Shown here piece after piece: positions 1-50,018 of a stretch of DNA of 50,018 nucleotides (its first letter is position 1; the number at the start of each line of letters is the position of its first letter). The DNA comes from Fibrobacter sp. (GTDB lineage Bacteria > Fibrobacterota > Chitinivibrionia > Chitinivibrionales > Chitinispirillaceae). Below the pieces are notes generated by a model that worked only from the letters and a program-made list of their open reading frames with translations, did no database searches and was not told where the DNA came from. The position numbers and the translations under genes are program-made. The stretch covers positions 1 to 50,018 of the forward strand of contig JAAYEB010000355.1 in NCBI GenBank assembly GCA_012728995.1, written 5' to 3'.

Positions 1-410
1 AAAACAGTCCTAATTTAACCTTTAATACAATTGGAAGGCATATATCACATATGGCCTATACAAAAGTTTGCTCTGTCAAATCTCCCTGGTTATCTTTTCT
101 TAATCCGGGTGATCTACACGCTGTTGCAGTTTCACACGGTGAAGGACGGTTTGTTGCTCCACAAAACCTCATTGAGCAAATGTACAATAACGGCCAGATA
201 GCAACACAATACGTTGATGTCAATGGTAATTTAACTGTTGATTCCAACCTTAACGGCTCCTTCAGTGCCATTGAAGGAATAACCAGCCCAGATGGGAGAA
301 TATTCGGAAAAATGGGACATTCTGAACGAACAGGTAAATTTGTCGCACGTAACATTTTCGGAAACAAGGATCAAAAACTGTTTTATGCTGGTGTGAATTA
401 TTTCAAATAA
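1..410 (+). CDS. Phosphoribosylformylglycinamidine (FGAM) synthase glutamine-amidotransferase domain, C-terminal fragment (PurL C-terminus or PurQ). The ORF is open to the window start.
   Basis: The frame is open back to position 3. Motifs 'VAVSHGEGRF' and 'MGHSERT' resemble the FGAM-synthase GATase motifs ('AHGEGR', 'HPER'). Stop codon at 408-410. Confidence 0.5.
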   Translation, partial: NSPNLTFNTIGRHISHMAYTKVCSVKSPWLSFLNPGDLHAVAVSHGEGRFVAPQNLIEQMYNNGQIATQYVDVNGNLTVDSNLNGSFSAIEGITSPDGRIFGKMGHSERTGKFVARNIFGNKDQKLFYAGVNYFK

Positions 411-651
411 CTGTTTTGATCTGCAACAAATACACTGTTTAGACATTATTATAGTACGCTTATAACAAACTTAAAAAACCATTGTAGTTCGATAAAGATT
501 ACAATTACGGGCAACGTTAATAATGTTATCAATCGTAATTACCATTATGGTTTTCTCGATTGGTATTGAAATCTTTTTTCCCTTTTGTTATTTTACCTTT
601 CATTGAGACATTTCCCTTTGTTAATTACCATAGAGTATTTTCCGTCCGTTA

Positions 652-1545
652 ATGAAATATTTTCCTGTAATCTTTCTTGCAGTTGTTGCAACGAAATCTT
701 CTAAAGATTTGTCTGTTCATGAAAGCATGTCACAGAACAGCTCCAATTCTGTTAACAAGACCTGCAGTTTGCCCCTGTACCATAATAATTACAGCAGCAA
801 AATACCGGATTATTACCAGCGCGGCAGTGAATTTGGCAAATTACCAGACAACGGTGCAGCATACTGTGGCCCGGTTTCAATTTCCAACTCATTTGTTCAC
901 TTAGCCAGACAGGGTTTTGATAATATTATCAGTGTTCTTTGCGATTCAGACAAGGAGCAACATGAACTTATCAAACTATTGGGTTCATCCCGATATATTA
1001 ACACAGGTAAAGAGGGTTCAAGCCCGCAAGCCATGTGTGATGGTGTTTCCAGATTCCTTCAGGATCGTGGATACGATTCGGCAAGATTGGAATATTACGG
1101 ATGGCGCCAGGTTTCTTCAAAATTCAATACAGGAATCAGTGTGCCGGATTTAAATATCGTCAAAGCTGCTATTGTTAATGGTTATCCGGTATGGCTTAAT
1201 ATCGGCTGGTACAGATATTCCAAAAAAGGAAATAAGTTCAGAAGGTGCGGCGGACACTGGGTAACTCTGACCGGATATGGATTTAACAAGGGTAAACTAT
1301 CTGAAAATACACTTATTGTTAATGATCCGGATTCAAGATATAAGGGAAATGAGTATATTGATCTGGAAAGAATAAAATCGGGGGTTTTAACCAATAACTT
1401 CTCGAAATCTTCTGTAAACGCATCCGGATTTTACAGATGGAAACAGGGCTCCGGAATTTATGGTATAATTGACGGATTTATTATTCTGAAAATTGAAAAA
1501 CAGCCGTTTCTCTCATTCAATCTCCCATCCGTCAGTGTCTGGTAG
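652..1545 (+). CDS. Secreted papain-like / C39-like cysteine peptidase (putative)
   Basis: N-terminal signal peptide (MKYFPVIFLAVVATKSS). 'AAYCGPVSISN' is a candidate catalytic-Cys motif, and 'CGGHWVTLTGYGF' a candidate His motif of C39-like/BtrH-like peptidases. Confidence 0.4.
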   Translation: MKYFPVIFLAVVATKSSKDLSVHESMSQNSSNSVNKTCSLPLYHNNYSSKIPDYYQRGSEFGKLPDNGAAYCGPVSISNSFVHLARQGFDNIISVLCDSDKEQHELIKLLGSSRYINTGKEGSSPQAMCDGVSRFLQDRGYDSARLEYYGWRQVSSKFNTGISVPDLNIVKAAIVNGYPVWLNIGWYRYSKKGNKFRRCGGHWVTLTGYGFNKGKLSENTLIVNDPDSRYKGNEYIDLERIKSGVLTNNFSKSSVNASGFYRWKQGSGIYGIIDGFIILKIEKQPFLSFNLPSVSVW

Positions 1546-1702
1546 AAACGAAAAATACGCAAGCAGGGAGCTCTTTTGGAACAGTACAGGGATACCCTCG
1601 CAAAAAGGATATGGTCCGCGTGGGCAAAATGCGCCAAAAACAGTTCCTTACCGCGTATTTTTTTTATTGCGAGATTAACAAAATGATTTTTACAAATCGC
1701 CT

Positions 1703-2575
1703 TTATTTCTCGGTATTCATTATAAGTGGCAGACCATCTTTTCCACCTACGACTACTATTTTTGCATTATCTGAAGCTGCCAGTTTCTCTGTTGCTTCAA
1801 TACCTTTCCACTGAAGCAGTTCCTTATTCAGACCTTCGGAAACAATTTTCTGGAAATCTGCTATCCCCTGCCCCTCAATTCGTTTTCTGTCTGCTTCCAG
1901 AGTCTCTTTTTGTAACACAAACTGCATACGCTCGCTCTCCTGCTCAGCCCGAAGTTTTTCTTCGATTGCTTCAGAAACTTTTACCGGCAATTGGATATTA
2001 CGAAGCGGAACATTTTCGATATTTATTCCACGCGGTTCGACAACCTTCTTAAGCTCATCAGCAATACCCTGTGCCAGTTTTTCGCGTACAGATGTATACA
2101 ACGCTTTTGCTTCATAACCCGCTGTTACAGTTCTGATAACCGACCTGAACTGAGGAGCCAGTATTATATCGGAATACACAGGTCCTACTGTTTTGTAAAC
2201 ATCTGGAGCCTTTGAGGCATCAAGATGATACAGAACACTGACTTCAAGGCTGATTGTTAATCCCTCTTTTGTAGGTACAGTTGCAAGCTCCTTGATCTCC
2301 TGAGTTTTAACACTCATCTTTTCGACTCTTGCAAACGGATTTACAAGATTGATTCCAGGTTTCAGGGAGTTTTTTGAAACTGTTCCAAAAAAATCTACAA
2401 CACCCACGTGACCTGCAGGAACAACTACAACCGATTTGTAAAAAATCAGACCTATTGCACCTAACAGTATCAATACACCTACTGTTTTCTGATTCTGGAT
2501 CTGTTTGTTCTGCTGTTTACCGACAAGCATAATAATTCCAAGAATTAACATGCCAATTGCAATTAAAAAGGCCAT
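1703..2575 (-). CDS. SPFH/band-7 family membrane protein (HflC/prohibitin-like)
   Basis: N-terminal TM helix, then an SPFH core (VVVPAGHVGVVDFFG...), then a coiled-coil Ala/Glu-rich tail. Start chosen at 'MAFLIAIG', which has an upstream AAGGAGAA RBS. The longer ORF reaching 2635 is probably an over-extension. Confidence 0.7.
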   Translation of the reverse strand: MAFLIAIGMLILGIIMLVGKQQNKQIQNQKTVGVLILLGAIGLIFYKSVVVVPAGHVGVVDFFGTVSKNSLKPGINLVNPFARVEKMSVKTQEIKELATVPTKEGLTISLEVSVLYHLDASKAPDVYKTVGPVYSDIILAPQFRSVIRTVTAGYEAKALYTSVREKLAQGIADELKKVVEPRGINIENVPLRNIQLPVKVSEAIEEKLRAEQESERMQFVLQKETLEADRKRIEGQGIADFQKIVSEGLNKELLQWKGIEATEKLAASDNAKIVVVGGKDGLPLIMNTEK

Positions 2576-2942
2576 TTTTTCTCCTTTAAAATATGTTAAA
2601 AAAATTATACAATAATTTCTATCATTAAAAGACATCCATCAGAACAGAAACACAGAACTCAGTTCCCAGCCTGATTCGTTCAGTCTTCATTACAAAAACA
2701 ATATCGGTAAAAAAAACCGGATAAAGCATCATCCATTCTGACAAAACTGAAGAGTAAGTGTTTTACTTGCATTAGAAATATCAAAGTGATACAATAAGAC
2801 AGTCTGTAACTACATTAAAGTATATATAATGCTCAATGCGATTTGAAGTATCTATTTATTTAGTGCAATGATTCCAGGTAGTATCTGGCATGGAAATCGG
2901 AATTAATAATTACAGTATAGTCAGAATCCTGTATAGATCTAT

Positions 2943-4004
2943 ATGAGAGTTATTTTCATAACAAGTATCATTATTCATACTGTACTAAGTTTGTGCAATG
3001 CACAACAAAAGGTTGGCGGCGCTATAACTCAGGATACCAGATGGAGAGCTGAAAGCGGGCCATATAATGTAGTATCGGATCTGATAATTGAACGCAATGC
3101 ACGCCTTACAATCAACCCCGGAACACAAATAATTATTTCTACCCCAAACGATACCGATAGTTTGAAAGCCACCCAGGATAACAGACAATTAATTTCAATA
3201 AAGGTTTATGGAGTTTTGCAATGTATCGGACGAATGAACAAGCGGATCACAATTGCCCCCGCAACATCCGGAAACTTCAATACATGGCAAGGAATCATAC
3301 TTGATGGTACAAACGGAGATTTTACAGAAATTGCATTCACAGATATAGCAGGTGCATGCAATGGAGTTGAAATTTCTAAAAGTAATCCGCTGATCCGGAA
3401 TTGTATTATCGAATACAACCATATTGGAATATATTGTAAAAATCGGGGGAACAGCCGGATTTATAATAATGTTATTGTTTATAACAGGGCATCTGGAATA
3501 AGAAACGAGTTGTCGAATCCTGTTATATTTAATAATATTATTGCTCATAATCACAATAATGGAATTCAGAATGACAGTTATTCAAACATGGTGATTGAGT
3601 ATAATTGTATTTACGGTAATCTGGATGGAAATTTTTTTGACTGCAACCCTGAACTTGGTATTGAAACAAAAACCAACAAAAACAACGACCCGGTTGATAT
3701 AGCGTATAACATTTTCAAAGATCCTGTTTTTTCTGGTTCTGTATCCGATTCTATTGCAGCAGAGCAGGATGTAAGAATTCCCACGAATCTTTCAAAAGTT
3801 AAAGACACAGCTCTGGCAAAAATTATCCAGTCGGGAAAAACAGTAAAGCCTCTGAAAAAAACAGGACAATCTGGCAGATACACTCTTTCCGGATATTCCC
3901 CCTGTATTAACGCTGGTAATCCGTTAAAAAAATTCAATGATATGGATGGTTCGACAAATGACTGCGGAATTTATGGTGGTCTGGAGTTTTTCCGTGAATT
4001 TTAA
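2943..4004 (+). CDS. Secreted right-handed parallel beta-helix repeat protein (NosD/pectate-lyase-like fold)
   Basis: Signal peptide. Multiple PbH1-type repeats (IEYNHIGIYCKN..IYNNVIVYNRASGI..IFNNIIAHNHNNGIQN..IEYNCIYGN). Confidence 0.6.
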   Translation: MRVIFITSIIIHTVLSLCNAQQKVGGAITQDTRWRAESGPYNVVSDLIIERNARLTINPGTQIIISTPNDTDSLKATQDNRQLISIKVYGVLQCIGRMNKRITIAPATSGNFNTWQGIILDGTNGDFTEIAFTDIAGACNGVEISKSNPLIRNCIIEYNHIGIYCKNRGNSRIYNNVIVYNRASGIRNELSNPVIFNNIIAHNHNNGIQNDSYSNMVIEYNCIYGNLDGNFFDCNPELGIETKTNKNNDPVDIAYNIFKDPVFSGSVSDSIAAEQDVRIPTNLSKVKDTALAKIIQSGKTVKPLKKTGQSGRYTLSGYSPCINAGNPLKKFNDMDGSTNDCGIYGGLEFFREF

Positions 4005-4015
4005 AAAGGGAAAAA

Positions 4016-4047
4016 GCCCTGGCACAATAACCCGTGCCTGGGCTTTT
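4016..4047 (+). terminator. Rho-independent terminator-like hairpin (gccctggcac/gtgcctgggc, one mismatch) plus a TTTT run, downstream of the beta-helix gene
   Basis: Stem-loop and T-run read directly from the sequence. Confidence 0.4.
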
Positions 4048-4109
4048 GATATACCCCATCATCCTGATAACCATTCTGCATAATACAATCTTTATTTCAC
4101 CAGTATTAC

Positions 4110-5009
4110 TCATTTCGTTTCAGAAACTGGAACAGATCTTTCCTTTGTCATTACAAAGCTTTGAATTTTTTGTTCACAGACATCTTTAGCTATTTTCAAC
4201 AATTTTTCTACCCTGTGGAAAAGGTACTCCAACTCTTCTTTCTGGATTTTGTAATTCATGTCATACCGTGCTTCTGTGTAAGCGTGTTTAAGCCGTAAAA
4301 AGCAACGTTTCTGAAACTCATTTTGAATTGGAAATATAGTCAGGAACTGATGATCCTGATCAATTACAAGTTTACCAAGTTTTTCGATATCGTGAATCCT
4401 GGGTTTGTATTGGGTAAACGTAAGCAGTATTGCAGCATATGTTCTTTCGACGACCTGATGAAGTTCGAAAACTGCAATTCTGTATTGTTTTTTTGACATT
4501 GCATACTTATGCTGATCAAAATACCCCAAAGCACTGTCATACCAGTTGTTAAAATCCCGCTCTGCAATAGCTTTTCTCTCTGCAGGTGTGAGTTTTTTAC
4601 GTTCAGCAAATTTGAATGATCCACTGTCGTACAGTACAATTCCTTCTTTGACAATATCGGAGAAAAAATACTGTCCTTCTGACAGTTTTTTGTTTACTTC
4701 TGCTATTCCGTGAGCAATAATGCTTACGTCTGTTTTTATACTTTTGCTCTGATGAATGGTCTGCTCCAGTTTTTCCCATAATCTCATATTTGCAGTACCG
4801 TTCTTTTTAACAACAACCAGAATATCCATATCACTTTTATATTCATAAGTGATATGACCCTCTTTGTATTTGTCTTCAACCCAGTCGCCACGGGCATACG
4901 ACCCAAAAAGAATAATTTTTTCTGCGTTTACAGATTTTTTTATGATCGATGTAATCTCGGAAAGCTCCCGCCGCTTTTCTTCAGGAAGATGATTTAATCG
5001 TGTATCCAT
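4110..5009 (-). CDS. Fused minimal nucleotidyltransferase (MNT) and HEPN domain protein
   Basis: N-terminus carries the 'ILFGSYARGDW...SDMDILVV' Pol-beta NTase signature (GS..RG...D.D). The C-terminal helical region carries a 'RCFLRLKHAY' R-x6-H-x-Y HEPN-type motif. Confidence 0.6.
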   Translation of the reverse strand: MDTRLNHLPEEKRRELSEITSIIKKSVNAEKIILFGSYARGDWVEDKYKEGHITYEYKSDMDILVVVKKNGTANMRLWEKLEQTIHQSKSIKTDVSIIAHGIAEVNKKLSEGQYFFSDIVKEGIVLYDSGSFKFAERKKLTPAERKAIAERDFNNWYDSALGYFDQHKYAMSKKQYRIAVFELHQVVERTYAAILLTFTQYKPRIHDIEKLGKLVIDQDHQFLTIFPIQNEFQKRCFLRLKHAYTEARYDMNYKIQKEELEYLFHRVEKLLKIAKDVCEQKIQSFVMTKERSVPVSETK

Positions 5010-5096
5010 AATATAAATATAGTTCTTTCTATTCCTGATGTTTCAATTTGGGTTAATCCATAGTTTTACACTTTTAATATCAAACTACTGCTTTCA

Positions 5097-5480
5097 TCAA
5101 TTGCTTTTTAAACCAAGACTATCTACAATTTGAATCAGTCCTGAACAAAAATCACCATTAGTTTTGCCTATTACTGTATACCTGCAATATCTGTTTCTTA
5201 CAAATTCAGGATCTCCAGTAATAATTATTATCTTTACGTGAGAATATCTTTCAGAAACCATACCGGCAAACTCCAGCCCATTCATATATGGCATATCATA
5301 ATCTGTAATAATCAGATCGGGCGGACCTGCCTTATGTATCTTTTCCAAAGCTGAACATGCATTAGTATATGTCTCAATTGAAGAATATCCGGCAGTCCTG
5401 AGTGCAAATTCAGTCATTTCCAAAAATACAGGATAATCTTCAACTAACATGATTGTAAAACCCATCTTCCAATTTTCCAT
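5097..5480 (-). CDS. Stand-alone response-regulator receiver (CheY-like) domain protein
   Basis: 'IMLVEDYP...DLIITDYDMPYMNGLEF...KIIIITG' receiver fold with phospho-acceptor Asp context. AGGAG RBS 5 nt upstream of the ATG at 5480. No output domain. Confidence 0.7.
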   Translation of the reverse strand: MENWKMGFTIMLVEDYPVFLEMTEFALRTAGYSSIETYTNACSALEKIHKAGPPDLIITDYDMPYMNGLEFAGMVSERYSHVKIIIITGDPEFVRNRYCRYTVIGKTNGDFCSGLIQIVDSLGLKSN

Positions 5481-5898
5481 TTAACTCCTGAACTATTTGA
5501 AATAAAAAACCGGAAATTTTTACCAGGTTATCTCTAAAACATGATTTTTCGCCAAATTAGCTCCCCAATGCGATTAATTGGAATCATACATAGAGATAAC
5601 CATTAACCATCCATGGCAAAAAATTTGCATAAAATCCCTTTTGATCAATTATATTTAATACGGTTTTTATTTTTTTAGACAAAACCTCCTTTTATGGTTT
5701 CTTTTATGAAACCTGAGAATGTTTAACCTTATTTTATTGCTCCTTTTGGTAGTAATATACTCCATAAGGTGGTTTGTGTCAATACATTTTTTAAACTTAT
5801 TGCAATTAATTTTTTGCACCCTGTTTATCAATTTTGAAACCAGGATTTGAAAGTTTTTAATTGCTATAAAATCAGTTAATTAGAATTAGAGATTGTTA

Positions 5899-6246
5899 AT
5901 GGGTAAAACTTTAAGTGACATAGGCCACAAAATCAAGGTCCTCAGACAATTACGAGGTATGTCTCAGGCAGAACTTGCAAAAAGACTTGGAGTTTCACAA
6001 AAAATCATTTCTGCCTATGAACGAAACTACAGAACACCTTCTGCAGACAAAATTTCACACCTCGCAGAAACTCTTCAAACAACCGCAAATGAACTTTATG
6101 GAACATTCAATGATGACCAGTACGGCAAAGACCTCAAAAAAGTAACTATCTGGAGAATTGTTGAAAAACTGGAAATGCTTCCAGAAACCGCACAAAGGGA
6201 AATAATGCAGCATGTAAACATACTGCTTTCCAAAGAAAAAAAATAG
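5899..6246 (+). CDS. XRE-family (Cro/cI-type) HTH transcriptional regulator
   Basis: 'LRQLRGMSQAELAKRLGVSQKIISAYERN' is a canonical HTH_3. Start placed at the ATG at 5899; the ORF track begins at an in-frame TTG at 5893. Confidence 0.7.
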   Translation: MGKTLSDIGHKIKVLRQLRGMSQAELAKRLGVSQKIISAYERNYRTPSADKISHLAETLQTTANELYGTFNDDQYGKDLKKVTIWRIVEKLEMLPETAQREIMQHVNILLSKEKK

Positions 6247-6265
6247 ACAGCAACTTAACCGTCAA

Positions 6266-7633
6266 TTACTTAACCAGTTCATGAGCCAGTTTTATCTGGT
6301 TCAATACACTCTCTTTTGAAGTCCCACCCTCAATATTTCGGCGGTCGACTGCACCTCTCCATGAAAACAGTTCCAGAACATCATTTTCAAAAAGATCTGA
6401 AAACTTCCTGAATTCATCAAGCCCCATCGTATCAAGCTGTCTAGAGAATTCTATACAATATGCCACAATTTTCCCGATCACCTTATGACTCATACGAAAG
6501 GGCATCCCTTTTCTCACAAGATAATCCGCAAGGTCAGTCGCAAGAAGAAACGGATCAAGATCCTTCTGTATATTCTCAGTCTTGACTGCCAAAGTTTCAA
6601 TTACCCGGGAAAAAACATCCAGCACAAGACAAATCTGCTCAATACTGTCAAAAACCGGCTCCTTGTCTTCCTGAAGATCTTTATAATAAGTAAGACCAAC
6701 TCCTTTTAGTACTGTTGCAAATCTGGTGTAATTTCCCAAAAACCTTCCGCTTTTTCCCCTTATCAACTCTACTGAATCGGGATTTTTCTTTTGCGGCATC
6801 ATGCTCGATCCGGTTGACCAGGCATCATCAAGCTCAATAAAACCAAATTCACGTGAAGACCATATTATCAGATCCTCGGCATATCTACTTATATGAATGC
6901 CAATTGAAGTAATAACAGACAATGTTTCAAGAATAAAATCCCTCGATCCAACTGCATCTATACTGTTCTGTGAAACAGATCCAAATCCAAGTTCCCGGGC
7001 AATAGCAGTTCGGTCAACATTAAAACCGCTTCCAGCTATAGCTCCTGCACCCAATGGCATAATATCAGTATTTGTTACTGCATTATTTATCCGTTTCTTT
7101 TCCCGTTCCAGAAGAAAAAACAAAGATAACCAATAATGAGCCAAAAGAATCGGCTGTGCCTGTTGGAGATGCGTAAAACCAGGAATAATTATGTCGAGAT
7201 CCCTTTTTGCGCGTTCGACAAGCACTTTCTGAAGATTTACAACCAGGAAATTTATTCTTCCAAGGGACTTTTTTACATATAGCCTTATATCTGTAGCAAC
7301 CTGATCATTACGCGAACGTCCTGTATGAAGCCGTGCACCTGTTTCACCAATCCGTTCAATGAGAATCCGTTCAACAGCCATATGTATATCTTCATCACCA
7401 GGCAAAAAACTTATCTTGCCATTGTTATAATCATCAAGTATCTCTTCAAGCCCCTTTACAACCAGACTCAACTCTTTTTCGGAAAAGACACCAGCTTTCG
7501 ATAATGCGTGAGCCCAGGCAATACTGCCGTCTATATCCTCTTCTATCATTTTTTTATCAAAAGGAAGAGAATTATGAAACTGCTCCATCAATTTATCCGA
7601 CTGCTTACTGAACCTGCCATCCCACATCTTCAT
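6266..7633 (-). CDS. argH: Argininosuccinate lyase
   Basis: N-terminal 'MKMWDGRFS'. Fumarate-lyase signature 'GSSMMPQKKNPDSVELIRGK'. Start chosen at 7631-7633, which forms an ATGA overlap with the recJ stop. Confidence 0.9.
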   Translation of the reverse strand: MKMWDGRFSKQSDKLMEQFHNSLPFDKKMIEEDIDGSIAWAHALSKAGVFSEKELSLVVKGLEEILDDYNNGKISFLPGDEDIHMAVERILIERIGETGARLHTGRSRNDQVATDIRLYVKKSLGRINFLVVNLQKVLVERAKRDLDIIIPGFTHLQQAQPILLAHYWLSLFFLLEREKKRINNAVTNTDIMPLGAGAIAGSGFNVDRTAIARELGFGSVSQNSIDAVGSRDFILETLSVITSIGIHISRYAEDLIIWSSREFGFIELDDAWSTGSSMMPQKKNPDSVELIRGKSGRFLGNYTRFATVLKGVGLTYYKDLQEDKEPVFDSIEQICLVLDVFSRVIETLAVKTENIQKDLDPFLLATDLADYLVRKGMPFRMSHKVIGKIVAYCIEFSRQLDTMGLDEFRKFSDLFENDVLELFSWRGAVDRRNIEGGTSKESVLNQIKLAHELVK

Positions 7634-9345
7634 ACAGACATGCCTTTCACTTTCAATTGCAAAGATCTGGAACCGTTCCACTCATTTTCTTCCAGAGAAA
7701 AAGCCACAGAAAGAGACTCCGCATTACGAACCTCATCAAACCGCTCTCCAAAATTAAAGGCAATCGCATCCATTACAATACCTCCGCCTGTCACAGCCAT
7801 TTTAAGGTGATTATTTCCCACCTTGCGTGGAGAGTATCTATGTTGTAAATTCCGGCACATAAGGACCGGACGCATGTTCCCCGGTCCAAACGGTTCCATT
7901 TGTTTTAATATACGAAAAAATTTCGGTGTAATCTGCGGCAGTTCCACTTCTGCATCAGCCGTAATAACAGGCGTCAGATCATCCGGTTTCAAAACTGTTT
8001 TCACTACTTCATTAAACCGCCTGCGAAACTGATCCAGTTTATCACTTCTTACTTTCATACCGGCAGCAGCCGCATGCCCTCCAAATGACTCCAAAATATC
8101 TGAACACTTTTCAAGTGCACTTAAAAGATGCAATGCCGGTATGCTTCTTCCCGAACCACGCGCGAATCCATCACTACCAACAGAAAACAGTATTGAAGGA
8201 CGATGAAACCTCTCTACCATTTTTGAAGCCACAATTCCGATAACTCCAAGATGCCAGTTTTCATCACCCAAAACGAGCGAATAGTCGGATTCCGGACTAC
8301 AGTTCTGATACACCCACGATATTGCTTCCTGAGCCACACTGCTATCCAGTGCTCTTCTTTCAAGATTAGTATCACGCAACTCACGGGCATACTGTAAAGC
8401 AATTTCCTGCCGGTTTGTAAGAAGCAGTTCCACCCCACGCCCCGGATCTCCAAGCCGGCCGACAGCATTTATACATGGTGCCAACTGAAAAACAACCTGT
8501 GAAGTTGTTATTTTCTTTCCTGTCAAATTTTGCTGTGCAACCAGTTCTTTTATACCGACATTTGATGAATGGGCGAGTATATCGAACCCAAATTTTGTAA
8601 TAATCCTGTTTTCTCCGGTAAGTGCAACAATGTCAGCAGCAGTTCCCAATGCAACAAGATCAAGAAAAGGAAGCCACAACTCCTCTTTTAGCCCTGTGTT
8701 TATACCAAGTGCCTGACAAAGTTTTAAAGCAACCCCCACACCTGCAAGATTTTTATCTGGATAACTGCACCCGGAAATTTTCGGGTCCAGTATTGCAACC
8801 GCTGAAGGCAATTTTTCTTTGGGTTCATGATGATCAGTAATAATCATATCAACATTGAGTGATCCGGCATACTCTGTCTCAGATATGGACGTAATACCAC
8901 AATCCACAGAAATAATTAACGTAGCACCTTCATCAGCTATTTTCCGGATTCCGTCTCTGGAAATCCCGTATCCATCACTGAGTCGGTTTGGCAAATAATA
9001 ATCACATTGAGCCCCAAGCTTCTGCAACACCCTGATCATAAGTGCTGTAGAAGTTATTCCATCAACATCATAATCTCCGTATACTACTATTTTCTCCTTA
9101 TTTCTGATAGCAGAACAGATTCTGTTGACAGCAACCTCCATGTGCTTAAAGAGAAACGGATCGTGGAAATGGGACAACTGGGGTCTGAAAAATGTCTTGC
9201 ATGATTCAAATGTTGTATAATTTCGTCCTACAAGGATAGCAGCTATGCTGCTGGATATATTCAACTCTGAAGCAAGTTTCTCCACCATTCCGCTATCAGT
9301 TTCCCTTACAACTACCCGCTCCCGGGCAGATTCGAAATGGCTCAT
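7630..9345 (-). CDS. recJ: Single-stranded-DNA-specific exonuclease RecJ
   Basis: DHH motifs ('VVYGDYDVDGITS', 'ITDHHEP') and a DHHA1 region. The start ATG overlaps the metG TGA stop (ATGA at 9342-9345). Confidence 0.9.
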   Translation of the reverse strand: MSHFESARERVVVRETDSGMVEKLASELNISSSIAAILVGRNYTTFESCKTFFRPQLSHFHDPFLFKHMEVAVNRICSAIRNKEKIVVYGDYDVDGITSTALMIRVLQKLGAQCDYYLPNRLSDGYGISRDGIRKIADEGATLIISVDCGITSISETEYAGSLNVDMIITDHHEPKEKLPSAVAILDPKISGCSYPDKNLAGVGVALKLCQALGINTGLKEELWLPFLDLVALGTAADIVALTGENRIITKFGFDILAHSSNVGIKELVAQQNLTGKKITTSQVVFQLAPCINAVGRLGDPGRGVELLLTNRQEIALQYARELRDTNLERRALDSSVAQEAISWVYQNCSPESDYSLVLGDENWHLGVIGIVASKMVERFHRPSILFSVGSDGFARGSGRSIPALHLLSALEKCSDILESFGGHAAAAGMKVRSDKLDQFRRRFNEVVKTVLKPDDLTPVITADAEVELPQITPKFFRILKQMEPFGPGNMRPVLMCRNLQHRYSPRKVGNNHLKMAVTGGGIVMDAIAFNFGERFDEVRNAESLSVAFSLEENEWNGSRSLQLKVKGMSV

Positions 9346-11339
9346 GAGATTTTTGCTCCCGTGGGTACTTTTTTTTCTGGCTGTAACAGTACAAGAGAAC
9401 CTTTTGATTCCTGAGCAGCCAAAAGCATCCCTTCCGATTTCAAACCAAACAATGTAGCAGGTTCCAGGTTTGCCACAACTGCAACCTGTTTACCGATAAG
9501 ATCCTGGGGTGAATAACTGGCAGCAATCCCGGCAATAATCTGACGTCGTTCAGAGCCAATCTGAACCTGAAGTTTCAGCAGTTTCTTCGATTTCTCGATC
9601 TTTTGAGCTTCCAGAACCGTACCGACCCGTAAATCTATCTCTTTAAAAGAATCAATATCGATCAAACCGGACTGAGGTCTGCCTTTAGATATTTCGGGAG
9701 TAAAAAGGGGATCAATATCACTTTCTTCAAGTGGTTTAACCAGTTTCTCCGTTGTACCGGGTGTAAAATTTCTTAACGAGAATTTGTAATCATCCCACTT
9801 GAATACATACCCTAACTGACGTTCTATTCTGCCGGTCAAATCTGGAGTAATCGGTTTCAAGAAAACGGCAATCGCCTTTATCAGGTTTACACATGTCACC
9901 ATTACAACAGCAGCTTTCTGTGGCTCTGCCTTTACAGATTCCCATGGACAACAATCCTGATAATATTTGTTTCCCAGACTGCCAAGGGCATGAACTTTTT
10001 CAATAACTGATTTATATTCACACTTCTGATAATAGGAGGCAATCTCAGCAGCAGCTTCTTCAACAATTGTCTCAACTGCTTCATCCCATGATGCATCCGG
10101 GATCTTTTTATCAAAATACCGGTCACAGAATACAAAGGTCCGGTGATGAAAATTTCCTATGTTATTTGCAAGAGTGGTATTTATCCTGTTCAGAAGTTCG
10201 TTTCTGTTAAGATCAATGTCACCGATATTGGGCATCAGCTTTGAACCAAAATAAAATCTGAGATACTCCGGACCCTCCGGGTGTTTAACCTTTTGAAGAA
10301 AATCTCTTGCATTGATAAACGTACCTCTTGACTTGGACATTTTTTCACCCTGAATGTTCAAAAAACCATGTACAACGATTCGTGACGGGAGATTAAAATT
10401 GGAGCTTTTAAGCATAACCGGCCAGAACAGGGCATGAAAATAGACAATATCCTTACCTATAAAGTGAATAACCTGAGTACCACTTTCATGACTCCAATAA
10501 TCCTCAATCCGTTTTCCAGATTCATTACACCATTTTTGCGTTGAGGAGATATATCCAACAGGGGCATCAAGCCAGACATAGAAGTACTTGTTCTCTTTGC
10601 CTGGGATTTTAAAACCGAAATACGGCCCGTCACGTGAAATACACCACTCCCTTAACCCGTCTTCAATCCACGACCTGACAAAATTTTTGACATCATCCTG
10701 CAGAACACCTGTATCGATGAACTCTCTCAGGAATTTTTCGCACTTGTCTAGTTTGACATACAAATTTGTCGATTTTTTCAGTACAGGCTTGTTTCCACAT
10801 ATAAAACACTGCGGATCTATCAGATCTGTAGGCTCATATGTCGAGCCACACATTTCACACACATCACCATACTGCCCTTGTGCTTTACAATTTGGACAAA
10901 TACCTGTTATGAACCGGTCCGGAAGAAAACGTTTATCGTTTTCACAATAATACTGATCGATTTCCCGTTCGATTATAAGATCATTTTTTATCAGATTCGA
11001 ATAGATCAATTCTGCATAAGAGCGGTTTTCTTCAGAATTGGTTGAATAATAGATATCGAAACTGATATTGAAACCCGCATAATCCCTGATATGCTCCTTT
11101 CGAGCTGAATCAATGAGTTTTTCAGGAGTAATACCCTGATTTAATGCAGACAATTCAATGGGAGTTCCATGTGTATCATCAGCACACACAAAAACAACAT
11201 CGTTTCCGCGTAATTTCTGATATCGGACAAAAATGTCGGTCTGAACCGCTTCCAGTAAATGTCCAAGATGAATATTTCCATTTGCATATGGTAATGCACA
11301 GGTAACCAGAAACCGTTTACCATCAGGTGACATCTTCAA
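9342..11339 (-). CDS. metG: Methionyl-tRNA synthetase with C-terminal tRNA-binding (EMAP/Trbp111-like) domain
   Basis: Class I 'HLGH' motif (ANGNIHLGHLLE), 'KMSKS' motif (GEKMSKSRGT), Zn knuckle 'CPNC...CEMCG', and a C-terminal 'DLRVGTVLEAQKIEKSKKLLKLQVQIG' tRNA-binding domain. Confidence 0.9.
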   Translation of the reverse strand: MKMSPDGKRFLVTCALPYANGNIHLGHLLEAVQTDIFVRYQKLRGNDVVFVCADDTHGTPIELSALNQGITPEKLIDSARKEHIRDYAGFNISFDIYYSTNSEENRSYAELIYSNLIKNDLIIEREIDQYYCENDKRFLPDRFITGICPNCKAQGQYGDVCEMCGSTYEPTDLIDPQCFICGNKPVLKKSTNLYVKLDKCEKFLREFIDTGVLQDDVKNFVRSWIEDGLREWCISRDGPYFGFKIPGKENKYFYVWLDAPVGYISSTQKWCNESGKRIEDYWSHESGTQVIHFIGKDIVYFHALFWPVMLKSSNFNLPSRIVVHGFLNIQGEKMSKSRGTFINARDFLQKVKHPEGPEYLRFYFGSKLMPNIGDIDLNRNELLNRINTTLANNIGNFHHRTFVFCDRYFDKKIPDASWDEAVETIVEEAAAEIASYYQKCEYKSVIEKVHALGSLGNKYYQDCCPWESVKAEPQKAAVVMVTCVNLIKAIAVFLKPITPDLTGRIERQLGYVFKWDDYKFSLRNFTPGTTEKLVKPLEESDIDPLFTPEISKGRPQSGLIDIDSFKEIDLRVGTVLEAQKIEKSKKLLKLQVQIGSERRQIIAGIAASYSPQDLIGKQVAVVANLEPATLFGLKSEGMLLAAQESKGSLVLLQPEKKVPTGAKIS

Positions 11340-12147
11340 TCTTTCCTTTCTTCAACTCCTGGGGAGAAAACCACTCCTGCCCCCCATCATCATAATGAAT
11401 CAGAGCTTTATTACTAAAGATACTTATATAACTCAATGTTCCTTTTTTTCCACCGATTTCCATTCTGCTTTCGAGTGGAGGATAATCCTTAAACAACTCC
11501 TGATACATATCATTTTCGTATCGCAGACAACAGAGTAACCTCCCACAATTTCCGCTTATTTTTGAAGGATTGAGGGCCAGCTGCTGATCTTTTGCCATTT
11601 GAGTCGTAATCTGTTCGAACTCCTTGAGAAAAGCGCTACAACACAATTTTCGTCCGCAAACGCCACAACCACTTATCCGTTTTGCTTCGTCCCTGACTCC
11701 GATCTGACGAAGCTCTATTCTGGTCCTGTAAATTGAAGCCAGATCTTTTACCAGCTCCCTGAAATCCACTCTCTGCGCTGCTGTGAAATAGAATGTGATT
11801 TTACTCCCATCAAACTGAATTTCAACATCAACAAGCTTCATGTCGAGTTGATAGTCCTTTATCTTCTCTTTACATACACGATATGCACCTTTTTCTTTTT
11901 CCTTGTTTTTTTCCAGGATTTCGAGGTCACTCTGCATCGCTTTTCGTATAATACTGCGTGTTTCACCCTTACCCCGTTTAAGCCTGACCAGAGTACCAAC
12001 CAGTGAAGCTTTTCCAAGATCCTGTCCCCGTTCAGCTTCAACTACAACATACTCACCTTCATTCATCTCCAGATCGTTGCGATTGCGATAGATTGCACGC
12101 CTTTCACCTTTGAAAACCACTTCAACCAGTTTATTATTTTTTCCCAT
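11323..12147 (-). CDS. ricT: PSP1-domain protein (RicT/YaaT-like)
   Basis: N-terminal 'LVEVVFKGERRAIY...GEYVVVEAERGQDLG' and Cys-rich 'CGVCGRKLCCSAFL', 'CGRLLCC' PSP1 motifs. Conserved holB-ricT gene order. Confidence 0.7.
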   Translation of the reverse strand: MGKNNKLVEVVFKGERRAIYRNRNDLEMNEGEYVVVEAERGQDLGKASLVGTLVRLKRGKGETRSIIRKAMQSDLEILEKNKEKEKGAYRVCKEKIKDYQLDMKLVDVEIQFDGSKITFYFTAAQRVDFRELVKDLASIYRTRIELRQIGVRDEAKRISGCGVCGRKLCCSAFLKEFEQITTQMAKDQQLALNPSKISGNCGRLLCCLRYENDMYQELFKDYPPLESRMEIGGKKGTLSYISIFSNKALIHYDDGGQEWFSPQELKKGKIEDVT

Positions 12148-13252
12148 TCAGTTTCTCCATTACAGAAATAGCAAAATCAACCAAAACCAGAGAGATCGCA
12201 GCCCTGGAACGAATCCTGTTTATCGCCTGCTCACATAATCCAAGCAGTTGTTCAAGCTGATCAACACTCCTGACTTTATCCAATGCCACTTTCGGGGAGC
12301 AGATCCCCATAATATAGTTTTCAGTATCCACTATTCTGTCAAAAAATGAGTTCCTTATCAGATTCATTATCTGTATAAACATCTTCTCATAAGAACTGTA
12401 ATTATTTATCAGTGCTATCTGATCAATTTTTTTGGCAATATCAATCCAGTCATTTTTAACACATAATGCCCAGAATTCCTGTGCGACTATAGATGCCTCT
12501 TCATCCGGATTCTCCCAGAGATAGATTGACTGACCAAGCGAACCCGTATTTACCACCTCTTTCAACCTGTCATCATCAGCGGCAATACCATACCTGGAAA
12601 CAAGCTCCGAACTGATCTGCTCTGGTGAAAGACACGAAAACCTTAAAATCTGACAGCGCGAAACGATTGTAGGCAATACTGTGTGTAACCGCTGCGAAAT
12701 GAGTATCATCAATGTCCCGGCCGGCGGCTCTTCAAGTGTTTTCAACATTGCATTAGCCGATTCCTTGCTCATCATCTCAATACCATCCAGAATCGCTATA
12801 TTCCTTCCACCCTTCAGGGCACCACGATGAATTGCATGATTAACCTCCCTGACCCAGTCTACCGGGACATTTGGTATACCGCTATGCATACGAGGTAAAT
12901 AAGGTTCCCTAATCCGCTCATTCACACATTCAGAAATATATTTCCATCCCTGCTCAGTAAGTTTTGAATCGCTCCTGTGTTCCTTTTGAAGAGAAACCGG
13001 CATAATTACATGAAAATCAGGATGAGAATAGTGAAGCATCTTACGGCAGGAATCACACTCGTAACACGGTTTTACCTGTGCACTCTCACAATGGACTGCC
13101 ATTGCAAGTTCAAAAGCTGCAGCAAATTTTCCTGTTCCCATATCTCCGCAAAAAAGATATGCATGCCCCATTGTCTGATTAAAAAAAGCAGCTTCCAGAA
13201 CCTCTTTAATCCGGTTTTGCCCAACGAACTGCTTCCATCCTATTTTTTCCAT
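12134..13252 (-). CDS. holB: DNA polymerase III delta' subunit (AAA+ clamp-loader)
   Basis: 'GHAYLFCGDMGTGKFAAAFELAMAVHC' Walker-A-like/Zn-module region and a sensor region. Start is ambiguous: GTG at 13258 forms a GTGA overlap with the envC stop; ATG at 13252 is the alternative. Confidence 0.7.
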   Translation of the reverse strand: MEKIGWKQFVGQNRIKEVLEAAFFNQTMGHAYLFCGDMGTGKFAAAFELAMAVHCESAQVKPCYECDSCRKMLHYSHPDFHVIMPVSLQKEHRSDSKLTEQGWKYISECVNERIREPYLPRMHSGIPNVPVDWVREVNHAIHRGALKGGRNIAILDGIEMMSKESANAMLKTLEEPPAGTLMILISQRLHTVLPTIVSRCQILRFSCLSPEQISSELVSRYGIAADDDRLKEVVNTGSLGQSIYLWENPDEEASIVAQEFWALCVKNDWIDIAKKIDQIALINNYSSYEKMFIQIMNLIRNSFFDRIVDTENYIMGICSPKVALDKVRSVDQLEQLLGLCEQAINRIRSRAAISLVLVDFAISVMEKLNGKK

Positions 13253-13254
13253 AA

Positions 13255-14463
13255 TCACCTGCTTTCAAGCCACTTAAGAGGATCAAGCGCCTCAGCCATT
13301 TTTCTGATCTCAAAATGCAGCTTCGCTCCCCCTAAAGAACCGGTCTCTCCAACATGACCCAATACCTGCCCATACTCAACCTGCTCATCCTGGCTTACAA
13401 GTATGTCCTGAAGATGTGAATAAACAGAGATATACCCACCTGCATGATCAACAATAACAAGCTGCCCCAAACCGCGCATCCATCCTGTATGAATGACATT
13501 TCCCGGAGCAACAGATTTGACTCCCTGACCTTTTTTGGCTTCTATATCAATACCGTTACTCATAATCACAGTCTTATAAACCGGATGAACAACTTTACCA
13601 AATTTTGTAATTATACTTCCATCTACCGGCCAGGGCAGTTTTCCCTGACGTTTCTCAAAAGCGATCTCTCTTTTACGCTCAATATCTTCTCTTGCTTTTT
13701 TACGTTTTTTTTCAAGCAGTTCGATCATGGCATTCAGTTCCCGCTGTGATGCCTCCAGTTCCGCAATCATGGCAGCATAGTTCTCTTTTTGATTCCTGAT
13801 ATCCTCAAGCATCGTTTTACGCGTCTTCTGCTCGTCAATAAAGGTCTTCTGCTCCTGCTCTTTTTCATCCCTTAACAGAGAAAGGTTTTCCAGCTCATTT
13901 TGATGAAAAGTCTTTTTCTCTCCAATCTCCGTCTTGAAATTGCCAATATCCTTTATAAGATTTCTGTCATACCTGTTTAACTCTTCAAGATACCTGACCC
14001 GGTTAAGCAGATCCAACGGACTTTTCGAAGTCAGAATTATAACCAGAGGATGTGAAACACCCGACATATAAGCCTGACGCAACCGCGTTTTCATGATTTT
14101 CTGGCGACTATTGAGCTTTTGCTGCGCTATTTCCAAAGAATCCCCTAATACTTTGATTACTTCCTGAACCGAATCAATCTGTGAAGACAGCAAATCGAGA
14201 TACGTCTTAGATCCTTCAATATTTTTCTCGATCTGCTCAAGGCGGGTAAGGTAATTACCCTCTTCATTCTGAAGTTCCTTTAACCTGGATCGTCCCTTTT
14301 CCAGTTCTGTTTTTATTGAATCAAGCACACCCGACGTCTTGCGTATTTCCTGATCAAACTGTGAAATAACCTTGTCTGATTCTGCACCATATCCCGAATC
14401 AAAAAAAAGAAATAGTGCAATCAGGCAAGAAATTTTCGTACAGCACTGAGACTTCCAATCCAA
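13255..14463 (-). CDS. envC: Coiled-coil M23 (LytM-domain) murein hydrolase activator, EnvC-like
   Basis: Long coiled-coil N-terminus and a C-terminal M23 domain ('GIDIEAKKGQGVKSVAPGNV...IVDHAGGYISVYSHL...GETGSLGGAKLHFEIRK'). Start is uncertain (tentatively TTG at 14461-14463, preceded by GGGAG). The ORF track extends to a GTG at 14517, overlapping ftsX. Confidence 0.65.
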   Translation of the reverse strand: MDWKSQCCTKISCLIALFLFFDSGYGAESDKVISQFDQEIRKTSGVLDSIKTELEKGRSRLKELQNEEGNYLTRLEQIEKNIEGSKTYLDLLSSQIDSVQEVIKVLGDSLEIAQQKLNSRQKIMKTRLRQAYMSGVSHPLVIILTSKSPLDLLNRVRYLEELNRYDRNLIKDIGNFKTEIGEKKTFHQNELENLSLLRDEKEQEQKTFIDEQKTRKTMLEDIRNQKENYAAMIAELEASQRELNAMIELLEKKRKKAREDIERKREIAFEKRQGKLPWPVDGSIITKFGKVVHPVYKTVIMSNGIDIEAKKGQGVKSVAPGNVIHTGWMRGLGQLVIVDHAGGYISVYSHLQDILVSQDEQVEYGQVLGHVGETGSLGGAKLHFEIRKMAEALDPLKWLESR

Positions 14464-15275
14464 CCGAAAAACACTCCCAGAAACATGGTTACCAGTGGAA
14501 AATAATCGGGACCCCACGACAACGTAAAACCTGATAAAACCACTTTAAATATATTAAGAAAAAACACACCTATTATTCCTCCGATAAGCCCCTGAAGCAT
14601 ACCTTCGAGTAAAAACGGCATCTTGATAAAAAATGCTGTAGCACCCACCATATGCATATTCTGAACAAGCTCTTTTCGGGCATAGATTGTAAGCTTGATT
14701 GTACTGGAAATCATGAAATGAAGAACAAACATCATTATAAATGCAGCAATTCCGGCAATCAGATAAAAAAACCAGCGAAACTTTTCAACCAGCTCCATCC
14801 ACTCTCTTGAATAACGAACACTCTCAACACCACCTATCTGCTCCAGATCCCTGCAAAGTGATGACACAGCCTGAGATGACCGAAACCTTGAACCTATATA
14901 GATCTCTATTGATGCAGGCAGAGGATTGTCATCAACCGCATAAAGCATCTCGCTTCCGTAAAGTGATTCAAAACGTTCCCAGGCAGAATCCTTGTTAATG
15001 ACTTCCGCACGCTCAACCTGACTATATCCTTTTACGACTCTCATGATCTCATTCAATTCAGACGAATCCTGCGACACACCATCTTCAAGATAAACAGCTA
15101 TATCAGCCTGCTCGTCGGTTTTCTCCAGTACAGATTCAATATTCACAAACCCCAAAACCACAATACTCATAAAAAAGAGTGATGCTGCAACAGAGATTAT
15201 GGAAACAAAGGTCATCAGCTTGGCCTGATACAACCCCCTGATCGCTTCTTTAAAAAAATAGAAAATCAAACCCAT
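14421..15275 (-). CDS. ftsX: Cell-division ABC-transporter permease-like protein FtsX
   Basis: FtsX topology: N-terminal TM, large periplasmic loop, three C-terminal TMs. 'LIFYFFKEAIRGL' N-terminus. Located immediately upstream of envC. No ftsE is adjacent. Confidence 0.75.
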   Translation of the reverse strand: MGLIFYFFKEAIRGLYQAKLMTFVSIISVAASLFFMSIVVLGFVNIESVLEKTDEQADIAVYLEDGVSQDSSELNEIMRVVKGYSQVERAEVINKDSAWERFESLYGSEMLYAVDDNPLPASIEIYIGSRFRSSQAVSSLCRDLEQIGGVESVRYSREWMELVEKFRWFFYLIAGIAAFIMMFVLHFMISSTIKLTIYARKELVQNMHMVGATAFFIKMPFLLEGMLQGLIGGIIGVFFLNIFKVVLSGFTLSWGPDYFPLVTMFLGVFFGWIGSLSAVRKFLA

Positions 15276-15543
15276 GTTTTATTAATAATCCGGTTAACTT
15301 TTACACAGAATGGATCTCGAAAATCATAATCCCGAACCAAAATTATCCACGAATTTTGCCCGGATCAGAACAGTATTCAAAAAGAACCAAAAAACAAAAA
15401 TAATAAAAGCCTGACTCTTCCATTGGATAACCTTGAAACAAAAATGGGTATTTTCTTCAGCCAGATATTGACACTGGTTTAGCAATGTGTTATAATTACA
15501 TTGTACTATTAAACTATGACAATATTACACAGGAGCAGAATAA

Positions 15544-15942
15544 TTGGCCTTCAAATTCACTCTGAGCAACTCAAGCGGTGTACCCTACTATCGCCAGATA
15601 GTTAACCAGGTCATGTATGGTGTTGCAAACGATTTACTTAAACCAGGCGAACGGCTTCCTACTGTAAGACAACTTGCCGTCGACCTTCAGGTTAACCTCA
15701 ATACAATAGTAAAAGCTTACAACGAGCTGGAACTTCGGGGAGTTGTAAATACCCAACAGGGCACAGGTACATTTGTATCCGAGAACGGTTCATTGATTGA
15801 TCCTCAGGAAAAACAGAAAGCTATTGAAAGGGTTTGCTCTAAATTTCTTGATGAGATCGCATCAATGGGCTTAAGCAACGAGGAAGTCGCCACTACCTTA
15901 AAAAAAATTGTAAATGAACGGAAATCCCGTGAAAGGAGATAA
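15544..15942 (+). CDS. GntR-family transcriptional regulator, short YtrA-like subfamily
   Basis: 'PYYRQIVNQVMYGVANDLLKPGERLPTVRQLAVDLQVNLNTIVKAYNELELRGVV' winged HTH with a short C-terminal tail (132 aa). Start (TTG at 15544) is uncertain. Confidence 0.65.
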   Translation: MAFKFTLSNSSGVPYYRQIVNQVMYGVANDLLKPGERLPTVRQLAVDLQVNLNTIVKAYNELELRGVVNTQQGTGTFVSENGSLIDPQEKQKAIERVCSKFLDEIASMGLSNEEVATTLKKIVNERKSRERR

Positions 15943-15946
15943 ATCA

Positions 15947-16903
15947 ATGGCTTCAAACAATAATGAGTATCATGAAACCAAAGAGTATAACCCGGTTACA
16001 GGAGCAATCAGAAAAATCCTGTTTGCTTTTCAACGATATTTCATCAACATCCTGTTTCTGGTTGCTGCAATTTTCCTTATTATATACTCACGCAGCACCG
16101 AAACGACACAGGCAATAATATCAATAGTTGCAGCAGTGATCCTGATTTCGGGAGTACTTTCATTACGAATTGCTTTTGAATGGGAAAGAGTACCGATTCT
16201 TCGATTCGGAAAATTCAGGAAAACCAGAGGTCCGGGCCTGTTTTTTATTATTCCCTTTGTAGATATTCCCTGCGGATATGTGGATTGCCGGATAACGGTA
16301 ACCGATTTTCCAGCAGAAAAGGTCCTTACCAAAGATGCAGTTCCAATATATGTTGATGCAATCATTTTCTGGATGATATGGGATGCTGCGAAAGCCAAAC
16401 TTGAAGTTGAGAATTATCTTCTTGCAGTACCACTGAGCGCCAAAACTGCTCTCAGGGACATAATAGGCAAAACCACACTCTCCACTCTTCTTACAGACCG
16501 TGAAGCGATCGGGCAGGAATTACAAAAGATCCTCGATTCCAAAACCAATCCCTGGGGTATTACTGCTTTGTCTGTTGAGTTAAAGGATATTGCAGTACCA
16601 CAGAAACTGGAGGAAGCGATAAGCAGGGAAGCTCAGGCTGAAAGAGAGAAAAACGCAAGAGTTATTCTTGGTTCTGCGGAGATCGAACTCTCTAAAAAAT
16701 ACTCTGAAGCAGCGCAAAATTATAAAGGTAATGAAGAAGCTCTGACATTGAGATCGTTGAACCTTCTTCTTGAAACAGTAAACAGCAAAGGTTCAATGAT
16801 TCTTGTGCCCTCAGAAGTTCCTCACCTGATGAACAAGGCACTTTCTGTTGCAATGGCCAAGAAAACAGGTTCACTGAATACTACAGATCAGGAAATGAAA
16901 TAA
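15947..16903 (+). CDS. Stomatin-like SPFH/band-7 membrane protein
   Basis: 'ILRFGKFRKTRGPGLFFIIPFVD...KDAVPIYVDAIIFW...ALRDIIGKTTLSTLLTDREAIG' stomatin core. AGGAG RBS before the ATG at 15947. The stop of the GntR gene is 4 nt upstream. Confidence 0.75.
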   Translation: MASNNNEYHETKEYNPVTGAIRKILFAFQRYFINILFLVAAIFLIIYSRSTETTQAIISIVAAVILISGVLSLRIAFEWERVPILRFGKFRKTRGPGLFFIIPFVDIPCGYVDCRITVTDFPAEKVLTKDAVPIYVDAIIFWMIWDAAKAKLEVENYLLAVPLSAKTALRDIIGKTTLSTLLTDREAIGQELQKILDSKTNPWGITALSVELKDIAVPQKLEEAISREAQAEREKNARVILGSAEIELSKKYSEAAQNYKGNEEALTLRSLNLLLETVNSKGSMILVPSEVPHLMNKALSVAMAKKTGSLNTTDQEMK

Positions 16904-16930
16904 ACCAAATACCTGTAATTGGAGGTATAA

Positions 16931-19921
16931 ATGAGAATCAGGGAAAAGTTTTTCAAAACAGTCGCATCCATGGTAACAAGACACCCGGGTAAAATTCTTC
17001 TTGGATGTGCATTTATAACAGTTGCAATGCTCATAATGTCGAGCAGACTTGGAATAAAAACGCAGTTTGCCGCAATGCTGCCCGAAGAAATTCCTCAAAT
17101 TCAGGAGTATATGGACATTATTGACGATTACTCTTCGGATGCAACTGTCATGATAACCCTGGAAAGTCATGATAAGGATCTGAAGCTTATGCATGAAGCT
17201 GCTGAGGAGCTTGCTTCACGTCTGCAGAATGTACCACTCCAGAAGCCTTCCGAGGGAGTCAAGTTGTCTTTAGGACAGAAAATTGCACTTATGCAGGGTA
17301 AATTTCCGGATGACATTGATTACGATACCCTGAACCTTGTCAGGCGAATTGATTATAAACTGGATAATGATTTCATGTCTGAACATGGCTTGATTATTCA
17401 GAAACCCAAAGATCTTGAAAACACTCTTGAGATGTTTGGCTCACTTGAACTTGCCCAGCTTATTGAAAATATCAATAATAATTTTGAAAAAGAGTTTATA
17501 GAAGATTCCGACAATCTGACAACCATTGATGGAGAGGGGCAGGCAACCCAGGGACTTGAGGGTATCAGAAAGTTTATCCGGAGTATAGGATTATATCTTG
17601 ACAATGGTGATTCCACCGCAGCAGCCGAAGCGATTGCAGAGTTTATTTCCGGACCTCAGTACATGATATCATCAGACAACACCATGCTTCTGATCATGGT
17701 GCAACCATCAGTGAGCTATAATGAGTTTGAAGATTTAATGTATCTTGGTAATCGTATCGACGATACCCTTGAAGCAGTTAAAGAAATGTATCCCGGTCTT
17801 GAAATCGGACGTACGGGAATGATGATGATGCAGATTGATGAAAACAATGCGCTTGCAAATGATTTCAGCTGGCCTACCGTTATTGCTATCGGTATCATTC
17901 TTGTGTTGCTTATCGGATCTTTTGGAAGCTGGAAAAATCCATTTTTTAGTGTATTTACCCTGGCGATCGGATTGATATGGACTGCAGGTATTCTGGGAAT
18001 TGTTTTCCAGTACCTGAACATGATGTCTGCCGGGTTTGCTATCATCCTTATCGGTTTAGGAATAGATTTCGGCATTCATTTCATATCCGGTTTTCGTGAT
18101 GGGCAGGAACACGGGAAATCGATTATAGATTCTATTTATTATATGTATAACCGTGTCGGTCCGGGAGTCATTACCGGAGCATTTACGACTGCCATTGTGT
18201 TTTTCAGTCTTCCTTTAACAAAATTTGAAGCTTATTCACAGATGGGTTATGTTACCGGTATCGGTATCCTTACCATGCTGATCATTCAGATGATAATGCT
18301 TCCGGCTCTTATGGTTTGGGACAATAAAGGATATTCAGTTTCAGGCAATATTCTTCACAAACTCAAACTGGGTTTTTTGGTAAATATCTGGAACTGGTCG
18401 GGAAAACATATTGATGCTTTTTTCAGGTTACCTGTGTTTAAATGGATCAGCAGACCGCTTCAGTTCGGTTTTCTTTCTTCATCGGCAAAGTTTACAAGAA
18501 ATACACCGGTTGCAGTTTCCATAATTGTATTATCAGCAATTCTTGCTGTGCTTTCACTAAAAGCCGCATCAAATATGGAATGGGAATACGATCTTATGAA
18601 ACTTGGGCCTGGAGATACCCCAAGTATAATCACACAAAACAAGATTCTCGACAAGTTTGAGATGTCGCCCGATTTTGCAATGGTAAAGGCAGGGGATCTT
18701 GATGAATGCCGCACTCTTGTTGAGGAATTTAAAAAAGTCGGAAACCGCACAGATCTGATAAGTTCCGTAGATGCAGTTACAGAGTTTATACCGGAAAAAT
18801 CGGATCAGCTCAAAAACAAAAAACAGATAATTGCATTCAGGGAAAAACTGAATGGCATGGGCATTTCCGATTCCATGGCAGAAAATGATTTTGACAAATT
18901 AAGACAGGAGTTTATACGTCTTCACCAGAACATAGTAGAGATAGGCGAACTCTCGATTATGTCCAGCGGTGAAAAAAACAAGATAATTCAGAAATGTGAC
19001 CAGATAGTGGGTAAAACCGATGAGGACAGCTACATATTGGCACTTGAAAACAAATTAAGCTCTTTTGAAAATGACCTTCCGGTTATCAGTAATTATCAGA
19101 AAATTGCGGGAAACATTCTCAGGGATCGCCTTAAAAAGATGACAAACACAGAAATTGTTACGCTTGAGAATCTTCCTGAAGATATCCGTAACCGCTATGT
19201 AAACAAGAAAAATAATGATCTGCTTATCAGTGTTTTCCCCAAGGGATACATATGGGAAGAGAAAAGTCTTATCACTTTTAACGAACAGACCGAAAGAGTT
19301 TCGGGACGAACAACCGGTATGCCGGTAATTACGCAATTGCTGCTGGATCTTATGGCAATAAAGGGAAAAGAGGCTATGATCATCGGTGCTATTGCCATTT
19401 TACTATTCCTTCTTCTTGATTTCAGATCCTTTAAATATACCTTTCTGGCTGCAATACCACTTGCAGTAGGAGCATCATGGATGATGGGTCTGGTTGCTGC
19501 AACAGGAATGAAAATGAGTCTTATGAATTTTGTAGCCCTGCCTTTAATAATAGGAATAGGGATTGATTACGGCGTACATGTTCTTCACCGATATCGCACC
19601 GAGGGACGCGGGTCATTACCGCTTGTAATGAAATTTACAGGGCGCGCTATCCTGCTTACATCACTTACAACAATGATCGGTTTCGGATCGATGAGCCTTG
19701 CATCACATACCGGTATCGCAATATTTGGTTTCACACTTTTTTGCGGCGTGGGAGCATGCTTTATAAGCAGTGCTTATGTGCTTCCTGCAATCCTGAGCCT
19801 GATGGAAAAACTGACGGGAAAGAATCGCAGGTCAAAAAAAAGTCTACAATCGTCAAAATCAGATAATGTTAAAACAGATACAGATGAAAACAATCAGTTA
19901 AAGGAGGAAACCTGTGCTTAA
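16931..19921 (+). CDS. RND-superfamily MMPL-type exporter (HpnN/MMPL-like, two 6-TM bundles)
   Basis: Two MMPL/sterol-sensing-like TM blocks ('IGIILVLLIGSFGSWKNPFFSVFTLAIGLIWTAGILG', 'LPLIIGIGIDYGVHVLHRY') separated by large periplasmic domains. GGAGG RBS. Confidence 0.8.
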   Translation: MRIREKFFKTVASMVTRHPGKILLGCAFITVAMLIMSSRLGIKTQFAAMLPEEIPQIQEYMDIIDDYSSDATVMITLESHDKDLKLMHEAAEELASRLQNVPLQKPSEGVKLSLGQKIALMQGKFPDDIDYDTLNLVRRIDYKLDNDFMSEHGLIIQKPKDLENTLEMFGSLELAQLIENINNNFEKEFIEDSDNLTTIDGEGQATQGLEGIRKFIRSIGLYLDNGDSTAAAEAIAEFISGPQYMISSDNTMLLIMVQPSVSYNEFEDLMYLGNRIDDTLEAVKEMYPGLEIGRTGMMMMQIDENNALANDFSWPTVIAIGIILVLLIGSFGSWKNPFFSVFTLAIGLIWTAGILGIVFQYLNMMSAGFAIILIGLGIDFGIHFISGFRDGQEHGKSIIDSIYYMYNRVGPGVITGAFTTAIVFFSLPLTKFEAYSQMGYVTGIGILTMLIIQMIMLPALMVWDNKGYSVSGNILHKLKLGFLVNIWNWSGKHIDAFFRLPVFKWISRPLQFGFLSSSAKFTRNTPVAVSIIVLSAILAVLSLKAASNMEWEYDLMKLGPGDTPSIITQNKILDKFEMSPDFAMVKAGDLDECRTLVEEFKKVGNRTDLISSVDAVTEFIPEKSDQLKNKKQIIAFREKLNGMGISDSMAENDFDKLRQEFIRLHQNIVEIGELSIMSSGEKNKIIQKCDQIVGKTDEDSYILALENKLSSFENDLPVISNYQKIAGNILRDRLKKMTNTEIVTLENLPEDIRNRYVNKKNNDLLISVFPKGYIWEEKSLITFNEQTERVSGRTTGMPVITQLLLDLMAIKGKEAMIIGAIAILLFLLLDFRSFKYTFLAAIPLAVGASWMMGLVAATGMKMSLMNFVALPLIIGIGIDYGVHVLHRYRTEGRGSLPLVMKFTGRAILLTSLTTMIGFGSMSLASHTGIAIFGFTLFCGVGACFISSAYVLPAILSLMEKLTGKNRRSKKSLQSSKSDNVKTDTDENNQLKEETCA

Positions 19922-20651
19922 CAAATTAATATTATCGATCATGCTGACAGTCATTTGCGGATACGCAATAACAGTTGATGAGATACTCGACAAGGTGGAG
20001 GAAAATCAGGAACCTCAAACCTCCCGCAGCGAAATTACTCAAAGGGTATTTCAACCAAACGGGCATGAAAATGTTTCAAAGCTGACAAGTTACTCTATTG
20101 ATAAAGGTGACAAAAGCATGTTGGAATATGTTGAACCTGCGCGCATACGCGGAATGAAAATTCTTATGCTCAATGATGGTGATGATATCTGGTTTTATTC
20201 TCCCCGTACAGCAAGGGTGCGAAAAATCGCAAGTCATCAAAAAAATCAGTCCGTAAACAATTCCGATTTCTCTTATGAAGATATGTCATCGAAAGATATG
20301 CGTGAGGATTATGATATAGAGCTTGCCGGTGAAGAACAGATTGATAATACTGCATGCTATAAACTTGTAGCAATACCAAAAAAAGATGATATATCCTACT
20401 CAAAAACGGTATCCTGGATTGATAAGGAAAAATTCATTCCGGTTGAGATGCACTTTTTTGATGAAGGTGGAACACTGTGGAAAAAACTCATAGTTGAAGG
20501 AGCCCAAAAGGTCGGTAAATACTGGAGTTACAAACAGATTACCATGCATAATGTGCTTAAGGGCAGCAAAACGATCATGGAAATGAACAAGACTGAAAAT
20601 GATATTGACATAGACAAGAACATGTTTTCCGAAAGGTATCTCAGCAGGTAA
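19914..20651 (+). CDS. LolA-like periplasmic lipoprotein-carrier-fold protein (putative MMPL partner)
   Basis: Signal peptide, ~245 aa. AGGAGG RBS with a GTG start overlapping the MMPL stop by 8 nt. Sequence resembles LolA_like outer-membrane lipoprotein-sorting proteins. Confidence 0.45.
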   Translation: MLNKLILSIMLTVICGYAITVDEILDKVEENQEPQTSRSEITQRVFQPNGHENVSKLTSYSIDKGDKSMLEYVEPARIRGMKILMLNDGDDIWFYSPRTARVRKIASHQKNQSVNNSDFSYEDMSSKDMREDYDIELAGEEQIDNTACYKLVAIPKKDDISYSKTVSWIDKEKFIPVEMHFFDEGGTLWKKLIVEGAQKVGKYWSYKQITMHNVLKGSKTIMEMNKTENDIDIDKNMFSERYLSR

Positions 20652-20663
20652 GGAAGGAACAAA

Positions 20664-21947
20664 ATGAAACCTTTTATAATACTTATATTCACTGCCCTGT
20701 TTTCAGTTAACGTGTTGTATGCATCAAATATCTCCAGCAATCTTCGTTTCGGAGGATACATTGAGAACAAAACTGTTTTAACTGTCTCTTCGGATGAACT
20801 GATAAGCGATAATGCACTTGCACGTCTTGAGGGTACATGGGATATTGGCAAGTGGGGCGGCATAGAAACCCATGTAATTTTATCTGCTCCACTTCAGCCT
20901 CTCGACCCGTTTGAAACTATCCGAAATGGTTCGGTCATGGACAGGAGTTTACAGCAGGCATTGTACCCTTTTTTGGAAAAACTTGATGATTTCATTCCAT
21001 CAGGCGACAGCACCGAACCATTGCTGTCAGAAAAAGATGCACAGCGTATTATCTGGCATCTGCCGTATTCAACCTTTTACCCAACCGACAAGGTGGTTCT
21101 GGACAGGGCTCTTATCAAGACATATTTCAAGCATTTTGATCTGTTTGTCGGGCGTCAAATGATTGCATGGGGGACCGGGTATGCTTTTAATCCTACTGAT
21201 ATATGGAACAGCAAAAACCCTCTTGATCCTGATGCGCCAAAGGTTGGTGTAAATGCGATACGCCTTGAGATACCGCTTGGAATACTCTCCGGTATTTCTC
21301 TGATAGCATCACCGGGACACGATTTCAAACACTCCAGTGCCGGCTTGAGAATTAAAAGTAATCTGGGGCATTTCGATTTTTCGCTAAGTGGAATGCGAAT
21401 AATGAATTCGGACCGTGCACTCCTTGGTTTACCGCCAAAAATTGTTGCAGGAGCTGATTTTACAGGAGAAATTGGTGATATTGGAGTATGGGCTGAAGCG
21501 GCATTTAACAACCCGGTTTACAGTGGAATGGAATACACTGATTTTGATTCAAGTTTTGTTCAGGCAGTCGCAGGGCTTGACTATACTTTTGATAATGGGT
21601 TATACGCAATTGCTGAATATTATTTCAATGAGTCCGGATGTAAAGACAGTGAAGATTACGGTGCAAAAGAATTGATTAAGCTTCTGACAGGTGAAATGTC
21701 TGGTTTGGGCAGGCATTATCTTTTCGGAGGTGTTCAATACAGCATAGCCAATCAGTATGATTTTTCACTATTTGCTCTTGGTAATCTAACAGACCGCTCT
21801 GTCATGTTGATGCCTTCTGTTACTTTTATTCCAAATGATATTATCAGTATTGAAATAGGAGCACAGGCAGGGATCGGAGATCACAAGAAGAGTGAATACG
21901 GAGGAGCATTTCCCAATCTGTTTCTTACAGTAAAGGGATATTTTTAA
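20664..21947 (+). CDS. Putative outer-membrane beta-barrel protein (DUF1302-like partner of MMPL exporter)
   Basis: Signal peptide, alternating amphipathic strands, C-terminal '...KGYF' aromatic terminus typical of OM barrels. Third gene of the MMPL operon. Confidence 0.4.
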   Translation: MKPFIILIFTALFSVNVLYASNISSNLRFGGYIENKTVLTVSSDELISDNALARLEGTWDIGKWGGIETHVILSAPLQPLDPFETIRNGSVMDRSLQQALYPFLEKLDDFIPSGDSTEPLLSEKDAQRIIWHLPYSTFYPTDKVVLDRALIKTYFKHFDLFVGRQMIAWGTGYAFNPTDIWNSKNPLDPDAPKVGVNAIRLEIPLGILSGISLIASPGHDFKHSSAGLRIKSNLGHFDFSLSGMRIMNSDRALLGLPPKIVAGADFTGEIGDIGVWAEAAFNNPVYSGMEYTDFDSSFVQAVAGLDYTFDNGLYAIAEYYFNESGCKDSEDYGAKELIKLLTGEMSGLGRHYLFGGVQYSIANQYDFSLFALGNLTDRSVMLMPSVTFIPNDIISIEIGAQAGIGDHKKSEYGGAFPNLFLTVKGYF

Positions 21948-22399
21948 TGAACATAAAATACGAACAATCTATTAATCTTTTTTGAAATAGTAAAGATTAT
22001 TTGGGGCTAAAGGCTTCTGTTTTCCCGCTAACGGGACCACCTGGCACTTTTAGTGCAGCTTAAGACTTGGTTTTGGGGGCACGCACGAAGTCTGGTTGCA
22101 GTATAAGATTACCTTATAACTGACTTCCATAGCATTTATTTTTATTCTTTCTTCAACTTCTACCCCCAGTCCCTCTTCTCTCACAGGAGATGGGGGTCCG
22201 AAAAACATTAATGAATACCAGGAATAAACTGTAATAGCTTATACATAAACCTATACTTTATCCACTTCAGTGGATTAAGAAACACAAGCTCTCCGCGGCC
22301 GTTATGTTGAGCTTCACCTGCACCAAAGAAAAGCAGCTTTTATTGTTCGAGTTCCGCTAACCTCATTTACTTTGTAAAATTCAAATAAGATTTTCATGT

Positions 22400-22468
22400 C
22401 CGCCGAGCGCACACGACCCCCGCGGTAGTTCATTGCAGCTCTGAAACTCCTGTTTGGGGGCGTGTGGT
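22400..22468 (+). repeat. Module C copy 1: long hairpin cgcacacgacccccg...[~35 nt loop]...gggggcgtgtg
   Basis: An 11 bp GC-rich stem with a single-nt bulge. Further copies at 23159-23228 and 23799-23868. Loop substitutions differ between copies while the stem is preserved. Confidence 0.7.
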
Positions 22469-22837
22469 AACATTTGAATAGTTCCAAATTAAAGAGAATT
22501 TAGAAACCAATCAGAAATAATCGCAATAAAATTACAAACAATCGGATAAAATCGGAAACAATAAAATAGAAATTACAAACTTTCCAGTATTAATGAATTG
22601 AACAATTAAGAATATAATCAAATTTTCTTGCTTGTTTCCACTTCAGTGAATTAAGAAACACAAGCTCTCCGCGGCCATTATGTTGAGTTTCACCTGCACT
22701 TAAGAAAAGCAGCTTTTACTGTTCGAGTCCCGCTGTACTCATTTACTTATTAAGCGAGGATAAAAAATGTTTTCGAGCGGGCGAGTTTAAAAGCTGCGTA
22801 CTTTTTTAGACCCTAAAAATTTTACTTCTTTTTTTAT

Positions 22838-23015
22838 GTGCAGGTGATTAGCGAAACATGGCCGCCAAGGGCATTTTGTCATTACCATTCTTTAACCGTA
22901 AGGTGTTTAGCCTTCGGCTTTGCTATATTATATAATTTTGCGGTTTGGGTACTTTTTTGCCCTGGAAAAAGTACCTCGTCGTTCGGGCGCGAAAGCCCGT
23001 ATAATTTATTTTTAC
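22838..23015 (+). repeat. Module B copy 1 (the second copy is at 23567-23745). Contains a UUCG-loop hairpin (agccTTCGgct), a GNRA-like hairpin (gggcGCGAAAgccc), and a segment that is the inverted complement of part of module A.
   Basis: The two B copies are ~95% identical. 'gtgcaggtgattagcgaaacatggccgcc' is the approximate reverse complement of the module A segment 'ccgcggccgttatgttgagcttcacctgcac'. Confidence 0.65.
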
Positions 23016-23158
23016 TACCATTCTTTATATAATGTAAAATTCAAATAAGATTTTCATGTTCGCCGGGCGCACACGACCCAGCTTTAATAATGACAATTTT
23101 TCAAATGATAAGTTTTATGTTCGCCGAACGCACTTTTTGATTTTAAAAGATTATCTGG

Positions 23159-23228
23159 GTCGCCGAGCGCACACGTCCCCCGCGGTAGTTCATTGCAGCT
23201 CTGATAATCCTTTTTGGGGGCGTGTGGA
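23159..23228 (+). repeat. Module C copy 2
   Basis: Same hairpin as 22400-22468, with a single A to T change in the stem (cacacgTccccc). Confidence 0.7.
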
Positions 23229-23798
23229 AACCTGTGTATAGTTACGGTTTACAGGAAAATCGGAAACCAATCAGAAATAATAGGATTAAAATTACAAACA
23301 ATCGGATAAATCGAAACCAATAAGATAGAAATTACAAACTTTCCAGTATTAATGAATTGAACAATTAAGAATATAATCAAATTTTCTTGCTTGTTTCCAC
23401 TTCAGTGAATTAAGAAACACAAGCTCTCCGCGGTCGTTATGTTGAGCAGCACCTGCACCAATGAAAAGCAGCTTTTTTGTTGGAGTCCCGCTGTACTCAG
23501 CGGCGATTTTAAAAGCTGCGTAATGACTAAAGTCATAAAATTCTTTTTTACATTCCATTCTTTTTCTGTGCAGGTGGTAAGCGAGACATGGCCGCAAGGG
23601 CACTTTTGTCATTACCATTCTTTAACCGTAAGGTGTTTAGCCTTCGGCTTTGCTATATTATATAACCTTGCGGTTTGGGTACTTTTTTGCCCTGGAAAAA
23701 GTACCTCGTCGTCCGGGCGCGAAAGCCCGTATAATTAATTTTTTACTACCACTCTTAAAAAATAATATTATTTGAAATTAAGAATTAAGATCATCTGG

Positions 23799-23868
23799 GT
23801 CGCCGAGCGCACACGACCCCCGCGGTAGTTCATTACAGCTCTGTAACTCCTGTTTGGGGGCGTGTGGA
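23799..23868 (+). repeat. Module C copy 3
   Basis: Same hairpin as the other C copies. The loop reads 'cattacagctctgtaact'. Confidence 0.7.
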
Positions 23869-23996
23869 ATCCTGTGAATAATTCCTGTTTACCAGAAAAT
23901 CAATAAAACAACTCCCTAATATCCACTATACTAACTCACCAAGAACCCAGATTGCCGGTTCACCCGGAGTTATGTGCTCGGCTGCGCCTACGCGAA

Positions 23997-24120
23997 CCGG
24001 CTTATGCGCTCGGCGTATAAAGTTAATATCTTTATCTGGTAATAGGCTTATGCGCTCGTCGTATAATGTAAATATCTTTATCTGGTAATAGGCTTATGTG
24101 CTCGGCATAACAAATTATCC
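23997..24120 (+). repeat. Iteron-like tandem ~46 bp repeats (ggcttatgcgctcggcgtataaagttaatatctttatctggtaatag, about 2.5 copies)
   Basis: Direct tandem repetition read from the sequence. Each unit carries the near-palindrome ttatgcgctcggcgtataa. Confidence 0.7.
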
Positions 24121-24261
24121 TCACTGTAATTTAATAGTCGGGACTTGTGCAGTCGGCGTAACATAAATATCCTTATTCTTATTCTATTCTATAAACAGGA
24201 TAATAATAGTAAAGATTATTATCAGCTAAAGACTTCCTATACAAAAAATAAATTTGGACAT

Positions 24262-25179
24262 TTACTTCTTATTAAAATTAAATTTCTGATAAAAACCAGC
24301 TACCCACTCATCCGATTCTCTTGTAAGTCCTTTTTCAAGGTTCAAAGTAAATGTGCTGCGGTTAAAAAGACGTTTTATCTGTAACCTCAAAACTGAGTAG
24401 TGTGCCAGTTGTGTTGCACGAAGTCCGTTATACATTCCACTGAGCTGCATAACACCTTCCCATTTATTCCACAGTTTTCTGTAAGAAACTCCATAAGGAA
24501 TTTGATCAGCCTGAGCAGACCCCCTGACATACTCTACCGGACTCCCAAGAGGAGCCAGACCGATTCTTGCACTCAAATAATCCGATTCCGTAATTTTCTT
24601 TGACAAGGAAAAAATAAGGAAATAATCTGCAACCCCGGTACCTGCACCAGCCAGACCATTACTTTCATAATAATTGTGATCATTTTTCCAGATAGTGTAT
24701 GGCTTGGCACTTGAAAATTTTACTCCGATGGTAAATGCCACTGAAGGGATAAACTTTTTCTCTTTAACTAACCTGACCTTTGTTTCGAAACGCGGAGATT
24801 TACCTCCGGTGTTTTTGATACTTTTATAAGGGAATTCAATAAACAGATCTGTCAATTCCAGTTTTAACATGACAAAATCAGCAGGGTAATATTCAAAATA
24901 AAGCGGAATGATAAACATAAGGCGCTCTTTCCACTCATCATTTTTTACCATTGGCATTTTTGATGTGTAAAAAGCCACAAAACCGGTTTCGAAACTCCAG
25001 GTACCGGATTTCTCAAAATACGCATCATCCATCCGTGAATAGATGTACCCCATCTGATGTCCGAAATTGAAAATATTCCTGTGAATAGTATTACCTGTAT
25101 CTGCTGCTAAGCACCCAATTGATTGTATTATAATCAGTATTAAAACTGTAACTCCAACAAGATTTTTATTAGAATACAT
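24262..25179 (-). CDS. Hypothetical secreted / outer-membrane protein
   Basis: Signal peptide (MYSNKNLVGVTVLILIIIQSIGCLAA), aromatic-rich beta-strand-like composition, no recognisable catalytic motif. Confidence 0.4.
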   Translation of the reverse strand: MYSNKNLVGVTVLILIIIQSIGCLAADTGNTIHRNIFNFGHQMGYIYSRMDDAYFEKSGTWSFETGFVAFYTSKMPMVKNDEWKERLMFIIPLYFEYYPADFVMLKLELTDLFIEFPYKSIKNTGGKSPRFETKVRLVKEKKFIPSVAFTIGVKFSSAKPYTIWKNDHNYYESNGLAGAGTGVADYFLIFSLSKKITESDYLSARIGLAPLGSPVEYVRGSAQADQIPYGVSYRKLWNKWEGVMQLSGMYNGLRATQLAHYSVLRLQIKRLFNRSTFTLNLEKGLTRESDEWVAGFYQKFNFNKK

Positions 25180-25466
25180 ATATTCTGTGCCCCAAAAATT
25201 TTTAAAAAAAATAATCTGTTTTTATTCTGATCCAAAAATAGCTGTTTTCCTGTAACAATCAATATCATTTTCGACATACGTGGTAACAACCCATAAACCC
25301 CGTTCTTCACCAGGTATCTTTTTGCGCAGGCACAAACGTTAATCATCATCTGCGTTCAGCTTTTTAAACAGGCATACTGTTTTATGGCGTAATGATTGCA
25401 TTACTGACCATTTATCTGACTATGTTTTGAGATATTTCCCGACTGATTAATCAAACTGGAGTCTGC

Positions 25467-26594
25467 ATGTTCGGTAAATCTATTCGTCTTTTCAAATTAG
25501 CAGGTTTTCAAATCAGTATTGATTTAAGCTGGTTTATTCTTTTTTTTCTTATCTCCTGGTCGCTTGCATCCGCTGTATTCCCCTATTTTATTTCTGGCCT
25601 TGAAAGTACAACCTACTGGATAATGGGAATCACAGGTGCGCTCGGACTTTTTGCGTCTATAGTGTTTCATGAATTATCCCATTCACTGGTAGCAAGGCGT
25701 TTTGGTCTTCCGATGAAAGGGATTACCCTTTTTGTATTCGGAGGAGTTGCAGAGATGACCGAAGAGCCTCCAAGCGCAAAAGCTGAATTTTTCATGGCGA
25801 TTGCCGGTCCGCTTGCAAGCATATTTTTGGGATTAATTTTACTTGGACTAACCTCATTAGGACGATCCCAGGCCTGGAACAGGCCATTTGTAATGGTGAT
25901 AAACTATCTGGGTTCACTAAACATAATTCTCGCCATATTCAATCTTATACCTGCATTTCCTCTTGATGGCGGCCGTGTGTTAAGATCTATACTCTGGCAT
26001 TTTAAAAAAGATTTAAACAGGGCTACACGTATTTCGGCAAACATTGGCTCTTTTTTTGGCATTGTTTTAATTGTTGTCGGGATTATCTCTTTTGTAACCG
26101 GAGCCTTTATCAGCGGAATCTGGTGGATTCTTATCGGTTTTTTCATAAGAAATGCAGCGCAGATGTCTTACCAGTCGGTACTTGTGAAAAATTATCTTGA
26201 AGGAGAAAAAATTCAAAAATTCATGAATACCAATATGATTACCGTACCATCAGAAACACCTGTTGACAAGTTTGTTGAAAATTATCTTTACCATTACCAC
26301 TATGCCATGTTCCCGGTTGCACAGGACCATAAGATTTCGTGTATAACCACTCAGGAAATAAAAACAGTTCCCCGTGAAGAGTGGAGCACTCACTCTGTTG
26401 GCGAACTGGCACAAAGCTGCTCCACAGACAATGCGGTGAGTATAGATGACGATGCGATGAAAGTGCTTACAACAATGAACAGAACCGGAAAAAGCCGTTT
26501 TATGGTTATAGATCACGAAAGTAATCTTGTTGGAATAGTTACTTTGAAAGATATGATGAAATATTTGTCTGTGAAAATGGAGTTAAACAAGTAA
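25467..26594 (+). CDS. M50-family (site-2 protease-like) zinc metalloprotease with C-terminal CBS domain pair
   Basis: 'FHELSHSLVARRFG' HExxH in a TM helix, 'FNLIPAFPLDGGRVL' LDG motif, and a C-terminal CBS pair ('LVGIVTLKDMMKYL'). Confidence 0.8.
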   Translation: MFGKSIRLFKLAGFQISIDLSWFILFFLISWSLASAVFPYFISGLESTTYWIMGITGALGLFASIVFHELSHSLVARRFGLPMKGITLFVFGGVAEMTEEPPSAKAEFFMAIAGPLASIFLGLILLGLTSLGRSQAWNRPFVMVINYLGSLNIILAIFNLIPAFPLDGGRVLRSILWHFKKDLNRATRISANIGSFFGIVLIVVGIISFVTGAFISGIWWILIGFFIRNAAQMSYQSVLVKNYLEGEKIQKFMNTNMITVPSETPVDKFVENYLYHYHYAMFPVAQDHKISCITTQEIKTVPREEWSTHSVGELAQSCSTDNAVSIDDDAMKVLTTMNRTGKSRFMVIDHESNLVGIVTLKDMMKYLSVKMELNK

Positions 26595-27047
26595 GCTGGA
26601 TCTTTGCATGCATCTTAATCACCTCTCCCCATTTCATCCTTTATATAGATTACCCGGCGTTCATAAAAGAATTAATCTGTTACAGTTGGATTAAGATCTG
26701 GAATTGGGAGTACAAAAAAGAATCGCCGGGTACTTAAACCCGGCGCTTCCGCTTCACCCAAATTGTTGCAAGAGGGCCTTGCAATCGGTAGGACTTTTAA
26801 TATATAAAACGTTTTTTGTAAGCGCAAGAGTTTTTTTAAATTTTTTTAATTTTTTTTATCGGATACTTATTTTCAGTAGTACATACCAGCTCATCATATT
26901 TTTTGGAGAGAATTGGCCAGGTTTTTACTACGATGAGAACTTTTTCCGTAGCCACATTCTCAGAGATGGGTTAAATTTAATTCCCTGCCACTTAAATTTA
27001 TTATCGCTTCTGCCAAATGTGACCGGTGACACATCCAGGGTTCCTTT

Positions 27048-28103
27048 TCAAAGCAAATTCCCGGCTAACTCATATTTCACCTTGGTCTCATACTCACCGC
27101 CAGCAATTATTTCTGCAATCCGGTACAACCGTATTTGGGTTTCCTGTCTGGTCATTACAGCGAAACCGTGCGGTTCGTTTAAATATTTCAGAGGACCTTT
27201 TGCCAGGCTTCGTGAAGCAACAAAATCATTATGTGAAGAAATTCGTGAGTGTAAAAGATCATTCGCCTGGTCCAGAAATTTTTTCTGCTGCCCAAGTATC
27301 ACGGGTGCAAATCCCTTATCGATTTCAACACCGATACTGCTTCGCCCAGATGCAATTGCAGCAAGAGATGTTGTTCCGGTACCTGCAAAAGGATCCAGAA
27401 TAGTATCTGAATAAAGCGAATACATATTAATTAACCTGTATGCCATCTCTAACGGAAAAGCTGCGCTCCGGTTACGCAGTTCCCTGTTATTCAAATTCTG
27501 AATCACTCCTTTAAAATCCCAGATATCAGAAAACCATTTATTACGTTCTTCCCAAAAAAACGAACTTTCCATTCTCTTATTTTTATGTAACGGATCTGAA
27601 AAATCTCTTTTTGGTCCTTTCCTGAAAATAAGGATATACTCATGCTCCAGTGTTACATAAGCCCCTGATGGCAGCATGCCGGATCCCATAAACTTGTTTG
27701 GTGCATTTGTAGTTTTACGCCAAAGTATAACCGGAAGAGCATCAAAACCAATATCAAGAAATGCAGAAATAATTCTTGCATGATTGGGATATAACCGGAA
27801 TCTGCCATTAATTGTCCGGGTTGCATCACCGATATTGATACAGGCAAATGATCCGGTTTTCAAAACCCGATAAAGCTCATTCCAGGTTTTATCAAGTTCA
27901 TGATGCATTGCTTCAAAAGCACTCTGCCCATCTTTGCGAACCAGGGCATCATTTACTTTAGAAGAGATTGAAGAAAATGATTTATCCCACATCTGAATCA
28001 TTGGATAAGGTGGTGACGTTACAACAAGATCTATGGATTCATCATTAATTTCACATAAATTCCTTGAATCACCAATTATGGTTTTGTGTGTTGTATTAAT
28101 CAA
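27048..28103 (-). CDS. Beta-class N4-cytosine/N6-adenine DNA methyltransferase (SPPY motif suggests m4C), apparently an orphan
   Basis: Motif IV 'DLVVTSPPYP' precedes motif I 'LDPFAGTGTTSLAA', which is the beta-class order (PF01555-like). No restriction-endonuclease-like ORF on either side. Confidence 0.75.
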   Translation of the reverse strand: MINTTHKTIIGDSRNLCEINDESIDLVVTSPPYPMIQMWDKSFSSISSKVNDALVRKDGQSAFEAMHHELDKTWNELYRVLKTGSFACINIGDATRTINGRFRLYPNHARIISAFLDIGFDALPVILWRKTTNAPNKFMGSGMLPSGAYVTLEHEYILIFRKGPKRDFSDPLHKNKRMESSFFWEERNKWFSDIWDFKGVIQNLNNRELRNRSAAFPLEMAYRLINMYSLYSDTILDPFAGTGTTSLAAIASGRSSIGVEIDKGFAPVILGQQKKFLDQANDLLHSRISSHNDFVASRSLAKGPLKYLNEPHGFAVMTRQETQIRLYRIAEIIAGGEYETKVKYELAGNLL

Positions 28104-28334
28104 AAAGCACTACCTCGTTTTTACACCAGGGCCAGATCCTGCAGGCGAATAAATTTACAACCGTCAAAGAGTTAAGCTCAAGTACTGCAAAACACGGAAA
28201 ATGCTTACAAAAACTTTCTTATCTTGACCCCAAAACACTAAATTGCATCCCGGCATATTACCATTAACTTAACTTAAACAAATTACTCATCCTGCTGGCC
28301 TTTATATTGCTCTATATGCAATTACTCCAGGAAG

Positions 28335-31322
28335 GTGATCATTATGAATAACAGGCTAAATATAATTACTGCTGTAATAACGATTGTACTTTTAGCAAGT
28401 TGTACCAGAGATGAGTATGACCATTCAGATACAGATCTTCTGGGTATCCATAAATACACCTGTGGAACATTTATTAATAGTGAACCGATACAAATAATAT
28501 TCTCAGACAGGGTCAGCATTAATCCGATGTTGATAAATGTACCACTGCCGGATTCACCTTTTTCTTTTGATCCTGATATCGAAGGTGCAGCTATCTGGAT
28601 TAATGACAGTACCCTTCAATTCATTCCATCGCATAAATTAAAAGGTGGACAAACCTACACTGCATCATTAAATATAAACGCTTTTCAGGAAACTCTTGAA
28701 GGAAATTTCATTTTTACATTTACACCTTTAGAAAAAAGTTTCGATGTAATTTTCGATGAATTAAAACCATCAAGTCATGATAATCTTGCATATCAAAAGC
28801 TTGAAGGTAAAATCATAGCCTCTGATACAGAAGATTTAACCGATATTGAGAATGTTATTTCAGCTTTTCAAAATGGCAATCGCCTGAATGTCATCTACAA
28901 GAATTCAAATGCCCCGAAAACATACCCGTTCATTATTGACAGTATTTTACGAAAAGATATCCCATCACAGATATCAGTACTCTGGGATGGTAAACCAATC
29001 GGCATAGAAACAAAAGGTGAACACACTGTACAGGTCCCTTCAATCCACTCTTTTTTTGTGATCAGTGCTCACTCAGTACAGAGTGAAACATGCTATGTTG
29101 AAGTAAGATTCAATGATCCGCTTGATCCGGACCAGAACCTTAATGGACTAATAAGAGCCGGATCAAAGAGTAATGAATCATTCATGATAAATAATAATGT
29201 TGTTCGCATCTTTAACAATTCAGGTTGGGCAGGAACAGTAGGTATTCAGGTTGAGCATGGAATACGAAACTCCATTGGAAAAGAACTTCTGGAACCCTGG
29301 CATGGCCTTGTTTTTTTCGAGGAATTGCCGGCCAGGCTTGATTTCTGTGATTCCGGATTAATAGTTCCTTTCCTGGATAATCCCACCTTACCGGTTCATG
29401 CTGTCAATATTGATAGAATTAAAATTGAAGCATTTGAAATATTTGAAAATACCATATCGCAATTTTTCCAGATTAACGATTTTTTTGGAAAAAATGAACT
29501 GGAAAGAGTAGGCAAGGTTATATGGACTAAAGAGATTCAGCTTGATTCAAGCAAAGAAAAATCAAACCGGGTAAAAAGGTACGAAATCAGCATTAAACCA
29601 CTTTTGGAAAAACCAAATAGCCGATTTTTCAGGATCAGACTTTCCTGCAATTACCCGGAAAAGGTTAGAAACGATACAATTTTGACAACTGTTAATAACG
29701 AATCAACAAAAATTTCCCAGAGTAAAAAACTAAAAAAGAGCTTTCAACCTTTAAATGAATTGACGGAAGGTAAAATGATAAAAGCATTGCCAGAAAATCA
29801 GGGCAAGCACAGCAATGAAATTTCAGTTTATCGTAACATTCTTGTTTCTGATATTGGAATCACGGCAAAGTTAATAAATGACAGTATCATAAACATTGTA
29901 ACTACCAGTTTGACTACAGCATCACCGCTGCCGCTCGTTAAAATAAACATTTTTGATTATCAGCAGCAGATAGTTGCATCGGGTAAAACGGACTCTGAAG
30001 GGTTGTTGACATTAAATACTAAAGGGAAACCGTTTTTAATTGCTGCTTCCAAATGTAATCAGAAATCCTACCTCCCTGTTAACTTTCAGGTATCAGAAAA
30101 AAATACTTCCACAAACCTTGAATACAAAAGCAAGTTGATTGATGGATTTATCTATTGTGAAAGAGGTATCCGGCGCGCGGGCGACACACTTTTTGTCGCA
30201 TTTATACTTCACGATCGATTTAATCGAATAGACCAGACCAAACCTGTTATCGTTGATTTGAAAGATTCAGAAAACAACCCTGTCTATAACACTCAAACAT
30301 CACAATCATTAAACGGGTTTTACGTATTCAGAATTCCAACCAGCTCATCTTCACCCGACGGATTATGGAATCTGCAGATCCGGGCCGACGATTCCCTGTT
30401 TGAGAAAAAAATCAGAGTAGGAAATTATTCAGAATTGTCTCGGGAAAATGTTCTTGAATTCAGTGAAACTATCATAACCAGTTTTAATTCATGCAGTCTG
30501 AATCAAAATTTCATTCCTGTAAACAAAACACCATCAGCAGTTAATATCAATAAAACCCGGTTTGTTACCGGAGATACTGTTTCCATTTCGGTTCAATCAC
30601 AAACTTCAGATTACATTCTTGTAAATATCGAAAACAACAAAAATCTGATAAAACAAAAATGGATTCAAAGCAAAAAAAACCAGACCAATTTCAAATTCAA
30701 GGCAGAACATGGAATGATCCCTGGTGTACATGTCAAGCTTACTTTATTTAATCCATTATCAGTTATCGAAAACGGTTTTCCTGTAAAAACCTGTGGAACG
30801 GTTCCCATAACGGTAATTGATCCATCAACCATCATTACCCCAACAATAGAGATTTCAGAAATACCAGGCAAAAACAATAAAACAGAAATTAAAATATCTG
30901 AAAAAAGCCGAAAAAACATGACATATACAATTGCAATTGTCGATGAATATCAACTTGAAATGACCGGATTCCAGACACCCAATCCCTGGGATCATTTTTA
31001 CAATAACACAAAAAATGAAACCGGAACAGATGAACTTGATCTTTTTGAAAAAATTTCTCACGGATATGTGGATTCAATATCTATAATAGATATTTCAGAC
31101 AACCGTCCTCACAATGTCAAAGATTCCAAAAAAAGTTTAAAAAAGAATTCACCCTTTATCATGTTTTACGGACCATTTGAGTTACAACATAACAAAAGGA
31201 ATATCCATGAAACTGAACTGCCAAAAGATGCCACTTTATTAAGAATAATGGTTACAGGTGGTAACGGGAATGCTTATGGTTGCAATGAAAAGATAATCAA
31301 TACCCGAAAGTCTAAAAACTAG
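28335..31322 (+). CDS. Large lipoprotein with macroglobulin-like (MG/Ig-like) domains, alpha-2-macroglobulin-family-like N-terminal region without a thioester motif
   Basis: Lipoprotein signal ('LLASC'). 995 aa, beta-rich. 'ERGIRRAGDTLFVAFIL' resembles the A2M MG-domain motif (YRPGETVHFK-like). No CxEQ thioester motif seen. Confidence 0.35.
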   Translation: MIIMNNRLNIITAVITIVLLASCTRDEYDHSDTDLLGIHKYTCGTFINSEPIQIIFSDRVSINPMLINVPLPDSPFSFDPDIEGAAIWINDSTLQFIPSHKLKGGQTYTASLNINAFQETLEGNFIFTFTPLEKSFDVIFDELKPSSHDNLAYQKLEGKIIASDTEDLTDIENVISAFQNGNRLNVIYKNSNAPKTYPFIIDSILRKDIPSQISVLWDGKPIGIETKGEHTVQVPSIHSFFVISAHSVQSETCYVEVRFNDPLDPDQNLNGLIRAGSKSNESFMINNNVVRIFNNSGWAGTVGIQVEHGIRNSIGKELLEPWHGLVFFEELPARLDFCDSGLIVPFLDNPTLPVHAVNIDRIKIEAFEIFENTISQFFQINDFFGKNELERVGKVIWTKEIQLDSSKEKSNRVKRYEISIKPLLEKPNSRFFRIRLSCNYPEKVRNDTILTTVNNESTKISQSKKLKKSFQPLNELTEGKMIKALPENQGKHSNEISVYRNILVSDIGITAKLINDSIINIVTTSLTTASPLPLVKINIFDYQQQIVASGKTDSEGLLTLNTKGKPFLIAASKCNQKSYLPVNFQVSEKNTSTNLEYKSKLIDGFIYCERGIRRAGDTLFVAFILHDRFNRIDQTKPVIVDLKDSENNPVYNTQTSQSLNGFYVFRIPTSSSSPDGLWNLQIRADDSLFEKKIRVGNYSELSRENVLEFSETIITSFNSCSLNQNFIPVNKTPSAVNINKTRFVTGDTVSISVQSQTSDYILVNIENNKNLIKQKWIQSKKNQTNFKFKAEHGMIPGVHVKLTLFNPLSVIENGFPVKTCGTVPITVIDPSTIITPTIEISEIPGKNNKTEIKISEKSRKNMTYTIAIVDEYQLEMTGFQTPNPWDHFYNNTKNETGTDELDLFEKISHGYVDSISIIDISDNRPHNVKDSKKSLKKNSPFIMFYGPFELQHNKRNIHETELPKDATLLRIMVTGGNGNAYGCNEKIINTRKSKN

Positions 31323-31411
31323 TTATTTACCGATGTTCAGATTCATTTTCAAAACCGGCGCACTTTAGCCTTATTCAAAAAGAAATCCATTGATCATCAA
31401 TCGAAGCTGAT

Positions 31412-32227
31412 TCACAATAACTCTTTAATTTCCAAATATTCTTCTTCAAACAACCATTCGTTTTTAGATGGAACTCCAGAAGTCTTTTCAATAATCTTCT
31501 GCGCATTTTTGATTCGGTCCGAAAATGGAGGATGTGATGAAAATGACGAAAGGATCTTGTTTGAATCACCATAACGATCCAGAAGCAAAGAAAAGAATGA
31601 ATTCATCCCGTACGGGTTTATTTTTGCTGCAGTAGTGTAAGCCACAGCGCAACTGTCTGCCTGATACTCCTTATCTCTGCTGAATTTCAAGAATGCCATG
31701 TTCTCCAGCAATGCTGTTACTGCAACAGATATTGAAGCAGAATCATTACCAAACAAAATAGTATTCACATTGCTCACAAATGTTTGTTGAACAAGAAGGT
31801 CACGACTGTGATACTTTGTAATATGACCAATTTCATGAGCAAGAACACCTGCAAGTTCTGAAGTGTTTCTGACATTTTCAAGAAGCCCCCTGTACACAAA
31901 AACATGCCCGCCAGGAATTGCAAATGCATTAATCTGATCATCATCAATAATATCAAAGGTAAAATCAATGTTTCTGTCATTCTGTGATGCGGCAATATGT
32001 TTGCCAAGAGAATCAACGAACCGGATAACTCTGCTGTTTTTTGTATATGGAGGATAAGTCGCTTCATCTGAACGTATTTGCTGATAAAACTGATTACCCA
32101 GAACAATCTCATCCTCCTCTGTTATAACATAGGGAGCTAAAACTTTTGTAACACTCTGGCACCTGAAGAAAGGAATAAACAAAGCATACGTTAAAATCAG
32201 AAACATTTTAAGTGTTTTCATATACAA
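31412..32227 (-). CDS. M48-family zinc metallopeptidase (BepA/YcaL-like), secreted
   Basis: Signal peptide. 'AIPGGHVFVYRGLL...LAGVLAHEIGHITKYH' M48 HExxH signature. Confidence 0.75.
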   Translation of the reverse strand: MYMKTLKMFLILTYALFIPFFRCQSVTKVLAPYVITEEDEIVLGNQFYQQIRSDEATYPPYTKNSRVIRFVDSLGKHIAASQNDRNIDFTFDIIDDDQINAFAIPGGHVFVYRGLLENVRNTSELAGVLAHEIGHITKYHSRDLLVQQTFVSNVNTILFGNDSASISVAVTALLENMAFLKFSRDKEYQADSCAVAYTTAAKINPYGMNSFFSLLLDRYGDSNKILSSFSSHPPFSDRIKNAQKIIEKTSGVPSKNEWLFEEEYLEIKELL

Positions 32228-32412
32228 AAATCCTCTTTTTCCTTAAAAAAAAACTTTATGTTTCATAATATACGATTAATGCCCGGAAATGACAATCCAG
32301 GTTGAATTTGAATTTATGAAGTATTAATTTTTGCCGGATACTACATTTCTGGCATAAAAGTAGTTGCGATTTTTATATTTTTGTTTTAGATTATAGATTA
32401 GAAGGTTAAAAT

Positions 32413-32472
32413 ATGATGAACTCACAGTATTTAACAGTAGTAGTCCTCGGTGTCGTGCGGTTTTTGCCGTAG
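32413..32472 (+). CDS. ilv leader peptide 1 (19 aa, MMNSQYLTVVVLGVVRFLP), Val/Leu-rich
   Basis: The short ORF has a GAAGG RBS, 5 Val and 2 Leu among its 19 codons, and is followed by antiterminator and terminator alternatives. Confidence 0.65.
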   Translation: MMNSQYLTVVVLGVVRFLP

Positions 32473-32497
32473 GAGCCCAAGGACTGTATTGTTAAAA

Positions 32498-32536
32498 GGC
32501 TCCTGCGGATAAAAAATCAGCAGGAGCTTTTTTTTT
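32498..32536 (+). terminator. Attenuator terminator 1: gctcctgc/gcaggagc stem plus a T9 run. The competing antiterminator pairs 'aggagcc' (32471-32477) with 'ggctcct' (32498-32504).
   Basis: Read directly from the sequence. This is classic leader-peptide attenuation geometry. Confidence 0.65.
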
Positions 32537-32545
32537 GAGGACAAA

Positions 32546-32659
32546 ATGAAGCAAAAACTTTCAAATTTGATTTCAAATACAATAAACCTGATAATTTTAT
32601 CCCTCACATTAGTCTCTGTAATCGTGACAGTCGTGGTCGTGGTTTCAGTTCCACCGTGA
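32546..32659 (+). CDS. ilv leader peptide 2 (37 aa, MKQKLSNLISNTINLIILSLTLVSVIVTVVVVVSVPP), Ile/Leu/Val-rich with a run of five consecutive Val codons
   Basis: The short ORF sits immediately after terminator 1. Its 3' end (gttccaccgtgagggg) can pair with the 5' half of terminator 2 (cccctggcggtggaac). Confidence 0.65.
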   Translation: MKQKLSNLISNTINLIILSLTLVSVIVTVVVVVSVPP

Positions 32660-32685
32660 GGGGTTGTATTATAAAAAGATAAAAG

Positions 32686-32719
32686 CCCCTGGCGGTGGAA
32701 CCGACAGGGGCTTTTTTTT
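32686..32719 (+). terminator. Attenuator terminator 2: gcccctg/caggggc stem plus a T8 run, immediately upstream of the ilvB RBS
   Basis: Read directly from the sequence. Confidence 0.65.
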
Positions 32720-32758
32720 ATTGGCCAATTAATAGAAAAATAGAAGGAGAGTTTAAAA

Positions 32759-34420
32759 ATGAAATATTCAGGAGCACAGATTACAATCAAACTGCTTCAA
32801 ATGCATGAGATTGATACCGTTATTGGAATTCCTGGCGGATCAAATCTTCCATTGTACGATGCACTTTATAACAGTACAATTCGCCACATTCTGGCACGGC
32901 ACGAACAGGGAGCCGGATTTATTGCCCAGGGTATTGCACGCTCCAGTGGAAAAGCTGCAGTCTGTTTTGCAACAAGTGGCCCAGGCGCAACAAACCTTCT
33001 TACTGCTATTGCAGATGCCAAACTTGATTCAGTTCCAATAATTGCAATTACAGGCCAGGTACCAGGCCCAATGATTGGTACTGATGCGTTTCAGGAGGTT
33101 GATACCATTGGAATGAGCATGCCGGTAACAAAACATAATTTTCTTGTTCGCTCAGCTCAGGAATTGCTGTCAGTTATTCCTGAAGCTTTCAGAATAGCTT
33201 GTTGCGGACGAGGTGGGCCTGTATTGATCGATATACCCAAAGATGTTCAGCAGCAGATTATCGAAGTTGATTTTTGGCCAACCCCTGCTCCCTGTAATTT
33301 AAACATATTTGCTCATGATTCCCAAATTGAGGAGACAGTTTCGTTAATAAACAGTTCGAAACGACCGGTCCTGTATATTGGCGGAGGTGTAATTAATGCC
33401 GATGCTTCGCGTAATTTGCTGGCATTTGCACGAAAAAACAGTATACCCATAACATCGACACTTATGGGACTTGGTGCAGTTCCAAATAGTGAACCTCTTT
33501 ATCTTGGAATGCTGGGAATGCATGGAGCGCGTTTCACCAATAAGATCCTGCATGAATGCGATCTGCTTCTTGCGCTTGGAGTTCGCTTTGACGACCGGGC
33601 AACCGGAAAGGTATCCCATTTCTGCCCGCAGGCAAAAATTATCCATGTTGATATCGACAAAGCCGAAATTAACAAAATAAAATCAGCAGACATTGCAATT
33701 ACTGCGGATGTTAACGAATTCCTTTCTAAACTTCTTGAGCGAATTCAAGATAATTCCCGTGATGAATGGTTATCATACATCAATTCTTTAAAAAAGATGT
33801 TCCCTTTTCCGGCAATAGAAAATGATAATCCATACAGTCCGTTAAATATTATTCGAACGATTTCAGCGTTGGCACAATCAGATTCAATCGTAACAACAGA
33901 TGTAGGACAACACCAGATGTGGGTTGCACAGATCTATCCGTTTAACCGCCCACGAACATTTCTTACGTCGGGTGGTCTGGGCACTATGGGATTTGGCCTT
34001 CCGGCTTCAATCGGAGCTGCTTTGGCAAATCCGGATAAACAGATAATCTGTTTTACCGGTGATGGTTCTCTGCTGATGAATATCCAGGAACTTGATACAG
34101 TTGCAGAATTAAACCTGAATATAAAAATAATACTGCTCAACAATGGTCACCTTGGACTCGTTCGTCAACAACAGGAACTATTTTACAATAAAAATTATAT
34201 TGCATCCCGTTTTTACTCGAAACCATCATTTTGTACCATTGCCAATGGATTTGGAGTTAAAGCCATAGACCTTTCAGATGAGACCAAACCTGTTCCTGTT
34301 CTCGGCAGTGTTCTTTCGGAAAATGGCCCGTGTCTGATAAATATCCCCATACAGGAAACATCAAACGTTTTACCAATAGTTCCACCAGGTGCAGCTAACC
34401 ACGAAATGATTGGAGACTAA
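32759..34420 (+). CDS. ilvB: Acetolactate synthase large (catalytic) subunit
   Basis: TPP-enzyme motifs ('GIPGGSNLPLYDAL', 'CFATSGPGATNLLTAIADAKLDSVPIIAITGQV', 'GLGTMGFGLPASIGA...TGDGS'). GAAGGAGAG RBS. Confidence 0.9.
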   Translation: MKYSGAQITIKLLQMHEIDTVIGIPGGSNLPLYDALYNSTIRHILARHEQGAGFIAQGIARSSGKAAVCFATSGPGATNLLTAIADAKLDSVPIIAITGQVPGPMIGTDAFQEVDTIGMSMPVTKHNFLVRSAQELLSVIPEAFRIACCGRGGPVLIDIPKDVQQQIIEVDFWPTPAPCNLNIFAHDSQIEETVSLINSSKRPVLYIGGGVINADASRNLLAFARKNSIPITSTLMGLGAVPNSEPLYLGMLGMHGARFTNKILHECDLLLALGVRFDDRATGKVSHFCPQAKIIHVDIDKAEINKIKSADIAITADVNEFLSKLLERIQDNSRDEWLSYINSLKKMFPFPAIENDNPYSPLNIIRTISALAQSDSIVTTDVGQHQMWVAQIYPFNRPRTFLTSGGLGTMGFGLPASIGAALANPDKQIICFTGDGSLLMNIQELDTVAELNLNIKIILLNNGHLGLVRQQQELFYNKNYIASRFYSKPSFCTIANGFGVKAIDLSDETKPVPVLGSVLSENGPCLINIPIQETSNVLPIVPPGAANHEMIGD

Positions 34421-34422
34421 TT

Positions 34423-34704
34423 ATGAATAATTCATATACAGTTCTGAAACTCAGAGTTAATAATCATCCAGGTGTCATGTCCCACATTACCGGTTTATTC
34501 TCGAGGCGTAATTTCAATCTTGAAGGGATACTTTGTGGTAAAATCGGTGATGGTTCCCTGAGTATTATTTATCTTCTGGTAAACCAACAGCAAAAACTTG
34601 AACAGGTAATGGCACAACTGGAAAAATTATATGATGTGAAATCTGTTTCCATAGCTGATAATTTTGACCTGAACCGGTTTATAATTCTATCCAGTTGTGA
34701 TTAA
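34423..34704 (+). CDS. ilvN: Acetolactate synthase small (regulatory) subunit, short ACT-only form
   Basis: 'TVLKLRVNNHPGVMSHITGLFSRRNFNLEGI' ACT domain. Begins 3 nt after the ilvB stop. Confidence 0.8.
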   Translation: MNNSYTVLKLRVNNHPGVMSHITGLFSRRNFNLEGILCGKIGDGSLSIIYLLVNQQQKLEQVMAQLEKLYDVKSVSIADNFDLNRFIILSSCD

Positions 34705-35056
34705 CTGTCGATCACAAAAAAGATTATTTCTTTATTTTTAATTAAAAAATTAACACAATAATTAATTAGGCGGGTTTATGATTCCATTTAATTTTTTTCA
34801 TGAACCCGCGAAACAAAAATTTCTCACAAAAAAATCAGGGAAACCTGGGGGCCGGAAATTATTTTCTATTGATGTTTTCAATAATAAAAATCTTTCTTAT
34901 CATTTCACAGGCTCCCCATGATATTTTCTCGCTTCTGAGTCGTGAGTTGAATAATGTTTCACTGATCAGTCCACCCTGAAAACTGTTTGCCAAATTTAAA
35001 TATCATTTAAAAATCTGTTATAAAAAAGTTCATTCATTTTTAATGGAGAAAATCTG

Positions 35057-36667
35057 TTGAATTTATCGAAAGAAATATCCCGACGAAGAACATTTGCCAT
35101 CGTGTCGCATCCAGACGCAGGCAAGACTACTTTGACCGAAAAAATGCTTCTTTATGGTGGGGCGCTCAAGATGGCCGGATCGGTTACTGCCCGCAAAAAA
35201 GAGAGAACAACCGTATCTGACTGGCTTGAAATCGAAAGGAAAAGAGGTATATCTGTAAGCTCTACAATTCTGAATTTCGATTACAATGGTTTCAGGATAA
35301 ACCTGCTTGATACTCCCGGACATAATGATTTTTCGGAGGACACATACAGGGTGTTGATGGCTGTTGATTCTGTGATAATGGTCATTGACGGTGGAAAAGG
35401 AATAGAGCAGCAGACCCGCAAGTTGTTTGAAGTATGCGGGAAACGCAAAATCCCCATTATTACTTTCATCAACAAAATGGACAGACCAGCACTTGATACC
35501 CTTGCACTTTTAGATGAGATAGAGAAGGTTTTAAATATCAGTTATTACCCTGTAAACTGGCCGCTTGGAAGTGGAACCGACTTCAAGGGAATATGGGATC
35601 GCAGACAAAAAAAGGCTCACCTGTTTGAGCGTACTCCCAAAGGTGCATACAGAGCACCTGTAAACAATTGCAGTCTTGATGATCCTCTTATCCGTGAACT
35701 TCTCCCTGTTTCTACCTACGAAACTGTATGCAGTGAAATAGAGATGATTGATTATGTAGGCTCTGGTCTGGATATGGATATGGTGGCAGAAGGACAAATG
35801 ACACCGGTTTTCTTTGGCAGTGCAGTTAATAATTTTGGAGTTCAACTTCTACTTGATGGTTTTCTGGAATTCTCTCCTTCACCTAAACCGCGGCACACAA
35901 AAAACAGAATTGTAAGACCGGAAGAGAATGTTTTTTCAGGTTTTGTGTTCAAGATACAGGCAAACCTCGACCCTCATCACCGCGACCGCATGGCTTTTAT
36001 AAGAGTAGTTTCCGGTAAGTTTACTCGTGACATGCCGGTTATTCACGCAAAAACTGGAAAAAAAATCCGCCTTTCAAATTCAAGCAATGTTTTCGGCCGG
36101 GAGAGAGAATCTGTGGATGAGGCGTATCCGGGGGATGTTATTGGGGTTGTCGGAAAAGATTTCTTCAGTATTGGCGATACTCTGAGTGAAAACTCAGAAA
36201 TAATGTATAGTGAAGTTCCGCGGTTTTCTCCGGAATGTTTTGCTTTTATTCACAATCCTGTTCCGTCCAGTTTCAAACGATTTCAAAAAGGGCTCGAGCA
36301 GCTTGTTCAGGAGGGACTTGTGCATCTTTTTACAGACGCCAATACGTCACAAAAAAACTATATACTGGGTGCCGTTGGTTCGCTTCAGTTTGATCTGGTA
36401 AAGTTCAGGCTGGAATCGGAGTATGGTGCAGAGTCCAGACTTCAAACAGCTTCTTGGACAATTGCAAGATGGATTGATAATGAAAGTACAGATTTATCAA
36501 AGCTTTCCATGCCCCTAAATTCTGCTCTCGTAAAGGACAGGGTCGGTAAGTATGCCATTTTGCTGGAAAGCAACTGGCAGCTTCAGTTTTTTCTTGAAAA
36601 TAATAACGGAATTAAATTGTTCGAATCTCCAGATATGTTAAAAGAACCAATAATGCAGCTAAATTGA
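35057..36667 (+). CDS. prfC: Peptide chain release factor 3 (translational GTPase)
   Basis: 'RRRTFAIVSHPDAGKTTLTEK', 'LLDTPGHNDF', 'NKMDR' G-domain motifs. N-terminus is colinear with RF3. TTG start with a GGAG RBS. Confidence 0.9.
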   Translation: MNLSKEISRRRTFAIVSHPDAGKTTLTEKMLLYGGALKMAGSVTARKKERTTVSDWLEIERKRGISVSSTILNFDYNGFRINLLDTPGHNDFSEDTYRVLMAVDSVIMVIDGGKGIEQQTRKLFEVCGKRKIPIITFINKMDRPALDTLALLDEIEKVLNISYYPVNWPLGSGTDFKGIWDRRQKKAHLFERTPKGAYRAPVNNCSLDDPLIRELLPVSTYETVCSEIEMIDYVGSGLDMDMVAEGQMTPVFFGSAVNNFGVQLLLDGFLEFSPSPKPRHTKNRIVRPEENVFSGFVFKIQANLDPHHRDRMAFIRVVSGKFTRDMPVIHAKTGKKIRLSNSSNVFGRERESVDEAYPGDVIGVVGKDFFSIGDTLSENSEIMYSEVPRFSPECFAFIHNPVPSSFKRFQKGLEQLVQEGLVHLFTDANTSQKNYILGAVGSLQFDLVKFRLESEYGAESRLQTASWTIARWIDNESTDLSKLSMPLNSALVKDRVGKYAILLESNWQLQFFLENNNGIKLFESPDMLKEPIMQLN

Positions 36668-37097
36668 CTTAAGTAAATTGATACTGTTTTGGAATAAAAA
36701 TGTCCAAAAATATCTCGTAAGATAAAAAGCAGCATTTTGAAAAAATATTGCTGCTTAAACTCGAAGAATGTTTTAGAGAAACCGAGAAAAGAATCTATTC
36801 AGCTTCTTCAAATCTGTCTCAGAACAAGCAGTACCTCTGGGATAATGTGCATGAAATTGATGGCGCTGAAAAGCTTCAATTCGCCAGTCCATAGCGCGTT
36901 TTTCGGATGGCCCTGTTTTATTCTTTCTATGGTTGTCAAACGTGGCGCACATCAGATTATTCGGGGCTTTTTACGGCAGCACGGTTTTACTGGAGGATTA
37001 AACTGTATTTTTGCTGCTTGATTTTACACTTTTGTTCTTGTATATTTCGTTAGATGGCGAAATAACGAATTGAGACTATCCTGGCAGGAATATCAGA

Positions 37098-37496
37098 ATG
37101 AGCGAAATTGTAAATTCTAAAATTGAACATTATGTAACCGTTACAAAAGCCCTCTCCGATTCGAACCGCGTACGGGCTCTTTGCGCTTTACGCAAAGGTG
37201 AATTGTGCCTGTGTCAGATTATCGAATTACTCGGCCTTGCTCCTTCGACGATATCCAAACACATGTCAATTCTCAAACAGGCAGGTTTGGTTAACAGCAG
37301 AAAAGACGGACGGTGGGTGTATTACAGGCTGGCCGATAAAAAAGATGAAATTTTTATACAGGATATAATCAAACTGTCGCTTTTGGGGCTGGAACAGGAT
37401 CAACAAGTTGTGGCTGATGACAGGCAAATGGCAGAAATCAATTCCTGGGGGCTCGAAATGTTATGTAAACGTAACAAGGGTTGTTGTGAAAACTGA
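37098..37496 (+). CDS. arsR: ArsR/SmtB-family metalloregulator (arsenite-responsive repressor)
   Basis: 'ELCLCQIIELLGLAPSTISKHMSILKQAGLV' HTH. The paired cysteines (CLC) sit at the canonical ArsR As(III) site. Confidence 0.8.
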   Translation: MSEIVNSKIEHYVTVTKALSDSNRVRALCALRKGELCLCQIIELLGLAPSTISKHMSILKQAGLVNSRKDGRWVYYRLADKKDEIFIQDIIKLSLLGLEQDQQVVADDRQMAEINSWGLEMLCKRNKGCCEN

Positions 37497-37570
37497 CCAT
37501 ACCCGGTTGAGGAACGAAATTCGCCGTATTTTGCTTTAAAAAAACATACAGTATTGAAAGGACCTGGATT

Positions 37571-38008
37571 GTGAATAAACTGAAAATTCTCTTTCTCTGT
37601 ACAGGTAATTCCTGCAGAAGCCAGATGGCTGAAGGGTGGGCACGGTTTCTGAAAAATGACACTATTGAAGCGTATTCAGCAGGTGTCGAAACACATGCTC
37701 TCAATCCTTATGTTGTAAGGGTTATGGCTGAAGCGGGGGTGGATATTTCCACTCAGTATTCAAAACATCTTGATGAGGTAAAGCAAATCTCTTTTGATTG
37801 GGTAATAACAGTTTGTGACAACGCAAATGAAAGCTGTCCGGTTTTTCCGGGAAAAGTGAAAAGGTTTCATATAAGCTTTGATGATCCGCCGCGACTGGCG
37901 AGAAATGCAAAAACCGAAGAAGAAGCACTTTCACATTATCGAAGAGTGCGCGATGAAATACGTGAATTTGTAGATTCAATTCCTGGTGTTTTGACAGAAT
38001 CGAATTAA
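37571..38008 (+). CDS. arsC: Arsenate reductase, LMW-PTP / thioredoxin-coupled type
   Basis: 'ILFLCTGNSCRSQMAEGW' CX5R P-loop plus downstream Cys ('VITVCDNANESCP'). Confidence 0.8.
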   Translation: MNKLKILFLCTGNSCRSQMAEGWARFLKNDTIEAYSAGVETHALNPYVVRVMAEAGVDISTQYSKHLDEVKQISFDWVITVCDNANESCPVFPGKVKRFHISFDDPPRLARNAKTEEEALSHYRRVRDEIREFVDSIPGVLTESN

Positions 38009-38023
38009 AATTGAAGGGATGGC

Positions 38024-39130
38024 ATGATGAAAATAGACAAAAACGGTGATGATCTGGCCAAATTAGAGTCACAGGTTGTCCAGGAAGAACGGGCGTTGAA
38101 CTTTTTTGATAAGTACCTTTCTATATGGGTGGCAGTTTGTATCGTTTTGGGCACTGGAACAGGATATCTCTTTCCCGGAGCTGCTTCGATCTTGAGCGGT
38201 ATCGAGGTGGCGAATGTTTCTCTGCCGGTCGCAGTTGTATTGCTTATCATGATGTTCCCCATTATGCTGAAAATCAGTCTCAAGGAGGTAATTGGTGTCA
38301 GCCGAAACAGCAAACCACTTTTGTTAACGCTCATAGTCAATTGGGCTGTCAAACCGTTTACCATGGCACTGATCGCCTGGTTATTCATGCGGATTTTTTA
38401 TTCCAATTTTATCCCCGACGACTTACAAAGCGAATATATAGCCGGAATGATTCTCCTTGGACTTGCACCTTGTACAGCAATGGTATTTGTCTGGACGTAC
38501 CTTGCAAGAGCTAATATTCATTATGCGCTCGTTCAGGTATCTGTAAACGATCTCATTATACTTGTGTTGTTTGCGCCTCTTGGTAAATTTCTTCTTGGAG
38601 TTACGACAGATTTCCCGGTACCGCTTGCGACCATATTTTTTTCTGTCCTGTTCTATGTGGCAATACCTTTGACAGCTGCAGGCTTGACACGTTTTCTTGT
38701 TATCAAAAAGAAGGGTATCGAATGGTTCGAACTCAATCTTGTAAAAAGACTGGATTGGGTGACACCAGTTGGTTTGCTTATTACCCTCGTACTGATCTTT
38801 ATATTTCAGGGTAACAAAATTATCAATCATCCGCTTCACATCCTGCTTATTGCAATACCGTTGATTTTGCAGACTTATCTGATTTTCTATATTGGTTATT
38901 TGGGAACCAAGGCGTTGAAAATACCATTTTCAGAAGCTGCTCCATCAACGTTTATTGGAGCAAGCAACTTTTTCGAGCTCTCGGTTGCGGTTGCGTTGAT
39001 TCTTTTCGGAATGAATTCCGGTGCCACACTGGCTACGGTTGTTGGCGTACTTGTGGAAGTGCCGGTAATGTTGTCGCTGGTTAAAATCATGATAAAAAAT
39101 AAGAACAAATTTGCATTCAAGAGGTTGTAA
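38024..39130 (+). CDS. acr3: Arsenite efflux permease, ACR3 family
   Basis: 10-TM BART-superfamily topology. 'LSIWVAVCIVLGTGTG...FPIMLKISLKEV' matches the ACR3 family. Sits in the ars operon context. Confidence 0.75.
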   Translation: MMKIDKNGDDLAKLESQVVQEERALNFFDKYLSIWVAVCIVLGTGTGYLFPGAASILSGIEVANVSLPVAVVLLIMMFPIMLKISLKEVIGVSRNSKPLLLTLIVNWAVKPFTMALIAWLFMRIFYSNFIPDDLQSEYIAGMILLGLAPCTAMVFVWTYLARANIHYALVQVSVNDLIILVLFAPLGKFLLGVTTDFPVPLATIFFSVLFYVAIPLTAAGLTRFLVIKKKGIEWFELNLVKRLDWVTPVGLLITLVLIFIFQGNKIINHPLHILLIAIPLILQTYLIFYIGYLGTKALKIPFSEAAPSTFIGASNFFELSVAVALILFGMNSGATLATVVGVLVEVPVMLSLVKIMIKNKNKFAFKRL

Positions 39131-39196
39131 CTGTCAGATCTGAAAAACAGTATTGCTGCATAATCAAAAAATAACAATTAGAATGAAAGGAATAAT

Positions 39197-39997
39197 ATGT
39201 CAGGTACAAATGAAAATAAAATCAGAAAAGCAGTCCGAGAAAACTACGCCAGGGTAGCGGAAACAACAAAGGGGGCTTCCGGATGTTGCTGCACTCCATC
39301 CTGCTGCAGTCCGTCAAGCACAAGCAGTGCTGCTGATACGAGTGTAAATATGGGTTACAGTCAGGATGAAGTTGAGTCTGTTCCTGAAGGCTCGAACATG
39401 GGTCTGGGGTGTGGTAACCCGCAGGCAATTGCGTCTCTGAAACCGGGTAAAACCGTTCTCGACCTTGGTTGCGGCGGCGGTTTCGATTGCTTTCTTGCAG
39501 CAAAACAGGTTGGAAATGAGGGTTATGTTATCGGTGTGGACATGACACCGGAAATGGTGGACAAAGCAAGAAAGAATGTTGCGGAATCAAAGTATGATAA
39601 TGTTGACATAAGATTGGGTGAAATCGAGAATCTTCCGGTTGCAGACAATTTTGTTGATGTGATTATTTCCAATTGTGTGATAAATCTTTCACCAGACAAA
39701 CAACGGGTTTTTGATGAAGCATTCCGGGTGCTCAAATCGGGCGGACGCATCGCTGTATCCGATGTAATCGCATCAGCACCGATACCTGAAAATGTAAGAA
39801 CCGATCTGGCACTTCATGCCGGTTGTATTGCCGGAGCTTCAACATCTGATGAAGTCATCGCCATGTTGCAGAAAGCTGGTTTCAGCGACATTCGTGTTGC
39901 ACCAAAGGAAGAGAGCAAATCCTTTATCAAGGATTGGGCTCCAGGAAGCGGTGCGGAGAATTATGTGGTATCTGCAGATATTCAGGCTGTGAAGTAA
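39197..39997 (+). CDS. arsM: Arsenite S-adenosylmethionine methyltransferase
   Basis: SAM motif I 'VLDLGCGGGFDCF', N-terminal Cys cluster 'GCCCTPSCCSP', and further conserved Cys ('GLGCGNP', 'ISNCVINL'). Confidence 0.85.
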   Translation: MSGTNENKIRKAVRENYARVAETTKGASGCCCTPSCCSPSSTSSAADTSVNMGYSQDEVESVPEGSNMGLGCGNPQAIASLKPGKTVLDLGCGGGFDCFLAAKQVGNEGYVIGVDMTPEMVDKARKNVAESKYDNVDIRLGEIENLPVADNFVDVIISNCVINLSPDKQRVFDEAFRVLKSGGRIAVSDVIASAPIPENVRTDLALHAGCIAGASTSDEVIAMLQKAGFSDIRVAPKEESKSFIKDWAPGSGAENYVVSADIQAVK

Positions 39998-40014
39998 GAG
40001 ATGATGCATTTGCT

Positions 40015-40050
40015 GAATTAAAAACAGGAGGGTAGTTCTGGGCTCCCTCC
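40015..40050 (-). terminator. Hairpin (ggaggg/ccctcc) followed on the minus strand by a T5 run; likely terminator of the minus-strand arsP-ccdA operon
   Basis: Read directly from the sequence. Lies ~100 nt downstream of the ccdA stop. There is no T-run on the plus strand. Confidence 0.4.
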
Positions 40051-40154
40051 AATCTAACGAAAAGTGTCATCGAAGCTAATCAGCCCCACAACGCATGGTT
40101 TTCTTCATAATCGCCCCAGAATGTATTCTGAATATCCCACCCGTTTTGATTGTT

Positions 40155-40841
40155 TTATATATTGAGTCCAAAGTTATGTTGAAGAATAAGATATATGCCT
40201 GCAAGAAGCATTATCATGGCAGTTATTCTTCTGACCCATATTTCAATAACTGTAAGTTTTTTGAATGCCGTACCGATAAAATTGGCTGCAAAAGCCAGAA
40301 TAAGCGCGAACGCAATCACTGGCAAAGCAGTTCCGATTCCATAAAGTGACGACATCAAGGCGGAGTTTCCCTTTACAGCAAGAGGAATCAGCGCTCCGAA
40401 AAACAGACCTGCCGAGACAGGGCAGAATGCCAGAGCAAAAACAAATCCCAGAAGCCCCGAACCCCATAACCCCATGCGGTCAACACGTTTCTGCAGATTT
40501 CCACTCATGCCTCCGCCAAAGCTGATATTAAAAATTCCAAGAAGCAGTATGCCGACAACAACCAGGAGCGGGCCGATAAACAGATTCATGTATTTTTGAA
40601 GAAACATCGAAACGCCGGGTATCATCTGAAGACTTCGTGAGACCAGTAATGCAACTCCCAAATAGGCCAGAGTTCTTCCCAGGGTATAGAGAAGACCGGC
40701 AAAAAGGACCAGCCGGGTTTTCTCAACCTTGCGGCTCACATAAGAGATCGCAGCAATATTTGTCGCAAGCGGACACGGACTGATAGAAGTGAGTATTCCA
40801 AGCCAGATTGCTGTGCCTATGTCAATTAATACCGAGTCCAT
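40155..40841 (-). CDS. ccdA: CcdA/DsbD-family transmembrane thiol-disulfide electron transporter
   Basis: 6-TM protein with 'ISPCPLATNIAAISYV' and a second conserved Cys ('AFCPVSAG') typical of the DsbD_2/CcdA family. Confidence 0.75.
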   Translation of the reverse strand: MDSVLIDIGTAIWLGILTSISPCPLATNIAAISYVSRKVEKTRLVLFAGLLYTLGRTLAYLGVALLVSRSLQMIPGVSMFLQKYMNLFIGPLLVVVGILLLGIFNISFGGGMSGNLQKRVDRMGLWGSGLLGFVFALAFCPVSAGLFFGALIPLAVKGNSALMSSLYGIGTALPVIAFALILAFAANFIGTAFKKLTVIEIWVRRITAMIMLLAGIYLILQHNFGLNI

Positions 40842-40855
40842 GCCTGAGGCCTCCC

Positions 40856-41359
40856 CTATAATTGAGTTTTTATTTCTGTCTGAATATATTCTGCAAACTT
40901 TTCCTGGTCACGAAGAAGAGTCCATACCTTTTCGAGATTTTTCCAGTCTGTTTCTTTACCATCGACCAGGGTGGATACTATAACCGATTTGGTATATAAT
41001 TTATAATCTTCGACAAAATGCTTATTCTCTGGCAGATCGATATTGATTGATTTGAATTGGAGCAGCTTATTGTCAATCTGATCTTTAAAGCCGGAATCAA
41101 TAGCCTGTTTTGTAAGCTTTTCAATCAAGTTACATGAGTAGCACCGGTTTGTAGTGTGGAAATAGTATACTGTCACTTTTTTATTTACTTCTTTTTGATC
41201 GTTTTCAGATGAACTCTTTGCAGTTTTCTCTGAAACAGTTGTTTTTTTCTGTACCGATTGACCTTCAGAACTCTGACAGGAAGAAAATGTTCCGGTCAGA
41301 AAGACCACAATGGTACCAAAAGCAATAACGTTTTTGTACATGGTATTGAATAATTTCAT
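40856..41359 (-). CDS. Secreted thioredoxin-fold CxxC protein (putative periplasmic reductant for the ars system)
   Basis: Signal/lipobox ('FLTGTFSSC'). 'VTVYYFHTTNRCYSCNL' CxxC in a Trx-like context. 14 nt upstream of ccdA. Confidence 0.4.
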   Translation of the reverse strand: MKLFNTMYKNVIAFGTIVVFLTGTFSSCQSSEGQSVQKKTTVSEKTAKSSSENDQKEVNKKVTVYYFHTTNRCYSCNLIEKLTKQAIDSGFKDQIDNKLLQFKSINIDLPENKHFVEDYKLYTKSVIVSTLVDGKETDWKNLEKVWTLLRDQEKFAEYIQTEIKTQL

Positions 41360-41388
41360 AAAAGCAGATTCCTTTCAGTAAATAATTA

Positions 41389-41622
41389 TTATTTCAGCAG
41401 ATCCTTGATTTCAGCTATCCGCGGCACCCTGCCTGAGATCCTGACTTCACCGTCAATCGCAAGCGCTGGTGTCATCATTACCCCCATTTTCATTATTTCG
41501 TTTATGTCTTCTACTTTGATCACCTCTGCTTCAATTGAGGCTTCGGTTACCGCCTGCAAAGCTGTTTCATAGAGTTTTTTACATTTCGGACAACCTGTGC
41601 CGAGGACCTGGATCTTTTTCAT
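41389..41622 (-). CDS. Small thioredoxin-family protein ('redox-active disulfide protein 2'-like, CPKC)
   Basis: 77 aa, 'KIQVLGTGCPKCKKL' Thioredoxin_3 fold. This family commonly accompanies arsP permease genes. Confidence 0.7.
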   Translation of the reverse strand: MKKIQVLGTGCPKCKKLYETALQAVTEASIEAEVIKVEDINEIMKMGVMMTPALAIDGEVRISGRVPRIAEIKDLLK

Positions 41623-41727
41623 AATGTTCTCCTTTTAATGAATAAAATTAACACTGTTTTATTTTTATGATTCCAGACAGATTCCTTTTTGACTGTAACA
41701 TATCATGATTCGACAGCCTTTCTGTAA

Positions 41728-43044
41728 TCAAAAAAACGTTCCGTAAAGCAATCCGGAAACCGTAGCCATGATTACAACCAGGACTATGAATGTTGCAGTC
41801 TTTTTTAATCCCATAACTCCGTTTAAAACCAGCATGCTTGGCAGTGAGAGTGCTGGTCCGGCTAGAAGCAGCGCCAGGGCCGGTCCTTTACCCATACCGC
41901 TTCCGATCAATCCCTGAAGAATAGGTACTTCTGTAAGGGTTGCAAAATACATGAATGCTCCGGCAATGGATGCGAAGAAATTTGCTCTAAGAGAATTTCC
42001 GCCAACTGCAGCAGATACCCACTCCGACGGGATAATTCCTTCATTGCCAACTCTTCCCAAAAGGAACCCTGCGATGAGAACTCCAAACAGAAGCAGCGGC
42101 AGAATCTGTTTTGCAAAGGTCCATGTTGATGCAAACCAGTCGCCTATTTCGCCTTTGTCGGTACTTGTAACAACAGAAAGCCCTATTGAACCGGCAGCAA
42201 AAGCGGTTACCGGCAAGAATTCGTGAGGTATGGATTGTGGAGCGATCAGTGCAATTGCAGCAGCAGGAACAGTTGCGGCCAAAACTTTCCACCATGCCAT
42301 TTTGAACCAGCCGATAAGGATTACTCCAAAGATCAGAGAAAATACTGAAGTTATGATCCATTTTTGTGAATAAATAGTGTGCCAGATACCGCTGTTTTCC
42401 ATTGGTTTGCCCCAGTTGGCAAATACAAGAATCGCTATCATTACGAAAAAGTAAGCGGCTGTTTTCCATAAAGGTCTGACTGTTTGTTGATCGGGCATTG
42501 CCATCTGTGCTGCGGCTTTGGCAGTTTCCTCTTTGCGGTATATAAAATGCATCGAAAGTCCGATTATTATGCTGAAAACGATAGCTCCGATTGCACGCGC
42601 AAGTCCCATTTCAATACCAAGAATCCGACCTGTAAGCACTATTGCGAGTACATTGATTGCCGGACCTGCATAAAGAAAAGCTGATGCCGGACCGATACCT
42701 GCGCCCATTCGATATATCCCTGCAAAAAGCGGTAAAACCGTACAAGAACAAACTGCCAGTACTGTTCCGGATACTGAGGCAACACCGTAGGCAAGGATCT
42801 TGTTTGCCTTTGCTCCAAGATATTTCATTACCGATGCCTGGCTTATAAATACACCGATTGCACCTGCTATAAAAAATGCAGGAATAAGACACAAAAGAAC
42901 ATGCTCCCTGGCATACCACTTTACTAAATGAAGAGCTTCGAATATGGCGTTATCGAATCTTGGTATCCCTACCGGCAAAAAAAACATTCCGAGAAAGGTT
43001 GCCGCGATAATAAGCAGCGGTTTTGTTTCCTTTTTCCAGTCCAT
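41728..43044 (-). CDS. arsP: ArsP-type (DUF318) permease, putative organoarsenical (MAs(III)/roxarsone) efflux
   Basis: Multi-TM permease with 'LAVCSCTVLP', corresponding to the ArsP 'TPFcSCS..P' vicinal-cysteine motif. Located downstream of arsR. Confidence 0.7.
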   Translation of the reverse strand: MDWKKETKPLLIIAATFLGMFFLPVGIPRFDNAIFEALHLVKWYAREHVLLCLIPAFFIAGAIGVFISQASVMKYLGAKANKILAYGVASVSGTVLAVCSCTVLPLFAGIYRMGAGIGPASAFLYAGPAINVLAIVLTGRILGIEMGLARAIGAIVFSIIIGLSMHFIYRKEETAKAAAQMAMPDQQTVRPLWKTAAYFFVMIAILVFANWGKPMENSGIWHTIYSQKWIITSVFSLIFGVILIGWFKMAWWKVLAATVPAAAIALIAPQSIPHEFLPVTAFAAGSIGLSVVTSTDKGEIGDWFASTWTFAKQILPLLLFGVLIAGFLLGRVGNEGIIPSEWVSAAVGGNSLRANFFASIAGAFMYFATLTEVPILQGLIGSGMGKGPALALLLAGPALSLPSMLVLNGVMGLKKTATFIVLVVIMATVSGLLYGTFF

Positions 43045-43102
43045 TTATATTAATCCTTCAATTTGTTATTTGACTAAACAGCCAAATAAGATATAAAAAA
43101 AA

Positions 43103-43432
43103 TCAGACTACCATTGCGAGGTGTTCTTTTGCCTGCTTAACAATTAAATTGTCGAGGCATGATAAAAAATTGATAGTACAAGGCATGATCAGGCTGTAAT
43201 AAACCATTTGACCCCTTTTTTCATCAGTTACGATACCGGCATTTTTCAATATTGAAAGATGCTTGGAAACGGTTGACGTATCTGCCCCAACCATTTTGGT
43301 AAGTTCGCAGACACAATGTTCCTGTTTCGCCAGTTCCTCTATAATGAGCAATCTTGTAGGATGTGCCATGGCTTTTATTATAGTGGATTTTGCTTCATAC
43401 CTGGCCATTGTCTGTTTATTCATGCTATTCAA
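43103..43432 (-). CDS. arsR: ArsR-family arsenite-responsive repressor (second copy)
   Basis: 'PTRLLIIEELAKQEHCVCELTKMVGADTSTVSKHLSILKNAGIV' with the canonical CVC As(III)-binding motif. Confidence 0.8.
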   Translation of the reverse strand: MNSMNKQTMARYEAKSTIIKAMAHPTRLLIIEELAKQEHCVCELTKMVGADTSTVSKHLSILKNAGIVTDEKRGQMVYYSLIMPCTINFLSCLDNLIVKQAKEHLAMVV

Positions 43433-43740
43433 CTCCGTACGTACATTACTCCGTGTTTATATGTTATTTGGTAATATAGCCAAATAACCAATTAAAATCA
43501 ACTAAAATTCGATCTGGTTTTCAATTTTATTGTATTATCGTGAGTATTAAGGAAAAATTTAATTTATAGTTTGTAGTAAATTATAGACTATATTTAATGG
43601 TGAATGGAATTGGTGAATCATTCTATTCAGAAGTGTATTAAATACACAAATACAGAGGAATTGATTGAAAATATATTTTATTTTTTTGCAGTTTAGAAAT
43701 CGAAATTAAAAGTAGTTTAATCATCTCACAGGGAGATAAT

Positions 43741-44184
43741 TTGTCTAAAAAACTAAGCGTTCTTTTTCTTTGTACTGGTAACTCATGCCGTAGTCAGATG
43801 GCGGAAGCTCTTCTGCGAAAACATGCTGGTAATTCATTTGAGGTATTTAGTGCAGGCATTTCACCCAGGGGAATAGATCCGATGACAATCGAAGTGCTGC
43901 AGGAAATTGGTATTAATACATCCTCGCTTAATTCAAAATCAATTTCAGTCTATGGCATGGGTTTTAGAAATTTTGATTATCTTATAACTGTTTGCGCAAA
44001 AGCTGAGAAAAATTGTCCATCAATGTTTCCTGGAACAGGTGAACGGCTTTATTGGCCATTTGACGATCCGGCAGAACATACCGGATCTCAAAAAGAACGT
44101 ATTGATTTCTTCCGGAAAACAAGAGATGAAATAGAAAAGAAAATTGTCCAGTTTATTGCGGATACAATTATCAGTTCACACTGA
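43741..44184 (+). CDS. arsC: Arsenate reductase, LMW-PTP type (second copy), divergent from arsR2
   Basis: 'LSVLFLCTGNSCRSQMAEALL' CX5R P-loop plus a downstream Cys pair. Confidence 0.8.
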   Translation: MSKKLSVLFLCTGNSCRSQMAEALLRKHAGNSFEVFSAGISPRGIDPMTIEVLQEIGINTSSLNSKSISVYGMGFRNFDYLITVCAKAEKNCPSMFPGTGERLYWPFDDPAEHTGSQKERIDFFRKTRDEIEKKIVQFIADTIISSH

Positions 44185-44281
44185 AAATGATGCAAAGCAG
44201 CTCCTTCGAAACACTTTTTGAAGAAGCATTTCAACTTTTCCACCTGCTTTAAAACATGCTATATAAAGAACGGAAAATTTT

Positions 44282-45286
44282 ATGATCAAATATTTATCCA
44301 TAATACTTGTTGCAGTTATAACAGTTTTTTTACTCCTTTTCCGAAGTTCTCCTGATGAAAAAAAGATTCTGGATCATAATGTCAGAAGTAAAAGCAGTTA
44401 TAACTTTGTTAAGCTTAATAATGGATACACAGCTTATGATATCAGCGGTCCCGACACAGGTCATGTTGTCGTTTTTATTCATGGCGGTACTATACCGATG
44501 TGCATCTGGTCTGAACAGATCGGTTTTTTTACAGAGGCAGGCTTTCGGGTTCTTTGTTACGACCAGTACGGAAGAGGTGAATCAGACAGACCTGATACCG
44601 AATATAATCGGGCACTTTTTACTAACCAGCTAAAAGAACTTCTTGATGCCCTTGAAATCAGTTATCCGGTAAGTCTTATTGGTCCAAGTTTCGGTGGCGC
44701 AATCAGTGTATCGTTTGCTTCAAAATACCCCGAACTTGTTAATTCAATTGTACTGATTTCTCCTGTACTTAATCTTGACGGATCAAATTCTTCTCTCAAA
44801 TTACCGTTTCAGATCGCACGCCTGCCATTTCTGGGAAAACCGATTTTCAGATCCTTAATCCTCGGAAAAATCATTGAACGCGGACATTTACAGGTTGCAG
44901 GTGGAAAGGATTCGCCCTGTTACTCTCAGTTCCTTAATCAGTTCACATATAAAGGTACTTCAGATGCATTATACTCAATGTTTATATCAGATGCTTTCAA
45001 AAATTATCTGGATGAAACCGGTATTGTTGGCAAACAGACAAAAAACATTTTACTTATGCGGGGTAAAAAAGATAAAGAAATAACAGAATCAATGATTGAT
45101 GAAATCCGGTTGCTTTTGCCTGAATGCAAATTCAAGGAACTGGACAGCGGACATTCACCCAATGCTGATTCTTCCTCAGATTCTTTCAATCAACTGATTG
45201 TTGATTTTTTAAAAGACAGTATTTCAAAAGAATCTCCTCAAGAGGATAAATCGGAAGAAAATAAAACAGGCAAATCTGATAATTAG
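44282..45286 (+). CDS. Membrane-anchored alpha/beta-hydrolase fold protein
   Basis: N-terminal TM helix, 'VVFIHGGTIP', nucleophile elbow 'IGPSFGGAIS' (GxSxG). Confidence 0.65.
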   Translation: MIKYLSIILVAVITVFLLLFRSSPDEKKILDHNVRSKSSYNFVKLNNGYTAYDISGPDTGHVVVFIHGGTIPMCIWSEQIGFFTEAGFRVLCYDQYGRGESDRPDTEYNRALFTNQLKELLDALEISYPVSLIGPSFGGAISVSFASKYPELVNSIVLISPVLNLDGSNSSLKLPFQIARLPFLGKPIFRSLILGKIIERGHLQVAGGKDSPCYSQFLNQFTYKGTSDALYSMFISDAFKNYLDETGIVGKQTKNILLMRGKKDKEITESMIDEIRLLLPECKFKELDSGHSPNADSSSDSFNQLIVDFLKDSISKESPQEDKSEENKTGKSDN

Positions 45287-46323
45287 TCAATAATATTCAA
45301 TTTTATTGTTTTTTTCCAGTTCTTTGCCTGCATGCAACATAAATAAAATCCTTTGGGAACCATTCCTTTGAGCATTTCAACTGAATGATAACCACAAGAA
45401 ACATTCTTTTCCAATAAGCGGCATACAGTTTTTCCGTGCGCATCATAAATCATAACAGAAACCGTCTGACTTGATGGGACACTGAAAGATATTCTTCCGT
45501 TCTTAAAAAGCAGATCATATCCCGATCCACTTTTTTTTATACCCCTGCCTGTACTTGAAATGTTATCAAATTCTGCTTCAACAACAACATCTTCATCATA
45601 TATTATTATTCGCGTTTGCTTTGCTGCTTTATCAATAACATCAGCACTGCCTTCTGTAACATTCCATTTAACAAATTTCCAGTTATCATCAGAAACTGCC
45701 ATAAGGTTTACAGTGTCACCGCATGTTACAACAGTATCCTTATCGGGATAAGTAACTCCTGAACCACTTTGTGTTACAGACAGGTTAACCACCGGTTTTG
45801 CAACAAATATCCCTGAATCTGATTTGGTAAAATAATCACATTGTGGACCTGGGACACAAAGAGAGACTTCATCCAGAATAATGGAAATGGAATCATAATA
45901 ACCTGTTTTTGAAACGAATTTAAATACTCCAAGCAATCCTTCTGTTTGTTCCGGATATGGAGGAGTGAGCAGGGCTGCTCCTATTTCTATTGTACTGTCC
46001 GTTAAAATAAACCCAGGAGACTGAGGATTTGTACCAAGAATATTTTCTTCTTTTTCAGTTTCAAAAGAGCTTGAAACGAAAATGTACTTTGAAGAATCTA
46101 TTTTCATCCGAACTGTAAAATAATTAAGATCTTTTTGATCATTGAATTCTGAAACCCTTACAAAAACAGTAAATGTATCTTTTTCCTGATGAGAAACAAA
46201 ATACTTCTGGTTACCATCCAGATCCTGATTCATATCCATGCTTATTACCGCTGAAGAATTCGGACCACCAAAAACAGCCAGAACAAAAACAGATAATATT
46301 AAAAAACCTTTACACAATATCAC
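45283..46323 (-). CDS. Secreted protein with T9SS (Por) C-terminal sorting domain
   Basis: Signal peptide. The C-terminal ~80 aa '...VSVMIYDAHGKTVCRLLEK...KGFYLCCMQAKNWKKTIKLNIID' fits the T9SS CTD pattern (GxY...K.KL.I.K). Confidence 0.5.
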   Translation of the reverse strand: MILCKGFLILSVFVLAVFGGPNSSAVISMDMNQDLDGNQKYFVSHQEKDTFTVFVRVSEFNDQKDLNYFTVRMKIDSSKYIFVSSSFETEKEENILGTNPQSPGFILTDSTIEIGAALLTPPYPEQTEGLLGVFKFVSKTGYYDSISIILDEVSLCVPGPQCDYFTKSDSGIFVAKPVVNLSVTQSGSGVTYPDKDTVVTCGDTVNLMAVSDDNWKFVKWNVTEGSADVIDKAAKQTRIIIYDEDVVVEAEFDNISSTGRGIKKSGSGYDLLFKNGRISFSVPSSQTVSVMIYDAHGKTVCRLLEKNVSCGYHSVEMLKGMVPKGFYLCCMQAKNWKKTIKLNIID

Positions 46324-46338
46324 TGGTAACCCCTTTTC

Positions 46339-46857
46339 CTATTCCTCAACAAAAATCAGTGTATCCGTATGAAGTGAAATGTCACTTACAAGAGCTTTTG
46401 TTATTTTGACTGAACAGTCATCAGCATTGTCTCTTATGCTGAATTTAACATATACCAAAACTCCGTCACCGTCTGGTGCAACAGAGTTGTACTTTCCTTT
46501 GATTCCTGAAGCGATCTCAATTTTCCCATCAGTTGGAATGACCATAAATGGTCCTGCTTGTGCGCCACAAGATTCCAGAAAAACATCACCGTCACTGTTT
46601 CCCTTTTCCGCACTTACAAATTTCATGGATCTATGGTCATATTCGACAGTCAGATTAAATCCTGTTAAATTTTCGGCTCCACAAATCCATATCGCAGATA
46701 CTTTTTCATTTTGTGGAGGGCAATTGACATTCAAGATTCCTGTGCTACAGCAATTGTCAACTGCGATCCTTGCACCTTTGTTGTTTTCTGCACTCAATAC
46801 AGAAAACAACAATAACAGAACCGGAATATGTTTTCGAAAAGATCTGAATTTTTTCAT
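46339..46857 (-). CDS. Small secreted cohesin-like beta-sandwich protein
   Basis: Signal peptide, ~150 aa mature protein. 'GFNLTVEYDHRSMKFVSAEKG' and 'DGDGVLVYVKFSIRD' resemble the cohesin strands 'F.I.YD...L' and 'DG..a.i.F.v'. Adjacent to a dockerin-bearing protein. Confidence 0.35.
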   Translation of the reverse strand: MKKFRSFRKHIPVLLLLFSVLSAENNKGARIAVDNCCSTGILNVNCPPQNEKVSAIWICGAENLTGFNLTVEYDHRSMKFVSAEKGNSDGDVFLESCGAQAGPFMVIPTDGKIEIASGIKGKYNSVAPDGDGVLVYVKFSIRDNADDCSVKITKALVSDISLHTDTLIFVEE

Positions 46858-46898
46858 AAACTTAAATCCTTAAAAATGCCGGGTTTAATACTCATTTT

Positions 46899-49800
46899 TT
46901 ATTTTTCATTACCCCAGCAGTTTACAAATTGCATAAAATCAATGAAATCGATTTTTTGTACTCCTTCAGAAAGACCGATATTTGTAAGTGGATTCCAGTT
47001 TTCATTCTCCTGTGAAGTATTCCACGCATTAACAAATATCATGTAATCATTAAAATCCACTTTTCCATTGTTATCAAAATCTCCGGTTAACAACCCTTCA
47101 AGACTCCATACGTTTCCAGCTCCGTCTGAGAGGATTATAATCGGCAAATCCCCGGTGCTGTTGTATTTTTTTGATATTCTTGCAGTACCTGAAGATGTCA
47201 GTTTTGAGCCCTTTTCACTTACAGATCCCATTTCGGCAAAAGAGTTGTCACCGTTGTTGCGATACCATTTGACATCCCCTGAACCGGTACCAGCCACAAG
47301 GTCAAAAATGCCATCTCCACTTATATCCATGCACATTGGTGACACATTTTCACCAGCACATAGAGCATTACCATTGCCTGAAACTACTTCGGCATTTTCC
47401 CATCCGTCTGTCTGTGAAAGAGCGAATATTATTGTACCATCACTCCTCCCCACAACGAAATCAGGTTTATAGTCTCCATTGACATCGAATATTTCAAATC
47501 CACTGCATGATCCACGTGTATCATACAACAGATCCGGATCAGAAAATGAAAATTTTGTTGTGTTTCCTTCCAAAAGGTTAATTTTACCGTTAAATGATGA
47601 AACAACAAGATCAACTTTCCCGTCACTGCCCCAATCCACAACCCTGAGACATGTCGTGTTACTTATACCTGTTGAAAGATCAACAGGTAAACTCAAATCA
47701 CCATTCACGTTTTCATAAATGCTGATTTTACCTTCATTGGTAAGTATTATCAGGTCCAGATCTCCATCGGCATCAATATCTTCAAAAACTGAACTGTTCT
47801 TAATGCCAGTAACAATCGATTGTACACCAACTTTCAAGGGACTGCGTTTGTCAAAAAACATCGTAACAGCACCCTTGAGATCAGTTGATATTTCAAGAGT
47901 ATCACCCGATTCGATAGTCAGTGGAATATATTCTGTACGTTTATTATCCTGTTTTAAAACCATTACTGTTTTTTGAGGCCTGAGCCCGGATATTAATGAT
48001 TCGCCAGTGGAAACATGTAATCCGTTCCATCCGGCTGTACCATACATAAAGACATCGGTATTTGACTGGATTCCCGAAACATTAACAAATCCACCTCTAA
48101 TAAAATTAGCCTTGATAGTTACAGGACCTTCAAATCCGACAATATAAGTACTTTCGGCAAAACATTCTGCTATTAATACATCACCGGATCCTATTTCCCA
48201 GCTCTCAAAAAAGTAGTTCTCAACTGGTGTTGCACTAATTTTTACAGTATCGCCTTTTTGAAAAACTGAATCCCTGTCCGGTTTTACCGAACCACTGCTA
48301 TCGGTCTGTACTATAAGCCTGAAATCATTATCGGTAACAGTAATTGTATGTCTTGTTAAAATTCCCAATTGTGTAACCGGTGGATTATCCAGGGTAACAA
48401 CTGCCGTTTTATCACCATCATCAGATTCATTATCGATCACAGTTAAGGAGATTTCTGCTGTTGTATCCCCTGCTTTTATTTCAATTGGTGAAGAAGTAAT
48501 TGTATAATCAGTTCCTTCGACAGCCGTTCCGGTAACACTGAACGGCACACTGAGATCAATTCCGCTTTTTTGAGATAAAGCAATCTGGATATTAATAGTT
48601 CCTTCGTTTTCTGAAATAACCGTATTCTCTTTGGTGAATTGCACTTCGGGTGCTGGATCATTATCCTTGATTGTCAAAACAGATTCGGTTATTGTACCTT
48701 TGATCCCATTAAGTGGTGTTCCCATTGTAATTACGACTGTTTCGTCACTTCCATATATTTCATCATCAAGAACGGTTATTTTTATAATCCCGGAAATTTC
48801 ACCGGCAGCAATTACAATTGGTGAAGCCGGGATTGAGTAATCTGTTCCCGAATCAGCAGTCGAGTTTACAGTAAAGGGAACCGTTACATCTGCTTCACAG
48901 GTTTTGGACAGATTAACAATCAGTTCAATCGAATCGGCATCTTCATTTATGCTCTGTGAGTCTACATCGAACGTTACCTCTGGAGGTACATCATTGTCCT
49001 GAATAATTACAGTATGTTGTATACGAGCACCTGGTCGTGCATGATCAGGAAATCCCAGAGTTATAACAACTGTTTCGTTTAACTCAAATATATCGTCATC
49101 AATGATTTCAAATGTTATTGACCCTTTAAGAGAATCGGCTGGAATAGTGATAATCCCGTTTTCTAACGTGTAATCTGTTGTATCCGCGGTACCGGACACA
49201 GAATAAGGTATTGTTATATCATTTGCACTTTTTGAAGAAACTGATACTTCAACAGTCACAGAACCAACATTTTCATACACTGTCTGCAAAGAATCTTCGA
49301 AATAAACTGTTGGCAATATTGAATCGACCACAATTAAAGTACACGGTATCACAAAGGGATTGGCAACACCTGGATCATTATGATTAACCGAAAGGATTGC
49401 AATGCAGTTTTGCACAGCAAGATCGCTGCTTTTGAGTCTTACGTTGATAATTTCGGTGTCTCCGGGCGGAACAATCCCATCTACAGGCGATATACTTAAC
49501 CATTTTGGTTGAGTACTGATCCTTACCGCCATGCTGTCGTGAAGATATGAAGTATCGAATGCAATCTCGAGCCCATCAGTTCCCGATTCATTTTCAATCC
49601 CTACAGTGGCATGGTCGAGAGCGGAATTAAATCCATTTTTGTAATAAAAGATAATGTCTCCATTTTTTTGAATCACGACCTGAAAGGTTATACTATCAAG
49701 CGGATGCCCGTTAATTTTTATGTCCTGAAACTGAATAACGATTCTGTTTTCATTACCTGCCACATAGATAACTCCTCCGGAATCAAGGTTGTCCCAAAAT

Positions 49801-50018
49801 GGAGCAATAAGGTTATTTGAAGAATCGAAAACAGGAATTCGCCTGTTAACAGTATCTTCAACATGACCACCAAACGAAATTGTTCCGTTTGAGTTTAAAT
49901 AAAAGTCATCATATTCATTTCCATAAAAAGAGAATGAAAAAGGAAGAGAAAAAAGATAATAGCCATTGTACGGCATCGGACTGCCAGCCACATTGTCGCT
50001 AAGATCATCCCACTTGTA
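46899..50018 (-). CDS. Giant extracellular protein, N-terminally truncated by the window edge: unknown beta domain, 4 Calx-beta domains, FG-GAP/VCBS beta-propeller repeats, C-terminal dockerin-like module
   Basis: The frame is open to the window end. Four repeats of the Calx-beta pattern (e.g. 'ENVGSVTVEVSVS...ITIPYSVSGTADTTDYTL...GSITFEIIDDDIFELNE'). FG-GAP repeats ('DIDADGDLDLII', 'VVDWGSDGKVDLVVSS', 'DVNGDYKPDFVVG', 'DISGDGIFDLVAGTG'). C-terminal 'GDFDNNGKVDFNDYMIFVNAWN...IDFIDFMQFVNCW' dockerin-type Ca-binding repeats. Confidence 0.7.
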   Translation of the reverse strand, partial: YKWDDLSDNVAGSPMPYNGYYLFSLPFSFSFYGNEYDDFYLNSNGTISFGGHVEDTVNRRIPVFDSSNNLIAPFWDNLDSGGVIYVAGNENRIVIQFQDIKINGHPLDSITFQVVIQKNGDIIFYYKNGFNSALDHATVGIENESGTDGLEIAFDTSYLHDSMAVRISTQPKWLSISPVDGIVPPGDTEIINVRLKSSDLAVQNCIAILSVNHNDPGVANPFVIPCTLIVVDSILPTVYFEDSLQTVYENVGSVTVEVSVSSKSANDITIPYSVSGTADTTDYTLENGIITIPADSLKGSITFEIIDDDIFELNETVVITLGFPDHARPGARIQHTVIIQDNDVPPEVTFDVDSQSINEDADSIELIVNLSKTCEADVTVPFTVNSTADSGTDYSIPASPIVIAAGEISGIIKITVLDDEIYGSDETVVITMGTPLNGIKGTITESVLTIKDNDPAPEVQFTKENTVISENEGTINIQIALSQKSGIDLSVPFSVTGTAVEGTDYTITSSPIEIKAGDTTAEISLTVIDNESDDGDKTAVVTLDNPPVTQLGILTRHTITVTDNDFRLIVQTDSSGSVKPDRDSVFQKGDTVKISATPVENYFFESWEIGSGDVLIAECFAESTYIVGFEGPVTIKANFIRGGFVNVSGIQSNTDVFMYGTAGWNGLHVSTGESLISGLRPQKTVMVLKQDNKRTEYIPLTIESGDTLEISTDLKGAVTMFFDKRSPLKVGVQSIVTGIKNSSVFEDIDADGDLDLIILTNEGKISIYENVNGDLSLPVDLSTGISNTTCLRVVDWGSDGKVDLVVSSFNGKINLLEGNTTKFSFSDPDLLYDTRGSCSGFEIFDVNGDYKPDFVVGRSDGTIIFALSQTDGWENAEVVSGNGNALCAGENVSPMCMDISGDGIFDLVAGTGSGDVKWYRNNGDNSFAEMGSVSEKGSKLTSSGTARISKKYNSTGDLPIIILSDGAGNVWSLEGLLTGDFDNNGKVDFNDYMIFVNAWNTSQENENWNPLTNIGLSEGVQKIDFIDFMQFVNCWGNEK

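Follow-up and report, generated by a model that had tools for sequence, protein, structure and literature searches.

The window analysed here, a stretch of 50,018 nucleotides from a Fibrobacter sp. contig, contains a single large ORF-free gap, which lies between an outer-membrane-protein gene and a convergent neighbour (positions 21948-24261). The runner-up gap measures ~606 bp, so that the first-pass annotation, which put ordinary spacers below 450 bp, was slightly too strict; it was right that the region lacks a convincing coding sequence, as we found no credible gene there. The longest ORFs (52-99 aa) are without a Pfam match. That the minus strand of module D encodes a small protein or a type I toxin was considered and rejected because the reading frame is not conserved: among nine D copies compared, frameshifting indels disrupt this hydrophobic ORF. 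The 2314 bp of the region are 100% identical between two independent assemblies, one from JGI and one from ENA, which rules out an assembly artefact; many other assemblies break within the region.

The DNA is organized in modules (Table 1), and the coordinates first assigned to A (three copies), B (two), C (three) and D (two), their order A-C-D-A-B-C-D-A-B-C and a tandem duplication of ~760 bp were all borne out. The duplicated copies are spaced by 759-760 bp and share 82% identity over ~712 nt. Closer delimitation extends B leftward to ~22780, adds two truncated C heads to the three C copies, and shows that the flanks at 22002-22205 and 23925-24136, which had seemed unique, are also repeat modules. 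The whole cluster is bracketed by a 32-nt direct repeat. With up to two mismatches allowed, CGCCGAGCGCAC occurs nine times in the window, eight of them inside the region (expected 0.63). Hairpin loops initially described as UUCG and GNRA-like are predicted to fold as a triloop and a hexaloop.

Table 1. Features of the repeat cluster, in window coordinates.
Feature	Position	Strand	Remarks
32-nt direct repeat, left copy	21986-22017	+	first 16 nt identical to 24205-24220
Weak terminator-like hairpin	22003-22017	+	downstream of the outer-membrane-protein gene
Left-flank modules: TGGGGCTAAAGGCTTCTGTTTTCCCGCTAACGGGACC, then a degenerate C-like half	22002-22110	+	both dispersed; copies in L021, L036, L037, L044, L027
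Module E, CCCCC...GGGGG hairpin	22140-22205	+	at other loci immediately 3' of C and 5' of A
A1, truncated A (5' half alone, without B partner)	22236-22365	+	profile positions 8-125; holds the conserved leader (~25 nt) and a hairpin, CCACTTCAGTGG
C1, head TCATGTCCGCCGAGCGCAC	22388-22495	+	11-bp GC stem, 1-nt bulge, ~37-nt variable loop
D1, AT-rich non-coding extension of C, short internal repeats	22496-22637	+	dispersed; 9 further copies aligned
A2 and B1-left	22638-22878	+	form a long interrupted hairpin, ~22663-22878
B-middle, optional ~65-nt piece	22879-22943	+	0, 1 or 3 tandem copies elsewhere
B1-right	22944-23030	+	covarying hairpin GGGTACTTTTT/AAAAAGTACC; invariant hairpin CGGGCGCGAAAGCCCG; conserved TATAAT..TTTTTACTACC tail
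Two truncated C heads	23033-23080 and 23094-23133	+	
C2	23148-23255	+	
D2	23256-23395	+	
A3 and B2 (left, middle, right), second A-B element copy	23396-23760	+	
C3, left half of the C-R unit	23788-23895	+	
Module R	23925-24020	+	hairpin GCCGGTTC...GAACCGGC at 23954-24001, then inverted head motif at 24005-24015
46-nt tandem repeat, ~3 copies and one degenerate	23999-24158	+	each with the inverted head motif within a near-palindrome TTATGCGC-TCG-GCGTATAA; also in L078
32-nt direct repeat, right copy	24205-24236	+	

The Rfam check that had been proposed for a structured RNA, run on the whole window, found no described RNA family: Rfam 15 gave no match at the gathering score, and at E <= 5 the region returned just two weak matches, far below the gathering scores of their families. 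A scan for tRNA and tmRNA genes found none, blastn against phage and plasmid collections gave no match, and scans of viral contigs for the cores of A, B and C yielded zero matches. The repeats do not form a CRISPR array, as the units are 100-760 nt long and the intervening stretches are themselves repeats.

Copies of the modules were found in abundance elsewhere in the same lineage. We searched metagenomes with a 20-mer of C and matched 73 stretches, ~54 of which are distinct loci (numbered with the prefix L) with a GC content like that of the window (0.33-0.43); these loci yield 125 C matches, 57 of them near full length, and the head motif of C reaches at least 54 copies in a single metagenome. 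The contigs presumably all come from the same organism. At least five module families (C with D, A-B, E, R and the left-flank modules) recur at ~50 other intergenic loci, with conserved order and orientation; since all related loci were retrieved via C, the copy numbers of the other modules are conditional on C. Of 49 full C copies, 47 lie between genes, and they may point either way with respect to their neighbours, which are ordinary chromosomal genes. Modules within one cluster all face the same way. Tandem arrays occur at other loci (five C units in L031, A-B twice in L022 and L032), and many C copies are solitary.

The A-B element has the best-defined structure. The right part of A pairs with the left part of B in one long, conserved hairpin of 44 pairs, in which 97.4% of alignment cells are paired, as against 35-43% when the partners are slid. 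Nine cells are compensatory, a level reached by none of 500 shuffles, with the reservation that all copies stem from a single lineage, comprising two strain groups, and that their relatedness inflates the covariation statistics. Read on the + strand, G.U pairs account for 55 cells (20 columns) and A.C mismatches for 5 (4 columns), and the folding z-score is -5.6 on this strand versus -4.2 on the other. The first hairpin of B-right also covaries, and the R hairpin carries compensatory changes. Together with the G.U bias, the changes in A-B, B-right and R point to a single-stranded form, either RNA or single-stranded DNA. The earlier suggestion that kept stems reflect selection on RNA structure thus holds only in part: such changes are seen in A-B, the first B-right hairpin and R, but the stem of C is conserved in sequence essentially without covariation (covariation term -0.09; the search pattern itself imposes the invariance of the 5' arm).

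Downstream of the first B-right hairpin, an invariant GC hairpin stands just upstream of a T run and is terminator-like on the + strand, with 8-9 nt separating stem and T run. A leader of ~25 nt is conserved 5' of A across varied contexts; it fits neither the sigma-70 consensus nor the Bacteroidota consensus, and a scan of the region for sigma-70 promoters and terminators revealed no enrichment over shuffled sequence. The units vary across loci in B-middle copy number (0, 1 or 3) and in alternative hairpin tips, and truncated or rearranged copies are common (A1, L072, L064, L076). We found no clear terminal inverted repeats on the A-B element. Within A, GTTCGAGTCCCGC resembles a tRNA T-arm.

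Modules C and R are flanked by heads of ~20 nt in inverted orientation, ATCATGTnCGCCGAGCGCAC, in a MITE-like arrangement; in the window, C3 and R make up a unit of ~235 nt with inverted heads at both ends, and such C-R units also occur in L018, L025, L053 and L074. The ends of C and of C-R show no recognizable target-site duplication. Modules almost always abut other modules, and for this reason no target-site duplication, empty site or exact element end could be delimited. An autonomous element between facing heads was rejected: in the ~0.4 Mb of genome examined, facing heads enclose genes of ordinary enzymes, one a methyltransferase and the other MTHFR-like. A dif/Xer site was also considered: a half-site within R, GCGCATAA, resembles the XerC arm of E. 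coli dif, but its arrangement is inverted.

Among the genes next to modules at other loci are those of nucleases and of a recombinase. Multi-copy Rpn genes (YhgA-like, Pfam PF04754) neighbour C copies at a distance of 40-130 nt, an adjacency confined to this lineage, and direct-orientation C copies flank Rpn-like genes of two subfamilies in L036, L066, L053, L074 and L085. These genes contain variable four-residue repeats (GIEK, KLEG) and have truncated downstream duplicates, both of which match published features of rpn genes (PMC10400941). Rpn homologues of 61-65% identity in other organisms are without any of the modules. The tie between Rpn genes and modules is one of adjacency only: a search for an Rpn pseudogene in the region found no remnant, and an IS-like structure with Rpn inside an inverted-head pair was rejected because the Rpn genes lie outside such pairs. 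The second gene, in L027, encodes a 461-aa tyrosine recombinase whose best models are XerA and integron integrase, although it scores below every curated cut-off (180 versus 265 bits); truncated recombinase fragments adjoin modules at two further loci. The window itself holds no recombinase gene.

Comparison of orthologous loci in two strain groups shows colinearity at ~92% identity until the repeat cluster, where the alignment breaks; the sites are rearranged, not empty. No empty site was recovered from close relatives: the contig of the nearest strain breaks off after 116 nt of the region, and the next relatives reach only ~60% identity. Where relatives show 59-62% protein identity, a spacer of ~200 bp follows the outer-membrane-protein gene. 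The region is lineage-specific, being absent from the nearest genera.

We consider it probable, with moderate confidence, that non-coding, non-autonomous interspersed repeats are nested in this region and have settled in intergenic DNA all along the chromosome of a single uncultured lineage of Chitinispirillaceae (Fibrobacterota). Of three identities proposed at first pass (a tandem array of a structured ncRNA, a non-autonomous mobile element or satellite, and a scaffold of protein-binding sites), the second comes closest, as the modules are dispersed genome-wide. The elements would spread, or would once have spread, in trans as hairpin-forming single strands, perhaps in the manner of REP/REPIN sequences or IS200-type ends, or as MITEs recognized via their heads. 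No autonomous transposase that could act as the spreading enzyme was found in the sequence examined. Several elements may have inserted into the spacer between the two convergent genes, where insertions would be cheap, and unequal recombination between direct C repeats could then have produced the ~760 bp C-D-A-B duplication and the truncated heads. Where the cluster is read through from the flanking genes, its hairpins would probably serve as passive barriers or insulators at RNA 3' ends. There is no evidence of a locus-specific function.

The strand-specific conservation of structure equally fits a transcribed functional RNA. A-B could be read as a multi-copy structured ncRNA gene of ~330-400 nt that begins with a 5' hairpin, continues with the long interrupted hairpin and two or three small ones, and finishes in a U-rich tail. 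Two such genes in full and a truncated third would then stand in tandem in the window, much as in the cyanobacterial small-RNA arrays of which NsiR1 is an example, and C and D would be spacer, promoter or regulatory modules. The compensatory changes, the excess of G.U over A.C, the covarying B-right hairpin and its terminator-like successor, the conserved leader and the stronger folding of the + strand all favour this explanation, which we nevertheless judge unlikely: it has no counterpart in Rfam even at the relaxed threshold, no convincing promoter, with sigma-70 sites no more frequent than in shuffled sequence, and a T run 8-9 nt away from its stem; truncated and rearranged copies are common, and a B-middle that may be missing or triplicated, like the alternative tips, resembles a decaying or modular repeat. 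That the region is a unique structured RNA or protein-binding scaffold serving the flanking operons, or else an assembly artefact, can be given hardly any credence. The confinement of the modules to this region within the 50 kb window would suit a local role, but dozens of copies sit at unrelated loci, the region is missing from the nearest genera and the two assemblies agree; because every module is dispersed genome-wide, a locus-specific RNA gene or regulatory scaffold is ruled out.

Two further readings invoke recombination. It is quite unlikely, in our estimation, that the repeats belong to an undescribed mobile or recombination system working through single-stranded hairpins, in which the head would be the recognition site of an enzyme, possibly the adjacent Rpn PD-(D/E)XK nucleases, and A-B a new structured RNA or single-stranded DNA of ~350 nt riding along; Rpn nucleases are not known to have a defined DNA site. 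Very unlikely, too, is an integron- or pdif-like arrangement in which C is the recombination site and the intervening stretches (D-A-B here, Rpn genes elsewhere) are cassettes, moved by a site-specific or structure-specific enzyme, with an Xer/integron-integrase-like tyrosine recombinase or the Rpn nucleases as candidates. Direct C copies do flank Rpn genes at several loci and D-A-B in the window, the recombinase and its fragments adjoin modules, C folds as a bulged hairpin whose heads are repeated in tandem, and synteny breaks at the clusters. Yet C lacks the AAC/GTT boxes of attC, the recombinase falls short of curated cut-offs and has no counterpart in the window, many C copies stand alone in either orientation among ordinary genes, and Rpn genes occur outside inverted-head pairs and, in other organisms, without modules; moreover, no defined ends were detected for rpn genes in published work (PMC10400941).

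Under our preferred reading as interspersed repeats, an apparently orphan, giant structured RNA locus becomes explicable, and interspersed mosaic repeats, long known in Proteobacteria and streptococci, exist in Fibrobacterota in elaborately modular form. The repeats break short-read assemblies, most contigs ending inside them, and coincide with points at which synteny between strains is lost. Conservation of the A-B hairpin on one strand and the repeated adjacency of C to Rpn genes could inform how such repeats spread and what Rpn proteins recognize.

We compared the modules with known repeat systems. With integron cassettes and CALINs they share same-orientation arrays of bulged hairpins separating short units, some of them gene-less, and an integron-integrase-like recombinase near some copies; they differ in having no integrase or attI at the locus and in that most copies are solitary and scattered. 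Identity with attC was rejected, as neither of the R''/R' boxes (RYYYAAC ... GTTRRRY) stands at the edges of C in the 47-50 copies aligned. Like the MITEs Correia, ERIC and RUP, the modules are short non-coding sequences with many copies and extensive base pairing; inverted heads of ~20 nt bound the C-R unit, and related elements share a common terminal sequence. However, no target-site duplication or parent insertion sequence was found, A-B is without clear terminal inverted repeats, and compensatory changes with a G.U bias in the hairpins are unexpected for a cut-and-paste double-stranded DNA element.

REPINs are mobilized by RAYT Y1 transposases; the families that recur among 128 flanking ORFs include no RAYT gene. 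The C stem has 11 bp around a loop of ~37 nt, as opposed to the 20-40 nt palindrome of REP, its head is without a GTAG or CGTC tag (GTAG lies inside the C loop), and clustered copies share one orientation whereas those of BIMEs alternate. Common to REP, BIME and REPIN sequences and to the modules are GC-rich hairpins in an AT-richer genome, dozens of copies or more, intergenic location, mosaic clusters with linker motifs and selection for structure on one strand (PMC2817692, PMC3116915, PMC3333891).

BOX of Streptococcus pneumoniae (boxA-boxB(n)-boxC) offers a further parallel. There is no apparent sequence relationship, the host belongs to another phylum and homology would not be expected across phyla, so that the likeness is a functional analogy only; the unit is also much longer (~310-400 nt versus ~150 nt), and several families here make head-to-tail composites of 650-760 bp. 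Both are nonetheless composite interspersed intergenic repeats in which the outer modules pair (here A with B-left) and a middle module varies in tandem number (here B-middle). BOX, like the repeats described here, occurs alongside other repeat families with no transposase of its own identified (PMC3049150). The first-pass annotation could name no feature class for this DNA; our verdict is that the class is that of interspersed mosaic repeats of the BOX/BIME/MITE kind, represented here by a new, lineage-specific family.

Apart from the gene-free region at 21948–24261, the window has no large gap between ORFs; the second largest spans ~606 bp, so that the first-pass annotation, which placed ordinary spacers under 450 bp, was slightly too strict on this point. 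Short ORFs inside the region gave no Pfam match, in keeping with its judgement that these 2.3 kb hold no convincing coding sequence. A repeat finder and alignments recovered the proposed modules A (three copies), B (two), C (three, plus two truncated heads) and D (two), as well as the tandem duplication, with a spacing of 759–760 bp and 82% identity over ~712 nt between the two copies of the duplicated unit. With at most two mismatches allowed, the 12-mer CGCCGAGCGCAC has five + strand matches in the region and three − strand matches at its right end; outside the region the window contains just one, at 25636, the chance expectation being 0.63 per whole window. Because the 2314 bp are identical in a JGI and an ENA assembly and at least eight further assemblies terminate within them, the sequence must be genuine, though so repetitive that assemblers fail on it, and an assembly artefact is excluded.

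An Rfam search of the whole 50 kb, as the first-pass annotation had advised, yielded no match at gathering score, and at E ≤ 5 the region gave just two, both far under their gathering scores. No tRNA gene was detected in the window either (1–50018), despite its housekeeping genes metG, recJ, argH and prfC. Phage and plasmid sequence collections showed no similarity to the region, and viral contigs scanned with three module cores gave no match. Also amid the housekeeping genes lies a fused nucleotidyltransferase–HEPN protein, a toxin–antitoxin or defence-type gene.

The modules are widely dispersed. The 20-base core of C, through which every related locus was found, matched 73 metagenome stretches; removal of four GC-rich chance hits and of duplicates left ~54 distinct loci (GC 0.33–0.43), the majority from four digester metagenomes with two strain groups of one lineage, the only lineage sampled, with ~0.4 Mb of genome visible. 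Together they yield 125 C matches, of which 57 are near full length, and a single metagenome holds at least 54 head motifs. Coverage by matches (A, 28; parts of B, 7–24; C, 60–110; D, 13–15) indicates that almost all of the window from ~22000 to 24100 is repeated at other loci, including the hairpin module E and further pieces of the left flank and the right-flank module R. The junctions C-D-A, C-E-A, A-B and B-C all recur in the order and orientation seen here, and tandem arrays are found elsewhere as well; L031, for one, has five C units, and in L022/L032 A-B is present twice. Of 49 full C copies, 47 are intergenic when long ORFs are taken as proxies for genes; they face either way with respect to these ORFs, and the flanking genes are ordinary chromosomal ones. 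An RNA unique to this locus is excluded by dispersal over ~54 loci; of the three identities first proposed, the non-autonomous mobile element or satellite comes closest.

Module C comprises a conserved head (TCATGTyCGCCGAGCGCAC) and then an 11-bp GC stem, interrupted by a one-base bulge, that encloses a variable loop of ~37 nt. The stem is near-invariant, with covariation almost nil, the invariance of its 5′ arm being imposed by the search pattern. Its sole clear compensatory change (CCCAT/GTGGG) occurs in L031, where a ~244-nt unit of C and a further module ending in TTCGAAGGCAACACTG is repeated five times head-to-tail. The common head precedes at least three bodies: the hairpin with its short loop, a variant whose loop is long and AT-rich, and R. 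Facing C, R forms units of ~235–330 nt bounded by the ~20-nt inverted heads. The long-loop subtype keeps head and stem unchanged, and its loop is built of short AAATTCGAAA-like repeats resembling those of D. The palindrome CCGCGG is conserved at the start of the variable loops of both A and C, and 3 kb away there is a gene for an orphan N6/N4 DNA methyltransferase.

Locations of genes and repeat features in the window and in metagenome loci (L0xx)
Feature	Location	Strand	Remark
Outer-membrane-protein-like gene, 427 aa	window 20664–21947	+	last gene of Band_7/MMPL/LolA-like operon; left neighbour of region
Hypothetical gene, 305 aa	window 24262–25179	−	right neighbour of region
Nucleotidyltransferase–HEPN gene	window 4110–5009	−	
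Orphan DNA methyltransferase gene	window 27048–28103		
CCGCGG in A	window 22295–22300, 22672–22677, 23430–23435		
CCGCGG in C	window 22420–22425, 23180–23185, 23820–23825		
C-R units	window ~23790–24015; L018, L025, L053, L074		bounded by inverted heads
Head-to-tail C units	L031:170–2320		
Long-loop C subtype	L019, L026, L032, L033, L038, L040, L061, L064, L065, L067, L068, L071, L072, L076, L079, L080, L082, L085		
Rpn-like genes	L036:221–1213; L066:107–1075; L045:470–1501; L053:27–1016	−; −; +; +	C immediately on both sides
Rpn-like fragments	L064, L074, L079, L085		
Truncated Rpn-like duplicate	L053:1441–1725		
Tyrosine recombinase	L027:3442–4824	+	
Recombinase fragments	L068:11095–11490, L075:13165–13473		
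DNA behind Rpn homologue	L089:3921–4858		unrelated metagenome

Module A and the left part of B form an interrupted hairpin of 44 pairs, in which 97.4% of cells (17 copies) are paired, against 35–43% when the partners are slid. Two-sided changes affect four pairs in nine cells, a number of cells reached by none of 500 shuffles. G.U occupies 55 cells in 20 columns and A.C only 5 cells in 4 columns; it follows that pairing is kept up in single-stranded form, on the + strand. The hairpin tip exists in two versions, the ~65-nt middle part of B is absent, single or triplicated across loci, and the right part of B forms a hairpin whose stem comes in three versions that compensate one another; beyond it lie a GC hairpin that does not vary and a T-rich tail that is conserved. 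D is AT-rich and non-coding, its reading frame shifted by indels between copies. The earlier proposal that kept stems reflect selection on RNA structure is only partly supported: compensatory changes occur in A/B-left and B-right but hardly at all in the C stem, and the single-stranded form they point to could be RNA or ssDNA. This structural evidence is also compatible with the main rival explanation, in which A-B would be a true multi-copy gene for a structured RNA. On the best-supported reading, interspersed mosaic repeats, non-autonomous and specific to this lineage, have accumulated in the region as a cluster: the modules are dispersed, modular, intergenic and structurally conserved, and turn over rapidly from strain to strain. 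We infer their mode of spread, the enzyme responsible and any RNA-level role; locally, recombination between direct C copies probably amplified the cluster.

A weaker rival would make the modules part of a cassette system, either integron-like or linked to Rpn. Near the repeats, the sole recurrent mobile-type protein is the Rpn/YhgA-like nuclease (Pfam PF04754), in two subfamilies with ~27% identity between them and 83–96% among paralogues within each. Each gene has C copies upstream and, 40–130 nt past the stop codon, downstream; they point the same way as the gene and often have R next; in L053, C and R appear again behind a truncated duplicate of the gene's 3′ part (RpnS-like). The proteins carry variable four-residue repeats (GIEK or KLEG) and have truncated downstream duplicates, as described for Rpn toxin–antitoxin genes, which are reported to lack defined ends (PMC10400941, PMC5350276). 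An Rpn gene enclosed by paired inverted heads was rejected, as the Rpn genes lie outside such pairs; the window region contains no Rpn remnant, and Rpn homologues of other organisms (61–65% identity) have none of the modules alongside. Behind one of these (65% identity), ~940 nt of non-coding DNA with a ~28-nt inverted repeat (GGGGGCAATGCTGTTGGCTTAAGCTTGA / TCAAGCTTAAGTCAACAGCATTGGGGAC) around several small GC hairpins seems to be a structured repeat region of another type beside an rpn gene. A 461-aa Xer/integron-integrase-like tyrosine recombinase with an extra N-terminal region of ~185 aa also adjoins modules, as do two truncated fragments; however, its best matches, to XerA and integron-integrase models, miss all curated cut-offs, and C lacks attC signature boxes.

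Outer-membrane-protein homologues assign the window to Chitinispirillaceae (phylum Fibrobacterota). Downstream of the outer-membrane-protein gene, two genomes (59–62% protein identity) have a ~200 bp spacer and different convergent genes, so the region is specific to this lineage and marks a break in synteny; the suggested synteny comparison finds no counterpart of the region in these two relatives, nor the same gene pair. The sole close relative (96% identity) has a contig ending 116 nt past that gene's stop codon. Between the two strain groups, orthologous loci (L035 with L061/L051, L033 with L078) are colinear at ~92% identity until the repeat cluster, where the alignment stops; between L035 and L061 the next long ORF past the cluster also differs. 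Rearrangement breakpoints thus seem to fall at the repeat clusters.

Among known systems, the region departs from REP in the defining properties of size, tag and alternating orientation, and from attC in its signature boxes. Its C-R unit resembles a MITE. No target-site duplication is recognisable at C or C-R ends, which are blurred by abutting modules, and what lies between facing heads in the ~0.4 Mb visible are genes for ordinary enzymes, with no autonomous or parent element among them. Judged by sequence, the modules match no Rfam family and no phage or plasmid collection, but features of this kind are well known. Functionally, its closest parallels are the BOX elements of pneumococci and REP/BIME mosaics: the outer modules of BOX pair around a variable middle module (PMC3049150), much as A pairs here with B-left and the number of B-middle copies varies.

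Follow-up and report, generated by a model that had tools for sequence, protein, structure and literature searches.

What a GC-rich 11-mer that recurs in a gap without genes belongs to is the question raised by this locus. In the window (the whole stretch of DNA that was analysed, 50,018 nucleotides), two convergent genes enclose a gap of ~2.3 kb (2.25 kb; positions 21986 to 24236) with no real ORF. With at most one mismatch, CGCCGAGCGCA has seven matches in the 50-kb window, all within 22401 to 24061 and against 0.16 expected, and none of 100 shuffled windows reached seven; the repetition reported in the initial annotation is thus real and far above chance. The five forward copies listed there are all present, at 22401, 23061 (CGCCGGGCGCA; previously placed at 23049, about 11 nt off), 23122 (CGCCGAACGCA), 23161 and 23801. 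The reverse copies comprise an exact one at 24005-24015, one with a single mismatch at 24051-24061 and two with two mismatches at 23973-23983 and 24097-24107; a further copy claimed at about 24150 (gtgcagtcggcg) shows only a weak resemblance.

Modules of the gap and the transposon-end reading

The 11-mer forms the centre of an imperfect palindrome of ~21 nt, here called the head, which has a 9-bp stem with two mismatches and a 3-nt loop. It occurs in a B-type form, CATGTTCGC-CGA-GCGCACACG, and an E-type form, TTATACGC-CGA-GCGCATAA, flanked by ...TCATGTT on one side and by CACG or TAAG on the other. At least four types of body follow the head: B, E1 and E2 (other long-loop hairpins), and head-only units of 39, 46 or 61 nt. 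A small ORF (ATG TTC GCC GAG ... TAG, 10 codons) was rejected, as many copies have CTGGGT for ATG and CAG for TAG.

The longer repeats enclosing the forward copies had been overlooked. They are a 712-nt direct repeat (22387-23079 versus 23147-23819, 82% identical), an A module of ~110 nt and a B module of ~115 nt, the latter two present three times each. Apart from one triplet spaced by 61 and 39 nt, the forward motifs recur every 640 to 760 bp because whole composite B-S-A-C units recur. The gap reads head-to-tail as the mosaic B0-P-A-B-S-A-C-h-h-B-S-A-C-B-E plus three head-only 46-bp units, as follows (R1 is the covariance model of the head and B hairpin).

21986 to 22120, + strand: B0, a degenerate B-like module that starts with the outer head sequence TAAAGATTAT and has no canonical 11-mer
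22140 to 22260, + strand: P module (CCCCCAGTCCCTCTTCTC...GGGGG), which also occurs 3' of B copies elsewhere
22258 to 22372, + strand: A1, an A module that lacks a C partner and is followed directly by B1; 91-92% identical to A2 and A3
22384 to 22500, + strand: B1, motif at 22401-22411, hairpin CACACGaCCCCC / 35-nt loop / GGGGGCGTGTGG
22501 to 22636, + strand: S1, a spacer rich in A, containing short repeats of the AATCGGAAAC type (TRF period 20 at 22525-22580)
22634 to 23035, + strand: A2-C1, structured unit, with concordant RNAalifold and single-sequence folds
23047 to 23133, + strand: a pair of head-only copies (motifs at 23061 and 23122), each followed by the next head, after 61 and 39 nt
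23144 to 23260, + strand: B2, motif at 23161-23171, R1 score 124.6 bits
23261 to 23392, + strand: S2, spacer within the 712-nt repeat (82% identical to 22387-23079)
23393 to 23762, + strand: A3-C2, second copy of the structured unit, from sequence alignments
23784 to 23900, + strand: B3, motif at 23801-23811, R1 score 128.3 bits
23936 to 24020, - strand: E module, head CGCCGAGCGCA at 24015-24005, TAAG, then a hairpin
23999 to 24136, - strand: 46-bp tandem, its three units E-type and head-only (heads at 24015, 24061 and 24107)
24205 to 24236, + strand: right-hand copy of a 32-nt repeat (AATAGTAAAGATTAT...), which resembles a truncated start of B0 and delimits the cluster

The 32-nt repeat (D9) corresponds to the first 32 nt of B0 (21986-22017, 84% identity), and its exact 13-mer AATAGTAAAGATTAT was found at no other fetched locus. 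Weak homologues of B0 (70-86% identity) adjoin head motifs at five loci, and its ...GTGCAGCTTAAGACTTGGTTTTGGGGGCACGCACG resembles the 3' half of B. By blastn, the P module has matches of 81% identity at two loci and further matches at five others, and P sequence lies 3' of B at three loci; S matches adjoin B in about 20 loci. B1 matches R1 with 131.6 bits (E = 2.9e-41), and a partial R1 match at 23044-23118 overlaps the head-only copies, whose head-61-head and head-39-head arrangements are also seen at eight other loci. On the minus strand, the E hairpin pairs GCCGGTTC (24001-23994) with GAACCGGC (23961-23954) around a 32-nt loop. The 46-bp tandem, previously described as perfect, is real but imperfect: TRF reports 2.3 copies with 91% matches at 23999-24106, and units 2 and 3 (family D5) are 93% and 67% identical to unit 1.

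The initial annotation had taken this layout for the binding sites of Tn7-, Mu- or CAST-like transposon ends, or for the iterons of an origin. Such transposon ends hold several binding sites in ~100-150 bp, inverted between the ends, with 5'-TG...CA-3' termini, and the partner element, which carries the same end motifs, encodes a DDE transposase of the TnsB or MuA type, in some cases together with TniQ and Cas. An iteron origin combines direct iterons of 17-22 bp at helical-repeat spacing with DnaA boxes, an AT-rich unwinding element and an adjacent rep gene. In favour of such a reading, one motif occurs both directly repeated and inverted, and heads form short tandem arrays spaced by 39, 46 and 61 nt. 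However, the widely spaced forward copies sit in separate composite units, each being the 5' start of its own ~115-nt hairpin module and not a site within one end's array. The motif is also common at over 70 unrelated intergenic loci in the manner of a REP element, an outcome that the initial annotation had itself named as refuting its reading; no tnsB, tniQ, Mu-type, DDE or rep gene adjoins the copies at any of ~80 fetched loci, and TGT/ACA termini are lacking in the window cluster. Spacings of 39-61 nt are not iteron-like, and a replication origin was rejected because DnaA boxes in the window are at chance level (16 versus 16.2 expected), no skew switch occurs at the gap, no rep gene is present and the spacings range over 39-760 nt. 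We therefore regard these readings as extremely improbable. What stands is that the gap is non-coding, repeated, non-autonomous DNA with no transposase or Rep gene, and that the head motif is plausibly a site recognised in trans.

Hairpin modules and their dispersal

In the B module, the head is followed by a 12-bp G+C hairpin whose stem consists of 6 bp, a bulged base and 5 bp, closed by a variable loop of 35 to over 150 nt. The stem is 97% paired, shows double changes at four pairs and is nearly invariant in sequence, and the loop has no consensus structure. As all loci were fetched through the B core, the invariance of the core sequence is partly forced (ascertainment bias). A second B hairpin (CCTGT...ACAGG) was discarded as not conserved or without covariation in the inspected alignments. 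The E stem exists in three compensatory variants; homologues have GTCGG/CCGAC at two loci and GCGGG/CCCGC at another.

The B core was found at 73 metagenome loci, about 20 of which come from the window's own sample (Ga0123335), and in 6 contigs of two MAGs, 5 of these contigs belonging to one MAG. In the 561 kb fetched around copies the head motif has 157 matches, and R1 detects 98 copies in 450 kb. Nearly all copies are intergenic (110 of 115), with 23 between convergent and 26 between divergent genes; those between co-directional genes lie on the same strand in 9 cases and on the opposite strand in 5, which gives no clear strand bias. Many copies are located at contig ends, and contigs that include the gene flanking the gap in the window are interrupted at 23933-24069; the organism's contigs end at family sequences because of the repeat family.

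Over about 80 loci, the A, B, C, S, E and P modules recur in many combinations with a preferred order of B-S-A-C-B(-E), and about 24 of 27 neighbouring B-B pairs are co-oriented. Related strains differ in module content at the same locus: the loci L011 and L023 share 96%-identical flanks and contain different modules, and at another locus the loop is 35 nt in L051 and AT-rich with ~73 nt in L056. Between L055 and L038, a breakpoint falls immediately 5' of CGCC. At L073, a C module abuts a truncated integrase gene. The B copies of the window share 75-81% identity with one another and 80-85% with the best-matching copies elsewhere; adjacent copies are thus no more alike than copies from different loci, and the cluster is not a recent local duplication. 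Orthologous copies are kept between strains that are 93-97% identical, and divergence within the family is ~70-85%. The family is therefore old, and selection on its RNA, not selfish spread, may maintain it. No clean pair of filled and empty sites was recovered that would define element ends and target duplications; homologues of the 305-aa protein encoded beside the gap were of no use for finding empty sites, synteny being lost at 70-76% identity.

The family has many copies, lies in intergenic DNA and is largely restricted to its lineage, and its clustered copies are co-oriented. Our best explanation is that the gap is probably a cluster of lineage-specific, dispersed, modular non-coding repeats of an uncultured Chitinispirillaceae (Fibrobacterota) bacterium, of the REP/BIME, BOX or MITE kind. 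The modules would be, or would once have been, non-autonomous mobile or recombinogenic DNA, with head and hairpin serving as the recognition site of a putative trans-acting enzyme. Clusters could grow by orientation-specific insertion or recombination beside an existing copy, and modules thus placed might be transcribed within intergenic RNA or 3' UTRs. In such transcripts, both the A-C fold and the hairpins could function as RNA elements. As judged from sequence searches, the repeat family is new: Rfam gave no match, BLAST against phages and plasmids returned none, nor did scanning viral contigs with the A-C and B cores, and a full-text literature search for sequence strings yielded chance matches only. 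To our knowledge, dispersed structured repeats are essentially undescribed in Fibrobacterota. Repeats of this type shape genome plasticity, break metagenome assemblies and can be RNA stabilisers or recombination sites, and the head and B hairpin, as captured by R1, provide a ready lineage marker. Two leads arise, the ~400-nt unit with a covariation-supported fold and a lineage-limited linkage to Rpn nuclease genes; if neither holds, this would be an ordinary repeat family, selfish or structural.

Among known families, the BIMEs and REPs of Proteobacteria are likewise high-copy intergenic imperfect palindromes that join further short motifs in mosaic clusters, often just downstream of genes. 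A REP is a 20-40 bp palindrome with a 5-13 bp stem and a 2-20 nt loop (PMC3733652). The head (~21 nt) fits this size and the copies here are similarly numerous and intergenic (73 loci; 110 of 115), whereas the ~115-nt unit with its 11-12 bp stem (12 bp in the window) and loop of at least 35, up to over 150, nt does not. The terminal unpaired GTAG/CGTC tag of REPs is absent; GTAG occurs only within the B loop (GCGGTAG), where it varies to GCGACAG, GCGGCAG or GCGGTAA. Compensatory and G-T changes in stems are found in both groups (criteria from PMC3733652 and PMC2817692). Clusters of the present family are co-oriented, whereas BIME copies alternate, and its modules reach 400 nt in a host from the Fibrobacterota. 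As in BIME and BOX mosaics, distinct short non-coding modules recur across intergenic regions in varied combinations.

BOX elements of Streptococcus pneumoniae (boxA-boxB(n)-boxC) and ERIC sequences of enterobacteria are non-coding, have predicted RNA folds and no identified transposase. The family resembles them as modular or long imperfect-palindrome intergenic repeats that are non-coding, foldable and devoid of an identified transposase, but it shares no sequence relationship with them, has more module types, uses one head for several bodies and includes a multi-helix unit of 330-400 nt in place of a single long hairpin.

A MITE is a short non-coding element between terminal inverted repeats, flanked by a target-site duplication and matched in its ends by an autonomous IS. 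The inverted-ends layout proposed earlier survives here in reduced form, not as a transposon-end array: the last forward copy and the inverted copies delimit a small element (B3..E, 23801-24015), in which B3 and E make up a 215-bp unit with inverted heads. Units of this design, 215-616 bp long with inverted heads of ~23 bp, occur at about 10 other loci and look like small inverted-repeat elements, alike to MITEs and REPINs in being non-autonomous and multi-copy. However, most B copies are solitary, without an inverted partner, no consistent target-site duplication was seen at the flanks of B..E units, no transposase is flanked by heads at the examined loci and no cognate IS was identified.

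Partner enzyme and recombination-site alternatives

We infer the mobility of the modules rather than show it, because the surroundings of the fetched copies yielded no enzyme gene with matching ends, whether for a transposase, a RAYT or another protein. REPs go with a RAYT, an IS200/IS605-type Y1 transposase that they flank; no gene of this type was present among the recurrent ORF families in 561 kb around copies, and the ORFs between inverted B copies, an acetyltransferase and a methyltransferase, do not fit a RAYT-type arrangement. The rve-type genes at loci L103-L110 have no head motifs nearby.

The only protein family that recurs beside the elements consists of Rpn genes or fragments (13 loci; matches to PF04754 and TIGR01784). 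Two Rpn subtypes, 27% identical to each other, are followed in 9 of 10 cases by a same-strand B head 35-115 nt past the stop codon, and at four loci a B lies ~230-250 nt upstream of rpn. Such proximity might suggest that these PD-(D/E)XK nucleases ('putative transposases', PF04754) recognise or cleave heads and hairpins, and that they disperse or rearrange the modules. Part of the association is explained by duplicated rpn 3' ends that include their downstream DNA, such duplication being a known source of RpnS genes. Rpn was rejected as a general partner, since B is lacking near the homologues of 56-66% identity from other Fibrobacterota, and the window cluster itself is without an rpn gene. 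Published accounts treat Rpn as non-specific nucleases and as toxin-antitoxin defence genes without autonomous mobility (PMC5350276, PMC10400941). The Rpn-B linkage is striking yet limited to this lineage, and we consider a role of Rpn nucleases in spreading the modules highly improbable.

A second site-specific alternative concerns integrons. The attC sites are built of R''-L''...L'-R' boxes (RYYYAAC...GTTRRRY) with extrahelical bases and a variable terminal structure. Similar to attC sites (e.g., Vibrio VCRs) and CALINs, the B module is a species-specific repeat of ~115 nt whose stem holds an extrahelical base below a variable terminal loop, and in both systems co-oriented arrays separate short cassettes. 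B and E might accordingly be folded sites of a tyrosine recombinase in integron- or CALIN-like arrays, with A-C units, rpn genes, RpnS fragments and similar as cassettes; the co-orientation of B copies per cluster (about 24:3), gene-B-fragment-B arrays at three loci and a recombinase resembling XerC/D or IntI, located at L028 with 140 nt between it and a B/E unit, all point this way. However, the R/L box consensus is absent, the family having GTTCGCC and CACACG/CGTGTG in its place, and most B copies are single among ordinary core chromosomal genes on either strand, with no integron integrase consistently adjacent. The L028 recombinase, the only tyrosine recombinase near the copies, scores 180 bits against TIGR02249, under the integron-integrase cut-off of 265, and its homologues (94% and 58% identity) in 14 contigs have no head or B within 0.3-4 kb, on which ground a tyrosine recombinase was rejected as partner. 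An attC-like nature of the modules is accordingly quite improbable, and we retain the dispersed-repeat explanation.

The A-C unit as a candidate structured RNA

The A-C unit of ~330-400 nt is predicted to fold into nested long-range helices with a 5' hairpin, an optional 66-nt insert and two 3' hairpins. In an alignment of 16 partly redundant copies, the helices are 94.2% paired, compared with 32-42% when slid, and double changes occur in five pairs and 17 cells; none of 500 shuffles reached the covariation score. RNAalifold found the same fold independently. Indels are confined to loops, the sequences of internal loops are conserved, and the unit includes a GNRA-capped hairpin (CC-GTAA-GG, in the optional insert) and a T-loop-like GTTCGAGTCCCGC. 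A candidate GCUCU/AGGGC helix or pseudoknot was dropped as not conserved or without covariation in the inspected alignments. For A2-C1, the minimum free energy is -125.8 kcal/mol (z = -7.1) on the plus strand versus -111.8 kcal/mol (z = -4.4) on the minus strand. From these folding data, A-C may be a new structured RNA; in the window, Rfam gave 0 matches at gathering thresholds and only chance-level ones at E up to 10 (ceN45 and RAGATH-9), and the tRNA and tmRNA scan gave none.

It follows to ask whether the modules are themselves multi-copy structured ncRNA genes, A-C encoding an RNA of ~330-400 nt and B one of ~115 nt, arranged as a tandem gene array and dispersed by expansion of a gene family. 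The covarying nested helices, the loop-only indels, the conserved internal-loop, GNRA and T-loop-like features and the stronger plus-strand fold speak for it, as do the one-sided changes in helices 2, 3 and 5, which are mostly G-U on the plus strand (10 versus 3). Over all helices, however, G-U and A-C counts are 16 versus 14, which does not settle the strand. Moreover, scans for sigma-70 promoters and terminators gave chance-level results with no conserved element, B shows no clear strand bias relative to adjacent genes, and its nearly invariant stem carries a loop without consensus structure. Covariation is also seen in DNA-level hairpins such as attC and REP, and the alignment comprises just the 16 partly redundant copies. 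Taken together, a family of ncRNA genes is a rather unlikely alternative to dispersed repeats.

A further idea, which we hold to be doubtful, is that A-C, possibly with flanking B hairpins, constitutes an undescribed class of large ncRNA, multi-copy and borne by a mobile or recombinogenic element of Chitinispirillaceae. Its hallmarks would then be four co-axial long-range helices, the T-loop-like motif, the GNRA-capped optional domain and covarying terminal hairpins, and the head palindrome would be the site of a putative partner enzyme. If true, A-C would rank with IS110 bridge RNAs, TnpB/IscB omega RNAs, or ornate RNAs of the ROOL/GOLLD type.

Between the two copies in the window, A2-C1 and A3-C2, the variable hairpin loop shows a gap of 37 columns, a length that is not a multiple of 3, and the ORFs overlying A3-C2 (23349-23618 on the minus strand and 23439-23738 on the plus strand) were dismissed as artefacts of the ORF list.

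Architecture of the repeat cluster

The intergenic repeat cluster at 21986-24236 of the window represents a new family of mosaic repeats, dispersed and lineage-specific. With at most one mismatch, the GC-rich 11-mer CGCCGAGCGCA has seven matches across the window against 0.16 expected, every one inside 22401-24061, and none of 100 shuffles reached seven copies. The repetition reported in the initial annotation is thus borne out, with slightly corrected coordinates; the 46-bp tandem it described as perfect exists at 23999-24106 (2.3 copies) with 91% matches. The 2.3-kb stretch holding the 11-mer copies contains no credible ORF.

Features of the cluster and its flanks
20664-21947, forward: flanking gene, convergent with that at 24262-25179; no Pfam match
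22401, 23061, 23122, 23161, 23801, forward: copies of CGCCGAGCGCA, at most one mismatch
24015, 24061, reverse: copies of CGCCGAGCGCA, at most one mismatch
23983, 24107, reverse: copies of CGCCGAGCGCA, two mismatches
24262-25179, reverse: flanking gene, convergent with that at 20664-21947; no Pfam match

Self-comparison resolved three copies of module A (about 110 nt), three of B (about 115 nt) and two of C (about 285 nt), and revealed a 712-nt unit in which 22387-23079 is repeated at 23147-23819 with 82% identity. The cluster, with copies of a 32-nt direct repeat at its two edges (21986-22017 and 24205-24236), reads B0-P-A1-B1-S1-A2-C1-h-h-B2-S2-A3-C2-B3-E-(46-bp x3)-B0', where h is a head-only copy, E an inverted-head module, B0 a degenerate B-like copy and B0' a truncated B0-like start. 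All forward 11-mers begin a B module or a head-only remnant, and all reverse ones lie within E or its tandem head-only units. The three B copies share 75-81% identity with each other and 80-85% with copies at other loci; being no closer among themselves, they show that the array is not a recent tandem duplication.

Module B consists of a head (...AAGATyaTCATGTT-CGCCGAGCGCA-CACG), a hairpin (CACACG-a-CCCCC ... GGGGGCGTGTGG, loop 35 nt) and a tail of lower conservation. The head, itself an imperfect palindrome (CATGTTCGC/CGA/GCGCACACG), is common to B (head + CACG...) and three further forms: E1, with TAAG and the hairpin GCCGGTTC/GAACCGGC, whose stem has compensatory variants GTCGG/CCGAC and GCGGG/CCCGC; E2, with TAAGCCCCGAC...GTCGGG; and head-only units repeated at spacings of 39, 46 or 61 nt. 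The outer arms of the palindrome covary in E-type heads, where TTAT...ATAA replaces TGT...ACA. Units of 215-616 bp with inverted heads of about 23 bp are formed by about ten B..E pairs (23801-24015 in the window among them), and about 24 of 27 pairs of neighbouring B copies within clusters share one orientation.

Predicted folds of B and the A-C unit

For B, RNAalifold recovered the outer stem alone, whose near-invariance is partly due to the way the loci were fetched; in a model-based alignment 97% of it is paired and four pairs carry double changes (for example, CCCAC/GTGGG in loci L016 and L033). For the A-C unit, RNAalifold and single-sequence folding independently agreed on four nested long-range helices, and the same approach predicted one 5' hairpin and two 3' hairpins.

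Predicted helices of the A-C unit
GCGGCC..ATG / CATGGCCGC
CACCTGCAC / GTGCAGGTG
GCAGCTTTT / AAAAGCTGC
CCCGC / GCGGG, with a variable loop of about 40 nt, or CCCGAC-TTCAC-GTCGGG in its place

Across 16 copies, 94.2% of cells are paired, against 32-42% with the partners slid, and double-sided changes occur at five pairs (17 cells); none of 500 shuffles reached the covariation score. In the GGTACTTT/AAAGTACC hairpin, one pair appears as G-C, U-A and A-U, and large insertions are located in loops. These observations are compatible with RNA and make the A-C unit, the most interesting residue of the analysis, a candidate new structured RNA with a covariation-supported predicted fold. Folding gave -125.8 kcal/mol (z = -7.1) on the forward strand and -111.8 (z = -4.4) on the other. 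Counts of G-U against A-C left the strand unsettled; selection on hairpins at the DNA level, instead of RNA, could also have produced the structure.

Module A (22730-22745; also 22354-22369 and 23488-23500) carries GTTCGAGTCCCGC, then 7 nt, then A, a stretch resembling the 3' half of a tRNA (T-loop, T-stem and acceptor). The CCCGC partner, however, lies downstream rather than upstream, and ARAGORN reported no tRNA.

Dispersal and rearrangement of the family

The window sequence matched no Rfam family, phage, plasmid or virus, and no tRNA was found in it. In JGI sample 3300009680 it is contig Ga0123335_1000642; a second sample has an identical cluster, and shorter contigs with the flanking gene break off inside it, at 23933-24069. 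The B core occurs in 73 metagenome loci, on five contigs of a Chitinispirillaceae MAG and on one binned as Mariniphaga. The latter (DASRQG010000261.1, Bacteroidota MAG), with B-S-A-C 82-94% identical to the window copies, is probably mis-binned, or else reflects transfer, because the rest of the evidence assigns the family to Chitinispirillaceae. Homologues of the flanking 305-aa protein carry Chitinispirillaceae or Fibrobacterota names, which puts the host in that lineage. With a covariance model of B, 98 copies were detected in 450 kb, and 157 instances of the motif were counted in 561 kb; no B was present in 36 kb of sequence from more distant relatives.

Module mapping showed that B is solitary at most loci, the other arrangements being B-S-A-C, A-C-B, B-E, A-C alone and tandem B arrays, such as the five copies with 244-nt spacing in L033. 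There (L033:171-2319) the five are co-oriented, four of them in a regular tandem of about 244 nt, and three carry a compensatory CCCAC/GTGGG or CCCAT/GTGGG stem variant. Copies are intergenic in 110 of 115 cases; 23 lie between convergent and 26 between divergent genes, and between co-directional genes nine are on the same strand and five on the opposite one.

One locus in two strains (L051:5179-5296 and L056:5062-5217) has the same B with different loops in flanks 97-99.7% identical, 35-nt canonical in one and about 73-nt AT-rich with AAATTCGAAA-type repeats in the other; the B loop can be exchanged without change to head or stem. Loci L011 and L023 differ in module content between flanks 96% identical. 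A tyrosine-recombinase gene is intact in L028; its last third, with 95% nucleotide identity from the junction onward, directly adjoins a C module in L073. An E-type head at a contig end persists in a relative with only 76% flanking-protein identity, and relatives compared via the flanking protein yielded no clean empty site.

Candidate partner enzymes and known systems

Clustering of all ORFs around the copies gave a sole recurrent family, Rpn-type PD-(D/E)XK nucleases (PF04754, TIGR01784), as two subtypes at 13 loci, 27% identical and with variable GIEK/KGIE repeats. The B head lies 35-115 nt past the rpn stop codon on the same strand in nine of ten cases, B lies about 230-250 nt upstream of rpn in four loci, and arrays of gene, B, C-terminal fragment and B were found. 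Co-oriented B flanks rpn genes at L038:83-1433, L065:33-1290, L049:27-2056, L067:1-1704, L071:5105-6063, L013:2949-3541 and L082:12917-13616, and each stand-alone C-terminal (RpnS-like) fragment is followed by another B. Both the KGIE-type repeats and the free-standing C-terminal copies agree with published Rpn toxin-antitoxin biology, in which Rpn proteins are described as not autonomously mobile (PMC10400941); RpnA is described as a non-specific nuclease (PMC5350276). In other Fibrobacterota, B is absent beside Rpn homologues of 56-66% identity, which makes the link lineage-specific; hitch-hiking or duplication may account for it. Another GC-rich repeat, GTACCTCGCGGAGCCGCGGAGCGCGCAGGAGGAAG, has two copies in a Fibrobacter sp. 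contig (L095:1135 and L095:3469), one of them 54 nt past an rpn stop, the relative position of B in the Chitinispirillaceae lineage.

In L028, a XerC/D- or IntI-like recombinase adjoins a B/E unit. This gene (L028:3462-4824) encodes an intact 455-aa tyrosine recombinase with an N-terminal extension of about 180 aa; in L073 the remnant (L073:13026-13476) begins exactly where the C module ends, and in L073 and L059 the last third alone survives, with an in-frame stop. The gene itself looks multi-copy or mobile, since 45 sequences fall in its 90%-identity cluster and many short contigs carry homologues. As a consistent partner it was rejected: neither heads nor B occurred on 14 contigs bearing homologues at 94% or 58% identity.

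The initial annotation read the 11-mers as transposase-binding arrays of Tn7/Mu/CAST ends or as iterons. Its view of the region as non-autonomous repeats whose conserved motif is probably recognised by a protein stands; the proposed architecture does not. No DDE, Y1, TnsB/TniQ or Rep gene was seen around the copies, and neither DnaA boxes (16 against 16.2 expected) nor GC skew gave an origin signal. The motif is instead dispersed in a REP-like manner, an outcome the annotation had itself set against its reading. Nearest in kind are REP/BIME, BOX/ERIC and MITE/REPIN elements, and the hairpins have an attC-like flavour. The family departs from REPs in tag and size, from classical MITEs in duplication and cognate IS, from integron sites in box consensus and probably in IntI, and from Tn7/Mu/CAST ends and iteron origins in their defining features. 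We infer that hairpin modules would be mobilised or recombined in trans and pile up head-to-tail, the accumulated modules probably being transcribed.

Elsewhere in the window, an N6/N4 DNA methylase gene (PF01555; 27048-28103, reverse), with no restriction-enzyme domain noted among the scanned neighbouring ORFs, has an M50 peptidase gene on one side and an alpha-2-macroglobulin-like gene on the other.

Follow-up and report, generated by a model that had tools for sequence, protein, structure and literature searches.

The ilvBN leader at positions 32413-32719 of the window, i.e. the whole 50,018-nt stretch of DNA analyzed here, raises the question of whether two ribosome-mediated attenuators can act one after the other on a single biosynthetic operon, and what such an arrangement would sense. 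Nearly all work on leader-peptide attenuation, a textbook mechanism, has been done in Proteobacteria and Actinobacteria. As of a 2010 survey, it had not been shown outside these two groups (PMC2965389). An earlier note, made from the sequence alone, had proposed two tandem leader-peptide attenuators upstream of ilvBN, and the full anatomy, i.e. a Shine-Dalgarno sequence (SD), a short open reading frame (ORF), an antiterminator strand and a terminator, was found in both units. These span the positions given above, the whole system taking up ~320 nt, and the 5' leader of ilvBN very probably carries a pair of complete ribosome-mediated attenuators of transcription, both of the ivbL type and one behind the other.

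The genes downstream are ilvB (32759..34420, on the plus strand like the leader elements below; SD 32743-32749, ATG 32759), encoding a 553-aa AHAS I-like acetolactate synthase large subunit, and ilvN (34423..34704, plus strand), encoding a short ACT-domain small subunit of 93 aa. IlvB has the Pfam domains TPP_enzyme_N/M/C and scores 697 bits with the NCBIfam model TIGR00118, which is above the cutoff, its best model being PRK08155 with 856 bits against a cutoff of 870. IlvN was recognized by the Pfam domain ACT_AHAS_ss, and its best NCBIfam model, PRK08178, gave 100.7 bits, under its cutoff of 128. The upstream neighbor, an M48 peptidase gene (31412-32227), is divergent from ilvBN and thus leaves no co-directional transcript to terminate, which rules out the hairpins as terminators of the upstream gene, a reading that the earlier note had named as refuting its own. 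A 119-aa ORF on the minus strand (32431-32790), overlapping the leader, was rejected as coding, as indels break it in the close relative L166, whose IlvB is 96% identical. The methionyl-tRNA synthetase (MetRS) of the window is closest to those of Fibrobacter and Chitinispirillaceae MAGs, and the 90%-identity IlvB cluster to which the protein of this relative belongs (P0002) includes a protein from a Chitinispirillaceae bacterium. By these relationships, the host is assigned to a Chitinispirillaceae-like, uncultured metagenomic lineage of Fibrobacterota, and hence to the FCB group, as the earlier note had supposed.

A putative sigma-70-like promoter (TTGCGA-17 nt-TAGATT) was read from the sequence at 32364..32392. 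Both of its hexamers are unchanged in L166, in intergenic DNA that is 82% identical around them. The candidate was not among the matches of a consensus promoter scan; those near the units were weak (9/12 positions), one of them lying inside leader 2 (32567-32595).

In unit 1, the SD of the leader (AGAAGG, 32400..32405) lies 7 nt before the ATG and is identical in L166. The leader ORF of 19 aa, MMNSQYLTVVVLGVVRFLP (32413..32472, stop TAG at 32470-32472), is devoid of Ile and ends in VVVLGVV-RFLP*, so that its Val run stops four codons ahead of the stop codon; the predicted control codons are V9-V15. Region 1 (32432..32461, from the minimum free energy pairs) holds the Val codons and is the 5' strand of the 1:2 hairpin, or anti-antiterminator, which includes the control codons and has a dG of -31.5 kcal/mol. 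Region 2 (32466..32494), with the core CCGUAGGAGCC at 32467-32477 that includes the Pro codon and the stop, pairs with either region 1 or region 3, the latter duplex being the antiterminator (-25.8 kcal/mol, 11 contiguous pairs). Region 3 (GGCUCCUGCGG, 32498-32508) and region 4 (GCAGGAGC, 32520-32527) lie within intrinsic terminator 1 (32495..32536; stem 32498-32528, T9 32528-32536), whose core hairpin at 32499-32527 has a dG of -16.6 kcal/mol.

Unit 2 follows at once, with only 9 nt between the T-run of terminator 1 and the ATG of leader 2, and with the SD of the latter (GAGGA, 32537..32541, identical in L166) adjoining that T-run. Leader ORF 2, MKQKLSNLISNTINLIILSLTLVSVIVTVVVVVSVPP (32546..32659, stop TGA), has 37 aa, among them 5 Ile, 6 Leu and 9 Val, and its end, VVVVV-SVPP*, again places the finish of the Val run four codons before the stop. 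The least certain element is region 1, UCCCUCAC (32600..32607), which can pair with GUGAGGGG of region 2; this 1:2 fold amounts to -23.7 kcal/mol, is not the equilibrium structure, and makes a less obvious hairpin. Region 2, GUUCCACCGUGAGGGG (32648..32663), is the antiterminator 5' strand across the Pro-Pro-stop codons and forms a 2:3 duplex of -30.2 kcal/mol. Intrinsic terminator 2 (32681..32719) has the stem GCCCCUG...CAGGGGC at 32685-32711, with a dG of -19.0 kcal/mol, and a T8 at 32712-32719. L167, L169-L175 and Escherichia coli ivbL have terminators homologous to it. The whole 50 kb contains the GCCCCTG...CAGGGGC motif of terminator 2 only a single time (0 expected), and the terminator was accordingly rejected as a generic genomic repeat. 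The leader sequences and the T9 and T8 terminators of the earlier note were thus recovered as given, leader 2 matching over all of its 37 aa.

Both segments fold much better than shuffled versions of themselves (z = -6.97 with 0/200 shuffles as stable, and z = -4.11 with 1/200, respectively). The claim that each unit has its own antiterminator pairing also held: when region 2 of one unit was paired crosswise with region 3 of the other, the duplexes reached only -14.5 and -14.4 kcal/mol, as compared to the cognate values given above, i.e. each antiterminator strand fits its own terminator and not that of the other unit. In every unit examined, the stop codon sits in the strand complementary to the terminator arm, in the window as CCG-stop-GGGG/GGAG. 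Across 26 units of the family, the cognate duplexes between stop region and terminator arm averaged -19.7 kcal/mol, against -15.2 kcal/mol for non-cognate ones (permutation p = 5e-5). This comparison was used in place of a fixed-register pair count, which for the antiterminator helix found one compensatory pair, no better than shuffles, as UAG- and UGA-type units differ in register by 1-3 nt and most columns are invariant. For the terminator helix, in which compensatory changes were assessed across 11-15 units, 94.5% of the positions are paired and five pairs have changed on both sides, a result that none of 500 shuffles reaches. A three-way change in unit 1, where GGAG/CUCC/GGAG replaces GGGG/CCCC/GGGG (a compensatory U-A for C-G), keeps both helices.

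Ribosome positions were also modeled, by masking the corresponding nucleotides at folding equilibrium. For unit 1, the terminator probability was 1.00 without a ribosome, with one at codons 1-7, and with one from codon 16 to the stop, and did not exceed 0.16 at precisely V9, V10, V11, L12, G13, V14 and V15. This clean outcome is supportive, though uncalibrated, since the model stayed silent on two experimentally validated controls, ivbL and ilvL of E. coli, and on many homologs. For the same reason its negative outcomes are uninformative. For unit 2, the probability reaches 0.8 or more only with the ribosome at V31 through the stop, which is in favor of attenuation; the fold without a ribosome prefers the antiterminator (terminator probability 0.06), which speaks against it. 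A "kinetic proxy", in which the RNA was folded no further than the terminator loop, proved too noisy to be usable.

Comparison with L166 shows purifying selection on the two units. With the fourfold degenerate sites of ilvB as the neutral reference, the units are 94-96% identical to their counterparts in this relative, against 85% at the neutral sites. Mismatches number 4/137 sites in unit 1 and 5/182 in unit 2, while the fourfold sites diverge by 14.9% (P = 4e-6 and 6e-8, respectively), and identity in the intergenic DNA on the two flanks is 82% and 64%. The indels are confined to T-runs and spacers, and both leader ORFs are intact with their SD and ATG; one Ile codon of leader 2 is already Val in L166. 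Five contigs with identical IlvB are 100% identical to the window over the compared stretch (reaching as far as 1.1 kb ahead of ilvB and 2.3 kb past its start), and as such uninformative on conservation, being of the same strain.

Two units are found upstream of ilvBN in at least five, and by one count six, related lineages (L166, L167/L168, L173, L174, L175) with IlvB 64-96% identical to that of the window, usually in the order short leader, then long leader. L174 also has an M48 peptidase upstream, in synteny with the window, and two more distant contigs, L104 and L088, likewise carry two units, those of L088 having near-identical terminators that resemble a recent local duplication. The short-plus-long pair is still kept where IlvB identity to the window falls to 64-66%. 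A single unit is present in the related L169, L170, L171/L172 and L176, so that the second unit is evolutionarily dispensable, and one unit is also the usual state in the wider clade, i.e. enterics, Spirochaetota, Verrucomicrobiota and other Fibrobacterota. The single leader of L169 precedes two elements made of a hairpin and a T-run, the second of which lacks an ORF. Contig scans with IlvB yielded relatives of at most 62% identity among the matches listed, the closer ones being obtained by protein search.

As to the peptides, leaders of 18-20 aa with a VVV..VV-R..P pattern occur in L167, L169, L173, L174 and L176, and long leaders homologous to leader 2, ending in V-run..(T/V)PP, in L167, L173 and L174. 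The earlier note had asked for conservation of both peptides and of the alternative pairings in related genomes. The two-unit layout and the pairings are indeed kept, while conservation of the peptides is limited to the Val run and the C-terminal Pro-stop end. The second leaders of the homologous two-unit loci are dominated by Val (MKFINYDTLTALMMVTVVVVVTVHLHSPPSGQ, ...VTVVVVAVVVRTLTPP and ...HVVVAVVVVVTVTPP), and the Ile and Leu richness of leader 2 is peculiar to the lineage of the window.

Homology of the 3' module to E. coli ivbL is recognizable for the units of the window, and the E. coli region is included in two alignments of this module (A2 and A3). The region compared is annotated as ivbL in 5,419 E. 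coli genomes. As in the window, an AHAS I-like ilvB with a short ilvN downstream is preceded by a leader whose Val run (VVVVV-GNAP*) ends four codons before a CCG-UAG-GG stop region, and the Pro codon CCG, the stop and the G-run make up the antiterminator strand to the 5' arm of the terminator. The distance from stop to stem is 27 nt in E. coli and 26 and 25 nt in the window. The differences are that the window has two units in series where just one is present in E. coli and in every other enteric locus examined, that the first leader of the window, at 19 aa, is much shorter than the 32 aa of E. coli, and that the host belongs to Fibrobacterota instead of Proteobacteria. A covariance model of the 3' module (R1), whose training set included both window units, matches only these two within the window, and it also finds units outside the training set that lie immediately ahead of ilvB in enterics, Leptospira, Spirochaetia, Verrucomicrobiota and L170, as well as unit 1 of L174 and of L104. 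No Rfam family reached its threshold for the window units or for the E. coli ivbL region. The scores of His_leader (28.7 bits, gathering threshold 49), Thr_leader (23.4, 55) and Phe_leader (20, 55) in the window were all sub-threshold and reflect generic resemblance only. Rev39_5p_UTR was another sub-threshold match in the window. The mechanism would then be the well-known one of ivbL, and the two-copy arrangement, judging by its recurrence among relatives, is a real variant of it, conserved in a clade and not a one-off.

From this architecture we infer a regulated termination in vivo. With Val-tRNA plentiful, the ribosome would reach the leader stop inside the antiterminator 5' strand (CCG-UAG-GAGCC in unit 1, CCACCG-UGA-GGGG in unit 2), region 2 would be masked or re-sequestered by region 1, and the terminator would form, stopping RNA polymerase at ~32533-32536 or ~32716-32719, respectively. 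Experiments in E. coli show that termination increases when a ribosome occupies the UAG stop of ivbL (PMC5373646). With charged tRNA-Val scarce, the ribosome would instead stall in the Val run and cover region 1, and region 2, left free, would pair with the 5' terminator arm, so that transcription reads through. Full-length ilvBN mRNA would need read-through at both sites, for an output of about r1 x r2, and compared to one unit the series would be expected to give lower basal expression and a steeper valine-starvation response with a higher threshold. On the best reading both units are mainly valine sensors, although Leu may act on unit 1 as well, and both Leu and Ile on unit 2 in the lineage of the window.

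The earlier note had gone further, taking the leaders to be differently composed and to form a multivalent AND gate, in which unit 1 would respond to Val and Leu and unit 2 to Ile, Leu and Val, with expression only when several of these are limiting. The composition of the two leaders, with Ile in the second only, fits this, as does the expectation that a ribosome stalled at any of codons L15-I26 would mask region 1 of unit 2 (32600-32607); the masking model predicts antitermination of unit 2 for stalls at any of codons 5 to 30, and the mgtCBR leader of Salmonella is a precedent for signal integration by serial attenuators (PMC3641672). Yet in related two-unit loci both leaders are dominated by Val, the second one included, and an Ile codon of leader 2 has become Val in L166. 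Moreover, valine starvation alone would open both units, which leaves no true AND over different amino acids. We therefore regard the gate as unlikely, and the claim of differently composed leaders did not hold among the relatives.

It is less probable still that one unit regulates and the other is a decaying duplicate or a back-up terminator. Relatives with a single unit do exist, L169 has its ORF-less second hairpin, and the pair in L088 looks like a recent local duplication. In the window, however, SD, ATG, Val run, an in-frame stop within the antiterminator strand and a matched terminator are intact in both units, both are conserved well above neutral sites, and the short-plus-long pair persists at the lowest IlvB identities among the related two-unit lineages. 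Highly improbable, finally, is that the Val runs are incidental and the hairpins are ordinary terminators of a neighboring or small-RNA transcript, or that leader 2 is a small hydrophobic membrane peptide. Leader 2 is indeed hydrophobic at its 37 aa, similar ORFs of 36-37 aa are gene-called in L173 and L175, and terminated leader RNAs and leader peptides are reported to act in trans elsewhere, e.g. trpL of Sinorhizobium meliloti. Against this stand the divergent upstream gene, the broken minus-strand ORF, the lack of peptide conservation outside the Val run and the C-terminal Pro, the stop embedded in the arm-complementary strand of every unit, and a position always directly upstream of ilvB.

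The reading of two valine-responsive attenuators in series can be extended, tentatively and with somewhat more doubt than confidence, to a conserved circuit of a short (~19 aa) and a long (~32-37 aa) leader in Chitinispirillaceae-like Fibrobacterota, whose multiplicative action would make ilvBN ultrasensitive to the charging of Val-tRNA. It might then be the first natural series circuit of two ribosome-mediated transcription attenuators described on an amino-acid biosynthetic operon, convergent with the tandem T-boxes of Bacillota. A literature search, of incomplete coverage, turned up neither a pair of serial leader-peptide attenuators on ilvBN or ilv operons nor any such attenuator in Fibrobacterota. 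The ivbL-type attenuator accompanies AHAS I-type ilvBN into at least four phyla, with the two-unit version fixed in one clade. If the two-stage sensor is real, this type of attenuator would count as an RNA family of ancient origin, accompanying these genes through Proteobacteria, Spirochaetota, Verrucomicrobiota and Fibrobacterota and currently lacking an Rfam model. At ~320 nt, the system should work in a heterologous host, and could thereby serve as a natural test case for the dose-response of serial sensors and possibly as a part for synthetic biology.

Other serial arrangements offer partial parallels. Leaders of the erm(A)/erm(T) type act by translational attenuation, where the ribosome binding site is uncovered once an antibiotic has stalled the ribosome, and are not known to involve transcription termination or amino-acid sensing. 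What they share with the window is two leader peptides ahead of one regulated gene. The mgtCBR leader of Salmonella comes closer, with two short ORFs, mgtM and mgtP, each controlling alternative stem-loops and downstream transcription (PMC3641672). These respond to different signals, ATP and proline, in an additive manner, whereas the units of the window are duplicates of one type, probably responsive mainly to valine; mgtCBR is furthermore a virulence and Mg2+ transport operon, and the window units each have a canonical intrinsic terminator. Closest in logic are the tandem T-boxes of ilvB and ilvN in Bacillota, where, as in the window, two sensors of tRNA charging stand in series, each with its own intrinsic terminator, and both must open for expression. 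Such T-box-T-box arrangements make up 74% of the ilvB genes regulated by tandem riboswitches and have been argued to demand a larger drop in charged tRNA (PMC12452182). The T-box binds uncharged tRNA directly, while the sensor in the window would be the ribosome translating the leader ORF. The parallel suggests a general selection for a steep or high-threshold response at the first committed step of valine synthesis. A search of the window for the T-box family (RF00230) gave no match, neither at the gathering threshold nor with the cutoff relaxed to E<=10. T-boxes are present within this ilvB clade in two other contigs, L087 and L089, which match RF00230.

Two tandem units, each consisting of a leader ORF, an antiterminator and an intrinsic terminator, precede ilvBN on the plus strand of the window. 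Unit 1 comprises a Shine-Dalgarno (SD) sequence (AGAAGG, 32400-32405), a 19-codon leader ORF encoding MMNSQYLTVVVLGVVRFLP (32413-32472, stop TAG) and terminator 1 (hairpin stem 32498-32528, T9 32528-32536). Unit 2 has the SD sequence GAGGA (32537-32541), a 37-codon leader ORF encoding MKQKLSNLISNTINLIILSLTLVSVIVTVVVVVSVPP (32546-32659, stop TGA) and terminator 2 (hairpin stem 32685-32711, T8 32712-32719). The plus strand continues with the SD sequence of ilvB (GAAGGAG, 32743-32749), ilvB itself (32759-34420; 553 aa with TPP_enzyme N, M and C domains) and the ACT-domain gene ilvN (34423-34704; 93 aa). IlvB exceeds the cutoff of NCBIfam TIGR00118, its top-scoring model being PRK08155. The description of the leader region in the earlier note was accurate to the base, and the possibility that the hairpins merely terminate a co-directional upstream gene is excluded, since the upstream neighbor, an M48 peptidase gene (31412-32227), lies on the minus strand and is transcribed divergently. 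A minus-strand ORF of 119 aa that spans the entire leader region (32431-32790) was rejected as a gene; it is frame-shifted by 4-nt and 1-nt indels in L166, the relative with a 96% identical IlvB, and is therefore not coding.

As to the host, the window is a JGI metagenome contig (Ga0123335_1000642), to which five other contigs were identical over the compared stretch. The MetRS of the window is closest to proteins labeled "MAG: Fibrobacter sp." (73-81% identity) and to those of Chitinispirillaceae (65-67%), a family of Fibrobacterota in the FCB group, and the 90%-identity cluster of the L166 IlvB (P0002) includes HLV30275.1, deposited as "Chitinispirillaceae bacterium".

Both unit segments fold much more stably than their dinucleotide shuffles (z-scores of -6.97 and -4.11). 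The Pro codon, the stop codon and the G-rich bases behind them complement, in each unit, the 5' arm of the unit's own terminator: CCGUAGGAGCC and GGCUCCUGCGG form 11 contiguous pairs in unit 1 (-25.8 kcal/mol) and CCACCGUGAGGGG and CCCCUGGCGGUGG a duplex of -30.2 kcal/mol in unit 2, while crosswise duplexes between the units are much weaker, at -14.5 and -14.4 kcal/mol. Within the 50 kb window, the terminator motif of unit 2 is found just once. The competing hairpin of unit 1, i.e. the anti-antiterminator (1:2), is strong (-31.5 kcal/mol), with the Val-codon stretch as its 5' strand. The conserved Arg/Gly codon (CGG/GGC) after the Val run pairs with the terminal CCG Pro codon in a small inner 1:2 hairpin, which accounts at the RNA level for the R..P peptide ends. 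In a simple equilibrium simulation, the ribosome was taken to mask 15 nt on the upstream and 12 nt on the downstream side of the first base of the A-site codon. The terminator probability of unit 1 was then 1.00 without a ribosome and with one at codons 1-7 or anywhere between codon 16 and the stop, and at most 0.16 exactly at V9-V15; the terminator of unit 2 was dominant only with the ribosome at V31 through the stop. This modeling is supportive of attenuation rather than decisive, as the same simulation, real attenuation being kinetic, gave no signal on ivbL and ilvL of E. coli, the validated controls.

Comparison with L166 indicates selection on both units. With 4-fold degenerate sites of ilvB as the neutral reference (85% identity), unit 1 is 94.3% identical (4 mismatches in 137 sites, P = 4e-6) and unit 2 96.2% (5 in 182, P = 6e-8), as compared to 82% for the intergenic DNA upstream of the leader and 64% for the spacer after terminator 2. 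Indels are confined to T-runs and spacers, and the leader substitutions (leader 1: Y6C, L18M; leader 2: I26V) affect neither the Val runs nor the Pro-stop end.

Conservation of the arrangement was found in L166 and, among contigs encoding an IlvB 64-66% identical to that of the window, in four loci: L167/L168 (a 19-aa first leader, MKTIQATVVVVSVVVRKTP, and a second, MKFINYDTLTALMMVTVVVVVTVHLHSPPSGQ), L173 (MSQIILDTVVVVRNVSRLKP and MINKTLKTTSNTTLAAGTLVPVTVVVVAVVVRTLTPP), L174 (MRFIKQKTTVVVVGVLHR and MNIKNYKLTKLLISVITHVVVAVVVVVTVTPP, with a divergent M48 peptidase upstream as in the window) and L175, where both leaders are long. Two units are also present in the more distant L104 (IlvB 53% identity) and in the GC-rich L088 (60%), whose near-identical terminators suggest an independent duplication. 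Only one unit is present in other Fibrobacterota (L169, L170, L171/L172 and L176). An old duplication, maintained with occasional loss, is suggested by the short-then-long order that L167, L173 and L174 share with the window. In L169, a Fibrobacter sp. MAG, one 19-aa Val leader is followed by two consecutive terminators with hairpin and T-run (1264-1420), of which the second, lacking a leader ORF, may be a back-up terminator or what remains of a second unit. Within the same AHAS I-like ilvB clade, a T-box (RF00230, about 120 bits) replaces the leader peptide in L087 (1806-2050) and L089 (2198-2453), both on AT-rich, Firmicutes-looking contigs, and a T-box-like GGGTGGTA motif seems to be present in L086.

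Among the matches listed from species-representative genomes, the closest IlvB proteins (53-59% identity) were enterobacterial AHAS I and relatives in Deltaproteobacteria, Verrucomicrobiota, Spirochaetota and Leptospira. Most of the listed loci with an IlvB at least 52% identical have a Val-run leader ORF before ilvB, usually with a detectable terminator downstream. For E. coli ivbL, the Val-sensing leader of ilvBN, we used a contig that matches E. coli at 100% identity over this stretch, which is annotated as ivbL in 5,419 E. coli genomes. Its geometry is that of both window units: the Val run stops four codons before the stop codon, the strand around the stop (in E. coli GCG-CCG-UAG-GGA) can pair with the arm of the terminator, and the stop-to-stem distance is 27 nt, the window units having 26 and 25 nt. 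In alignments including ivbL the CCGU and GGGG/CCCC blocks are invariant, and the terminator emerges as the consensus fold, with six compensatory pairs. Counting pairs gave 94.5% pairing for this fold and five pairs in which both bases had changed, a result that none of 500 shuffles equaled. Unit 1 carries a three-way change, regions 2/3/4 reading GGAG/CUCC/GGAG versus GGGG/CCCC/GGGG elsewhere, that preserves both alternative helices. Over 26 units from many phyla, cognate pairing of stop region and terminator arm averaged -19.7 versus -15.2 kcal/mol for non-cognate pairs (permutation p = 5e-5). A covariance model of the 3' module matched only the two units in the window, and its non-training matches, always directly before ilvB, came from enterics, Leptospira, Spirochaetia, Verrucomicrobiota and Zoogloea as well as L170, unit 1 of L174 and unit 1 of L104. 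Neither the window units nor the E. coli ivbL region matched an Rfam family, which leaves room for a new one; RF02744 (Rev39 5' UTR of soft-rot Enterobacteriaceae) gave a sub-threshold match at 32495-32776 (25.9 bits versus a gathering score of 88; E = 9.5e-6 in a small search). Pro-stop ends, often Ala-Pro-stop with a CCG-UAG codon pair, are common among the leaders of L001-L165, ilvB loci from many phyla; ivbL-type leaders end so because the antiterminator strand lies there. In E. coli, added ribosome occupancy at the ivbL UAG stop codon increases termination (PMC5373646), which fits a stop codon embedded in that strand.

The classical four-region model would operate twice. A ribosome at the leader stop codon would occupy region 2, letting the terminator (3:4) form, while one stalled in the Val run would mask region 1, freeing region 2 to pair with region 3 and allow read-through. 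Since leader 2 starts only 9 nt past the T-run of terminator 1, the units probably lie on one transcript and act in series; ilvBN output would then be roughly multiplicative, approximating the product of the two read-through fractions. Judged from comparative sequence evidence, two attenuators in series before ilvBN are well supported and quite probable. The AND-type control by several branched-chain amino acids proposed in the earlier note is doubtful, because the second leaders of the relatives are likewise Val-dominated and the Ile/Leu codons of leader 2 are not conserved, one Ile already being Val in L166. As the Val run and the Pro-stop end are the sole conserved features of homologous leaders, the conserved function would rather be that of two valine sensors in series. 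A ribosome stalling at the Ile/Leu codons would cover region 1 (32600-32607), and these codons may add sensitivity in the window lineage.

Mechanism and family are already known from E. coli ivbL; the window differs in its phylum and in having a conserved serial duplication. Two leader peptides are also present in the erm(A) and erm(T) leaders, which act on translation. In functional terms the nearest counterpart is the tandem T-box, an arrangement with strong enrichment before ilvB and ilvN in Bacillota that is read as requiring a larger drop in charged tRNA (PMC12452182), with which the window arrangement appears, by analogy, to be convergent. The mgtCBR leader, called a "singular example" of tandem attenuators by its authors, differs in integrating two different signals (PMC3641672). 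A 2010 survey noted that leader-peptide systems had not been shown beyond Proteobacteria and Actinobacteria (PMC2965389). In the searchable literature (incomplete for older comparative genomics), no paper was found that reports ilv genes preceded by two serial leader-peptide attenuators, or any such attenuator in Fibrobacterota. The window leader would offer a tidy, conserved case from nature of serial ribosome-mediated attenuation, built on a textbook mechanism.

About 350 nt after ilvBN, in the window and L166 and in none of the other relatives examined, lies prfC (release factor 3, 35057-36667). This is curious because RF3 deletion increases attenuation at E. coli ivbL (PMC5373646), and is probably a coincidence. 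A further region of about 2.2 kb without a long ORF (21986-24236) is made up of direct repeats, each some 730-760 nt long and 84-93% identical, together with three 46-nt tandem units (23999-24136), and contains three copies of a tRNA T-arm-like motif, GTTCGAGTCCCGCT (two exact or near-exact, one more diverged); neither a tRNA (ARAGORN) nor an Rfam match was found in it. Downstream of prfC, an arsenic resistance cluster (37098-43044) encodes ArsR (37098-37496), a thioredoxin-type ArsC (37571-38008), ACR3 (38024-39130), the arsenite methyltransferase ArsM (39197-39997) and, on the minus strand, an ArsP-like permease (41728-43044).
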